A stretch of 64,000 nt of DNA from Chlorokybus atmophyticus (GCA_009103225.1 RHPI01003256.1:92091-156090); one strand, 5' to 3'. Shown: positions 1 through 64,000, counted from the first letter of the stretch. Notes: generated from the sequence alone by a model not told the origin. Program-made: numbers and translations.

Positions 1-3000
1 CTGACAACATGTGTTTGTCCATGTTTTAGCTTTGCTGAGCTGCTGCCCGACCCACAATGCATCGCTACCGAGGAATCCGTCGAACCATTCGGTGCTGACC
101 CGGTCCTTCTCCCCCAGTCCCAACTGTTTGATCCCTCGGTGGTTGCAACAAACGTCAGCAGATATTACGATGCATCTGAGGTTGGTGGTTTGGATTTGTG
201 TCTGCTCTTTCAACAAACTGGTCAGAAAGAAAGATGTGTGGTTGGTTGTCCGAGAACCTTTTTGTATGGTGTGTAGGTCAATGACCGCGGCACACCTTAC
301 GGATTTTTTCCGCACGACGGCATCGATGGCCAGTCTTTCCCTGTCTACTTGGATATTAATCTAAATGCTGCTGGAGCTACCAACATGCTTGCGTACATCG
401 ATGATGGGTACTTCCTGGACGCCGACACGAAGACCTTGTATCTGCAGGCAGTGACATACAATCCAGTCCTGAAGGTAACTATTACTCAGTATGTATCCAT
501 CAAAGCCGCACGCAACACTCGTTTAACAGCTCTGAACATGTCGTACGACAGGTCTTTGCCAACCTGCGGCTGCACTTTGAGTTTAGAGCAGGTGGCACCA
601 TCGATGTCGTGACCAACATCCAATCCACCACAGTTCAACTTTACGACTCACCAAAGGACTGGTTTCGCCTTGTACTTGAGGTTTGTTGCGGCTGCACGAT
701 CACGGTTGTTGTGTGTAGTCGTGCACTGCCCTTTCTTGCTTGCAGATTACATAACCGATTCCTTTTCTCTTCTTCGCAGGTTTTTGTTCTCGGCGGCATA
801 GCTTTTCTTGTTGTGGCTCAGATCGTTGAAGTTGCCAACAGTCGCTTCAAGTCTGGCAGCTTGAAGGCCTACGGGCGTCATTACTCGCACTGGATCAAGT
901 TCGTGTCCAATGGACTTCTCGTCACATGCGCTGTGCTCTGGTACTACCATTGCCATCTGTCCCGCACTCCTGGATACCCTATTTCATTACCATTGCTACT
1001 CCAATTGCATGAGAAACAATATGTGTAATGATGAAGCATGTATATGATATACAGAAGTAAGCACCTTTGTTCGATGTCCCACAGGCTTGTGTATGTCACG
1101 CGGTACGCGAATGCATTCAACCCGCGTCTTCGATATGAGGTTTATAGACCAGAGCGCTTACAACAAAGCCAGAATTTCCGCTTCCCGCCGCACGCACTGG
1201 AGCTGAACAATGGTGGCAGCGGACTCGATCAACTGCAAGAGGTGGGTTGAGCCCAGAGCGTGTATCGCATAATCTGCACCGATACTCATTTTGTTTTGCA
1301 TTGTCTTTCACAACATCAGATGTTTGCCTTCATGAACCGATGTTCAGACCTTCTGGCGGCGTACATTTTCCTTAACGGCATTAAGTGAGTATACATGTCA
1401 GTGTTTGTGTGACTCAACTGTTGTGGGGATATTGTTGCGCTGACCGATCAATTTGCGCGCAGCATTACACTGATGTTGCTGAGAATCATCAAGCGTCTAG
1501 ATTTCCAGCCACGCATTGGGCTGCTTACGCGCACGCTGGAGCGCGCAGCGCAAGAGCTGATTCATTTCGCATTCCTGGCATTCATTGTGTTTGTCGGATA
1601 CTCTGTTTTGGCGTTTCTGGCCTTTGGCAGCATCATCCAGGTACTGTGATGCAGTCATTCGTGCACTGCGAACATGATTGGCACAGAATGCACTCAAATG
1701 GCTTGCCGTTTGGCATGATGTGTTGCAGGAATTCTCTTCTTTCTGGACATCAGCTGTCAGCTGTTTTGAGATGCTGCTGGGAAGAGTGGAGGTGAGTGCA
1801 TGGCAGCTGTTGGAGTAAGCCATGCGTGTTGCAGCAAACACAACACTGCCTGTGCAGTTTGCAATCAACTCATGGGTTGCCTGCAGGTCAATGACAAGTT
1901 GCAGCAGCTCAAAGGCTTCCAACTGGCAGTGGGGATTGTCTTCTTCTGGTAGAGCCTCTCTGCTGATGCCTCTCTGCTGATGGTATTCTTTTAAGCTGTC
2001 TGGAGTCAATCTGACCTTCTGTTGTGCCTTGGCAGGTCCTTCATCATCCTTGTGGTCTTCATCTTGCTCAACTTCTTGATTGCCATCATCATAGACTCCT
2101 TCACGGACGTCATTCAGGTTCGTACTATTCTGTGGCTGTTGTCGTTTGCATGTGGTACGGAGTGGGTATCAAGTCATTGGTGTTTCTGGCAGGATGCGAA
2201 AGGGGCCTCAACCGTTCACCAGGAGTTTGGGGCTCTATTCAAGGACACTTGGGGCCACCTGTTTCATCGCAGGTAAGCACATATAACCTGAGGGCTCTGT
2301 TGTGGTCTCGTTGTATGCGCTGAAACACAAGCACACACGTGTACGCTGCAGACCGTACATGTCAGACTCGCGAATGCACCGCTTCTTGGATTATTGGGCG
2401 AAGTCTCATGAAACCAACATTGCTGTTCCGCCAACAAAGTCAACCGTCACCCGTCTGTTGTCTCACAAACCGCAAGAACCGCCTCTGATGTTGGTTGGCG
2501 GCCAGCATGTCACAATGAGCGACCTGAGAGGTGTGTATGTGTTTGTGAAGGGACATTTGTCTCTTATCACGTTTGTTCGCATCTGAGACCATTTGCTCAA
2601 AAATGTTTCACATGCAGATGTCATGTGGTTGTGTTTGAGTGACAATGAAAAGGACAGTCCAAACGCCTCAAGCATGGTCGATGAAATGGTTGCTGCAATC
2701 ATGCGCAGGTCAGCATACCGCAACTCACACCCTGTCCTTGCATTGTCTGGACTCTTGATCAAACTGGCATGGCAGGTACAACATTGTGTGCAAGTCAGAC
2801 GTAACCGAGAGCTTATCGACTGATGCCAATGTGGTGGTGAGAAGACGCCCAAAGGTAGGTTATGACCACCAACACACTTCGCATAATTTCACCAACTTCT
2901 TATGTCGCGTCCTTCAATCTGGTCCTGTTGATGGTCGCAGCCAAAGTCCAATCACCGCGGTGTGAGCGCACATTCAGACGGCATGGCTTTGGCGCTAGAT

Positions 3001-3303
3001 CACATCCAGCAGAGTCAGAGCGCACTACAGCAACAGCTGGCAGTCATCACGGAACAGCTGGCCGCTGTTTCTCGTCAGGTATGTACGCACGCAGAATCTT
3101 TGAGTACTGCTCTTGTTATCATAAGCCTAAACTTACATGTTGAGTCTTCACAGGGTGAAGTAGGGCAAGTGTTAGGGGCAAGCAGTCATCCTGAAGGTGT
3201 TGCTGGCGCTGCTGTAGATACGCCACACATTGCAATCAGTGCCGACAACTCGGAACCTGTTGCAAATGTTGTCTCTTCAACTCAGATGGCTCCAACTGCG
3301 TAG
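1..3303 (+). CDS. Polycystin-2/PKD2-like (TRPP) cation channel, multi-exon, 5' part outside the window
   Basis: Spliced exons give YFLDADTKTLYLQAVTYNP, RLDFQPRIGLLTRTLERAAQELIHF, a pore region (CFEMLLG) and an S6-like SFIILVVFILLNFLIAIIIDSF, followed by a coiled-coil tail; stop at 3301-3303; GT-AG introns. Confidence 0.85.
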
Positions 3304-4264
3304 TGCCAAGGGTGAGTGAGGGTTTCAGATGCTCGCATGATTAGCATTAGTGGCTGCGTAGACAGAGGCGTAGTGGGAGTGTACAGAACAGTTAGTTGAG
3401 GGTTGATAAGTTTCCTTCGAGTTTGAAGACCATAGAAACGATTAGGGGTGGGCAGTTCTTGTGTTAGGTAAGTTATCACATAGCATTCACATTCAGTTGT
3501 ATGGTGAAAGTTGCAATGCAAGCCCGGGTCAAGAGATAGTGGAATTTGTGATTTTGCATGTTGTCGCACCTGCAGATTAACAAGGATGCAACGCATTCAC
3601 TGAATGCGGTCCCATTCAGAGTCTATTAGAGTAAAGTGTGGTGATATTCTCTGGTAAGCGGTGCCACATTCCTTACAAAGTCTTGTAAGCCTGCCGTATT
3701 GCATCAACCTTGCCGATGTAGACCCTCTGATGCCTGACATAAACCTCTCTTGTACTACATGGGCAAGCATGACGCCAACTGTGTCTGCGCGCATTGCTGT
3801 CTGCGACAACCCACCCCACACCTAACCTAACCAACACAGTACATGACATCATGTTATGTAGCTAGCCATCTGCGTGTACACAGACATACAGCTACCCTAG
3901 GGCTGCGTCCACTTGCGTGGTCGGGGGCCCATGAACCACTGGTGCCCATCATAGAAAGCGATTTACTAGTGAACAACAACTGCGAACAAGTACCTGATCC
4001 GGTCTACAACAGTTGCACAGTAAAAAACATTTGAACTTAGCAAGGCCATGGCTGAATTGATGTTGCACTGCACCTTGATGCGGGCAAAGCTGTGCCAAAC
4101 AACATTGGACTTGCAACAGAGACAATAATGTGTCTAATGCGCTACAACATCCTTTACAAAATCACTTTGCGATATGCATTACCTAGTCGTTTGAGTGCTA
4201 CAACTATGTAAACAACTGAATACGGCATCACCAACCCCGATCTACTCACTACCGCATGCAATGC

Positions 4265-7200
4265 TCATCGCAAATCCGAGAGCGCCTCCTGTGTCGCCAT
4301 AGCTATGACCTTATCTGATGCGTTGGGCAGATAGTAATACCGGCCTGCAATGCATTCCAGCAGGTAAGCAACCACGTATACAAATTGTTTATGCAACCAG
4401 TGCACCAAGCCATCAACTTACCGCCAGCTACGCGCGCAATCTCCTTGGCAAAGCCAGTGGAGATGAACTTGTTCTCAGTATCAATCACAAGCAAATCCAT
4501 GCCAGCCGCGCGAAGCTTGGCCGACACGTCAAGAATCTCCGTCTTCAAATCCTCAGGCTTTGCCCTGCACGCACATCAAGTCGTGTGTTAGCTCGCCATG
4601 CCCGTGTTGTTTGCAATTAACCAAAGCATGCTACGCTATCTATGGCATACTTGGGAGCGTCAGGCGCGATGGCATCAGGCTCTCCCAACGACTTGGCCAA
4701 GCTGACGTTAGCGCGACCATCCGTGATAGCCACGATCATAACACGACCACAATCACCCGTCTTCTGCGCATTGAGACCCACCCTAACCTGTAGGACGCAA
4801 CACATGTGGAATGAGGAATTGGCTAACTAAGCGAGCCAGGCAAATTTTGTGAAAGGAGATTGGATGCAATGCATACTGCTGTGGTCAGGCCGTGGGCTAA
4901 GGGAGACCCTCCACCGCACGGTAACCTATCCAGCCGCTTGCGAGCCATGCTGATTGAGCGAGAGGGAGGCAGCAACACCTCTGCTGAGTCACCCCTGAAT
5001 GGGATGATGGAGACCTGAAACATCAACAGGTTTTGTTGTCCAAGTCTTGCGTATGCAATTGAGTGCAAGTGTTCCGACTGAGTAGCGCAGTACCTGGTCA
5101 CGGTTTGTATAAGACTGATTCAGCAGCGAAAGCGCCGCACCCTTGGCATTGTTCATGCGGTTGAGAGCCATTGACCCTGACGCATCCACAACGAAAATAA
5201 CTAGAGCTCCTGCCTTGCGCGCTAACCTCTTAGACCTTATGTCAACCTGTAGAGTACAAGCTCAGTCGCATTCCCAGCAAGGACATCTCAGACTCATGCT
5301 GGAACTGCAATCAAGGGAGTTGCATTGCTGACCTGCTCTACAAAAACTTTCTTGTTGCGAATGCCTGCTGCTTGCGCTTGTTGCCTCCTGCGAATCTGCA
5401 GACAAACAATGTGAGCAATATATACCGATGTCGCCTTCGACCAAAGCATACATACACATAAGGACATCAGTTAACACAAGTGCAGTTACCACCTTTCACT
5501 GAAAAGTCGTTTTGACTGAGTTGTGCATGCATGGGCGGTAAAATAGCTGTCACACAGTATGTGTTCCAAGCAACTGCATTTACCTGGTGAGGAGCAGCCG
5601 CGCGCAGCGTAGCGTCCACAGCGATGCGCATGACCTTGCCCTTGGGGATCATGGGCTTAATGTATCGGCCCCTGTCCTCGCTGAAGATCATGTTCTTTGC
5701 GCGACCCGTCTTGGATTTCCTCCTCATTGACTGAACGCGCAAGCATCGTGCTAAGCGCACTCGCCTCACCTGACACTGCACTCCCTGCAATGCGACTCAC
5801 CTGTTGGGCAAAGTACAGCATCTTAGGGTCCACCACACCACCCTCGGCATCAAAGACAAACTCCTCTGGGATCTGATCTGGCTGCTGCTCATCCTTTTCT
5901 TCCTCATCTTGCTCTTCTTCCTGCAACGCATCCAAAAATTCAATGAGCAAAGTTGCACGCATGCAATGCAACACTTGATACCAAACTGCAGTTAAACTAA
6001 CCTCTTTCTGCTCCTGGTCTTCTTGCTCTTCCTGGCTGGACTGCGGTGGCGGCGGCGGGGGCGGGGGAGGTGGAGGTGGTTGGCCTTCGGGGGTATCGAC
6101 TGTTGTTGACCGCGGGATGATCACCAGCTCAACTGCCTTGCGCAAGTCATCCGGCGACACGTTCTGCGCAACATGATTGATGGTGTCGGTCTCAGCATGC
6201 TTGCTGCACGCATGCAATGTGGCAGATTGCACCAACAATAGTTGTACCTGTCGGCCTTCAAGAGCAGCCAATGCGCACGCAACTCGCACAGCAAACAGCT
6301 CTGCACGGTGACCCTGCCAGCCAGTGAAGACAACAACAACACGTCAGTTGAAACACAATTACTACCAAGAAGCAAGCAGCTGCAAAAAGCCTGCAGGTTA
6401 CAAACCTGAACGCCCGCGCGCAGACTCTCCATAACAAGATACTTTATTTGATCTTTGCCAATCTCCACATCTTTCAAGTACTCCCTCGCAAGGATGATTT
6501 GAGTCTTTGCAGCATCTGTGGCCTCCGCAAATGTGTCGAGTGCTTCCTGATAGTTGTCGACAAAATTGCGGCACATATCCACAACAGCCACGCGATCATC
6601 GAGGGTCAGGGGCATATCTGCTGAAAGCGTCATTGCAATGCGATCCAATAGATGCTCCCTCAATGGCCCCTGCAAAGTGATGCATGCAAGTGGTCAATGC
6701 CTGAAATGTGATTACTCCATTTTGGTATGCAGGTAGACTGAGCTGCAGTAATTACTTTTGTGTACCTCCTCTGGGTTGAATGTGGCAATGAGCAGGGGTC
6801 TACACGGGTGTCGAATTGAAAGACCCTCGCGCTCGATAATGTTGACACCCTCGGCTAGGACATTCAACAACACATTGGAGATGGAGTCGTCCAACAGATT
6901 GATCTGTCAAACATGCGTGGTATTTGAGTGTGCATCTATGCAGCGCTGTACCACTGTACTGGCGCGCCCACTCACAAAGTTGAGATGTGCAATCAGATTG
7001 CGTACACTGGTAAGGTTTGTCTGTCACGCACCTCATCCACATAAAGCACACCACGATGCGCTGCAGCCAGCAGACCAGGCTGAAACACAGTTTGGCCTGT
7101 CTTGATGCTCTCCTCTACATCCACAGAACCCAGCAGTCTGTCCTCCGTGACACCCAGTGGAATCTGTGCAGTCACAAACATCATTACACATGGACAACAT

Positions 7201-8639
7201 GCATACAAGCCTGCGCTATAACCAAGTAATCAATGGTGGCATACTGTGATAAAGGGTGTGTCAATGATCTTTGTGATCGGCCTGCCGTCTTCATCACGCT
7301 TCACCATGTCTGCAAGGCCAGTCTCCCACTCCTGAGGGTTGTCCGGATCGGAGTTGGCAATGGAGCCGTCCACCACCTCAATTGGGGGCATGAGAGCGTG
7401 CAACCCGCGAGACATGACAGACTTTGCGGTACCCCTCCTGCCAGCTATAGCTACGCCACCCACGCCAACATCCACCGCACCCAGCAACAACGATGTCTTG
7501 ACCGCATCCTGGATAGGCATGAGAAGAAACCAATCAAGGCAGGAAAAAGGCTTTGTGCAAGCGGTGATTGTGTCAATGCGAATGCAATGCTGTTGCAGTG
7601 TCCATGTGACTGATGATTGCATGATTGCATATGGGAATGATGTTCTGCATAGGCTTTACTGCAGCTGAAGTGCAATACTTGTCACAATATTGACACCATG
7701 CACAATGCATTGTCGACATTTGTTGCAATGGTCACTATAAGTGATCTGGCTCATCTACCGTACATTTTCTGTCTCCTACAACGGAACTGCTATTCATAGT
7801 GTTTTGTCACCACCATAAAGATGGACCATTGTGTAGCATTGTCTGATATGCAAGAATGCAGCATTGCGCTTGAGCACGCGCAATGCTGCATTCGAAGTGT
7901 TATCAACAAGTGCACATGCTGGTGAAGATGGATCCTTTGTACCAAATGTCTGGTATGCAAGAATGCAGCGTTGCACTTGGGCACAAGGCATGCATGATTG
8001 AATGCATGTGAAGTGTTATCAACATGTGCACATGGTGGTTTGTTGATAACGCATGTAACACGGCGTGCAGAAGCTCAGCTCTCACCTGTGCCACAACCGC
8101 AGCGAGGGGCATTGTGCCTCGCGGGCCGACACGAACCTCGGCCTTGCCGAAGCGCAGTGCTGCAGCAGAGCTGCCATCTTGGCTCGAGGAAGCAGCAGCA
8201 GCCTGCATTGTTACACACAATGCATTAAGTTAGTAGCTTAATGTACAAACCCTAATTGCAAACTTGTAGCTGAATCTACACAGCATTGCTTACATTCTTG
8301 CTGCTTGATGCGGATGAGTCCTCCCGGCTCACAGCGGGCGCTTCCGCTATGCATTGCGTCACGCCTGGACAACACAAAGAGCACGCAAAGGCTATCATGC
8401 AGCCAGCACATGGCTGGAGACGGCGACATGCGCACCATCCACGCTGAGCCACATGCTGTACCTGAAGGCGGCAGCCGGACTGTCGCCGGCTGTGCGGCAC
8501 ACCTCAGCCCAGCTCCAGCGAACGACCCCTTCAACCTCCTGGAAGAGGACACTCTATGAGACTGCGGCTGTGACGATGATGACGACGACGACAGCGCAGC
8601 CGCGGCCACGCCGCCCGACACCACCACCGCCGCCGCCAT
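4265..8639 (-). CDS. CHLD: Magnesium chelatase subunit D, plastid-targeted, multi-exon
   Basis: Ser/Ala-rich transit peptide ([10 protein letters not shown]...), AAA+ motifs ([30 protein letters not shown]), poly-Pro/acidic linker, [10 protein letters not shown], vWA domain ([31 protein letters not shown]) and C-terminus [24 protein letters not shown]. Confidence 0.96.
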
Positions 8640-9757
8640 GGTCCCAAACACGGTCTGACACTTGGGCTCTAAACTGACCCCAGGACCAAGCCCTAATGCC
8701 GGCCGCTCGAAATCGTTGAATGTTACACGTCCAGTCCTCGATAGAATGTTTGTGCCCAATCCCAGCCGTGCAATGCTGCATGACGAGCTCTACTAGCCGT
8801 CGATCTACCTGAGGGCAAGATCTTGCAGCCAAAAGTAAGCTCTCAACAGCAGCCAATCAGAAAACAGCGTCGTTGCTGGCTTATTTAAGCGAGCGGATAA
8901 CTTATGCAATCGTACCCCAATAACAGACTTTGCCCTAAGACTCTCTTAGGCTAAGCGAGTAATCCCGTGTAAGAATCTAACTGATTGGTCACCAGCAAGC
9001 TGCGCAACATTGGTGGTAACTGAACATGAGCGTCAAGTCCCTATTATAAGGGACTGAAATTATTATGTGCATGTTTGCAATCTGCAGCATAATAACAAGG
9101 GTTGACTCAACTTATCGAAAACATTATACGACACATATTGTAATGTATCATATCTCATATCATATAAGTCATTAATTCACTCAAACTTGATTTACTTTGT
9201 TCACATTATAAAGACGAAGTTTAACAAAGGTAAATCAAATAAGAATCAGCAACACAAAGTGAGAAACATGCACTCACGTGACGTCCTTGAGCAAGTAAAT
9301 GAAGAAAGGATTGTATAGTAGAGCATAATGCATTATGTGCCACCTCGCGTCGCACCTACCTAGTGGCGGACGCGCCGTGGCACTTTCTAAGCTTTACATG
9401 CTTGAGTACGATTAACCAGTGAATATGGCATGCAATAAAGGGCATGCTATCACGCATTGCATTTATAAATTGAATATGGACGTGAGCATCTTGTTCATGC
9501 TAGTTGCTTAGGATGTGTAGCAATGAGTTCACGTTATCATATTCTTATACAACATGCATTGGCCTTACGCAATTGTTGAGTTGAGGACGTTACAAGATTG
9601 CGTGCAAGCGAATGGGTGAGCGATCATCCACTTATGGTTTTTGGTGGTCACTTCAAGAAGGTGGAGGTGGAGTAGGACAAACATGAGGTCGATATGTGTC
9701 ACAATAGCCTTTGCATAAGGCTTAAGTAGTTATAGATCTCAACAAAACCTTTATACA

Positions 9758-9835
9758 ACATGTGAGCAAAATGTGCTCACATGTGCTCACAAGTGCTCAC
9801 AAACCTCAACACGTGAGCGCATTTTGCTCACATGT
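9758..9835. repeat. Short inverted repeat enclosing tandem GTGCTCAC units
   Basis: ACATGTGAGCAAAATG (9758-9773) is the exact reverse complement of CATTTTGCTCACATGT (9820-9835); three GTGCTCACA units lie inside. Confidence 0.8.
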
Positions 9836-12800
9836 GCTTGTGAAAATGCCTAACGCCATAGCTGCGACCATAGGCGAGAATCCCCAAAACTTGTAATTTT
9901 CGTTGAACTGGGTTGTGTGCTTCATTTTATTTAATACACGCATAATCACTCAAGAAACTGCATATACGCATCAGATGCGGAGTGCGCACCAATCGAGTTA
10001 AATGCGCTGATCATTGTGGTAGCATGTTTTTTAAACGGCACACAACTGCCTTTAACGCTTCACATGCGTATGACGTTGTCACAAAACAAAAATGAGCACT
10101 ATTTGCAATAAAACGCACAGAAGGTACACAAATTAGCACGGTGCAGACTATGTAGTCCGTACAAAATGCATGTTAAATTACATGTATTGGTTGTAAAGAC
10201 ATGAAAATGCAATGATGATGATGATGATCACTGATCATATAATAAGAGTACATATGTTTACTCACATACCATGTCTTCGTGATATTAAGTAAGTTGAACC
10301 ATAGAAGTATATAATTGCTTGAAATGAAACACATATACATATCTGTAGTAACGAGGGTGTAAAGTATTGCATGATAGACCATGTCTTGATTAATTGTGAC
10401 TGCAAGTTTCACAATCTTGCTTTGCCTCAGCTTAACATCAATTTATAAAGATGACCGCTAAGTTGTGTGCTCAAGTGACGGCTTGTAACTTAAGTGAATG
10501 TTCGTAAAGTTGAAATTGATAATATAAACATATGTGATGTGATAATAGCTTGCTCAGTATTCAAGTATGTGACATGTTTAGATACATGTTTGATAATGTT
10601 GCAAAAGCAAAAAATGGTCATTGTCTATACAATTTTAAGGGTTGCAGTGCGGTCGAGGCCATATTGTAACATTACATTAATACCAGGCTGGCCGGTAACT
10701 ATACCGCACTCTTAATTCTGTTTTTATGCAACTTAGGTAACATGCCATCATAAAAAATGTAGACTCTTACAAATCAAACCCTCTTTGGACGGCATCCCTT
10801 ATGACGTAAACATTCATGAAAAACCACTCGTTGGGGCTGATCGACACATGAGCACGGCGTAAAAGTTTTAAACATGCTTACAAGTATGAAGCCTGCAGCT
10901 GGGCAATATGCAATAGTGTTATCACTTAAACAACATCCCGAACTTGGTAAGGTGTGCGCAAGTAAAGATAACATGTGTTTGCTTGCATGTATTGATGCTA
11001 CTGCATGGTTGGTAGCCATGATACGCTTCATATTTCATGAGTTACTTCATAAATACCCACTTGATCATGCTGTGCTACGGTGTTTGTATGATTTTGAAAA
11101 TCTGCTGGTGCTACATCATAGACCAATAAATATGCACGTTGATTTTTTCGTGTAGGCCTTCAACTTTTACATTCGACCTATATATGGCACGATTAAAGAT
11201 CAATACCACACAGCATTTCACTTGGTAGTGGTCGAATAAAAAGTTCAATTTTTTATACTTTCTACAGTATTATAAATAGCACAATGTAGCCATCCAATTG
11301 TTAAGCATGGTTCAATTGTTTGAACTCATTAACAACAGCAAGCTTGTCAAAGTGACTTGTGGTGACCCAACCTGATCGATTGTGATCAATGTCACCTACG
11401 TAAGCGCTGACAGCTTGTCAGCGGCGGGCATTATCATTGTACGTCAACTTGAAATGTGTGTGGATTGGTTGCGTATGCTATGCATGCACACATTCTCACG
11501 TCCAAAGTTAACATGCCGAGAATTGCAAACAAGGCTGTTGCTGCAAGGGCGTCAATGAAGAGAAGAGTGTGCACGTGTATGCATAGTGCAGTGTATCAAG
11601 AAGCTACAGAAAATTGTGCATGCACAACAGTGCAATTAGACACGCAGCAGCAATTACTTAGCTTGTTGAACAGCTTCGAGCTTCAGCTAATATGTGTACA
11701 TATACTAGCATTTCCATCATAATAAGTTTTAGGGATGGTTTGTGTTGCTTATGGTTGTAATGCTTTAAGCGATAACATGTAATAAACATGATATGCAGTG
11801 GTCAAACACCTTTCCCATCATCACATGCGTTGGAGAACGTGTGAACGCTTGCGTTTTTGCTTTACATTTACTAATTGTGGAGTTAATGAGCCTACCGGAT
11901 AGGCCGCCTTTTACTTGTGGGTAAACTTGATCATGCAAACACTTACCACATCCACAACTAGAAATGTCAAGAACAGCCTGAGAATCCATCAACATGCATA
12001 CTCCATGTGTATGTTGCAGTAAATGCTGCCTCTCATGTATTGATGTCGATAACTGCAAGCTGCCATTAGAATATGTTAATCATTGTTTATATGCATGTTG
12101 AAAGGTTACATATCCAATCAAGCTATATTTAGAACCGTACTGCGACATACTTAACTGTAATGATGTTAATTTTATAATTGTAGTACGTCATGACGGCTGT
12201 CATGCCTGTCGCCCAAGCATGCCAGTCGTCATCGGGCATGCCTACAGCAAGACCCTCGCCCGGCTTACCAGCATGGCAACCCGCGCGCGCCTCTAACCAG
12301 TAGCTAGGTCATGTCCCTAGAGTAGCTCGTGACCATAGCCTGCAAAGGCACCGCGCGTAGCTGTTCAGTTGTGAGTTCAGTTATAAGTCCGGTTCTATAT
12401 CGAGTGGGCATTTCCTGTGGAAATAGCCTCAATATGACCGTTAGCTTATGTTCTGGACAGTCATGAGTTGACTTGTATAAGTAGGCACAGTGTTCACCGG
12501 ATCAGCTGGTGACACTGTAAGTGAGAAAGCTAAGAGCTTGTGAAGCGACTTGAACTACGAACACACCGTCCTGGTTCCCAAGAATCCCCTCACCGTGTGA
12601 GAGCCTGTGCATGTTCTTGTGCACTGTGCTTGTTCTTGCTGTGAGCTTTGTGTACTTGGTCGCGGTGTGCTTGTTGGCATCAGTCAGGGCGTAGCATCCA
12701 CGTGTTGCTTGCTCATTCACCTCACTTAACAGTGTAATTCCTCCCCCACTCACGCAAAGAACTGTGTAAACAGCACTACCTATAGTAGTGGCTTGTTGAC

Positions 12801-13219
12801 TTACAGTGTCACCCTCTTTGCTCAAGTGAGTGTAGTTGCAAGCTGTACATCAGCATCGCAATCTGTAGTTGTACACATCACAGTGCAGTGTTGTCACCGT
12901 CATCGCATAGCGCGCACAAGCGCTAGTGTGTTGGGTGATAGCAGCACTGGAGATCCCATTGTAGAACACAAACACTCTACCTTTCATCCACTTTCACCAT
13001 CGCACCAGCTGTATGAGCAGGCCCACCCCGTTCTCCCCAATAGACGAGGGTGACCTCAGCAGTTGGAGCCCAACCACCAACCTCACCTACGAGCGGACCA
13101 GTGACGGGAGCATCGACCGCAGCAGTTGAGGCTCGCGCTCCATCTCCGGCTTCACCCCGCTCCACTCTACTCCTCGTCATCAAGCTTCTCCACTATCATC
13201 GGACAGCGACGACAACGAG

Positions 13220-14854
13220 ATGGAGTCTTCCAGTTCCACCACATCCCTGCGCTTCTCCGGACGTGCTGGCACCACCTCGCTGGATGAGTTCATCATCAAG
13301 TTCCACTCCAAGATGCGGCAGCAAGCTTTGAAGAACAAAGACCGGTCAGATGAGATCTCTTTCCACATTGCTGCTCAGTATCTTGATTATGAAGCACACG
13401 ATGTCTGGAAGTCCGTTGCTGAACTGCATCGAGTAGACGGCTATGGCGAGCTTGCCAGCACCATAGCATCTGCATCGCTGCACCGTCCAACAGGTGTCGT
13501 TCCACCTGCCACTTCAGTTGCAGTAACAGGCTTGTCCATAGCTGCAGCTCTCAAGCAGGCAGAGGAGGAGGAACCGGAGTTGGTACTTGTCAACTTGACC
13601 CCTGCAGAAGTTGAGTCCAAGGAGGCCACACGTCGAGTTCGCATCCTTGACCGTTCTGCCGTCATCATTGAGGAACAAAGAGCTGCACAGCAAGCGGCAG
13701 CCGCAGAGTGGGGTACTCCTCTACCTCCGGCAACACCTGGCTCTCGTGCAGGAGGCAGTACCTTCACCCTCGGGTCAGTAGCACTGCGCGCACCAGCCAT
13801 CTCCGTAGGTGCTGCCATCTCTGATTCGCCACTCAAGGACCTGTACTCTGCCTTGCGCCGCACCTTCCCTCCTCAGACCACCGGCAAGGTTGAGGAGCTA
13901 AGACGCTTTCGACGCAAGCCCAATGAGGATCCCCTCCGCTTGTACTCCAGACTGGAAGGTCTGCTGAAGGACACTGACTACAGGATTGTCAGTGAGGAGG
14001 CTGCTGCAGTGATATACGTCAATGAGTTGGATGCTGCTCTGAGCGAGTCGACACGCCTGACTCTGAACTACAGCAGGCCCCTTGGCTACACCCTCAAGGA
14101 AGCTTTCGAGACTGCACAAGCCATCCATAAGCGCGCAGTGTATGAGAAAGCGGTGCTGGACACCAACCGCAGTGCCTCACGGCCTATGGCAGGCACAAGT
14201 GCAGAGCCTCTTCGGCGGGACCGCAGCCGGGAGCCGCAAGGCATCCATTACAAGGATAAACGGTCAGCTCATGCTGCCCTTGTGGCTCCAGTGCTGTGCC
14301 ACCGGTGTGGTCGACATGGCCACTACAAAAAGGAGTGCACCGAAGATTACGGCAACCTTGTGTGCGACCACTGCCACAAGACGGGACACTTGGAGACAGT
14401 ATGCTGGCTCAAGTTCCCTGAGCTGCGGCCCCCTATTGGCTACAACAACAGCAACAACGCTGTTGGCTACCGCGGCCACAACAACCACAACAACAACGGG
14501 GGCTACAACAACAGCAACCACGCTGGCGGCCACAACAACAGCAACAACGCTGGTGGTCGCAACAACGGCAACAACGCTGGTGGCCACAACCCCAACAACA
14601 ACAACAACGCTGGCGGCCGCAAGGAAGAAGCTGGCTATAGAGGGAAAAACCGCCCTCCACAGCACAAAGGACTTGAGGGTCCTCGCGCTGGAGCTGCTGC
14701 TGTAAAGGCACCAACCAATCCACCGGCTATCGACCAAGTGGCAGCCCTGATGGCGCGCGTGGCACAGCTGGAGGAAAACAAGGAGCAGGACTATCAAGCC
14801 TGCTATGCTGCTAGGTGGGCATTGATNTCTGCTATGTTGCTAGGTGGGCATTGA
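13220..14854 (+). CDS. gag: Gag portion: capsid-like region, two CCHC zinc knuckles, Asn/Gly-rich tail
   Basis: CHRCGRHGHYKKEC and CDHCHKTGHLETVC knuckles; probably continuous with pol once the duplication around N14827 is collapsed. Confidence 0.85.
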   Translation: MESSSSTTSLRFSGRAGTTSLDEFIIKFHSKMRQQALKNKDRSDEISFHIAAQYLDYEAHDVWKSVAELHRVDGYGELASTIASASLHRPTGVVPPATSVAVTGLSIAAALKQAEEEEPELVLVNLTPAEVESKEATRRVRILDRSAVIIEEQRAAQQAAAAEWGTPLPPATPGSRAGGSTFTLGSVALRAPAISVGAAISDSPLKDLYSALRRTFPPQTTGKVEELRRFRRKPNEDPLRLYSRLEGLLKDTDYRIVSEEAAAVIYVNELDAALSESTRLTLNYSRPLGYTLKEAFETAQAIHKRAVYEKAVLDTNRSASRPMAGTSAEPLRRDRSREPQGIHYKDKRSAHAALVAPVLCHRCGRHGHYKKECTEDYGNLVCDHCHKTGHLETVCWLKFPELRPPIGYNNSNNAVGYRGHNNHNNNGGYNNSNHAGGHNNSNNAGGRNNGNNAGGHNPNNNNNAGGRKEEAGYRGKNRPPQHKGLEGPRAGAAAVKAPTNPPAIDQVAALMARVAQLEENKEQDYQACYAARWALXSAMLLGGH

Positions 14855-17800
14855 TGGCACCGAAACGGGATAGGGACACTCCCACGCCGTCACGCGTACA
14901 ACCATCCAGACGGGCGCGCAGGGAAGCTGGCGCGTCGTCAACAGCGGCATCGTCGGACGCCACAAGTGGTGCTGCCTCGGCAGCCACAACCACCGCTGGG
15001 ACGACGCCGTCGACGACACCGTCGGCGTCCACACCGACGGTGACAGCAGGTGTCAGCACTCTTGGCACCACACTGTTCCCGGTGATGGAAAGCACCCACC
15101 CCGCAGCAACCATGGTCATTGGGTTCGTAAATGGTGAATCCACCACTCCTGCCTCCATCGGAGCGACCACATCAACCGCAACTGCTGCCACCCTCACAGC
15201 CGCCACCTCAGTGACGACGACTGCGGCAGGGGCCACCACCATCGCCTCCAGTAGTGCTGCCATACCCACCGCACCACTTCCTGAGGGCCGGACGGCACCG
15301 CCACCAGCATTGGACGTCACACATCAAGTGCCACGCGGGCCGCAAGCAGAACGCGCCTGGGCGTCGATTCTACGCAACGTGGAGCCCACCACTATTGCGT
15401 ACGGACCAGGGGGGCAACGCACCACGCGCGTGGCACACGATGATCGCATCTTGCCCCTACCACCGCCAGAATACCACACGCTGCCGGAACCCACACAACA
15501 GCAGCTGGAGGATGAAATCCTCGCCGGCACTGCACCAGAGATGAGGGATCGTCTGTTCGGGGTCACGTATCGCCGACCTGCGGTGTTGGAACTGGCCATC
15601 CAGTTATTCCTGGCATTACACGCACGGTTGCAGGGCGCACCCAGTCAATCGCGACAGCCCATGCCCGCTCAACAGATCGACTTCGAGCCTTCGCCACTGG
15701 ACCCACTCGGCCTCCAGCGACACAAACTCCAAGACCTCGTGGTCACGATGTCTGACATCGCGCTGGGCGCTGATCCCGCCCTCCGGGGGCTCACTCCAGG
15801 CAGTCGTCAAGAGCGTTTCTCTGCACTCGAACAGGTCCATCGGTATCGCATGGACCAAGCTGCCCAAGTGGACGCGCGACGACAAGCGTACGAAGCAGCA
15901 CACGCCGTTATCGTACCAACCATAGCGCCAGCACATGTTGCCAGCGCCTCCACGGCGCCGACCACAGCACACTCCACGGCGATCGCCATTGAGCAGCCGG
16001 GACACGCAACTATTGCAGACCAAGCGAGGGCGTTGGCGCAACAATTGAGGGGAGTAATCGCCCCGCTGCTGCCTCCTTTGGTCGAAGACATGCCTGAGGA
16101 TCAACGCGATGCAGGGCGAGGGTACCTCACCCCGCAAGGGGACACCACACAACGAGGAGGAGCTGGTATGGTGGGGGAGCAACAACTCCGTACCGCACTC
16201 ATCCGGCAAGCGGTCATGTTGCACAGGCCTGAGGGCAACACATTAAGACAGATGATGGGGATGCAAGAGGGCAGTGCCGCTCGAGCTCGTCTCGTGACAT
16301 GGCTCGTTGCCAATCACCCTGCTGTCCCCCTGTTTGCCTTTGGCAACCGAGCATCATGGTTGGGGGCATTCGTTCGTTCGCTGCAACAAGCATACGACGA
16401 GGCTGCCACCACAGCCCCGGACACGCTGGAGGGAGTGCAAGAGGCAATGCTTCGGCTGCCAGGGGTGGAAGCCGCACGGCAACGGTGGCGCATCGCCATT
16501 GCTCATGAGCTACACGCACAGCAGACTGACCTCCAGCGCACCCTACGTGCTCGCGTCATGACTGTGCTCGATGTGGGAGTGGTACAAGGAAGGTGGGATG
16601 CCTACATGGCAGGGATCCTACGAGTCCCCACCATTACTCACGACATGCGGCGACAGCTACTACGCGCCGTATACCTGCAGCCCATGCCTCAATATCATCA
16701 TTGGACCGACACGGACACCGAGCCCACGGCCACGTGGGAAGGGACATTGGTCAGAGAAGCGGCTCATGCTGTGCGATGGACGTACGCCGCGGAGCAAGCT
16801 GAACGCGAGGCAGGCCCACAAACACCGGGTCCGCCGGGGTTCCCTCCACAGCCACTGAGTACGCCCGCGGGCATGGTTCCAGCTTCGCAGAGGCGTCATC
16901 CACCTACGCCGCCACCACAACCGGCGCCGGAACCTCCAGCACCGAGGCCCCCCCGTGTCTACCAACCACCTCGACAAGGTCGGTTCGGCCGAGGAAGAGG
17001 GCAAGGAGGGGGTTCTCCGGATCCAGCAGGCAGAGGAGCTCTGGCTGCCATGCGCTCAGCATCTCCAACTGAGACAACTGAGTCAGAGGAACAGACACCT
17101 CGTATGAAGAGGTTGCGTATCGACGCCAACGCTGCCATGGTGGCCAACCAAGGCAAGCACGTTACCATCAACGGTCTGGCACCCAAGCGGGTAATGTTGG
17201 ACACCGGAGCACAGCCTGTCATCATCGGGCGCTTCCTCGCGCGGTCCCTAGGCATAACCAGTTCCGACTTGGTGCCTTGCCCGTACGTGTTGGACACTTC
17301 CACAGGTAGCCGGGATAAGGTGATGGGAGTCACCAGGGAGGCCTTTTGCATTCGGTTGACAGTGCTGGACCCAACCCACACAACCGAGATCGTCCAGCAA
17401 TGCGTGGTCACCAATGCCGGCTCCTTCGACTTTCTGCTTGGGCAGGATTTCAACTTCCCTGTGGGCATGGGCCTCGACTGCTGGTCAGAACGAGCGTGGT
17501 TTCGGCCACATTGGGATGAGGATGACGGAGAGGTACAAGGTTTCCTGCCTCTCGAGTTGGTCTCGCGCACGCGCGCCCAACGCAAAATGGCTGCCATGGC
17601 CACACGCAGACACGCCCGCACCCGTAAGGCTGTAATGGCCATATACGACGGTGCTTGGACGCAAGTCGCTGCTGGTGCCACAACCCCGTGTCAAACCGGC
17701 GACCCCTCTCCCATCTCGTACAACGAGGAGCAGGAGGATGCCACCGTGGAAGTAGCATTACAAGAACCAGCTGAACGGCGCTGGCGCGCACAGGTGGACG

Positions 17801-20800
17801 CACACATCTTGCTCAGCCACCCACTGATCACCACGCGCTTCCCCAACTACCGAAGCCACGCCAAAGTGCAGGACCACCATATGGTGGCCACTGGAGTGGT
17901 GGAATTCCACACCTTTTGCAGACAACAGGGCATCACAGTGTTGGAGCTGTTTGGAGGCATTGGCAGTGGTCTTGCTGCGGTCCTCAACACGGGCGTGAAG
18001 GTTACCAAATACTATTACTGCGACCCAGACCCACACGCGCAAACGGGCCTCAAGCACCACTTACGCCAACTGCACACCAGGTATCCACGTCAACTACCCC
18101 TCTCGGCGTTGCAAGGCAGCCTCAAAGCATTGCGACATGACGTCCGGCTGATCACTGAAGATCACCTACTGTCCCTCGGCAACGTCGACCTGTTAATAGC
18201 TGGATGGGAATGCCAAGGGCACTCCAGGGCAGGCAAGGGACAAGGCCTCGCCAACCCTCGCTCCAGGTTGTTCTGGGAGCTAATGAGGATCATCCACCTC
18301 CTTCAACACCACCAGATCTCCAGACCCCTGGGGTACGTCATCGAAAATGTGCATTCAGAGGACGACAAGCGTCCGCACGTGGCCTCCAGCTACCGACAAG
18401 TTTGCTCCATTCTGGGGCACCCACTCAAGGTGAACGCGGCACGACATGGCTCGCGCGCACATCGTGTACGTGCCAAATGGACAAAAAACTTGGCCACCGT
18501 GGAGGAGCTCATGACCGCCGAATGCACGCGCAGCGCTCGGCCGCGCAACCTGCTGGTCGACGACATCCTTGACCCCGGCCGCACAGCACAACCTGTCCTG
18601 CATCATGACCACAACCACTTCTACCAGTGCAATCAGCCTGGTCAGCCCCGTCGCGCACTCCCCACCTTGGTGTCCTACCCGAGCTCCTACGCATTTCGGA
18701 ATGGTGGTGACGGGATGGTATTTGATGCAACCACCAACACGTTGGAAGAACCCAACGCACGCGAACGTGAACGCGCCATGGGCTTCTTCCCCAACAGCAT
18801 CACAGGTTCATCGCTGACGGACAATCAGCAATGCCAGCTGCTTGGTCGCGCCATGGACCAGAACAGCATGGTATGGCTGCTGGAGCTGAGCTTCGCGTTG
18901 CAGGGCCGCCACGTGTCCTTCGAGAATCTCGAATACTTGGCTGGGGGGTGGGCTGATCGCATCGACACCAAGGCAGCTCACACAGCTCTCGAGGTGGTCC
19001 ACATGGAGGAGCAAGCGGCAGTGACAGTGGAGGACATTCCTGTGGTTGCCAATGCGACCTCCTGGGACCATGCCATTGGTCCGTTGGCCATGGAAGACAC
19101 TCGAGAGAAGCTGGAGACTCTCCTCAATGAATGGAGGAGCCAATTCAGCTTCAATGTGAAGGAATTGGGTACATGTTCGGTGTACCAGATGGACATCGAG
19201 CTAGTGGACACTGAGCCGGTGTTCCGGCGACAATACAGGCTCTCCAAGTTGGAAGAAGACTTGGTGGAACAGAGATGTAAGGCGCTGCTGGATGCAGGCC
19301 TTATCGAAGAGTCCACATCGGACTTCGCAGCAGCAACCGTCATGCCCCTGAAGAAGGATTCAGCAGGCAACTGGACAGAGCGACGCATGTGTGGCGACTA
19401 TCGTCCCCTCAACAACAAGACCAAGCAAGACCGGTACCCCATGCCCACAGCAGAGGGTATTTTTGATGATGTGGGAGACTGCACAGTCTTCAGCATCCTG
19501 GACATGCGTCAGGGGTACAACCAGATCGCCATCAAGGACGAGGACAAGCACAAGACCTCCTCCTGGGGCAACCGACAGTTGTACCAATGGAAGTTAATGC
19601 CGTTCGGGCTGAAGAATGCCCCCGCCAAGTTTCAACGCGTCATGGACAAAGCCTTGAAGGGGTTGGACTGCGCGCGGTGCTACATCGATGACATCCTCAT
19701 CTTCAGCCGCAGCAACGAGGAGCATCTTCAGCACATCGAAGCGGTGCTGGAACGACTCAAGGGAGTGGGGATGACCGTACACCCCGACAAGTGTACCTTC
19801 TTCACCCACAAGGTGCCGTACTTAGGGCACATGATTGTGCCCCATGGTGTGTATGTGCAGCAGGCAAAAGTAGAGGCGCTGGCAGCTATCCCTGCCTCGA
19901 CAGACCTCACGCGCCTGCGCGCTTTTTTGGGACTTGCCAACTATTATCGCCGATTCGTGAAGGACTTCGCGAAGATCGCAAGGCCCCTCAACGAGCTACT
20001 GAAAAAGGAGGTGGAGTTCGCGTGGAAGGAGCCGCAACAGCAGGCCTTCGAGGAGCTGAAGAGCAGACTCACCAGCGCTCCCATCCTTCAACGTCCGGAC
20101 TACGCCAAGCCTTTCATCCTTCACACCGACTGGAGCAAGCTGGGGATGGGAGCGGTGCTGGTGCAGCACGATGAGAACAAGAAGGAGCGGGTGGTGTCAT
20201 ACGCCAGCCGAAGCAACAACAGCGCCGAGGCCAACTACAGCAGCTACGAAGGGGAGTGCCTCGCTGCGGTGTGGGCCATCTCCTTCTTCCGACCTTTCCT
20301 CTGTGGTCGACAGTTCCAACTGATCACCGATCATCAGCCCCTCAAGTGGCTGATGACCAACCAACATCTGACAGGGAAACTTGCTCGATGGGCCCTGCTG
20401 TTACAGGAATACGACTTCGAGATTGACCACCGCGCTGGCCTCACCAACCAAGACGCCGATGGCCTCAGTCGCAACCCCCACCTCAGCACCAACGACGCAA
20501 CTGGAGCGCGGCATGAGCTCATCCCTGCAGCAACAACTCCCACCATGGCAGCCATGTTTGCTGCTGCCGCGTTGCGCTCAGGGCGCAAGACCAACCCCAC
20601 AACCTCAGCAGTGGTAGAGGAGATTCCTGCCCTTGAGTCTACCGACCCTGCGGCAATCAATCCCTTGGGGGACGCCCACGCAGCCGACATTGACGTCGAG
20701 GACACAGAGCTGGCGCCCACTGACACCAGGCAGGACATATGGCACGACAAGCCATCACTCTCCTTTCTTCAACGTGGCCATCTCCCCTCTGGCATGAGCG

Positions 20801-22197
20801 CTCGAGAGAAGGACCGGGTCAACCAACGCACCTGTCACTATCGATGGGCAGGTGACAAGCTGTATCGCCGCTTCCACGACGAAGACAAGGAAGTGCCGAC
20901 ACCAGTCACACGCGAGGACATCATCACTTCCCTCCACACTGAGCTTAGACACTTTGGTGTCAAGCGCACAGTCAGTCTAGTGAGAGCACAATATTGGTGG
21001 CATGGATTAACAAAACAGGTGCAAAGGTTCGTCAGCCACTGCCAGCAGTGTGACATGGTGCGCGCCAGCCTCAACACGCGTAGCGCCACCTTGCACCCAC
21101 TCCCCATCTCCGGTCTCTTTTACCGATGGGGACTCGACATCTTGGGGGACTTGGCACCCTCAGCACGTGGCAACCGTTACATCCTGGTCATGATTGAGCA
21201 CTTCTCCAAATGGGTGGAGCTGGTGCCATTACCCGACAAGAGCAGCAGGGGGGTGTCTCAAGCCTTCCTCTCTCACGTTCTCAGCCGCTTTGGCAGCTGC
21301 GCCGAGGTCATCACCGACCAAGGTACTGAGTTCAGAGGGGAATTCGACACCCTCCTGGACAAATGTTACATCGACCACCGCCGTACCTCGCGTGATCACT
21401 CTCAAGCCGACGGCCTCGCCGAGCGGACGGTACAGACCATCAAGAAGGCACTCCGCAAATACGTGTTGGAGTACAAGAAGGACACTTGGGATGACCACCT
21501 CCCATGGGTGGCCCTTGGGTATCGGTTGTCAAAACAGGCGGCTCTGCGGGAGTACAGCCCGTACTACCTGCTGTTTGGGCGATCACCATTGCTCCCCTTC
21601 CGTGCGCAACAGGAGGTGGATTGCGTCGTGAACAACCTCGACGACCCTGACTGGATGCACCACGACATCACCACGCGCGCCGCACTTTTCGAGCGCACCG
21701 TCCCCATGGCCTTCAACAATCTGCGCATCGCGCAGCATCGCGACACGCTGCGCTACGAGCGCGTACGCAGCGGCTTTTACAAGGAGCGCCAACGGCGATT
21801 CCAAGCGGGGGACTTTGCCTATCGCATGGCAGCCACCAAAGACACGCTTGACACCTCCGTAGGCCGCACCGTCTACAAGGTACTCAAAGTGTACCCCACA
21901 GGGGTGCTGGACCTCCTTGGTCAAAACGGAGAAAGGTTGAAGGACAACATGGTGAACTGTGCGCCATGTCACCTCCCTTACGTAGCTGGCTTCGGGCGTG
22001 TCCAGCACCCTCGTCCTGCGCGCAGCACACGCTGTGAACACTGCGGCAGCGCCGGCAACGACGCACTCATGATGCTCTGCGATGGCTGCAACAAAGGCCT
22101 GCATTGCTACTGCCTGGAGCCACCTGTGGACACGATACCTATGGAAGAATATTGGTGCGACGACTGCCGTACCAACGGCCCTCCTCACTTGCGCTAG
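14815..22197 (+). CDS. pol: Pol polyprotein: unknown domain, aspartic protease, C5 DNA methyltransferase, RT, RNase H, integrase, PHD finger
   Basis: 2460-codon open frame: MLDTGAQ (about 17190); LELFGGIG, GWECQG, IENV, HRVR (17940-18480); CGDYRPLN, MPFGLKNAP, YIDDILIFS; HTDWS, TDHQPL; HHCC plus D-D-E (GLDI, TDQG, AERT); C4HC3 PHD at about 22030-22170. Confidence 0.95.
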   Translation: MGIDXCYVARWALMAPKRDRDTPTPSRVQPSRRARREAGASSTAASSDATSGAASAATTTAGTTPSTTPSASTPTVTAGVSTLGTTLFPVMESTHPAATMVIGFVNGESTTPASIGATTSTATAATLTAATSVTTTAAGATTIASSSAAIPTAPLPEGRTAPPPALDVTHQVPRGPQAERAWASILRNVEPTTIAYGPGGQRTTRVAHDDRILPLPPPEYHTLPEPTQQQLEDEILAGTAPEMRDRLFGVTYRRPAVLELAIQLFLALHARLQGAPSQSRQPMPAQQIDFEPSPLDPLGLQRHKLQDLVVTMSDIALGADPALRGLTPGSRQERFSALEQVHRYRMDQAAQVDARRQAYEAAHAVIVPTIAPAHVASASTAPTTAHSTAIAIEQPGHATIADQARALAQQLRGVIAPLLPPLVEDMPEDQRDAGRGYLTPQGDTTQRGGAGMVGEQQLRTALIRQAVMLHRPEGNTLRQMMGMQEGSAARARLVTWLVANHPAVPLFAFGNRASWLGAFVRSLQQAYDEAATTAPDTLEGVQEAMLRLPGVEAARQRWRIAIAHELHAQQTDLQRTLRARVMTVLDVGVVQGRWDAYMAGILRVPTITHDMRRQLLRAVYLQPMPQYHHWTDTDTEPTATWEGTLVREAAHAVRWTYAAEQAEREAGPQTPGPPGFPPQPLSTPAGMVPASQRRHPPTPPPQPAPEPPAPRPPRVYQPPRQGRFGRGRGQGGGSPDPAGRGALAAMRSASPTETTESEEQTPRMKRLRIDANAAMVANQGKHVTINGLAPKRVMLDTGAQPVIIGRFLARSLGITSSDLVPCPYVLDTSTGSRDKVMGVTREAFCIRLTVLDPTHTTEIVQQCVVTNAGSFDFLLGQDFNFPVGMGLDCWSERAWFRPHWDEDDGEVQGFLPLELVSRTRAQRKMAAMATRRHARTRKAVMAIYDGAWTQVAAGATTPCQTGDPSPISYNEEQEDATVEVALQEPAERRWRAQVDAHILLSHPLITTRFPNYRSHAKVQDHHMVATGVVEFHTFCRQQGITVLELFGGIGSGLAAVLNTGVKVTKYYYCDPDPHAQTGLKHHLRQLHTRYPRQLPLSALQGSLKALRHDVRLITEDHLLSLGNVDLLIAGWECQGHSRAGKGQGLANPRSRLFWELMRIIHLLQHHQISRPLGYVIENVHSEDDKRPHVASSYRQVCSILGHPLKVNAARHGSRAHRVRAKWTKNLATVEELMTAECTRSARPRNLLVDDILDPGRTAQPVLHHDHNHFYQCNQPGQPRRALPTLVSYPSSYAFRNGGDGMVFDATTNTLEEPNARERERAMGFFPNSITGSSLTDNQQCQLLGRAMDQNSMVWLLELSFALQGRHVSFENLEYLAGGWADRIDTKAAHTALEVVHMEEQAAVTVEDIPVVANATSWDHAIGPLAMEDTREKLETLLNEWRSQFSFNVKELGTCSVYQMDIELVDTEPVFRRQYRLSKLEEDLVEQRCKALLDAGLIEESTSDFAAATVMPLKKDSAGNWTERRMCGDYRPLNNKTKQDRYPMPTAEGIFDDVGDCTVFSILDMRQGYNQIAIKDEDKHKTSSWGNRQLYQWKLMPFGLKNAPAKFQRVMDKALKGLDCARCYIDDILIFSRSNEEHLQHIEAVLERLKGVGMTVHPDKCTFFTHKVPYLGHMIVPHGVYVQQAKVEALAAIPASTDLTRLRAFLGLANYYRRFVKDFAKIARPLNELLKKEVEFAWKEPQQQAFEELKSRLTSAPILQRPDYAKPFILHTDWSKLGMGAVLVQHDENKKERVVSYASRSNNSAEANYSSYEGECLAAVWAISFFRPFLCGRQFQLITDHQPLKWLMTNQHLTGKLARWALLLQEYDFEIDHRAGLTNQDADGLSRNPHLSTNDATGARHELIPAATTPTMAAMFAAAALRSGRKTNPTTSAVVEEIPALESTDPAAINPLGDAHAADIDVEDTELAPTDTRQDIWHDKPSLSFLQRGHLPSGMSAREKDRVNQRTCHYRWAGDKLYRRFHDEDKEVPTPVTREDIITSLHTELRHFGVKRTVSLVRAQYWWHGLTKQVQRFVSHCQQCDMVRASLNTRSATLHPLPISGLFYRWGLDILGDLAPSARGNRYILVMIEHFSKWVELVPLPDKSSRGVSQAFLSHVLSRFGSCAEVITDQGTEFRGEFDTLLDKCYIDHRRTSRDHSQADGLAERTVQTIKKALRKYVLEYKKDTWDDHLPWVALGYRLSKQAALREYSPYYLLFGRSPLLPFRAQQEVDCVVNNLDDPDWMHHDITTRAALFERTVPMAFNNLRIAQHRDTLRYERVRSGFYKERQRRFQAGDFAYRMAATKDTLDTSVGRTVYKVLKVYPTGVLDLLGQNGERLKDNMVNCAPCHLPYVAGFGRVQHPRPARSTRCEHCGSAGNDALMMLCDGCNKGLHCYCLEPPVDTIPMEEYWCDDCRTNGPPHLR

Positions 22198-23924
22198 CAG
22201 CTGAGCTCTGGAGCTGGAACCTTCCCCAGAGCCCAGGGGGGGTGGCTTGTTGACTCTGTATGCTACGGCACAGCATGTTCTTAGGGAAAACACCGACTCC
22301 ATCTGCCCGTACTACCCAGCAGCAGCACCCCAGCTGCACGAAGCACTTGTCACCATGAGGGTGGAGGTCATCTTTCTGTTCTTGCTACGCGTCACCCAGG
22401 TGGCGCAGCAGCATGTCCAGCACAGTATGGCTGTCCATGCAGCTGTCCGAGACAGCGTGACCCTCGACTCCCCTCGACCCGACACCTCGTAATGGCCATG
22501 GGGGATTGCGAGCATTGCCATAAGTGGTAGGCATATGCTTGCCACCTTTGCAGCATCAAGTAACCCATTGTTCTTGTGGGGCCACAATCCCAATGCAATG
22601 CAAATTCACAGAGCACGCTGCACCTCTTGCACATAAGAAGGAGATTGTCAAACGCGCCTAAATCTGCAATAGTAAACCAAAAAGCTTAGTTATTATATTA
22701 GTGTTATTGTAATACAAGTATGAAACGAGCTCATGTTCAAGGTGAAAATATCAAATACGAAAACGGATTGACAATGTTGATCAATTATCTGTGATAATAA
22801 TTGTCCAAGACATATTAGCTATTAATCAGCTTGCATTTACGGTTGGTATTACTTGCAAATTTTCATACGATATGGAATTTGTACAAGCCCTGTACATGCT
22901 TGCCGGTTTAATACATTAGTGGTGCGGTTGGTTGCGGACATTTCATTTACATAAACCTACCCTGCTGCGCCTTAAGGTAGTGACCGTGCTCCTTAAAGTA
23001 ACCGCAACGAAGATGACGACTTTGCTAAGGAACACATGCGGATTGTGCATGACGGGGCCGCAGTCCAAACATAAACAAGTTGCATGTTGCGGCGCATTAT
23101 GCTTGTCCGTCACAAGGATCAAGTATAATATGAACACTCGCCAGCCATCTGGACGGTCAAGACACGTCGTTAGGCAAGAATGTCTTGATCGACGTGTCGG
23201 GTATGAGGCGAGCCCTTGGTCTCCTTGTAACGCGTTGAGCACCATGCCGTTTACATCATGCATGGCATGCAGCTCAAAGCCAACGAAGTGAACGCCATTT
23301 GGGCGAGAACAATTTTAAAAGTACTAGCAAATAATAATGCTCATAATGGTGGCCTCAGGCATAGAGTTGCTGTTTTGAATGAAATTGAACATCCCCCCTT
23401 TAACACAACGCCACGCACCATCAACCATTGCGATGGTCCGGTAGTTGCAACCAAAAGCGCATCAATGACACGATGCTGCGGCGATATGTCCTGTGCCAAT
23501 TTAGCGTGAAAACAGGTACACTGTGACAACATGCATAGTATGCACACCATATTAATCCATCGATTGCAACCCATCCAACCGATCGAAGTTTCAAACTTGC
23601 CACCTAAGTAGCAGCACCCATGGCAGAAAGCCGTTCTGCACCAGGGTTCCACGAAATTGAACTGCCAGTGTCCCAGGTACGATCAGCCGCGCCAAAGAGG
23701 CCGCGCCGAAAACCTGGTCTAATAGGATCCGCGCCAATTATGACGCGGATGCATGGCCGCAGACGTCCGCACCATGGTCTATTTCTGGTTCGGCCGATCA
23801 CCAATCTGCAACCAGCCTACGGCACAGTGCCGCCGCAATCCAAGCGTCCACGATTGCGAACCGCGCTTGGTAAAACATTTGTACCAGGCCGCGCGGCCTC
23901 TGGTGCATATATCCTGGTCCAAAC

Positions 23925-24290
23925 CCGTACGGTCAGTTGATTGCAGTGAAATCCGGGCACCTTTTGCTTTAAGTGACCGAGAATTATGCTCGATTAGTTG
24001 GCGGCTGTTAAGTTGCGCACCTTTTGCTCCAAATGCCCGAGAGCTACCCTTGGTCGGTAGGCGGCTGCTAAGTTGTGCACCTTTTGCTCCGAGCTATAGC
24101 ATCGGTCAGTTAGCAGCTGTTAAGGCGTGCACCTTTGGACCTAACTTACCATAAAATAGCCTCAGTCAGTTGGCCGCAGTTAGGGAGCGCACCTTATGCT
24201 CCTACTAACCGAGAAATAGCCTCGATCAGTTGGCGGCAGTTAGGTCACACCTTTTGCTCCACGGCTCATTGAGGCAAAAGGTGCGACCTG
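23925..24290. repeat. Degenerate tandem repeat of about 60 bp (6 copies) plus one inverted core copy
   Basis: Core GCACCTTTTGCTCC-like at about 23957, 24017, 24077, 24129, 24189 and 24248, each preceded by a CAGTTGGCGGC(A/T)GTTA-like block; inverted GCAAAAGGTGC at about 24274. Confidence 0.85.
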
Positions 24291-26061
24291 ATTGCGGAGT
24301 AAACATTATTATCGACCTTATTTATCACTTACATTGCAAATGACCGCATGGTGCAGCCGGCAAGGCGTGTCAATCCTATGCCGCATGCCCAGGTCCGAGT
24401 CCGGATGGAGGTAAACGAGTTGGGTAACGTGGTGCGAACGGTAATACCAATTTGTTTGTTCATGCTGCTTTTTAACCTGCTCGGTTAATAATATTAAGCT
24501 TTAACTGTTATCAGACCAAATCTGGCGCGGTAAGCGCTAAACCAGTGGTGAAAATCGAGGAAAGTGGGACCATGGTTGGTTTTTGCGGTTATACGCCAGG
24601 TTTTGACCCTAGTTCGCGGCTTCCACCGCCTGCTACTGCCCCCTAGTGCGGACGTCCGCGCCATACACGGTTACATGGTTATAGTTTTTCGCGGTGACCA
24701 TTCAAGCTTTGCAAGCTATGGTTTCGCTGAACCTGAGACTGAAGTATCATGTTAAGCGAACTGGTGTATGGTCTGCGTGTATGCCAACATGCGACATGTG
24801 CCGGGTTTTTAAAAGTGAGTGTTTTGGATATTCTTAAAAATATAAATGCTGTGGAATGGAAGAAGTAACACTGGAGACATGAAATCATGAAGCAGCAAGC
24901 TTCAGATGCAAGTGTGCTACAAAGTCGACGCCAATCCGTCAATGCCGCTCTACTGCGCAAGTCGCCCCCAAGCTCCACGCCATGCATGCTACACAAGAAT
25001 CCGACCCTTTTGCGTGCGGTTGCTTACAAGCAATCATTGTTTGTGTATGTGGTTACTGTGTGGTCTAGCGTCAATTTTAAGTATAAGTAGTACCGATTGT
25101 CTTTATGCAGCGCCGAGCATCATTAAAATCCAGGTCCCTGCTGATTTGCTCGATGTAAACCTTTGCATGCACATGTGCACTTCTATTATCTGCTACATGT
25201 GATTATCATGTCAGCATGCTTGTATGCCTACGGTAATCCGGATACAAACTTTGCAATCACCGTGACGCTCTCATGCAATACATCAATAATACAAAAGAAG
25301 TCAATGTAGTACGAATCTCTCACATTCTTTGCGCGCACATAGCTGTACTTAATAAGTAATTGCATTAATAAATAACTGTTAACCATATTCAATTACGCAG
25401 TAGTCATGCAAGTGGTCTATGCATATATTGAACTGATGCATATGCATTGCCAATCTTTATAAATAACTACAAACAGAATAATCACGTGCACGATTACTTA
25501 CATTTCAGCTATAAAATAGTCAACTTATTTGCTCAACATAAAGCACAACAATAAAAGCATTACTGACTGCATTTGATTGCATGTTTGAAATTGACCTGTA
25601 CGTGCAAATCTTGTTTATTACTTGAAAACATGGATCTGCTCCACTAATAGCTTCCACAATAGTCATTATAATATGCATGAGAAATTTTAAACCTTGTCAT
25701 ATCAAAGCCGCGACATTCTCACCAGATCTTTCATTTGTCATTTATGCTACATTCTCATAATGTTAATATGATGCTTATATTGTCATGTTTAACATAAAGT
25801 TGGAGGCTTGTACTAACAAAATGAATGACATTTTTGTACTATGCATGTTACAAATAAGTGGCTATTGTTTCATCAATACACCTGACGTCATATAAAGCAG
25901 GCTATCTAATGCCTATTCTGTATGCAGTGGTGTTGTAATGCGGCTTAACGAACATGCTATAGCAAATGTGGACTTTCAATACTTGCACCCATTTTTATTC
26001 CCACCTGTAAATAAACACCCTCGTTGGTTTTTTACAGGAAAAATGCGACCCTAATGCCCCC

Positions 26062-26236
26062 NNNNNNNNNNNNNNNNNNNNNNNNNNNNNNNNNNNNNNN
26101 NNNNNNNNNNNNNNNNNNNNNNNNNNNNNNNNNNNNNNNNNNNNNNNNNNNNNNNNNNNNNNNNNNNNNNNNNNNNNNNNNNNNNNNNNNNNNNNNNNNN
26201 NNNNNNNNNNNNNNNNNNNNNNNNNNNNNNNNNNNN
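26062..26236. other. Assembly gap (N run)
   Basis: 175 consecutive N. Confidence 1.
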
Positions 26237-27363
26237 CACCCTTCATTGAATTTTGCGCGTGTGAGGGGAAGGGTCTTTGTTTGCAAGGGGTAGTGGTAAA
26301 TGCACATATAAGGTATCGCCGATTTGACAAACTGCATTATTGAAGCTTATTACATGGTAGGTAGGCTGCCTAGCCTATTATAGCCTATTAATATATGGTA
26401 GGTAGGCTGCCTAGCCTACCAATAGTAGGTTGAGCAACTTTCGCAATGGACAACAAGTGCTGACCAGTGCTGACGGCGACGCTGCCTATGCATGTCAATT
26501 CTCTGGATAAGGTGGCAACGTTGCGAGTCAGGGCTTTGCGCCACTGGTGACAAAGGCGTCAAGTACCAGCATTTCAGATAACTATAATCGCAGTCAATGT
26601 AGGGCATTGTATCTAGAGCCTCTAGCCACTAGACCAGAGGTACCTACCGTCCTATCCTGTGGTCGATAAGGACCTTCCTGGCCTGGATGACTAGTACGGA
26701 GCAACAAAGCTACAGGAGCACGTGCAGTCGCGTGACCGCAATGACCCCCAGCCGATAGCGACAGGGAGTGACGCAGCGTACCAGCGACTAGTGGCGCGCA
26801 TACCGCGGCCTGCTTGTTCCGCGCCGATTCTTCCAGTCGGCCACGCAATGCGCGCTGCCTTACGAGCCGTGCATTGCGGCGCGCCGTACGTTGTTGGTAT
26901 TTGCGCACGCTTTGCCGAAGCTTTGGCTGCTTTCTGCCCACGCCGCAAACAGACTTTGACACCAACAAACAAGACGCAGATAAAATGGATCTAAGAAACA
27001 GATACGATTAAGCAAACACTGAGTATATAAGCAAGGCCGCGCCCAGGAAGAGGTATCAGTCTCTGCAGCTCGCAGCAGTTCTCGCTAGCCTTCCGTTCCT
27101 CTAAGGTTAGAGAGTGTGAAGAAGGCTCACTGAGGAGCCCTCTGCAGTTTGATGTTGTCGTTGTGTGTGTGTTGCTGATGAGGAGTTGTGTGCTCGTGTG
27201 CACGTGAGCAGCACTGTGTGACACTGCCTTGCTGTACTGCTTGCACGCTATGACACTGTGCTCATTGAGTTGCTTGACATGCACGCATGCAGCAAGCACA
27301 ATCACTGACTGACTCACTAACTCTGTGTGTGCAGCAGCCACTTCTGTCTCTCCTTCCAGCAAC

Positions 27364-28202
27364 ATGGCTCGCCAGGGTGCTGCTGTCCTCCTTCTGTGCG
27401 CCGCCCTCCTCGCGGTCTGCGGCACCGCCACGGCTACACTCCCGGTCTGCATCGACATTGAGGCCGACATCGTCATCGACATCAACCTCGGCCTCCGCAT
27501 CGGTGCGCCTCAGATCGTCACCGATCCCAGCGAACTCCTCACCTTCGTGGTGAGCACAACATGCCATGCAGTATGTGCTCTTGAGGTGGTGGATGATGCA
27601 AGGCATGAGTGTGGTGCTTAGTTCTTGGTTGTTGATCTTGGCAACAGCTCGCCAAGGTGAAGCCATTCAAGATTGGTGTTAGCGGCCTCGTGTCCATCAA
27701 CGGCTTCTGCACGCTGCCCGCCCAAGGCATCAACAACCTGCCCTGCACACTGTTTGTGGTGAGTAGCAAGCACAGACAAAGCATACATTCTCTGTTTACA
27801 CTGATTAGGGGTACTCACTAACAAGTCGTGTGTGTGCTCTCCTTTTGCTCGCAGGCTGGCATTGTCAACACCGACCTCATCAGCAACCGCAAGCTCCTCG
27901 GCACCACCGGCGTGAACCTCAACGCATGCGTGGGTCTCCAGCTCACCATCAGCCACATCCTCATCAGCAAGAACTGCCAGTGTGTTGCGGAGATCTCCGG
28001 CTCCATCATTGTCAACGTCAGCGTGCCCCCCGCCGACATGCTCACATCCACCATCTGCTCACTCACCGAGACTCTCCCCACCAAGATTGGTGATATCAAG
28101 GCCCTTGTTGCAAGCCTCAACGCCCTGCTCACACCCACCACATTCCTGGGCGGTCTCCTCCCTGTGGGTGTCATCCCCATTGCTGGTCTGCCTTTGCCTT
28201 GA
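27364..28202 (+). CDS. Small secreted orphan protein (about 214 aa, 3 exons: 27364-27549, 27648-27758, 27855-28202)
   Basis: Signal peptide MARQGAAVLLLCAALLAVCGTATA; phase-0 GT-AG introns keep one frame to TGA; GC3-rich codon usage. Confidence 0.8.
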
Positions 28203-29479
28203 TCAGAGAGGTTAATGTTCATTCCGTCGATGGGTTAGGCGGTGTCTAGCCCTCTACTAGAAAGCTGAGTAGTTCAGGTGAGAGTACGCTAGAATAGTTT
28301 CAGAGTAGAAGTTTGAGAATTATTTCCTTCTGTCCTTGGGCATGTTACATGGGATGGAGTAGGTAGCTCACGTTGAAGTGGTAGTAGCTAGCTAGAACGA
28401 TGTTGATTCAACCGTGATATATGGATTTCCGTTTACCCGACAATTCGTTGTTGTGGACGCATACATTGCTGACACCATGTCCTACTTGTTGTGGAAAGAT
28501 CGCCATAGCAGTCCAGCTGCAATTGTGTTTGGCAATCGTGTGTTTGGCAATGTGTGTGCGGTTGGCATCCTCATAGGCTGCCACTGTTGTCTCCCTACCC
28601 AAGTGGGGAGATCAAACACTGCACTCATCTCGACATGGACAAAACTGCCATTGGTGCCGATGGTGAGGTGGTTGGCTGGCGATGAGGCAAGTATTGTGCT
28701 GTGCTGCATGCTGGTGCTGCCTTAGTGGAATAAGGCTGTGCAAACTTCTATGTGTGATGATGTGTGTGGCGACACACTGCCATGTGGGTGTAGTTATTGG
28801 TAACGAACGACCGGGCTGTGATGTACCACATAGATATCTGTACTCAGTTGGAGTGTGCTGCGGCGGATGCTGTTGCCATAGTAGAAGCGTTGTTTTGCGT
28901 TATGCAGTTTTGAGTGTTACGCTATATGCACAGCTGCACTGCGACGTGCTCGACGTGGTGTACAGGATATGCGAGGTGCTATTGCGCATGACAGTGCCAT
29001 TGTGACATACCATGCCATTGACATCATGGACACAAGTATACACCACCACCGAGCTACCATACACTGTTGCACATAGCGAGTGATGAGCATTGGGATGTAG
29101 ACCCATGCACACCTGTATACTGTGGACCTGATATACCATAAGACAACAAGAACGACAGCGACAGTCTGACCTCAGCAATTGCTCAACTTGCAACAGCAAT
29201 ATCTTGACCAATTGCAATTCCGCTTGTGCAGCAGGCCAGAGTAGCTGCTACTACAGATTTCTAAGCCAACATCAACGAGTCAATCTGACACTGTTTTGCA
29301 CCTCAGATGCTGTGTGTCTCTATGCGCAAATCCACTTTGGCTGAAATTACCTACCTAGCGATCAACGCTACTGACATGCCAAGACTACTGTGCACCAGTG
29401 CCCATTTCAGCTGCGCTCCTTCAAGCATGTACATATGAGCGACATATGAGCGACAATCGCGTAGTTGACTGTCCAGACT

Positions 29480-32400
29480 GGTCAGCACGCTGCTGACCAA
29501 ACGTCTTCATCCCTTTCAGTACATACAACCCAGCCTATTGCCTGTTGCATGTCTTGCGCGTACACTCCAACTGACCACGTGCTCTTCAGGGTCGCTGCGC
29601 TGTGAGAGGCCTGTGCACAGCAACCATGTTGATTCACGACACGAAGAACAACAATTGCATACTGTACATGAGTCATGATATTCTTGCCTGCCAGTTGTGA
29701 CCTTGCCACCCATCTTGAGGCAGAGTTGCCTCAGGAGCTCCTTTGCGTCCGCAGGGGGGCGTTGCTGAACAGCAGCGCCGATAGGAGGCTGGGTGAGACT
29801 AGACAGCACACCCAGGGGTTGAGCGAACTGCTGTTGCTGCTGTACAGCTGATATGGCTCGCCTGGTGGGAGCCTGCGTGTCGCACATGTTGCTCAATATC
29901 TGCATGCGTGTGGAAACCTAATAAGCTGCTGCAGCATTTGGGGACATTGAGGGCACGCAAAGTACCTGTCGAATATACTGCGATTTGACTTGCAACCATC
30001 GCCTGTCATTGAAACAAAATCAGGTCAGCGCAGGACAACTCCAACTTCTATGCGAGCACTTACTGCTGCTACTACAGGCGACTGCGGTCCTACGAAGATA
30101 AATACCTGCGGCACTGTGTTCGCGTGCGACCCTCAAGATGCTGTGCAATGACCGTCCAGTTGCTATCTCCATGCTGGCGTACAGCATCTGCAAGCTTGCG
30201 GTCATCCTGCATACCAAACCAGTGACTTCGCCCAGTGTACACAGCAAACCAACAACTCTCACAACATCAACACATGGGGACTTGAGCAGCAAGCTCGGAG
30301 GCAACATGTTGTAGCTTTAGAATAGAAACAAACGCCAACGGCACTGCGTACTGCTTTGGTCCACTTGTTTGAACGCTTGATGGCTGGGTCCAAGACATTA
30401 CACCAGCGTTCCCTGCACTGGAGATCTGACCGCCCCGGCACATATGTACTGATCTGCTGCCACTGTGGAGGGCCTATCACCTGCACAGAAAGTGCCAACA
30501 ACCAGACACGAACACTTCTCAGTAATGCTGCATGCGACACGCAACATTGACTAGCAACATCGCATGTACCATCACGGCCCATTTCAACGCGGCATCTTCC
30601 TCAGGCTTCCAATGCCCCTTGTTCTCGACCCCCAACGTGTGCTTCCACCTCACCGCGCACATGCCACCTGTCCGCCCTGGTAGACACTTTGAAATGGCCA
30701 GCCAGTTTCTGGTGCCGTGGAGTGAAACCGCCATCTTCAACTGCTCATCCTCCTGCAGACAAAGCCCAGTGTGTTGGGCGCATGCATGATGGATCATAAG
30801 TAGGCTCAATTACACCAATCAACACATTATGTACCTCCAGTGTCCACTCGCCACGTCGTTCACTTTCTTTGCGGTCGCGCATGTACCGACGCAGGCACTG
30901 GGCAGCCGTGCGGTTTGTACCCAGGGTGCTTGCAATGACTGCCTGCATGCAAGATGGGTGTGAACTCTGCTTCTCTCCTTTCAAGCTACAGCGAATGCCA
31001 CGCTGTTGTTGGAAAACTTACCCAGTTAGTCTCGGAATGCTCCTTGGCTAGTTCCTGCAAGCGTTTGTCCTCTTCCAGTGTCCAACTTGCGCTCTTGTTG
31101 ATGGAAGGGTTCTGTAAATACATCGTAACCATGTCAAGGACCTACATTTGGTGGCAACGCATGCATCTCAGCATACACGTGGCAGCACCACAACCTACCT
31201 AGGACACCTTCACTTCTACTGACAACTAAGTACTCATCACTTGACCGCATGGCTCAGCATGGGAGAACAATCCTTAAAATCCCAACCCGAGCAACAGCGT
31301 GAGTACCACAGCCATGACAACATAATGATGCCACTGCTCACAGTGGTGCTTTACGCCCACATGATACGAGCCAACAGTCATGTATTCTCACTTGCACGTT
31401 GATCCACTGCAGGCGACATTCAAGTGCGGATCGCCCGGGCACAAACATGCCAGCGACTTTCTCCCACTGAATGCCCTGTGCAAGCGCAGCATCAAGCGCT
31501 GTAGCAGTTGGCGAGATACTCTGCAGCTCAGCCATGCGCTGCTTCAACTCAGTTTGAATGGCTGGTGTCTGCAGTAAGCAGAGGAGTGTAAATGTATGAA
31601 TTCTCATTCAAGGCACTGCACGATCACATTAATCAGCCTACATCAAACCTACCCGTGTTTGGCCTTTGTACTTGTCCAGCAACGCCCTCACTTGCTGCTC
31701 TTGAGCCTGCTACACGCACTAGATGTGATTGAGCGCCCTGAAATGTGACCCAACCCGCACTAGCTGCTTCACACTCAAAACACAGCGCAGCTTAATGTTA
31801 ATGTAACAATAAAACATGACCTGCTGCACGACGCCAAGGTGCAGGCTGTTCCGTTCGGCATCCGTCCAGCGCTGGTTTTTGTACACCAGGGGCATTTTCT
31901 CCCGCAGCCGACGCAGCTGAGCACCAGCTTCGGTCTCGGCGGGCATGCTGCCATTGGCTGTCTGAAAGTACCAACGCCCAGTCGCATAGGACACGCTCCT
32001 GCCTGCACTGTCCCGTCCATCTGCAACAAACAAGGCATGCAAAATTTGTCAATGAAGAGCCCGTCAATAGTCCATTTCAATCCTCACCTGTTTCTTTGGA
32101 TTGCAAAGCGCACTGCAGTTGTGCATTCTTGGCGAGAGAAGTCTCAATCCGTTGCAATGCACGTCGCAGCCGCTCTTGACACTACTTGCAACACACATGC
32201 ATGGTGAGGTCACAACACGCTGTTAAGGCATTGCTTGCTTCATCAGCCCTGTGCGCTGCAAAACATGTTCGCATATAGCACCTGTCGGTTTAACTCCAGA
32301 GCACGCGCAGCAGCTGCAGATGTGTCGTGGCTTTCTACAGTCTCTAACTCCGGAGGCGCAAGGCTCGCTGGTGGAAGCCATGCTGGCTCAGGTAGCGCCG

Positions 32401-33492
32401 ATGACGATGGTGAGAACCACAGCGAGGCACTGTGCTCCAACTCCACAACCTTTGCGATACCGGACGCACTGACTGCTGCCTCAACATCCTCTGCTGCTAC
32501 CTCCTCTCCTCCTTGACTGTCGTCATCTTCGTCCTCGTCCATCTCTTCCTCAAATTCCTCATCACCTGCCTCCGGCCCAACCCTGCCACAACGTCACCAC
32601 TGCAAGTTGTGCGCCGAACATCATGCGCACAGTGCATACTGATAGTGCTTTGCACAATTGCGAATGTCATACCAATGCACAACTTGGCGAAAACGTCTAG
32701 TTGCATAGGTGCAACAAACCAGCACATATGAAAACAGAAGATGTTGCACGCTGTGACTGAGCACACGACTCCTCACGACCCATTTGCAGGCCGTCAAAAG
32801 TCAACTACATGCATGCCAAAATCTACCATGTAATCTGTGCATACAATCTGCAGCTTTACACGGGTCCTCATGAGCAACCTCATGTGGCTGGCCTTGTTAC
32901 ACTGTTGACGGAGTACTGTATGCCACACCCATATATTACTAAGCAACTTGCAAGCTGCCATACGGCGTTTCATGGCTTTAGGCAAGACGCATGCAGGGCA
33001 GCAGGCATAATGGACGTCATTGTTGTTGCTGTTGTTGGTGGTGGTGGTGGTGGTGGTGGTGGTAGTGATGGTGCTGTTGTTGGTGCTGGTGCTGGTGCTG
33101 CTGCTATTGTGGTTGTGGTTGTGCATGTGTGTTGCTGTCAACGACACATACTTGCCAGAAGTATGTGTCGTTGCACAAAACTAGGCAGCGCACTGGAATG
33201 CACCATCTCACCTGTACAGTTGGCCGGCTGTGGCTGCGGTGGCGTCATGGAGCACAGCCTGAAGCTGCTCAATCTCACTGCGCAGCTCGTGCCCATAATC
33301 CTCCAGGTCGTCATCCTCCTCCTCGCCGCCGTCATCGCCATCGCTGTACGCGTCAGCCCATCTCGCTGCTGCCAGACCAGCAGGCGCACGCAAACCCCCT
33401 CCTCCTCCTCCTGCTACTACTCTTCCTCCTCCAACGACGGACTTATTCCTGCTGCTCTCCGTGTCTTCTCTACAACTTTCAGCAGCGGACAT
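29480..33492 (-). CDS. Multi-repeat Myb protein, SNAPC4/MYB4R1-like; 3' end approximate
   Basis: Acidic/coiled-coil N-terminus, then several Myb repeats in separate exons: QRWTDAERNSL, WEKVAGMFVPGRSALECRLQW, RTAAQCLRRY...RGEWT, WLAISKCLPGRTGGMCAVRW...GHWKPEED, WQQISTYVPGRSDLQCRERWCNVLDP. More than three repeats fits SNAP190/MYB4R1. Confidence 0.75.
33020..33120. repeat. Compound trinucleotide microsatellite (GGT/GCT/GTT)
   Basis: Direct reading of (GGT)n and (GCT/GGT)n runs. Confidence 0.8.
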
Positions 33493-34297
33493 GCTCAGTT
33501 GCTCCACGCAAACAGACGCTTCCCACCAATCACTCGATAACAACAACCCCTCGTCCTCATGACGGGGCCACCCCCACCACCCCCACCACCCCTGCCGCCG
33601 CCGCTGCCGCTTTTGGCGGGAAATGCAGCCTAGGGTTATGGTTTCCCGGATCAGGTGATCGGGCTTACCTACATCCTGATCGTGACATCCCAATTGTGTG
33701 ACCCGGATCAAGCTCAACCCCTTCACGTGACTAACAAGGCCGCGGCAATATCGGCGTCGCCGCAGGCTCAAAGCGATATCAGCAAAGCGGTACCTGATAT
33801 CTGCGACGTTCGGCCCAGCGCTCTCTTCTGAACTGTGACACACGTGACGCCGCTTCCGTCACGCTCGGCGCATTACGTGACAATCTGGGCACAACACACT
33901 TAACAAACAGCCAACCGAACAGCAACAACCGTGGGTCGTTAAAACTTTCGTCAGCGGCAGTGTCGCTGTCAAGGTTGTTGGCGAGGGCGCTGGTGTCCTG
34001 CACCACGCGGTCGTTGCCGAAGCAGCTGAGGAAAGGCGCGTTGGCTGGTAAACCACACACCGGACGACACTGCACCGCTTCAACCTATGAGGAGATAGAC
34101 AATAGCAAAGGGAGGGGTTGCCTGTGCTTGCTCACTGTTGATGAGCAGAACATGGACAAGGAGAAAGACATGGAGAGGGAGAGGCAGAGGCGGAGCAGGC
34201 TGTGTGGGCTGGTGTTGTCATCAGTGTATCAGAGCTGTTGGTGAAGCTGCTAGCAGTGGCGTAGGATGCGGGCAGAGTCAGGGAGGCGTCCACTGAC

Positions 34298-36548
34298 ATG
34301 GCCGCTCAGCAGCTTAGGCGACCCAGCAGGGCGGCGTCATCCTTGTCCTCCTCCTTATCCTCCTTCCCCAGGCGTTTCGTGATCGTGGGTCTCTGCTTCC
34401 TCTGCACCCTCGTCTGCTACTGCGACCGCACTGGCTTCTCCATCTTCTTCACGCACGCCGCCGACAACGCCACCCCGGAACCGCTGTCTCAGAGCCTCAA
34501 GGGATGGGTGCTGTCGTCGTTCTACTACGGATACGCACTCACGCAGGCAAGGAGGAGATTGCACATGATATGATAACAAACGTAGTTCTGTTGGTTGTTG
34601 CGGTCATGAGGCATGCATTCCAGCAATGTGGCTCACCAACCAACAACTTTCTATGCTGCTTTTCCTGGTCTCCTTCAATCTATACTCTATGTACTGTGTG
34701 GTCACGCGTTACACATCTAGGCATAGGCAAGTTGTCTTGCATATCAATCAAACGTGGACTTGAGCAGGACCCCCCTTGCAAATTCACCAAGGTTCCACAT
34801 TTACCAATATAATGCTCATTCAACACAGTCCGTAAGCTCTGTACGCTGCTTTTTGCCACAGGTTTGTCTTGTTCGTGCGTGCATGCATGCATTCTGGTAC
34901 AGGAGACGGACCCGATCTTGTATCCTTGATGCCAACAGCATTGTATCATACGCGCACATCAATTGCAATGTCTTGTGACCAGGCTTCCTTAACACATCAC
35001 CCATGCATGCACCTCACAATGATGTCATTGCTGTTGTAGCAGTCCGGTAAATACAGCACGACAAACTGTCATTGTGTCGGCTATGAGTTGACTTCTCCAA
35101 CCCTATCAGATCCCCGGCGGTTGGGCCGCTGCCAAGTACGGCGGTCGTCGCGTCCTCATCCCTTCCTTCGCCTTATGGACCTTAGCTTCCCTCCTCATGC
35201 CGACGCGCGTGTCCGGCGCCGGCGTGGCGGTGATGGTTGCAGCGCGCGTGGTGACGGGGGGAGCGCAGGGAGTCATATTCCCGGCGATACATACTGTACT
35301 AGCGGCGTGGATACCGCCGCACGAAAGGTCGAGAGCGGTGTCGCTGACAACGTCGGGCATGTACTTGGGGTCAGCCATATCCATGCTTGTACTACCAAGT
35401 AAGGGCCATTGTGCGTGCATTCTTGTTGTTCATTCTTCTCTCATCTTCTCTCTCGCTTCTGACTACAGTTACCCACCCTATGCTATGCTATGTGGACTTG
35501 TGTCTCTGTTACTCTCTTGCGGTTCTTTCGGCAATTTGAGGCACCTCAACAGTCAGTCAGCACTCATTTTCTTTGTTGCTGCAACTGCTCTGTTTGTTGA
35601 CCACGCGTTGGTACTGACTCTGTGTGTGCCCACATGCTCATCTCAGATGTGTTGGCCACCTTTGGTGTTGGCGCGGTGCCGCGTGTGGTGGGGCTGGCGG
35701 GCATATGTTGGGTGTTGTTGTGGATGCGCATGAGCTCGGAGCCGGCAGGTGCCGACTCTGTGACGCTGCAGCAGACGGGTGCAAAGTCCTCTTCCATCGA
35801 CCTGAACAAGTTGGAGAACGGCCACGCCCACGCCCACGCCAACGGCAACAACAACATGTTGGACAATGAGGCCGGGGAGACGCGCAAGCGGCCTCAAGCA
35901 ACTATCCCGTGGAGCCGCCTGTTGTCAAGTCCACCCGTGTGGGCCATCATCATCAACAACTTTGTGTTCCACTACGCGTTCTATGTACTCATGAGCTGGA
36001 TGCCAACCTATTTTGAACAAGGTTTGCACGCGCGGTTGGCCTCGATGGGACCCTTCAAGATGTTGCCTTACTTCATGATGTTTGTGTTCTCCAATGTGGG
36101 CGGCGTGGTGGCCGACCACCTCATTGTCCACAAGCACTACAACGTGGGTTACACGCGCAAGCTCCTCAACACAATTGGGTTCGTTGCAGCCGCAGCAGCA
36201 TTATTGTTGATGCCCACGGCTACAACTATCGGTACAGCGGTGGCGTATGCGACGGTGGCACTCGCCATGTGTGCGTTGGCACGAGGCGGCTTCTCCATCA
36301 ACCACATGGACATCGCCCCACGCCAGGCCGGCGTGTTGATGGCGCTGTCCAACACCGCCGGCACGCTCGCAGGAGTCATCGGCGTTGCGCTAACGGGCTT
36401 CATGCTTGCTGCCAGCAATGCTTCCAACAATGATGCACAGGGCACTGCGGGGGATTGGTTCGGCGTCTTCGCGGTCCCCGCGGTGCTTTGCGTGGCGAGT
36501 GCGGGGGTGTTTGTCGCATTTGCGTCCGGTGAAAGGATATTCGACTGA
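34298..36548 (+). CDS. MFS anion/phosphate transporter (SLC17/PHT4 family, PHT4;6/ANTR5-like); exons about 34298-34546, 35110-35397, 35647-36548
   Basis: RFVIVGLCFLCTLVCYCDRTGFSI, SSFYYGYALTQIPGGWAA, GAQGVIFPAIH, SGMYLGSA, SWMPTYF, NHMDIAPRQAGVLMALSNTAGTLAG. Confidence 0.9.
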
Positions 36549-38079
36549 ATATTTGAGAGTCCTCTTGTTGATGGGCTCATGCCTGGCACCATGGGATGAT
36601 GATGCCATGCATTAGTTGAGCTGTTTTGGTGAGCCATTGGCACTTGTGCTGAGTTGAGTTAGTTACATGACTATAAGGTCGTATTGCGGGCTTTGCCTAT
36701 GCCATGCTTGCACAATCAGGACGTTCACAGAGACACTCACTCAACTACAGCACTCTACACCCATTGACATGGCGCACATGTTCAACTGCACCCACAGCAC
36801 ACATCAATCTTAGTTGAACCTTGCACAATGTTGCAACTCGAGTCACAGGCAGACAGGGTGATATCGCTACAATTGGATCCATTCACCGATTGGCAGCCTC
36901 AGGCAACCGCTTGTACTGCTATGGTTAACATAAACTTTCATGAACAACTTGGTAAGTGTGCAAGACAGATTTAACTACATAGCATAGCAGGCGCAACAGG
37001 ACAAAGAGCTTGGACCTGAGCCAAAGAGAAGTGACGAGCAGCAACTGTCTCGACTTGCGCCACACCCATAGCACCGTTATAGAAATGAAGCAACTGCCAT
37101 GACATGAGAGCAGTTTAACCTCACCCCACGCCAGGGTGGGGCACCCAGCTCCCCCAGCCTCTTCCAAACAACCAGCCCACGAACAAAGTACTTTGACGAC
37201 CTGAGCAGCATTGGAAGAGGACAACAGCAGCGACAACGCTGACAACGCCAGCGACAATGCCTCTTCTGTTGATGGCGTTTGCGCGCCTTATGACATAGGT
37301 GTTGTGCCGCAGCTCTTGTGGCCATTGGAGTTGTGCTGGAGCAGACGAGGAGCCGACATGCTCCAGCTGGTGTCGTCAAGGTCATAAGGATATATGACTA
37401 CGACCAGCTCCGGCAGCGCGCGTGACGAGGTTGTCGGTGTCCCATGTCTTGTGCAGGATTTGCTGTGTGTACAAACAGTATGGGGGCATAGTCAGCATTG
37501 TTTCCAACCAACCAAGCCTGCGTCTCTTCGTAATGAGACACGTACCTGTATAAGTTTCCAGAGTCTTGAGCGACCTTGTGAACATTGGGAACAACTTCTC
37601 ATTGACAACGTCAAACACCGTATCAATGCTCCCGTACCCCAGCAGAAACACCACAGCATCAACCTGTGTCTGCTGGAATCGACGGTGCAGCTGATTGGAC
37701 AGATGCACGTTACGCAAGTGACCATCTAGTCATTGCAGCATCCTTACAAACCCTTGCCCCCTAGCGCTTGATGCCAATGTACCTTGTGAATGCTCTACAC
37801 TCGCACAGATTCATGCTGAAAACAAATGCTCCTGGTCACGATGACATTGATACACATATGCGCTGCAGAAAGCCAACACACGGATGGACGGATGGATGGA
37901 TTCAACGCCTAGATGCAGTCACAGCCATCTGAGAAAACACTATGTACCTTCCACTGATGTTACCGTCACAGCCTATGCTACCCTACCTTTGCTCAAACTA
38001 CTGTACACTTCATGTGCAAAATGTGTGTCACACACGTCACATCTCAGAGCAAGTCTCTCTCTCCTTAACTCCCCACCCT

Positions 38080-40220
38080 TTAGTCTTTCCTCTTGCTCCC
38101 CATCCAGTTGGCGACGACAGGCGTGAGGGCGACGGTGGGAGGGAAGCGGATGGGGCTGGCCGCCTTGTGGGCCGCGTACGCCAGCGCGATAGTGCCAAGC
38201 TGAGACCCACCGCTGTCCACCTGCGTGTGTGTACACATCTGTCTGTTCATCTGTGTGTACACCCAAGCTGCATTCAACCCAAGTCTCACACCTGTATCCC
38301 GGCAAGCGAGAGGAGAGCTGCAACATTCACACCCGCGTTGACAAGGGCATAGCACACCCCGAAGGAGATGACCGAGAGCGACACCGAGGTGGCCAGGTAG
38401 GCGCCACCATACCTGCATATGTACTAGTGTTTGTGGTTTGTGGTGTTTGGTGTGTACTTCACTAATGTGAATTGGGGTGCAATCAGTTGATACTAGCGCT
38501 GGTGAATAATACTCCATCAAACAGCCAGACACGTGTGCGCAAACATGTAAACGCTACGTACGACACCATACAAAAGTGTGCATGCACATGTCAACAAGAA
38601 AGTCTGCTTCTAACAGAGCTGTGTACCATTGGTCGCTTGTGAATGTTGTCTATGAGACTGCCAGCCTCCACCCCACGCTTGCACACGCAGTGTTATGTGT
38701 ACCAAAGCCGCACCCCGCCAGCCAGCAAACACCAACATGCATGCTTAATTCAGCAACAAATCAGTTTGCTGATGTAAATATCTGGTGGTGGGGTGGGGGA
38801 CTTGCTATCTTATGCGCCGTTAGCAGTGTGCATGGAACGACAACAGCAAAGCGATACTGCCATTATTCAACATTGAAGAAACAGTAACGCATGTGCAGTT
38901 ACAAAGCGGAAAGAGGGAGAGAGATTACCATACCATCCCATACATGCACGCATGCATGTTAGCAACATGTACAGACTCAACAACAACACACCTTGCCAGC
39001 AGGTCCTTGGCTGTTGTGCCCATCTTCTCCCCATCTTCCCCCTCATCCCCCTTGCTCTTGCTCATGGTATTCCTGAGGGCTCTGAACAGGCCAGCCTGCA
39101 GCCCCTCATCATCACTATCATCCTCACCCTTACTTTTCTTTCTATTATCCACATCATCCCCCTTCTTCTTGCTCATGGTATTCCTGAGAGCTTTGAACAG
39201 GCCAGCCTCCAGCCCCTTATCACCATCATCCTCACCCTTCTTGTACTTACTGCTATCCACATCATCCCCCTTGTTCTTGCTCATGGTATTCCTGAGGGCT
39301 CTGAAGAGGCCAGCCTCCAGCCCCTCATCACCATCATCCTCACCCTTCTTGTACTTACTGCTATCCACACCATCCCCCTTGTTCTTGCTCATGGTATTCC
39401 TGAGGGCTCTGAAGAGGCCAGCCTCCAGCCCCTTATCACCATCATCCTCACCCTTCTTGTACTTACTACTATCCACATCATCCCCCTTGTTCTTGCTCAT
39501 GGTATTCCTGAGGGCTCTGAAGAGGCCAGCCTCCAGCCCCTCACCACCACCATCATCCTCACCCTTCTTGTTCTTACTGTTGTTGTTGCTCATGATACTC
39601 CTGAGGGCTCTAAACAGGCTAGCCTCCAGCCCCTCATCACCATCATCATCCTCACCCTTCCTGTTCTTACTAGTACCCACATCATCCTCCCCCTTGTTCT
39701 TGCCCATGGATTTCCTGAGGGCTCTAAACAGGCCAGCCTCCAGCCCTTCATCACCACCATCATCCTCACCCTTCCTGTTCTTACTAGTACCCACATCATC
39801 CCCCTTGTTCTTGCCCATGGTATTCCTGAGGGCTCTAAACAGGCCCGCCTGCAGCCCCTCATCACCACCATCATCCTCGCCCTTCCTGTTCTTACTACTT
39901 TTGTAACTATTTTTGAGGGCCTTGAACAGGCCAGCCTCCAGCCCCCACTTGCGGGTGACAGCCTCTACCTCATCAATTACCTTGTCGGTCACAGCGTCCT
40001 TCACCACCTGCCCCACACCTCCGCCGCCCTTCTTGTTATCCCCCTCCTTCAGGGCGCAGAGGGCTGCTTGGTGGTGGCCCCTGACACTAACGCTCTGTCT
40101 AGCCACATGTGGAAGGCGGAGGCCTCTGCCGCCGCCCCTGCTGGAGGTGGAGGTCCTGCAGGGCGACAGGGCGGAGACACACGCCGATGCTGAAGTGGAC
40201 GCTGTTGCCGTCATCATCAT
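38080..40220 (-). CDS. Plastid-targeted DUF1279/FAM210-like membrane protein with an internal 9x repeat
   Basis: Transit peptide, then repeats, then a spliced C-terminus AKDLLARYGGAYLATSVSLSVISF...ALAYAAHKAASPIRFPPTVALTPVVANW, which I recognise as the plant DUF1279 signature. Confidence 0.85.
39045..39948 (-). repeat. Coding minisatellite, 9 units of about 29-38 aa (GLEAGLFRALRNTM + K/D/G-rich spacer)
   Basis: Nine GL[EQ]A[GS]LF motifs counted in ORF 38925..40220; all indels preserve the frame. Confidence 0.95.
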
Positions 40221-40487
40221 GGGCTACGGGTGTGGCTGTGGATATTGTTGTGATGGCTGCTCGTGCTGTTTCGGTTGTTGTCCTCGCTGCTGTGGTGGAT
40301 GTGGTTGCCGTCGCCGCCGCAGTGTGTCTATCGCATGCAACGGCTGTGGATTCGCCCTATCCCCGATGTTCGCTGTAAGCATGCCGTCGGCACGGGAGGC
40401 TTGGACTTGTATGCCCAATTTGTTCAACGTTAATGCAGAGGCGGCGGCCGCGTGCATAAACTCTCAGTACTACTTGCACACGGTCCT

Positions 40488-40800
40488 TGTAATGTCGGTA
40501 GTCACAATAACGGCGGCATAGCAACATGCATATAGCAAGGGTACACTGAGCGGTATAGTAAGGCAGACTGAATTAAGAATGAGAAAGGTGCCCGCTTAGG
40601 GCACCTTTCTCATTAGGGCACAACTGTGGCATGTTGCTAATGCGTCTGTATGTGAAAGAGATAAGAAAAGGAATGCATGCTATTGGCTAATGCAATATCT
40701 ATTGTGCATTCTAATGAGGCGCGTGGCCTCGCTGTCTGACTAAGAGCGTGTTGATAATGCGGCGCTAACAAGACCATGTGAATAAGCATGCGCCGCTACA
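40488..40800 (-). repeat. 3' LTR (313 bp)
   Basis: TG...CA termini; preceded on the minus strand by the purine tract AAAGGGAGGGG. Confidence 0.95.
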
Positions 40801-40899
40801 TTACCCCTCCCTTTAAAAAGAAGAGCTGCGCTCGAAATAAGGCGTCATGTTGGAAACATGCTGAATGTTTTGTGTCTTCCTCCCACCGGGTGTATAGTC

Positions 40900-43800
40900 C
40901 CTCTTCTTCAGCTTGTATGTGTTAGGGCGGGTGCGTTCTTACATAACATAAAGACCGGACCATCTGGGTTTAAGTTTTGTAGTTTGATGAATAACCCCAT
41001 CGTGACCATACTTACGTTTCTTGGAAGTCATGCGGACAGTCTTCACAAGGACCCGATCACCCACAGCGTACTCCACTGTCCTGTGGCGCGCGTCATGATT
41101 TTTTTTCTGGCGGTCCTGTGCCGCACGTAGGTTTTCGGCTGCCACCTCCCGCAGGATAGGCAACTCCTGTGAGAGTTGCTGATACCAAGCGGAGCTGTCG
41201 ATGGCGGGACCGTACGAGGGTAGCTGAGCCTGTGGTGGGAGCTGAGCCTCGCGGCCGTACAGCAGACGGAATGGAGTGTGGCCGGTTGAGGCGTGTATGG
41301 ACGTGTTATAAGCAAATGTTACGGCCCCCAAAATGCTATCCCAATTGGTGTGGTACTCGTTGATGTATTTGGCGATAGTCCTCTTCAAAGTCCTGTTCAT
41401 TCTCTCAACCAACCCGTCCATCTGAGGATAATACGGTGAAGTAAAAGTTTGAGCAATGCCAAGTGCGGCGGCAACGCGAGCCATAACCTCGCCCGTAAAG
41501 TATAGGCCGCAATCAGATAAAATCTTTTTAGGGCAGCCGTGGCGCTTAATGATGGCGAGAAGAAATGATGCAACTGTGTCAGCGTTGACGGCTGCGATGG
41601 CCGCGATCTCTGTCCAACGTGTCACATATTCAGAACGTACAATGATGTACTGATTGCCCCCCCCATTGATGTTGGCAGAGGTCCGGTGATGTCCCAAGCC
41701 AGTAGATCGAACGGCTTGCCGACGGCGATGGGCTGGAGCTCTCCCGCGGCCTTGCCGTGCGTGTCGTTGTGGCGCTGACAGGTGTCACAGCTTCTGACAA
41801 AGTTGTGCACGTCAGCACGCAAGCCGTGCCAAAAGTACGAGGCGCGGACGCGCTCCAAGGTTTTGTGAAAGCCAAGATGCCCCATCAGTGGGTCATCATG
41901 GCAGGCTGACAGGTACACGAGATAAAAGCGCGCCGGAATGACCAGGAGCGGCTCCGACCCTGCGACGCAGGTGTACAGCAGGTCGCTGTCAGGATCGCCG
42001 TGCAGTACGTACGTGAGTGTACCAGCAGGTACGGTACCCAGGACCCCCGATGCCAGCATGGTGCGCAATTCGCGTAACTTGGGTTCCGTCATCTGGGCCC
42101 GCCGTATCTCAGTAACGCTGGGCAGGTCTGGCCTGGTCGGTCTGAGCAAGGTTGGCGGGGGCGGTGGCGTCTGTGGCGTAGGCAACGGCGGCGGCGGAGG
42201 CGATTGCTCATGCTGGTCACCTAGGGCAGGTAGTATAGCAGGTGACCGGCGTGGTTGCACCGTCGGAGGTGCAGCAGACTATGAGATCTCAGCTGGATTA
42301 CGCTGAGTGGTAGTGCTTGGGGCGGCCTTGTAGAGCAGTGCAGGCAGCTGCACAGGGGCGGCGGCGAGGGCGCCGGCGCTGCGGTTGTCCTCATAGGGTT
42401 CAGTAGGGTTGTAGGAACCAGCAGGAACGTCCTGGTAGGGCTCAGGAATGAACGACCAAGTGTCAGTAGAATGGCTTGCAGTAGGTGCAGTACTGGCAAC
42501 TAACGCTGTCTCCCGTGGCTGCGGTGCATTGCTGCTGTCTGATGTCTATGAGCGTGTCACTCTGCTTCGTGCTCTGCGTGGTGGCTGTAGCATGTTCGAT
42601 ACCCAACGTGATGCTTGAATGTCACCAACCATGTCCACCGGTGCGCGTGAGAGCGCGTCAACATCACCACACAAGGTCCCCGGACGGTGTGTGATAGTGA
42701 AGTCATAGGCTTGCAATGACAACACCCACCGGGCAATGCGACCTTTGGGTTGCTTCGTGCGTAGGAGCTGCACCAATGCGCTATGATCCGTTTCGATGTA
42801 CACATCCGCGCCATGTAGGTAGGGATGAAGCTTGTCGAAGGCCCACACCACCGCGAGACACTCGCGCTCCGTCGTAGTGTAGTTCTTTTCCGCCGGCGTT
42901 AGTGAGCGCGACGCGAACAATAGGGGCGCATACGCATCATGTGGATAGGAGTATTGCAACAACACGAGGCCAAGCCCGTAGTTGCTGGCATCCGTGCGCA
43001 ACACAAAGCTTGATGTGAAGTCCGGGAAGTGTAACAGAGGTGCTGAGGCCAGTGCGGACTTCAGCTCGAACGCAACCTGGCAGGCTTCCGTCCAGCTGAA
43101 GGTCACGTCTTTGCATACGAGTGCACGCAAGGGAGCTGACACTGTGGCGAATCCAGGTACGAAGCGTGCATAAAACGCACACATCCCAAGGAAACGGCGT
43201 ACTGCTTGTACACCGTTGGGCTCGGGGAACTGGCTGATAGCGGCAGTCTTGTCAGGGTCAGCGCGTAGGCCCTGTGCTGATACGATAAGCCCAAGAACTT
43301 TAACGTGCATACGGCAAACAGGCACTTCTTCTGGTTGAGTACGATGCCGGCTGTTTCGAGCCGCTCAAACACCTGTTGTAGATGTTCTCCGTGCTGTCCG
43401 ACACTCTTGGAACACACGAGGATGTCGTCTAAGTAGATAAGTACAAATGGTAGGTCATGGAGGATGTCGTGCATCAGCCGCTGGAAAGTCGCTGGTGCGT
43501 TGCACAGTCCGAATGGCATTACTGTCCATTCGTATAGTCGTGTAGTGTCTTTGCGCGGCTGTCTCCGTGCATACTGACTTGCCAGAAGCCGGAGGCAGCG
43601 TCCATCTTAGAATATACTCTGTACCCTTGTAGCTTGTCGAACATAGAATCAATGCTCGGCACAGGATACTTATCGTTTACGGTCACATCATTCACAGCTC
43701 TGTAGTCGACGCAAAACCGTTTGGTACCGTCTGGCTTGGCAGCAAGGACCACTTGACTGCACCATTCCGAGGATGAGGGCACGATGAAGCCGTGCTCGAG

Positions 43801-45509
43801 GAGATCTTTGACAAGGTTATCAATGATAAGATCCTCCGGCCGTGAGTGTCTCAGTATTGTCTGGTGTGAACGCGCCTGGCGTCTCTGATATCAATGACGT
43901 GCTGTACGACAGAGATGCACTTGTTTGCATCCGGAGCTGCAAACAGCACGGAAAACTCGTCCAGCACGGCTGTGATGGCGTTTGTGGCATCTGTCTCAAT
44001 TAATATCAGTGGCTCGGACTGTGGCTGAGGCTGAGGTACTCTGATTGGTATGGATACTTTGATAGGTACTGGTACTGATGCAGTGACAGCAGCAGCACAT
44101 ATGGTGGTTGGTGGTGACAGGAGCGTCACACCCCCGTCAGGAAACAGCAGTGCTTGCGTAGACACGCTGCAGTCAGTGGTGCGCAGCCAATCAGTGCTCA
44201 AAACAACGTCAAACAGCTGAGTAGGGAGGATGCGGAAGCGGTAACGTTGATTGTACTGCTCCCCAATCACCAAAGTGGCTGAGCAGGACGTAGAGGACTC
44301 GGCGGTGATGTTGCCGTCACCAAACTGTACTGTGATGCGAGATGCGGTTGACACTGGCAAGCGCAGCTGGGTGACAAGCGCCTCAGATACGGAGGAAATG
44401 GACGAGCCGGTGTCCAGGAGAATGTTCACAGTTGTGTTCTCCAACAGTCCTTGTACGGTGCACACGCCTTTGGCAGCGGCAGCAGAGGCCGTCACAGCTT
44501 GTACGTCAAAATGATTTATGAGGGGCGTCTCCTCCCCTCCGACAGCCAGCATGACGTTCTGCATGCGTGGACGGCCTGCCAAGCGACAATCATTGGCATA
44601 ATGGCCATATTTGTTGCAATTAAAAACATCTTGGTTCGCCAAGCTGGTTAAACTTGGGCATGGGGCGCTGAGGGGCTTGTGAACGTGACTGTGCATGTGA
44701 TTGTCCACGAAACTGAGGTTGACGTACAGTGCCGCCACTGTGGCGAGGGAAACGGCGTTGCTGTGTGCGGTTAAACTGAGTATGGTTTCTTGGTGCTACT
44801 GACTGGGCATTTAAGGTCACTTTGGGTAACTGACTGGGCTGTAAGTCATTAATAGTGGCTTCAACTCTCCTTGCCAAACCAAATGCTTCTTCCAAAGTGT
44901 TAGCTTGAGTAGTCGCTGCTCTGTCTCTATAATGTGGCTTCACGGTAGCCCAAAACAAGCCTATCCTTGTTTTCTCCGTCAAATTACCATCCGCAAACAC
45001 CAAAGTTTCATTAAAGCGCACAAATACTCGGTGATGAACTCTGATTCACGTTGCTTCATGGTGAAAATGTGTGACCAAGCTGAGGCTGAAGTAGCCGGAG
45101 TAGCCGAGAACGCAAATAATAAAGCATCACGGAGCTTGGACCATGTGGTTTCAACGTCTGTAAATTGATTAATTAACCAACCAGCGGCAGTACCGGTGAG
45201 CAGGAGAGAGACCTCGCGGCACTTGTCAGTGTCCTCCCATCCATGGTACTCGGCGTACTGGCTGACCTCCGCGAGCCAGTGCCGTACTTCCTTCGTGCGG
45301 TCGTCTGAAAACTTTTCAGGCCGCGCCCGCCTGTCACGTCCCCCCTGAGCTGCGGACTGCGCGGCGGCGACGTCGTTCGTGGTAGACAGCTGCTCCAGCC
45401 TGCGCACGATACGGTCAACCACGGCGGCGGACGAGGAGTCTACTACTGTCGTCCCGCCGGCTGCGGCAGCAGCGTCCGTAGCGGCTGCTGTAGCACGCGT
45501 CGGTGCCAT
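40900..45509 (-). pseudogene. Disrupted gag-pol of the second Ty3 element
   Basis: Fragments in several frames: 45509-44979, 45021-44620, 44738-43851, 43782-43519, 43519-43103, 43325-42546, 42260-41622, 41697-40939; the integrase ends without a chromodomain. Confidence 0.9.
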
Positions 45510-45636
45510 GAGTCAATGTGGTCGGCGTTAAAAGAACAGCGCTTGCCCGAAAATAAGCTGATGCCGGTGCCGAAAAGATGTAATTGAATAAAATGTGTTT
45601 TAATTAGGGGCCGTGAGTGATGTATTGGCACTCAAT

Positions 45637-45650
45637 CCGCGTCTCCACTA
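45637..45650 (-). promoter_or_regulatory. Primer-binding site, tRNA-Ala-like (TAGTGGAGACGCGG, probably a mutated TGGTGGAGACGCGG)
   Basis: Lies 1 nt inside the 5' LTR; resembles the complement of the tRNA-Ala 3' end (...UCUCCACCA). Confidence 0.6.
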
Positions 45651-45651
45651 A

Positions 45652-45951
45652 TATAATGTCGGTAGTCACAATAAAGGCGGCATAGCAACATGCATATAGC
45701 AAGGGTACATTGAGCGGTATAGTAAGGCAGACTGAATTAAGAATGAGAAAGGTGCCCGCTTAAATAGGGCACAACTGTGGCATGTTGCTAATGCGTCTGT
45801 ATGTGAAAGAGATAAGAAAAGGAATGCATGCTATTGGCTAATGCAATATCTATTGTGCATTCTAATGAGGCGCGTGGCCTCGCTGTCTGACTAAGAGCAT
45901 GTTGATAATGCGGCGCTAACAAGACCATGTGAATAAGCATGCGCCGCTACA
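45652..45951 (-). repeat. 5' LTR (300 bp)
   Basis: Direct repeat of 40488-40800 with a few substitutions and one 13-bp length difference; the terminal CA is mutated to TA. Confidence 0.95.
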
Positions 45952-48149
45952 TCCTGCCTCTTGAACTCTCGCCAGCCCGATCCGGGTCAACAATCGACTT
46001 GCAGCTGCTGACTCGACCGCAGATGGTGCCGTCGGCACGCTTCCTTGACGCGTATACAGATGGTTCATTCCGGTTGGGCGATGCACTGCGCGCCGCTTAT
46101 GCTGATGACAGCAATGACTGTATGCGGCGCGCTTTGTACAGGCTGAGCTGCATGCCATTCTGTGCGCGATCCACACCGCGCCGCAAAGTAGTGTAGTGAC
46201 TGCCAAGGCGGTAACTGTTAATAACAATCATCACAAGGCCCGCGGTAGGGGACTGCACTTTGAAGCTAAGCTGATAACTCGCACCAAGCACCACCGGCAC
46301 TTGGTGGACGCGATAGTGCGGACACGCACACGCCGCACTAACCCCGTGCAATTGAAATGGATAGCTGATGATTCCACACCATGTGATGTGCCCAACAAGG
46401 ACGACGTATGTGGGTACCAGACGGGTGCCCGGCAGCGAGACAGTGATCAGGCCGCGTGGTCCAATCACGACACAACGATGAAGACCGTGCGCGGAGCGTG
46501 ACGACCGTGCGATGAAGACGGCGAGGAGGTGCTGCATCAACGGCTAGTAGGTGTTGATGTAGTTAAAATAATGTTGGTTATTTATTTAACCATCTGATCG
46601 CATAATAAGGCAGTTAGCCACGGGTCTTACTGCAGGAAATGACAATAATGACTGTACATAGCTAGGGAAGATGCCCTAGTGTGGCTATGCCAGTATATAA
46701 TAATTGCATTATTAAGCAAACGGTGGTTAATAAGCTTATTTGTTATTGCATGCCTAGCTGGGTAAGACCAGTGACAAGGGTATAATGATAGTTCGGCGGC
46801 TCACTTGTAAGGAGCCCGGGAGCCGCCTTCTCTTCAAGCATCTTTAATACAAGAATGAGTTCTGAAACTTGAATGAATGATGCATGGCGTGCTTATGTGA
46901 ATGTCTCAATTTCACTATGAATTTTGCTCATTGCCTCCCCGGGTGGGCATGAGCTGTGTGTGCTAATACGTTCGGCGCACAGGCCACGTGGATGACGGTG
47001 GTGACTGCGCCACTACCGGTCACCCACCGGCTTCTCACACGTATACACTAATTATAATAGATAGGCTTGACTTGCGGCAAAAACCGCCCTCGATATACAG
47101 TGGGCGCCGGTTGCACCGGCCATCTGGATGACTAACGATGCGTTGATGACGACCGAGGATGCCGATGGTCCAATTGCAGTACCCATAAGTTATGGGCCAT
47201 AACAGCCCGTGTCATAGCTATTCTGTTTCGTGCCATGAAAAAATGACTATTGGGAGGGGTTTCGGAATGGCTTGGTGGCTCCGTCGTACCTCACCCATGA
47301 GGCGGTGTGGTCGGAACCCTTGCTGCAGTTACTACCCAAAATGGAGTCGCCCGCTCGGATGTTTGTATGCAAGTCATGGTCGGCCACTATGCATCATTGG
47401 ATTTAGTCCAGCGTTTTAACCAACTGCAAAGTGTCGCTTGTGTCGGACGGCTTATGAATCCCGCTCGCATCTGTTTAATTACTGCCCCGCCTTTGCGCTG
47501 GATAGAGTGCAATTGCACAATAAATCAACGGCTGTAGGTGACGAACTGCATATAGCGATACCTCCCCACTTGCTGCGTTTGATGATGACACCGGGAGATG
47601 CACCCACATATTGTGGATTTAAGCTAGTTGACATCCAAGCATGGCTACAGGAGCACGCGCTCGTCGACGTAATGTTATGGGCGAAGAAGGCAGTGATTGC
47701 GCTCATACGATGGTGTTCGTTGATGTTGAGGGAGCGTTGTCGACTGTGTAAGTCGAGACGGCTGTTGTATTTGCACTGCTGTGGCCTCGGATGAGGTATC
47801 TGGTCCAGTGCAACCATTCGCCGTTGCATGGCACAACCATGAAAATGCAAGCGAGCCCGTTTGGCTGCCCTTGCCCCTGCCAACTGACCTACCCCCTGAT
47901 TAATAGCACCGCTTGCTTTGCTCACATACCCCATGGAAAAGGATGGCCTACGCCGGCCCACCCTGTATGGTTGTGCCAGATCCAGGTGTGGTGAAGTTGG
48001 AGTACCCCAAAAAAACACGCAATTGCAAAGGCTGTGGAGAGATGGTGGCGGCCAAGGGAAATCGGTGCTACATTGGCAGATATCGTTGAGGGCAGTGCAG
48101 TTGCCGTACTTGTAAGGCTGTGCCCCTGGTACGTCGTGTACAAGGAGGC

Positions 48150-48916
48150 ATTATACTACTTTGCACACGATAAACGATGTACATTCCCTTTGTAACAAAC
48201 AATCATTATGATAATGCTACCTACAGTCCAACATTGGCAAAAACACATAAGCCCTACGATGCAACGCATTCATCGTTATAACCATGGTTTACACGATAAA
48301 CAACTGTGAATGCACTGAACATTCGGGATGTACCGACGGTGGTCAATCACAATGCGCATTGCCGTCGAGATCATGGCATGATTGTACGCTCCCGGCACGC
48401 TGCACACATAAGCTGGATCCAACCGACATAAACGACATGAATACATTAAGACTCATGATAAGCTCATGTCGATCCGCACCGTGCGTATGCAATTGCCAGC
48501 GCCATCGAGACCAGCCGCATGGTTCCGATGAAAGCGTAGCAACGCAACTGGGTGGGGCGGGAGGGCAAACCTTCGGCCGTCAGCGGCGTCGCCAACAACG
48601 CCGCCATTGAGGTGACGGCCGCAATTAGATTCACCGCTTGACATGTGTAATATTTAAATCCGAGTGTGTTAACTATTAGCATTGATCTCATGTTCGCTGA
48701 TTGTTATAAGCAACTCGCCGGCCAATAGTTGGCGCCGAGGAGTATTGCCCATTACACTACTTTGCACACGATGAACGATTTACATTCCTTTGGTCACAAA
48801 CAGTAATCCTACTTACAGTCCATGTTTTGCAAGAACACATAAGCCCTACGATTCAACGCATTTATTGTTAAAGTTATGGTTTACACGTTGAACGATTTTC
48901 AGTGCGTTGAACATTC
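48150..48916. repeat. Diverged direct repeat of about 170 bp (48150-48326 and 48751-48916)
   Basis: Shared blocks CTACTTTGCACACGAT, AACACATAAGCCCTACGAT, ATGGTTTACACG and GAACATTC occur in the same order. Confidence 0.85.
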
Positions 48917-49124
48917 TACCTCACCCTTTGAGCATGTATTGGTAGGGAAGAGTTGTAGATGTAGAGCGTGATGCACTGTATTGCCAAAGTTTCAAATCAC
49001 AATTTTTGTGTTACGTTGTCTAACCGTGGTTGATGCATTTGCGGATAGACTTTGCACAACGGTTGCAATACACTGCTGATGCTCAACACACGGCGCGCGC
49101 ATTGGTTCGTCCATAACCATAAAA

Positions 49125-50852
49125 GGCTAATACGGCATCGACGACCTTTTGCTACCGTTTTATGCGCGTATCACCCAGCATCCATATCAAATATGCGCAT
49201 TTTGCCGGATTGGGGTTTGGTTTCTTAAAATCTACATTACCAGCTGTTGGGCAGTGTCAAACAGGATTTTAAGTGGTGGTTGCGGCGGCAATGACGGGGG
49301 AGTGTTATAGCTCGTGCATTGAGTCGACACAAATTGAGCAGTTTCTCCCTTAATATTCACTGTATCCTACGAGTCACATACTATAGTATGCATAATTGCC
49401 GCATTACCCGTATCTAAGGTGTTCTCAGGCGCATTGATACTCGCATCACTGAGCAGGCGTACCTGATGCCGCATCCGCATCATACTTCCATGTCCGCAAC
49501 AAGTAGTTAGCTGCAATCTGCGTGAGCGAGCGATGGCAGCGCTGCTACAAGGAGAGCGCATCAGCCGCGCAGCTGTATCTAATGACACCCGCCATTAACG
49601 CGATCGCGTTTGGCAAGAGTTGATCAACTATCTGCAACATCCACAAGTTCATATTGTCGCTGCCAATGTCACCGCAGCTGTCATCACAAGCTACCTTGCT
49701 GGGCATTGGACCGACACACGCATTGGCAAAGTTGGTAGGGTCGACCGCCATGGCCATCGCATGATCGCTAACACGACCCTTGACAGTGTGATCTCACATC
49801 TCACATGCTCGTTCAGATTGCTAGAACGCATCAGCCCGTGGGACAACAACATGTGTACAGAAAACCCGCTTCTATCTATAGACATGCGCGAGTTCCGTAA
49901 AGGGTATGCCAAGATTGCCGCTCGGCAAGGCGTTCAACCTATTGCTGCTGTGCCATTGACAATTAAAGACATGTGCATGCTGATCCAGTACTTCCAGCAG
50001 CTGTGTACCCTACCTCAGCCATTGACAGTTACATATGACAGGGCTGTGCTCTTGCGCGACTATGCACTTTGTGTGTACCTGTAGTGCACATGGCAACGGG
50101 GTGGTGAAGGAGCGCGTGTACAGATGCATGAGATACAAGCGGCAGGTTCCGGACTGACGGCCACTGTAAGACATCTTAAGAATTTCAGCACTGGAGGTGT
50201 ACCAATCATACAAGTGCGCAGCAGTGGTCTGCCTGTGGAGTTCTCTGAAGTGCTATATGCCTATCTAACCTATTGTTGCAAAAGCTGCTTCGCCATCACC
50301 GCTGGTCCTCTACATCGCAAAATGTTACCCGTACCGGCCAACTGAATGTATAGGACGGTCGTGGGTCTAACAAGACTTAATTAGATTGTTGTTGTTTAGT
50401 CTATCCGCGATCCTGATATAGGGGCTTGAGCATAACGGCCGTCACCATTGGTTGGCGACCATTCGCATAAATGGACTGACCCCAACTGACATATACTTGT
50501 AAGCATAGAAGTCTGATGCGCATGCGGCATCAGATACGCCTTCTCAGTGATGCGAGTATCAATGCGCCTAAGATACGGGTAATGCGGCAATTATGCATAC
50601 GTAACTCGTAAGATACAATAGACTAGGGAAAGATTGCTCAATTTGCGTTAACTCAATGCACGAGCTTTGTAACACTCCCCCGTTATTGCCGCCGCCGCAA
50701 CCACCATTTAAAGCGCTGTTTAACACTGCCTAACAGCTGGTAATGCGGATTCTAATGAACCAAACATAATGCGGCAAAGTGCGCGTATTTATTACGGCTG
50801 CTGGGTGATACGCGTATAATACGGTAGCAAAAGGTCAATTCCGTATGAGCCG
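49125..50852. mobile_element. Inverted-repeat-flanked tyrosine recombinase unit (arms about 49125-49506 and 50493-50852)
   Basis: The arms share reverse-complement blocks such as GACCTTTTGCTACCGT, CATTACCAGCTGTT, GCTCGTGCATTGAGT, ATGCATAATTGCCGCATTACCCGTATCT and GGCGCATTGATACTCGCATCACTGAG. Confidence 0.75.
49533..50345 (+). pseudogene. Tyrosine recombinase (DIRS/Crypton-type), N-terminal and first catalytic box, C-terminally truncated
   Basis: One frame: MAALL...VSNDTRH*RDRVWQELINYL...NPLLSIDMREFRKGY...AAVPLT...LLRDYALCVYL*CTWQRGGEGARV; in-frame stops at 49596 and 50082; no HxxR or Tyr box seen. Confidence 0.7.
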
Positions 50853-53559
50853 TTCATGCCTGTAAGTTAAGCAAAAGAGACTTAACCTAACCAACAAGTA
50901 ACCAACCGGTACCCAGCAGTTAGGTACCGGCGACTGTACATCAACAGATTGTGCCTGACAGGAACCTTATGTACCTGCCGTTATTGAATGGTACCTTCAA
51001 AGGTACTTGTTCGGCTGTTGACCATGTTTGATGACGCAGTAATGATAGCGTGTAATCAATTAACGTTACATGGTAGAGTAGATTAGAACGAGGGTGAGTA
51101 GTGGCGGCATGTCTTTGGGGTATGGGGCCTACCCCGACCTCGTACCGCCAAAAACGCGACCGTTTTAACCACTAACTATGCTGAAATTGCACCGAATCCT
51201 TAGCGATATTGGGTCGCCGTTGGTCAGCAGTTGCCGCTGAGATAGTTTTTCAGCATTTTTTACGCATCTTTGCAATGATTGGCCATTTCGCTGCCCTTTT
51301 TAGCAACGGCTGTTGTCACCGTTGCGATCCCATTTGATCAATTTCATGCGTGACCAAATGGTGGCCTAACGATGCAATTTTAATTAATTAGATTGTAACG
51401 TTAAGGTAATTCAGGTTATCATTATTTTAATGGTTGTAACCTCGGCATTACTTACTGAATATCGCAGCACGTACCATGGCATAAACGTTACGTTGCATAT
51501 TAAGTTTTAAAACACTTAACTGCAGGTTGCTAACCAGATTGCACCATTTTGCATCATATTGCACCATATTGCAGCAAATGTATTCACATTGCAACAAATG
51601 TGCTTCATATTGCAACACATCAGAGATGTTGTTTAACCCTAGCGCCGGCTGGCACAGAACGGCGGCACAGCCGGGCATCAGCCGTACTGTTTTCCAATTT
51701 CGGACAACCGACGCCCACCTGCAAGAATAGCCGCCGGTTGCAACGCGCGATGCCGAAAAGTGCTCTTCCTATCAAGTTGGGTACGGCGTCGGCACAGGTC
51801 ACAAAACCAGTGTCGCGCACTGCTATCGGGCATGGCTGAGCGCGGTCGGGCAGCATCGTCCGAAATTACGAAATGACCGAAGTTAGATACACTTATCAGT
51901 ACCCGGAGGACGGCAGGAGGACGCGCGGCGGACGCCATCGAGCCGTTCGCCGCGGCTGGAGGACAACGCGGCGGACGCCCCCCGCTTCCGTCCGATCGGG
52001 CCGTTAAGCCGTCACGACCGCGGCGCGAGCTCTGACCGACAACGTGATCGTCGTGACTGAAGTTACGTCCGCCTCCGTCACGTCCATCGTGCAATGAATA
52101 AATTTGTTGCAGGTGGTTATAAATCAGTTCATGCATTGGATGCACATGACTACAATGGTTACACAATCACACATAGCACTTTGAATATACATGATATACA
52201 TTTATGGATGCTATGTGCTTTATTATATAATCTTGGGGCCAACAATGAACACTACCAAGTATTTAAGTGCTGAACATGATGTATGGATATTTGTATAAAT
52301 TGAGTTATTGTTTTCACTATTAACACAACCAGCTAGCTAGTGCAACCAAGCCCCCGCATACATGTCCACACACAGCTAATCATACAACAATGTATGCAAG
52401 ACAGTATGATTGGGTCCCCAAGTAGAACTGTTACAGCATGGGATGGTCGCAACTCTTTCTAGTCAGAGCAGCCTCCCATCAACACACCCGTGAGGAAGTG
52501 TATGTCACAATCACCACCCAGTGCCAACTGAGTACACCAATGCAATAGCCCTGTGGCGTTGTCGCCATAAATAAACCACAAGTAGGGTGGTCAAGCCACA
52601 CTTAAACTTGCAGGCGCCAAAGTTGTAACTTCGCTAACAATGCATGAGCATGCCGTATGTGATTTGCATGCTCACGCATTGTGCGAGCCGTTGCTAGCGA
52701 AGTCACGTGTGCACTAAAGGATGCAGCAACGCATGCACACATGTGCATGGCTAACTGGTCAGCGCATGGGTGGCGAGGCCTTAATGGCCTCGGACATCTG
52801 ATGTGTCAGGTCGAAGAGCAGTGGGTAGTATAAGGGCATGGCTACCACCTTGTGGTGGTAAGGAGTCATTGGCCTTGCAAGACTACATGTGTGTGGGGTG
52901 CCTTGCTAAAGCGGTTGAAGGGTGCTCTGCCCATCTATTGCGAGTAGGGCCTGGTGAGTTGTTGCTGGTTGCAACGTGTATTGTAAAGTTTAGCTGCTTG
53001 TGCAAAAAGTGTTTGGCCCTCACGAGCAGGAAAGTGAGAGGTCAACGTGACACCCTTGAACAGCTACCGCCAAATACCCCTCACACAGTAGTAAGCGTAA
53101 GGAGCCCCACACTTGTGATTGTGGTTATACTGCCAACAACCTCCTTATATCATATAAGTATGATACTCCTATCTGCTGCCTTCCCACTTGGCCATGCATT
53201 GGCCGAGTAGCACCTTATCAGCTAGCTGAATAAGTACTCTCAGCTCCACACGTGCTGACCTCAATCATGTGCTCCGCCACCTTAGGCTGTAGCACTACCA
53301 GTCAAGCACATCACTTGGCTGATTAGTGTCTGCTTGTCCTGGTAGGGCTTTCTTACGCGGATGATACCAACGCGGGGTTGTCCTCACATCGTGATGAGGC
53401 AACAGTGCATGTCACATCATGTGACTGCGTATTAATTGGTCATGTGCAAGCTTCTTCCAATACTTGTACAATTCCTTACACAAGACCATATGCTTAAAGG
53501 TTGGTTGCAAACCAGATTTCACTGTACAGTGGACACACACATGGAAGCAGCAGTCATTC

Positions 53560-55000
53560 GCAAGCAGCTGTCAAGCTATGCTATAGCAAGCAGTGCCATG
53601 TGAATGAGAAAAGCCTTGCCTGTTGGGTGTGATATAGCATTCTTGCTTCTCCATCGGCGCGTGCGAAGCCCTCGCATCTGTGGCTGGCATCAAAAAAAGC
53701 TGCTTTGGGGTCCACGGCCCCATTGACGTTGGGTAGATGACAAAAAGGGCACAGTTTGTCATCTGTTTTGTGCACGTTTTGGCATTGTCCCGCCCTTAGG
53801 TGGAAGCACGCCATTGTTGCGCACCTCCCTGACTCTCTAAATCATATTGCTGGCACTAGTGTTTCTGATTTGTTGGTGCAGGCAGACATAGTCTCCCACT
53901 CCAAACTTTTTGCATATATACGGGGCTTGTAGAACCCGCTGCGCACTGGAGGTATCGCTGAATGTCTCGGTGCTGTGCGATGACCAATTTGTCCATCGCA
54001 ACGGGCATAACGCGTTCATACAACTCAACCCTCATGGTGAGCCCCTCGACAAAACTCTTCTCATCTTGTAAATCCACCCTTGCCTCTGCAGGCTTTTTGA
54101 CCCAAGCTGGCAGTTGTGGGTGACGGCTATAGTAGAACATATGGCATGTATGCCCCAGTGCAGCTTGTCGGCTGAACCTATACCCCATTATAATCCATGG
54201 CAGCTGCAAGTCTTAGTTGCTATTGTCATAACTACGGCAACACTTGCGCAGTCCTCCTTTCACAGTTTGCACCATTTGCTCGGTGCGACCATCCGCTTTA
54301 GGATGGTTGCGGTGCATACTGCGGTGGTCGATGAAGCAGTTATGTGCCGGTCTTTGCATATGCTATAAATTCATCTTGCCCTTGAACTCGAAGCCCTGAT
54401 ATGTGAGCACCTCTGCGCACCCGCCAAACCTGCTCAACGCTTGATTAAGGAAGGCCTCTGTGATAATGTTGCTTTCCTTGTTCACAAGTGGAGTCTACCA
54501 CCCACTTGCTAAAGTGCACAATCATCACCATGATGTAGCGATAACCTCTTTGCTGACAGGTCAATCTCGTGCCAAGATTAGACACCAACAATAAAAAGAT
54601 AATGGGATGGGGAGTTGATGAAGCTTGGGATGCTTCGTGTTGAAGCTGACCTTCACCTTGTCACACTCCACACACCGTTGTAACATCGGCGCCTTAACCA
54701 CTAGGCTACGGCAACAAAAGTGGCTGCCATAGGAAGAGCCACATGCCCCGTATATGTTCTATAACCATATATGTTACACCATTGTATGATGGTGGCAACC
54801 ATTGCGGCCACTTCTGTCCACCAATACGTTGTGGTTACCAGCGCCAGCGTGCGCTTGACTCCAAAATGTCCCAGCTGGTTGTGCAGCTTACGCACAATCT
54901 CTTCTCTCTCTTGCAGCGGTGGCACTACTCTTGTGATGACATCCTTATTGGTCTTGCGAACCTTTTTCAAAGTTCCTCCTTCCAACTGTAGTTATGCGGT
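53560..55000 (-). pseudogene. Degraded Ty3 integrase plus eroded PHD finger, related to the 14815-22197 pol
   Basis: LHNQLGHFGVKRTLALV...YWW, LPWIIMGYRFSRQAAL, YERVMPVAMDKLVIAQHRD and CPFCHLPNVNG...RCE parallel the intact element's LHTELRHFGVKRT, LPWVALGYRLSKQAAL, FERTVPMAFNNLRIAQHRD and CAPCHLPYVAG...RCE. Confidence 0.85.
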
Positions 55001-56499
55001 CTGCAATACTGAAGAAACAAATGGTGACTCGCCGTCGGTTTCGTGACGTGACGTGACATTGAGTCTGTTTGTGCAGGCTGTGCAGGAGAATACGAAAGAG
55101 AAAGACTGTGTGTGCACACTCTCATCTCGCTCTGTTATAGCACGGATTGGCAGCAGCCCTTTCAATAGTTTCACCTCAATCGCATCTTGCCGATCAGTGT
55201 ATGTATACAGAAGCAAAGTCCTTAAGTTACCAAGGTAACGGTTACCTTTTGCTGCGCTATTACGTACCCCTGCACATGTTGCTGCTTGAGGGTATGAGTA
55301 TGTAAAGTCGTGTTGTTTATTAACACCACTGCGCATGCGCTCATTGCCAACGCGGCGTGATGCGGTGCGGAGCGATGCGCATGATGACCATCGTCATCAC
55401 AATGATGATGTAGAACGAGTCGCCCGTTGTTGCATGTCGGACTAGCATTGGACACCACATCTTGTGGCCTCAGGTTGTTACCGTTTCCTACTCTATTGTA
55501 TACCCTTGCACATGCTTGGGACTACCCCAGTATTTGCTATGGCATGTGGCAGCTTGAGGGTACGAGTATTCAGGTGTCACGAATCAAAATCTGGTAAGCG
55601 CTGGTTTGGCCCAGACTTGGTCCACGCTATCGCTTGTGTGCTTGCATGCACTTATATGCCCCCACATGCATGAAATTTTCTTCGTACAGCTCCTATGCAA
55701 GTGATGTTCATGCAGCACAACGACTACATGCAATAAGCACAACAGAACGGTGCTTCACATCAATGAAAATGAAGAAGGCTACGCAATACAACTTCTACTC
55801 CTCCGCTACTACGAGCTCTATCCAAGTTTAGCTGCTTAACACAAGCATCAACGGTCATGATGCGTGCCGAATCAGCCGTTCTTTGAGCATGTAGTTCGCT
55901 TGCAATCTTGGTAGGCGTTACCAATTGACCAGTGGTCCTCTGCCGCTGCCGAGCGCGCTCTTGCAATACTTCACACACGCATTTCAACTCATGTATTCAA
56001 CGGCGATCTATATGCTTGCGCTCTTCTGCAGTCAAGTTGTCAAGTGGTTTGATGCCATTAAAGTCATCACCGTGCTCAATGAGCTTGTACAGGTCCACTA
56101 TAGACTTGATGGTGCCGAGCTTGGGAAATGGCAGCACTGTACATGGTTGAGCTGGCTTGTTGTTGACTGTATTGACATCGGATGCCACACCAACTTGGTG
56201 GACCACGAGGTGGAAAGGTAGTGGTGGTCTCAGGCGTACGCGACTGACGCTGCCCGAAGTACGAAGCTATGCCGTAATCCCAACTTGGTGGCGAAAACTG
56301 CACAATTTCTCGAGGGATCATGCAAGCAAATGGTCGCATAAGTGGGTGCTTGGAGGGACTTGGCCGCTCAGCATCTGCATATGCAAGTCGTAGTTTATTT
56401 TATCATGAATTAAAAGTCATCATTGCTGCATACCAGTCGCGTGCGCACGCGCGTGTGCGTGCGACCATGCACACGCGTAAACACTCAGCTCACACAGGC

Positions 56500-58000
56500 A
56501 TGCAAACATGCGCGTCCCCCAACCATGCTGTTCGTCACGCACTCACCGTGTTCTTATGCTTGCACATGCACGCCATCAGTTGCAGTCGCACCACCCCCTA
56601 GTAACATACAAAAAGTGTCATCAATACATAGGCACAGGTACAGGTGCTGCCGTGCGGATAACACATGCTGGCAGGCCCTCGCCTAACCCATGTTGCTCTA
56701 TAGCTTACCGTCATGGTTGTGTGCTGGTGGTGCTGCGCCAACACCATTGCTCACTGCATCATGACCTGCTGCGTCTGCATCATCCTTATTGCTATGATTA
56801 CGTGCGAAGATGGCCGGAAGCATGCACACGCGCATGCATGCTTTCTCGACAATGTTCCTAGAACTCACCGTGTTGTGCGGGTTGTACGCCATCACCATTG
56901 GTCGCTGGGTGATGAGTTGCTGCACCTGCACCAGTTGCTGTCACTACCATGCGGACACTACCACGCGCGCTCGCAAGTGCATTAGGAGAGCGCGCGCTCT
57001 CCCAACCAATGCTCCTTAGCAACTCACCGTGCTGGGCAGCTTGTGACACGCAAGCAGGGCTTGTCGGTGCCTCATGAATTGCTGCACCTGCATCAGTCGA
57101 TGTCAACTTGATGCAAACATGCGTGCGCGCCTACTCTTGCAACCAATATTCAGTTACAACTCACCGTGTTGTGCATGTTGTGGTACGCTAGCACCACTGG
57201 TCGTTGCCTCTTTGGGTGCTGCACCCGCATCAGTCGCTGTTACCATATGAACATCGCCGCACACATGCGCGCACGCGCGCGCGCATGCGCTTGTGCGCGC
57301 TTTCCAACCAGAGTTTTGCAGCTCACCATGCTGTGCAGGCTGCGACACACCTGCACCACTCGTCGCGGCATCTGCATCAATCGTTTCGCTTTCATTGACA
57401 CGACAGCGCGCATGCACGCGGCACTGATGCTACCCTAAAACTTACCATGTTATGCGGGTTGTGGTACATCAACACCACTAGTCGCTGCCGCATGAGTGGC
57501 CGCACCTGCATCAGTCGCGTCGCTGTCATCAACATGCGAGCACGGCCGCACGCATGCGCGCGTGCGCGCGCACTCTCCATGCCAATGTTTGTGACAACTT
57601 ACCGTGTTGTGCAGGTGGTGGTGCTGCGCCTGCACCTGTAGTAGATGCCTCATGAGGAGCTGCACCTGCGTTGGTCACTAGCATTGCCATGCAGACGGCC
57701 ACACGCATACGGCCGCACAAGCACGCGCAATACCTCTTCCAATCTTTCATAACACTCACCGTGTTGTGCGGGTGGTGCTACTCCAGCCCCACCAGTCGCT
57801 GCCTCATGACTGACTGCACCTATAGCTCACGTTGCTGTCAATATGAGCGGGATGGCCCGCACGCGCTTGTTCACAAGACGGGCCCCTATCACCCACCTTG
57901 TTGTGCGGGCTGTGCCATGCCAGCACCATCAGTCGCTGCCTCATATCCTACTGCACCTGCATTCAAACATACATGCAGTCAGTGCATGCAGTCATATAGG
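56500..58000 (-). repeat. Tandem array of about 10 exon+intron units (120-160 bp period)
   Basis: Recurrent minus-strand donors (CACG|GTGAG/GTAAG) at about 56545, 56705, 56865, 57025, 57160, 57320, 57441, 57598, 57755 and 57892; a clean 72-nt AG/GT-bounded unit at 57165-57236. Confidence 0.8.
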
Positions 58001-58769
58001 TGTGCACAACGCTCTTGTGGCCTATATGACCGCATGCATGAATGTGCTTGAAGTAGCTAGTAGTAGCTGCAGTGGGTAGTGCTAATGTGACATGGACTCA
58101 CCTGAGACGAAAGCAAGCGACGTAAAAGCAACTCGTGTTTGGCTAAATGGTCGGTCAATGCCAGGTGCATCTGCTGAAACTCAACACCGCGCTCTGTTCT
58201 GACCATAAACTCTCGCAAGCTTTTTCGGCCTCCAGATTTCAAACTCGCCTGCTAATACCTTGCGTTGAAAGTCTTCTTGCAGCCTAATCACCGGAAGCTT
58301 GTTGTTGGAAACCATTTCGCAGCCCATGCAATGCATTCACAACACATAATGCATTTCTTTCTTAACCTGAAGACGTGTGAGGTGGATAACAGCCTGTGTA
58401 CGGGGTGCAAAGGGTATTGGCGTGCAAGCCCAGCAACAGCATCTTGCACCACTACCTTACCCAAATACTGAAGCAAAACAGGGATGCTGCGCATAGATGT
58501 CTTGGCGTCACATCCCATGTTAGCAATAACACCTTTGAGGTTGGCTAAGAATGGGAAGACAACGTCCACCAATTCTTGAGATACTTCCACCATAAAACGT
58601 TCACTCCAACAAAGAGTGAAGTCTTTTTGTGCGGCACCCGGCCAGCCACCAGCACCTAAAAGACCTTCAGGCCCAAAGCACTTTATATAACTCTTGTGCA
58701 TCGCATCGAAGCACCACTTGCCCATTCTTGCAATCTGCAATGCACATCCCGTCGCTTCTGTGGGTTATG

Positions 58770-59330
58770 CACGTGTGCACATCTGATGCGTGCAAGTGAG
58801 TGCTCGCATACGTGTACATGCGCATGCATGTGCATCAGCCCCTGGTTGTGAGGAGTTACATGTACATGCTTGTGCATGCCAGCTGCGTGAATGCATGCGT
58901 ACATGCGCGTGCGTGTACGAAAAGTCATGAACGGGTATGTGCTCATGCGTGCCAGCTGAGTGCTTGCGTACATGCATGTGCAAATACCTGCCAGCTGATT
59001 GCTCGAGTACATGCGTGCTGTGACAGATGTGCTGATGCGTGCCAGCTGAGTGCTTGCGTACATGCGCGTGCGTGTGCGAAAAGTCATGAACGAGTATGTG
59101 CTGATGCGTACCAGCAAAGTGCTTGCGTACATGCGCGTGCGTGTGAACAGTCCTGAGCGCGTATGTGCTGATGCGTACCAGCTGAGTGCATGCGCGTGCG
59201 TGTGCGAAAAGTCCTGAGCGCGTATGTGCTGATGCGTGCTGTTGTAGTGCACTTGTACGTGCATGTGCGTGTTTGTACGCGTACTAGTGAATGCTTGTGC
59301 TTGTGCATGCCAGCTGTGTGTCAATTGTGT
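58770..59330. repeat. Intronic degenerate tandem repeat (about 40-70 bp) rich in TGCA/CATG/CGCG
   Basis: Repeated GTGCTTGCGTACATGCGCGTGCGTGT and GTATGTGCTGATGCGT.CCAGC blocks between two YR exons. Confidence 0.8.
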
Positions 59331-62300
59331 ATGCACACATTGTGTTCTACTGCAACCAATTAAAACTTAACTTAAAACTGTTACCTTCTCATGGATGCCG
59401 CGGTTGTCCATAAACTGTGCACCCGCATCCCGAAATGCATGTGTCACCTTCTTGATGTCGATGTTTAATGCTGCACATCTTGTTTTAATGGACTTGTGGT
59501 GCTGTTCATACGAAATGCTCTGATCAGGCTGCACACAACCAACAGCCAATAAGTAAACATGGTTGCATGCTTTCATTCTCATCCATACATGTCATCAAGT
59601 TGTGGTTTGTGCAAGCAAGCACGACTAAATAGCCATGGATACGTACATGAGTACCAGACCATAAAGCTGTCTTCGTCCACTCTTCCTTTCTGGAAAGCGC
59701 TCGGCGTTTATGGTAAACCGATGCACAAGGTAGCGTGCCAAGGATCCTTGCGGACACTCCACCGGGTTACGAGATCGAAGAAACCAGCAAAGCTGATTTG
59801 ACCATTCTTCAAGGTCTTGCCATCGAATAGTACGGCATACATCAAAACGCATGGGGCAGGGCCTGCAATTATCAACACAAGTCAGACATGCATGCAACTG
59901 TGCAATGCGTAAACAATACCTGTGTTTTCATCAAGTTGCGGTGGGCATAAGTCTTGCACATAGAGTGCACGCCCTTCATTGGACCGACCAATGCAACTTG
60001 TAAGCCACGAAGACATGGAATGATCTCATGAAGACGCCAACGTAGTGTCCGCCAACATAGAGGTAGACAAGTTCAACCATTGCTTCATTGTAAATGCCGA
60101 GTTGACAACGCCATCTTGTGGGTCTTCGTCGGACTCCGGACGCTGCCCTTTCATTGCAACTTTGTCTTTGGCAGTTGCATACACCATGCGATAGCCCACG
60201 TGCTGTAATAGCTGAGCACGCTCCCACATGCTGGGTTGAAAGCCTAGCTCCGCTCGCGCCTCAACTTGTTGATGCGCATAGTGGCTTTGCAACATGGAGT
60301 GGCAGGACTCAATGACGCTGATTTTTTGCACGCAAAGGTTAGGGTGGGTGGGTGGGTAGGTGAAATTAAGACACCAATACAAGCCAGCAACTGTAGCTTT
60401 ATGACATACGATGCACGCAATCAAACATCAGCAATTACAATTGTTTTAGCCTTGCGAGGATAGTTGTAGCCTGGCATGTTGTTCGTCACCCACTGCATAA
60501 ACTCCATGGCTAGTCTAGCGCCAGGTTCTCCAACCAAGCAGTTAGACAGTGGTAATGAGCGTGGCAGCCCCGTGTCTGGATCATTGTCAAGAAACCATTG
60601 GTACTTCTTATGATGTTGGATGTATGACCTTGCTAAGTTTGGCCGCATGGTGTCACGTCGGTTGCGTGACACTTTTTGGTAGAAGTTGGGCCTGCAATAT
60701 GAAGCATGACCTTGAGACAAGGGAATGTCAACCACGACAAGCATTACACACAACAGTGATACTCACAATATAATAATCTTGGCGCTTGGCAGCGCATCTT
60801 CACTTGGCTTTGGTTTGCCAGCTTGAGTATCTCTGCATACATGTGTGTGTGTGCGCATGCGGTGTGACAATGGGCATCAGCGCGTGCTGTAGGGTGCCTG
60901 CATGTTTGTAACGCTACAGTGCAATGCGTGAGTGTATGCGTGTAGTTGAGTGTCTAACTGCATCAGCTGATTGACATTGAGCTGCACATCATTAATTTTG
61001 CTGCTTATGTGTGCGGCTATACGTGTATTGATGCTGCATGCGCGTGAGTGAAGTTGAGTGGATAGTGTGTAGATGAACATGTGTGCAAGCATTACCGCTG
61101 CACATGACAGCAGTTGACGAGGACAATTGCCATGCTCTGCATAAATACCTGTATGTTGACACTCGCTATTGCTCAGGCCCCGCATGGTCCTGTGTACCCT
61201 CCTCTTCAGACAACCAATCCTTAACCAACCCATAAACAAGCCCTTCCATCACCACACTATTTCGTCACACAACCTACACAACCTGCAGTCCAATACGTAC
61301 ATCATGATGACACAAGGACACTTCATTGTGTTGGTTGCGTGACAATGACACACAACATCTTGACCCCCAAGCGCATCTCTTTGTGTGCGCATGATCCTAT
61401 AGGTTTTGAGAAGGATGTTTTAGTGCTAGAATTTGTTGTATGGCACTTTCAGTCAGAGTTTGACTTGTCGTTGCAAGTGGCAGCAATAGCAACCACATGT
61501 CCAAGCCCATTGTCTCGCTTGTAAGAGACTAACACAATCCTGTAGATCATAGGCTGTTGTACTAGCAGCGTGTCATGTCTTACTGACACTTTCTAGCCAC
61601 TTAAACATACACAAACACAAGCCCTCACCGCGTGCAATCACACAATGTTAGCATAGCAGCGCACATGTGTCAGCGCTGTTGCGTTTAAGGTATCAAAGGC
61701 ATATAGCAATGCTCTTACAGGCCTAGTATACTCAGCTACGATCGACCACATCTATTTACACATGCGTCACCTGCTACGTGGACACAGTCGTTCATCCCCA
61801 ACCAAGGGTGCTGGCATGCAAGTAGCGAGCCAGCGGTGTCATGGCCAGCCGGCCAACCGCTGGCGTACCCGCTGGCCATGGTAACGGCTGCCACGTGCCT
61901 GTGTGTGCGTGTGTCGCCGCCGCCGCCGCCGCCACCGCCGCCGCCACCGCTCCTGCCGCGCCTGTCCCCACGTGGCGCTGGTGCCACGTACAATTTTCGC
62001 ACACGCGCGCGCGACTTACGCGACGCAACCCCCGCTCGCGGGGTACGCCGCGCGTCTCGAGTTACTGAGCAGCTTTGTGTGTTCAACTGCTGAAACGGAC
62101 GCTAACTGACAGTTAGCGTTCATGCTTGTAGTTAGTAACTGCGCATCATAAATCGCGGAAACGCGAATTTCATTTCGAGGTTCGCGCGCGCTTGACATGA
62201 TAAGCGGGTCCGCAGCGAACATAAGCGGGTCACGAGCGATCTTGGCTGGAGGAGTGGCGACTTACGAAGCGACTTATCTTCCTGAGCGGACAGAGCGCCG

Positions 62301-63917
62301 GGCAGAGCGCCGGGCTTTTGTTCCGGTACGTTCCTCGCGTACCATCCTGTACCTGCCATCGAGGAAACCCTAAACTTTTTGATATAGGGATAGTGATAGG
62401 GATATCTTAGCTGTAACTCGTTGGAATACCTCCATCCTAGTTCTTGAGGGCAGTCCTCGTCAGGCAAGTGGGTGTGGGTGTGGGTGGCGATGGCGGTGGC
62501 GGTGGCGGTGGCGGTGGAGGCGCGACCCCTATTGTCGGCGGCGCGGGGGCGGCTCCTCGTATTTTTTATTCCGCAAAACGTGCGTTGGACGGCAGTCGTC
62601 GTTGCTGGTAAGCAGTGGTAAAGCTGCTCAGGGCAGCTGTCGTGGCTGTGCGTGGGTGGTACTAGGGTTGCTCACACTGCAGCTGTGGAGAGGGCCTAGT
62701 TCATGTTAAATCATTCTCTGTGCTTGTGGATTGTGATAGATCGTGCACACACTGCTTGCACTGCCTCACACGATGCTTTCTTAGTCGTGATTTTCTTTGC
62801 AAATTTGACGCCCGTGCGTTGAAGCACACAAGCACAAAATGCAACAGCCTTGACCAAAGCATTGCCTGTGGATGGTGTTGCTGCTGTCGTCATCACATAG
62901 CAGCATTGTTTGGTGCAGCAGTGCTGCTTCAAGCGTTGGGTTGGCAGGTTGCTGAGTGGCTTTCTTGCTGCGTGCATCAGGGGGAATCAGCAAGATCAGT
63001 GCATAGCAACAGCTGTTGCAACGTTTCGTGTTCATATTCGTGCTGTTACTTGTGCACGGGTGAAGAGCTGCTCAATGCAGTCCCATTGGCACATTTCTTC
63101 GTTAAGCACACACAAGTATCCGCTGCGATGGCCATTTGCGGTAATATGACAGTTTGCCGTTGCTGCTACCCTACTCATGGAGGGTGGGTTGTGTGCGCTC
63201 CTCTGTTATCAACCACAACAGGCTGCTCTGTCTGAATGCACGGCTGTCTTTCAAGGTTGCGTTGTGGTTATGGCCTCATGTTGTGGGGTGTTTGGTAAGT
63301 TTGATAGTTGCCTTGTCTCTGTGACTGGTTCTCTCTCTTTCGCTCTCTCATTGGAGCTGCTGCTACGCTTCTCTCTTTTATTGACTGCGACAGCTTGCTC
63401 TGCTTGTGTACGCTGCCAGATCAAATGTCAATAGCTTCAGCGTAATGGCCTATTGTTATACGGGTTGTAAGTCACTGTGTACCAACACTTGCACTTGTTG
63501 TGCTGGTTCTGACCTCCGACTGCTGGTTGGCCATGTGCAGTGATCAAAGCAGCCCCATTTTGTGCGACCAATGAACAACTTGCCCCTCTGCAAGCCTGCA
63601 TTGCTTGTTGGTCAGCAGACAAGTTGGCAACGTTGGCAAAACGGGAAGAACAATGGCATCAGCGTCGACAGAGAGGAATGCCATTCCCCTTGTGCGGTGG
63701 GCAACCATTGACAGCGCAGGCACACAACGTGGCTGAAAGGCCATGATCCATGTGTATGTCACTGGCCCGCTCGACCTGCGAACTGAAGTGCTCACAGATG
63801 CGGCGGCAGCTGCAAAAGAACTCGCCCAAGTACTATTGCGTGCCTGGCGCATACGTTTGACAATGAATGGGGAACCGGTTTCGCTTGCTTTGGAGTGCAT
63901 ACCACTAGAGCACCTGC

Positions 63918-64000
63918 TAGGGTTAGGGTTAGGGTTAGGGTTAGGGTTAGGGTTAGGGTTAGGGTTAGGGTTAGGGTTAGGGTTAGGGTTAGGGTTAGGG
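63918..64000 (+). repeat. Telomere, (TTAGGG)n
   Basis: TAGGG at 63918-63922, then 13 perfect TTAGGG units (63923-64000) to the window end, G-rich strand towards the end. Confidence 0.98.

Follow-up and report, generated by a model that had tools for sequence, protein, structure and literature searches.

A gene on the minus strand of the window analysed here (64,000 nucleotides of Chlorokybus atmophyticus DNA) is very probably, on identity and architecture, a nuclear and expressed paralogue of DEIP1/NTA1, a thylakoid protein named CPLD64 in Chlamydomonas. The DEIP1/NTA1/CPLD64 family is known; what appears to be new, judging from the sequence, is a ninefold helix-plus-linker module in a second gene copy. 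By analogy with its studied relatives, the protein most likely remains active in the cytochrome b6f pathway at the thylakoid membrane, the array serving as a multivalent display. Nothing found links the Chlorokybus array protein to Rubisco or to the pyrenoid, the connection first suggested for it.

Gene structure and the repeat array

The interval 38080-40220, which had been singled out from the sequence alone, runs exactly from the end of the stop codon to the ATG. The features of the gene are as follows; the residue given for each unit is the start of its helix motif match.

38080-40220, minus strand: coding part of the gene, three exons, with the ATG at 40220 and the stop codon ending at 38080
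40221..40317, minus strand: 5' untranslated region, about 97 nt (RNA contigs end at 40317 in X1 and 40314 in X2)
38992..40220, minus strand: coding part of exon 1, 409 codons plus 2 nt (translation; donor GT at 38991-38990)
40047..40220, minus strand: residues 1-58, start resembling a chloroplast transit peptide, with its end near ALCALKEG (composition)
39945..40046, minus strand: residues 59-92, pre-motif segment ending VEAVTRKW, modelled as helix (translation and AF2)
38994..39944, minus strand: array of nine helix-plus-spacer units (motif matches, Tandem Repeats Finder, exact X1/X2 RNA contigs)
39858-39944, minus strand: unit u1, 29 aa, residue 93
39747-39857, minus strand: unit u2, 37 aa, residue 122
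39633-39746, minus strand: unit u3, 38 aa, residue 159
39540-39632, minus strand: unit u4, 31 aa, residue 197
39432-39539, minus strand: unit u5, 36 aa, residue 228
39324-39431, minus strand: unit u6, 36 aa, residue 264
39216-39323, minus strand: unit u7, 36 aa, residue 300
39105-39215, minus strand: unit u8, 37 aa, residue 336
38994-39104, minus strand: unit u9, 37 aa, residue 373
38413..38991, minus strand: intron 1, 579 nt, GT..AG (joint 38410>38990, cut +2, skipping 579 nt, in X1, X2 and X4)
38292..38412, minus strand: exon 2, first half of the FAM210/DUF1279 domain with the hydrophobic membrane helix (Pfam PF06916 and hydropathy)
38221..38291, minus strand: intron 2, 71 nt, GT..AG (joint 38217>38289, cut +3, in X1 and X2)
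38080..38220, minus strand: coding part of exon 3, second half of DUF1279, short basic C-terminal tail and TAA stop (Pfam PF06916)
37930..38079, minus strand: 3' untranslated region, poly(A) site near 37930 (loose end of an X1 contig, 25 T before 37930, + strand)

The gene is expressed, and both introns and the poly(A) end are confirmed by RNA contigs. These derive from the public runs X1 (2021) and X2 (2013), which represent one organism, and from X4, a diverged sister lineage. The X1 and X2 contigs match the locus with zero differences, and intron depth in run X1 is 11 compared with about 800-1000 on exons. In X4 the joint of intron 2 is placed at 38224>38296 in the main contig and at 38217>38289 in a low-depth contig (depth 3). 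No upstream ATG is present in 40317..40221 (minus strand), and the product is predicted to be 496 residues long (409 + 1 split codon + 40 + 46). Protein searches and folding were run exon by exon.

Translation of the minus strand places the whole array within a single open reading frame (38925..40220), which contains nine matches to GL[EQ]A[GS]LF[RK]AL[RK], each followed by a spacer rich in K, D, G, S and N; the nine motif copies with charged K/D/G spacers that had been read from the sequence are thus borne out. The first unit, with its preceding residues, reads RKWGLEAGLF and is followed by eight further copies; GL is followed by phenylalanine, not tryptophan, in all nine. Every unit length is a multiple of 3 in nucleotides, and u9 continues into the ancestral TTAKDLLA(R) lead-in of the membrane helix. 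The tandem repeat is far beyond chance: Tandem Repeats Finder scores it 949 at a period of 108 nt (7.9 copies, 78% matches) and 1116 at a higher-order period of 216 nt. Since exact X1 and X2 contigs tile the array with no joint inside it, the repeats are exonic; the possibility, allowed for earlier, that they might be spliced out is thereby removed.

DNA identity among units ranges from 68 to 99% and reaches 97-99% in the central units u5-u7, so that the count of nine depends on the assembly. Short RNA contigs verify the junctions u1/u2, u2/u3, u3/u4, u4/u5, u7/u8 and u8/u9, while the number of u5-u7-type units comes from the assembly alone. The array arose by in-frame tandem duplication of a unit of about 108 bp, the ancestral module being a GLEAGL[WF]-type helix of about 14 residues with a short charged linker. 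Its growth was staged, with old units at the edges and the near-identical u5-u7 in the centre.

Family membership and the single-motif paralogue

Exons 2 and 3 each score above the 26-bit cut-off of the Pfam domain FAM210A-B_dom (PF06916, DUF1279): exon 2 with E 1.7e-8 and 35.3 bits over profile positions 10-48, exon 3 with E 4.6e-9 and 37.1 bits over positions 58-88. Exon 2, with Kyte-Doolittle 19-residue means of 1.2-1.8, is the sole exon hydrophobic enough for a membrane span. In an alignment of 43 DEIP1-type sequences (alignment A1), the membrane domain agrees with every one of the 27 invariant columns and with 15 of the 19 near-invariant ones, and the K[YWF]GLE[AVF]GL[WFL] helix that is the family hallmark upstream of the membrane helix is present. 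Residues 1-58 include no D or E, 15 S/T, 9 A and 7 R/K, resembling a transit peptide in composition; together with the PF06916 matches this composition fits the earlier description of a DUF1279 membrane protein with a transit-peptide start. Weak Pfam matches on exon 1 (SAPC2_N, Hypoth_Ymh, Epiglycanin_C) were set aside as repeat or composition noise; no stretch passes alone.

The Arabidopsis protein AT2G27290 was described in 2022 both as DEIP1 (PMC9279372) and as NTA1 (PMC9860185). This integral protein of the thylakoid membrane is 201 aa long, with a transit peptide at residues 1-39, DUF1279 at 104-184 and a stromal C-terminus, and cytochrome b6f does not accumulate in deip1/nta1 mutants (PMC9279372, PMC9860185). 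The Chlamydomonas orthologue is A8IL11 (Cre12.g485850, CPLD64); a cpld64 mutant is depleted of the entire b6f complex and was rescued (PMC10760936). DEIP1 concentrates at grana margins (PMC9279372). NTA1 needs its basic C-terminal tail for function, and in yeast two-hybrid assays its DUF1279 domain alone bound b6f subunits, whereas its N-terminal part alone bound none (PMC9860185). The mode of action is disputed between an assembly factor and a protection of b6f from an effect of PGR5 (PMC9279372, PMC9860185, PMC11449078). The latter proposal, that DEIP1/NTA1 shields b6f from a negative PGR5 effect, accompanies the pgr5 suppressor p5s21, a G72D substitution in the "soluble N-terminus" of DEIP1/NTA1 that resembles a loss-of-function allele, even though accumulation of the protein persists (PMC11449078). 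G72 is the first G of YGLEVGLW, the alignment block ...YGLEVGLWKIL ending at residue 81 (numbering from machine-read text). The only reported missense allele thus appears to strike the first glycine of the motif amplified in Chlorokybus, and the equivalent glycine is invariant in all nine units. The sequence-only reading had named the DUF1279 family and described its motif correctly, but it missed the family's known b6f function and the canonical single-motif paralogue.

Among the relatives compared, those with the motif carry it once. In the supplementary alignment of DEIP1 orthologues, 17 of 17 sequences (16 land plants and Chlamydomonas) carry one K[YF]GLE[AVF]GL[WL] motif, then an acidic KDEEEG-type stretch, then AKELLAKYGGAYL leading into the membrane helix (PMC9279372). 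The earlier statement that plant DUF1279 proteins have a single motif is correct because this published alignment shows just that before the membrane helix, and 55 database relatives agree. These come from a query with exon 3 against 1.84 billion representative proteins, which gave 354 relatives at E<=0.001, 125 of them at E<=1e-10; identity to the relatives listed is 66-84%, except for a two-stretch top match at 57%. Among the best 150 of the 354, exactly one motif was found in 55 and more than one in none, the other 95 being mostly fragments, variant motifs or lineages without the motif. Long relatives (244-788 aa) were considered as possible arrays and rejected, each being an N-terminal extension or fusion with at most one motif. 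The protein of the window itself is missing from the 1.84-billion representative set and from the word-index collection (110-716 aa range). Word-index protein searches with exon 1 and with residues 62-110 gave no match, own protein included, low-complexity words having probably swamped the exon 1 search; an ESM Atlas feature search with residues 60-409 gave no usable match.

The best overall match among the relatives retrieved is P0063, a single-motif protein of 221 aa labelled Chlorokybus atmophyticus (JGI Chlat1 Chrsp22S03469). Its presequence ends in ALCALKEG like that of the array protein, and around the motif the two are identical over the 14 residues VEAVTRKWGLEAGL. The two membrane domains agree at 54 of 86 residues, whereas the array protein and its X4 orthologue differ at 2 of 86, which makes P0063 a separate, paralogous gene. 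Because this canonical single-motif protein exists, the array gene is an array-bearing second copy. It is not the degenerate one: beyond its 27 invariant positions and plant-like basic tail, its mean identity to 42 orthologues is 53.0/86, compared with 51.3/86 for P0063, and it is the closer of the two in 29 of 42.

Constraint, turnover and topology

Between the reference and X4, exons 2-3 show 12 nucleotide differences in 11 codons, of which 9 are synonymous and 2 conservative (I>L, N>D); the membrane domain is under purifying selection. Within the array, helix positions G1, L2, A4, L6, F7, A9 and L10 are invariant across the nine units and four of them carry synonymous differences; the helix replacements found among units are E/Q, G/S and K/R. 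The ratio pN/pS among units is 0.48 in helix columns and 0.73 in spacers, values that rest on small counts and are blurred by concerted evolution, and the helix ratio suggests only a mild constraint. Repeat units are likewise expressed in X4, where the junctions seen are 39586>39287 and 39046>39791. Since these differ from those of the reference, the array turns over between lineages. The joint 39046>39791 was considered as a two-unit allele and rejected: the contig extends no further than 105 nt upstream of it, and more units lie on other X4 contigs. What the joint reveals is an altered order of units rather than their number.

The main rival to a functional array is that the expansion was tolerated without new function, as a coding minisatellite in a disordered linker of a redundant paralogue, produced by replication slippage or unequal crossing-over; the protein would then work, or idle, as an ordinary DEIP1 despite the array. 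The wide range of DNA identity among units, the young central triplet, the 216-nt higher-order period, the spacer pN/pS and the other unit order in X4 are all consistent with this, and the canonical paralogue could carry the essential role. Set against it are a frame that stays intact through nine units and several indels, and a helix core that is invariant despite synonymous changes. At least two lineages, with about 10 synonymous differences between them in 258 nt of the anchor, also express the array, and this anchor is conserved at least as well as that of the canonical paralogue. Moreover, the amplified element is the motif struck by G72D and not a random linker. On balance, a tolerated expansion seems rather unlikely.

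The AF2 model of exon 1 alone, at low confidence (mean pLDDT 43), renders every motif as helix and every spacer as coil, in keeping with the helix-like motifs and disorder-like spacers proposed earlier. For P0063, modelled with 43 aligned relatives, the motif helix (residues 92-102) reaches a pLDDT of about 89; a long helix at 107-144 holds the hydrophobic segment, and further helices follow in the part corresponding to exon 3. A Foldseek search of the P0063 model against the PDB returned nothing at E<=0.001, so that no solved look-alike of the DUF1279 fold was found by that route. The array is a polyampholyte with 62 K+R, 65 D+E, 16% G and a pI of 5.57. Its helices present a hydrophobic face (L2, L6, A9, L10, M14, F7) and a polar one (R8, R11, N12). 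Their hydrophobic moment is 0.44 for the 14 residues and 0.68 for the stretch LFRALRNTMSK, and their mean hydrophobicity is 0.04; the moment of the plant motif versions is 0.14-0.25.

The Arabidopsis studies mapped the C-terminus only, to the stroma, and placed the N-terminus in the lumen by inference from one predicted span (PMC9279372, PMC9860185). Exon 1 contains no hydrophobic stretch in the 409 residues that precede the membrane helix (highest Kyte-Doolittle 15-residue mean 1.0) and therefore no lumen-targeting signal. Net charge is +2 on the N-terminal flank of the membrane helix and -1 on the loop after it. A stromal N-terminus is the likelier arrangement given this charge difference and a charged segment of about 350 residues that precedes the span without a hydrophobic signal and would be hard to place in the lumen. 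The array thus probably faces the stroma; in such an arrangement a segment of exon 3 may dip back into the membrane.

Possible functions and known systems

The account that best covers the whole, and that we consider modestly probable, is of a DEIP1-type thylakoid protein in the b6f pathway with a stroma-facing multivalent array. Extrapolating from Arabidopsis and Chlamydomonas, the DUF1279 anchor would hold the protein in the thylakoid membrane and the protein would still act in b6f biogenesis or stability. The array would display nine copies of one short helix on a flexible polyampholyte tether. Because nine copies are displayed, whatever the single helix of DEIP1 contacts could be bound with high avidity, or several partners could be held together; the contact might be with a b6f subunit, with a factor related to PGR5 or with the surface of the membrane. 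This multivalent-partner mechanism is itself tentative and falls somewhat short of probable. The helix plus linker behaves here as a self-contained, multipliable module, the same helix carrying G72D, and the array variant could serve as a high-avidity bait for the partner of the helix.

Certain observations point away from this account. The N-terminal part of NTA1 bound no b6f subunit in yeast two-hybrid assays, and both Arabidopsis papers draw a lumenal N-terminus. Helix pN/pS is 0.48, the array order differs in X4 in a manner that fits rapid turnover, and the exon 1 model, with its mean pLDDT of 43, is of low confidence.

The nine amphipathic, Arg-bearing helices could instead lie on lipid, tethering or shaping thylakoids or confining the protein to non-appressed regions with no protein partner. 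Their two faces and hydrophobic moments, the position of the helix next to the membrane in all relatives and the concentration of DEIP1 at grana margins would all suit such a role. Yet the moment and mean hydrophobicity are modest, and anionic thylakoid lipids would repel the acidic spacers. The plant motif, whose moment is lower, is nevertheless strongly conserved, which suggests a specific contact. Binding to the membrane surface is therefore hard to credit as the main role of the array.

A bolder extension of the multivalent reading is that the array paralogue is a neofunctionalised, stroma-facing scaffold whose nine DEIP1 helices gather a partner on the stromal side within certain thylakoid domains. 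The partner might be PGR5/PGRL1-type factors or freshly synthesised b6f subunits; Rubisco, at thylakoids that cross the pyrenoid, is the least likely candidate. Such a scaffold is quite unlikely as a complete description; if true, it would provide a natural high-avidity version of the DEIP1 helix motif and would imply that the N-terminus of DEIP1-type proteins is stromal, contrary to the published models.

The sequence-only reading had raised the possibility of a Rubisco-binding membrane tether of the pyrenoid, with the helices as Rubisco stickers as in EPYC1 or RBMP1/2. A sticker-spacer array does sit on a membrane anchor, and each Chlorokybus chloroplast has two pyrenoids (PMC8611356). The Chlamydomonas motif of Rubisco-binding pyrenoid proteins (EPYC1, RBMP1/2, SAGA1/2), [D/N]W[R/K]xx[L/I/V/A], requires a WR or WK dipeptide (PMC7673724). 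The array has neither dipeptide nor the motif, and the single tryptophan of exon 1 precedes G. With a pI of 5.6, the array is near-neutral rather than basic. EPYC1-type linkers have a basic, disordered repeat region. The repeated motif is also ancestral to a family whose mutants lose b6f in both a plant without pyrenoids and an alga that has them, each with one copy; motif number, put forward earlier as a way of comparing pyrenoid-bearing with pyrenoid-less species, is single in Chlamydomonas and in land plants. If the published topology, with the N-terminal end in the lumen, is right, the array is lumenal and unable to meet Rubisco. Literature text searches nowhere link CPLD64 (Cre12.g485850) to the pyrenoid. 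The pyrenoid link is thus not upheld, given the b6f-related family, the missing binding motif, the pI and the published lumenal N-terminus. A Rubisco tether is highly improbable. It keeps a small chance because Rubisco-binding motifs vary by lineage and failure of the Chlamydomonas motif leaves binding possible in another (PMC7673724). The array gene opens no route to pyrenoid biology.

Comparison with known systems places the protein among DEIP1 relatives. EPYC1, RBMP1 and RBMP2 resemble it in having several short helical motifs with flexible spacers, the RBMPs on a thylakoid membrane anchor, but there is no sequence relationship, the Rubisco-binding motif is absent here, and the Chlorokybus array is near-neutral instead of basic and repeats a motif from a b6f-related family. 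Animal FAM210A and FAM210B, compared by the Pfam model alone, have PF06916 in common with it but are mitochondrial and so belong to another organelle. P0063 is of the same family, with the same ALCALKEG and VEAVTRKWGLEAGL stretches; it differs in its one motif, in a divergent, Asn-rich C-terminal tail and in a membrane domain no closer than those of orthologues from other green lineages. DEIP1/NTA1 and CPLD64 are alike in the DUF1279 domain with all 27 invariant positions, the transit-peptide-like start, the K[WYF]GLEAGL[WF] helix, the acidic/basic linker and the AKDLLA(R/K)YGGAYL lead-in, and the short basic C-terminal tail is as in plants (ANW.G.K). They have one helix-plus-linker module in about 170-230 aa, whereas the array protein, a second copy beside a canonical paralogue, has nine modules in 496 aa, with phenylalanine for tryptophan after GL.

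The locus and its upstream neighbour

Window position 38327, in codon 29 of exon 2, encodes Asn in the reference. The corresponding column (D148) of the 43-sequence alignment of DEIP1-type proteins (A1) holds Asp in 90% of the relatives, and the diverged sister lineage sampled by run X4 likewise carries Asp, in contrast to the reference. Sequencing run X3, deposited under a different organism label, covers window positions 38577-38737, 38910-39193 and 40027-40181; it matches the locus with 100% identity at a depth of about 3-4 and includes intron sequence. The X3 reads probably come from DNA of this very strain, recorded under another species name.

An integrase-like ORF lies upstream, about 0.6 kb from the transcript start of the gene:

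40939-41697, (-) strand: 252-aa ORF resembling a retroelement integrase core

This ORF may be relevant to how the DEIP1-type locus evolved locally.

Unusual domain layouts among relatives

Three very long Closterium-type models (P0081, P0091 and P0160; 739-971 aa) place the DEIP1 domain at the end. An AP2-like stretch is found in one of the three and a threefold AKDLLTRYGG segment in one; these are probably merged gene models rather than true arrays. Two further matches of the exon 3 search, P0051 (268 aa) and P0087 (360 aa), lack the GLEAGL motif, and their DEIP1-type DUF1279 domain is flanked on both sides by halves of another multi-span membrane protein, a layout that may represent a fusion family.

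Secondary-plastid algae

DEIP1-type proteins also occur in algae with secondary plastids; examples are the Pavlovales proteins P0113 and P0172 and several matches whose starts resemble signal peptides. The GLEAGLF motif is absent from several of the non-haptophyte matches; haptophyte copies retain a single one.
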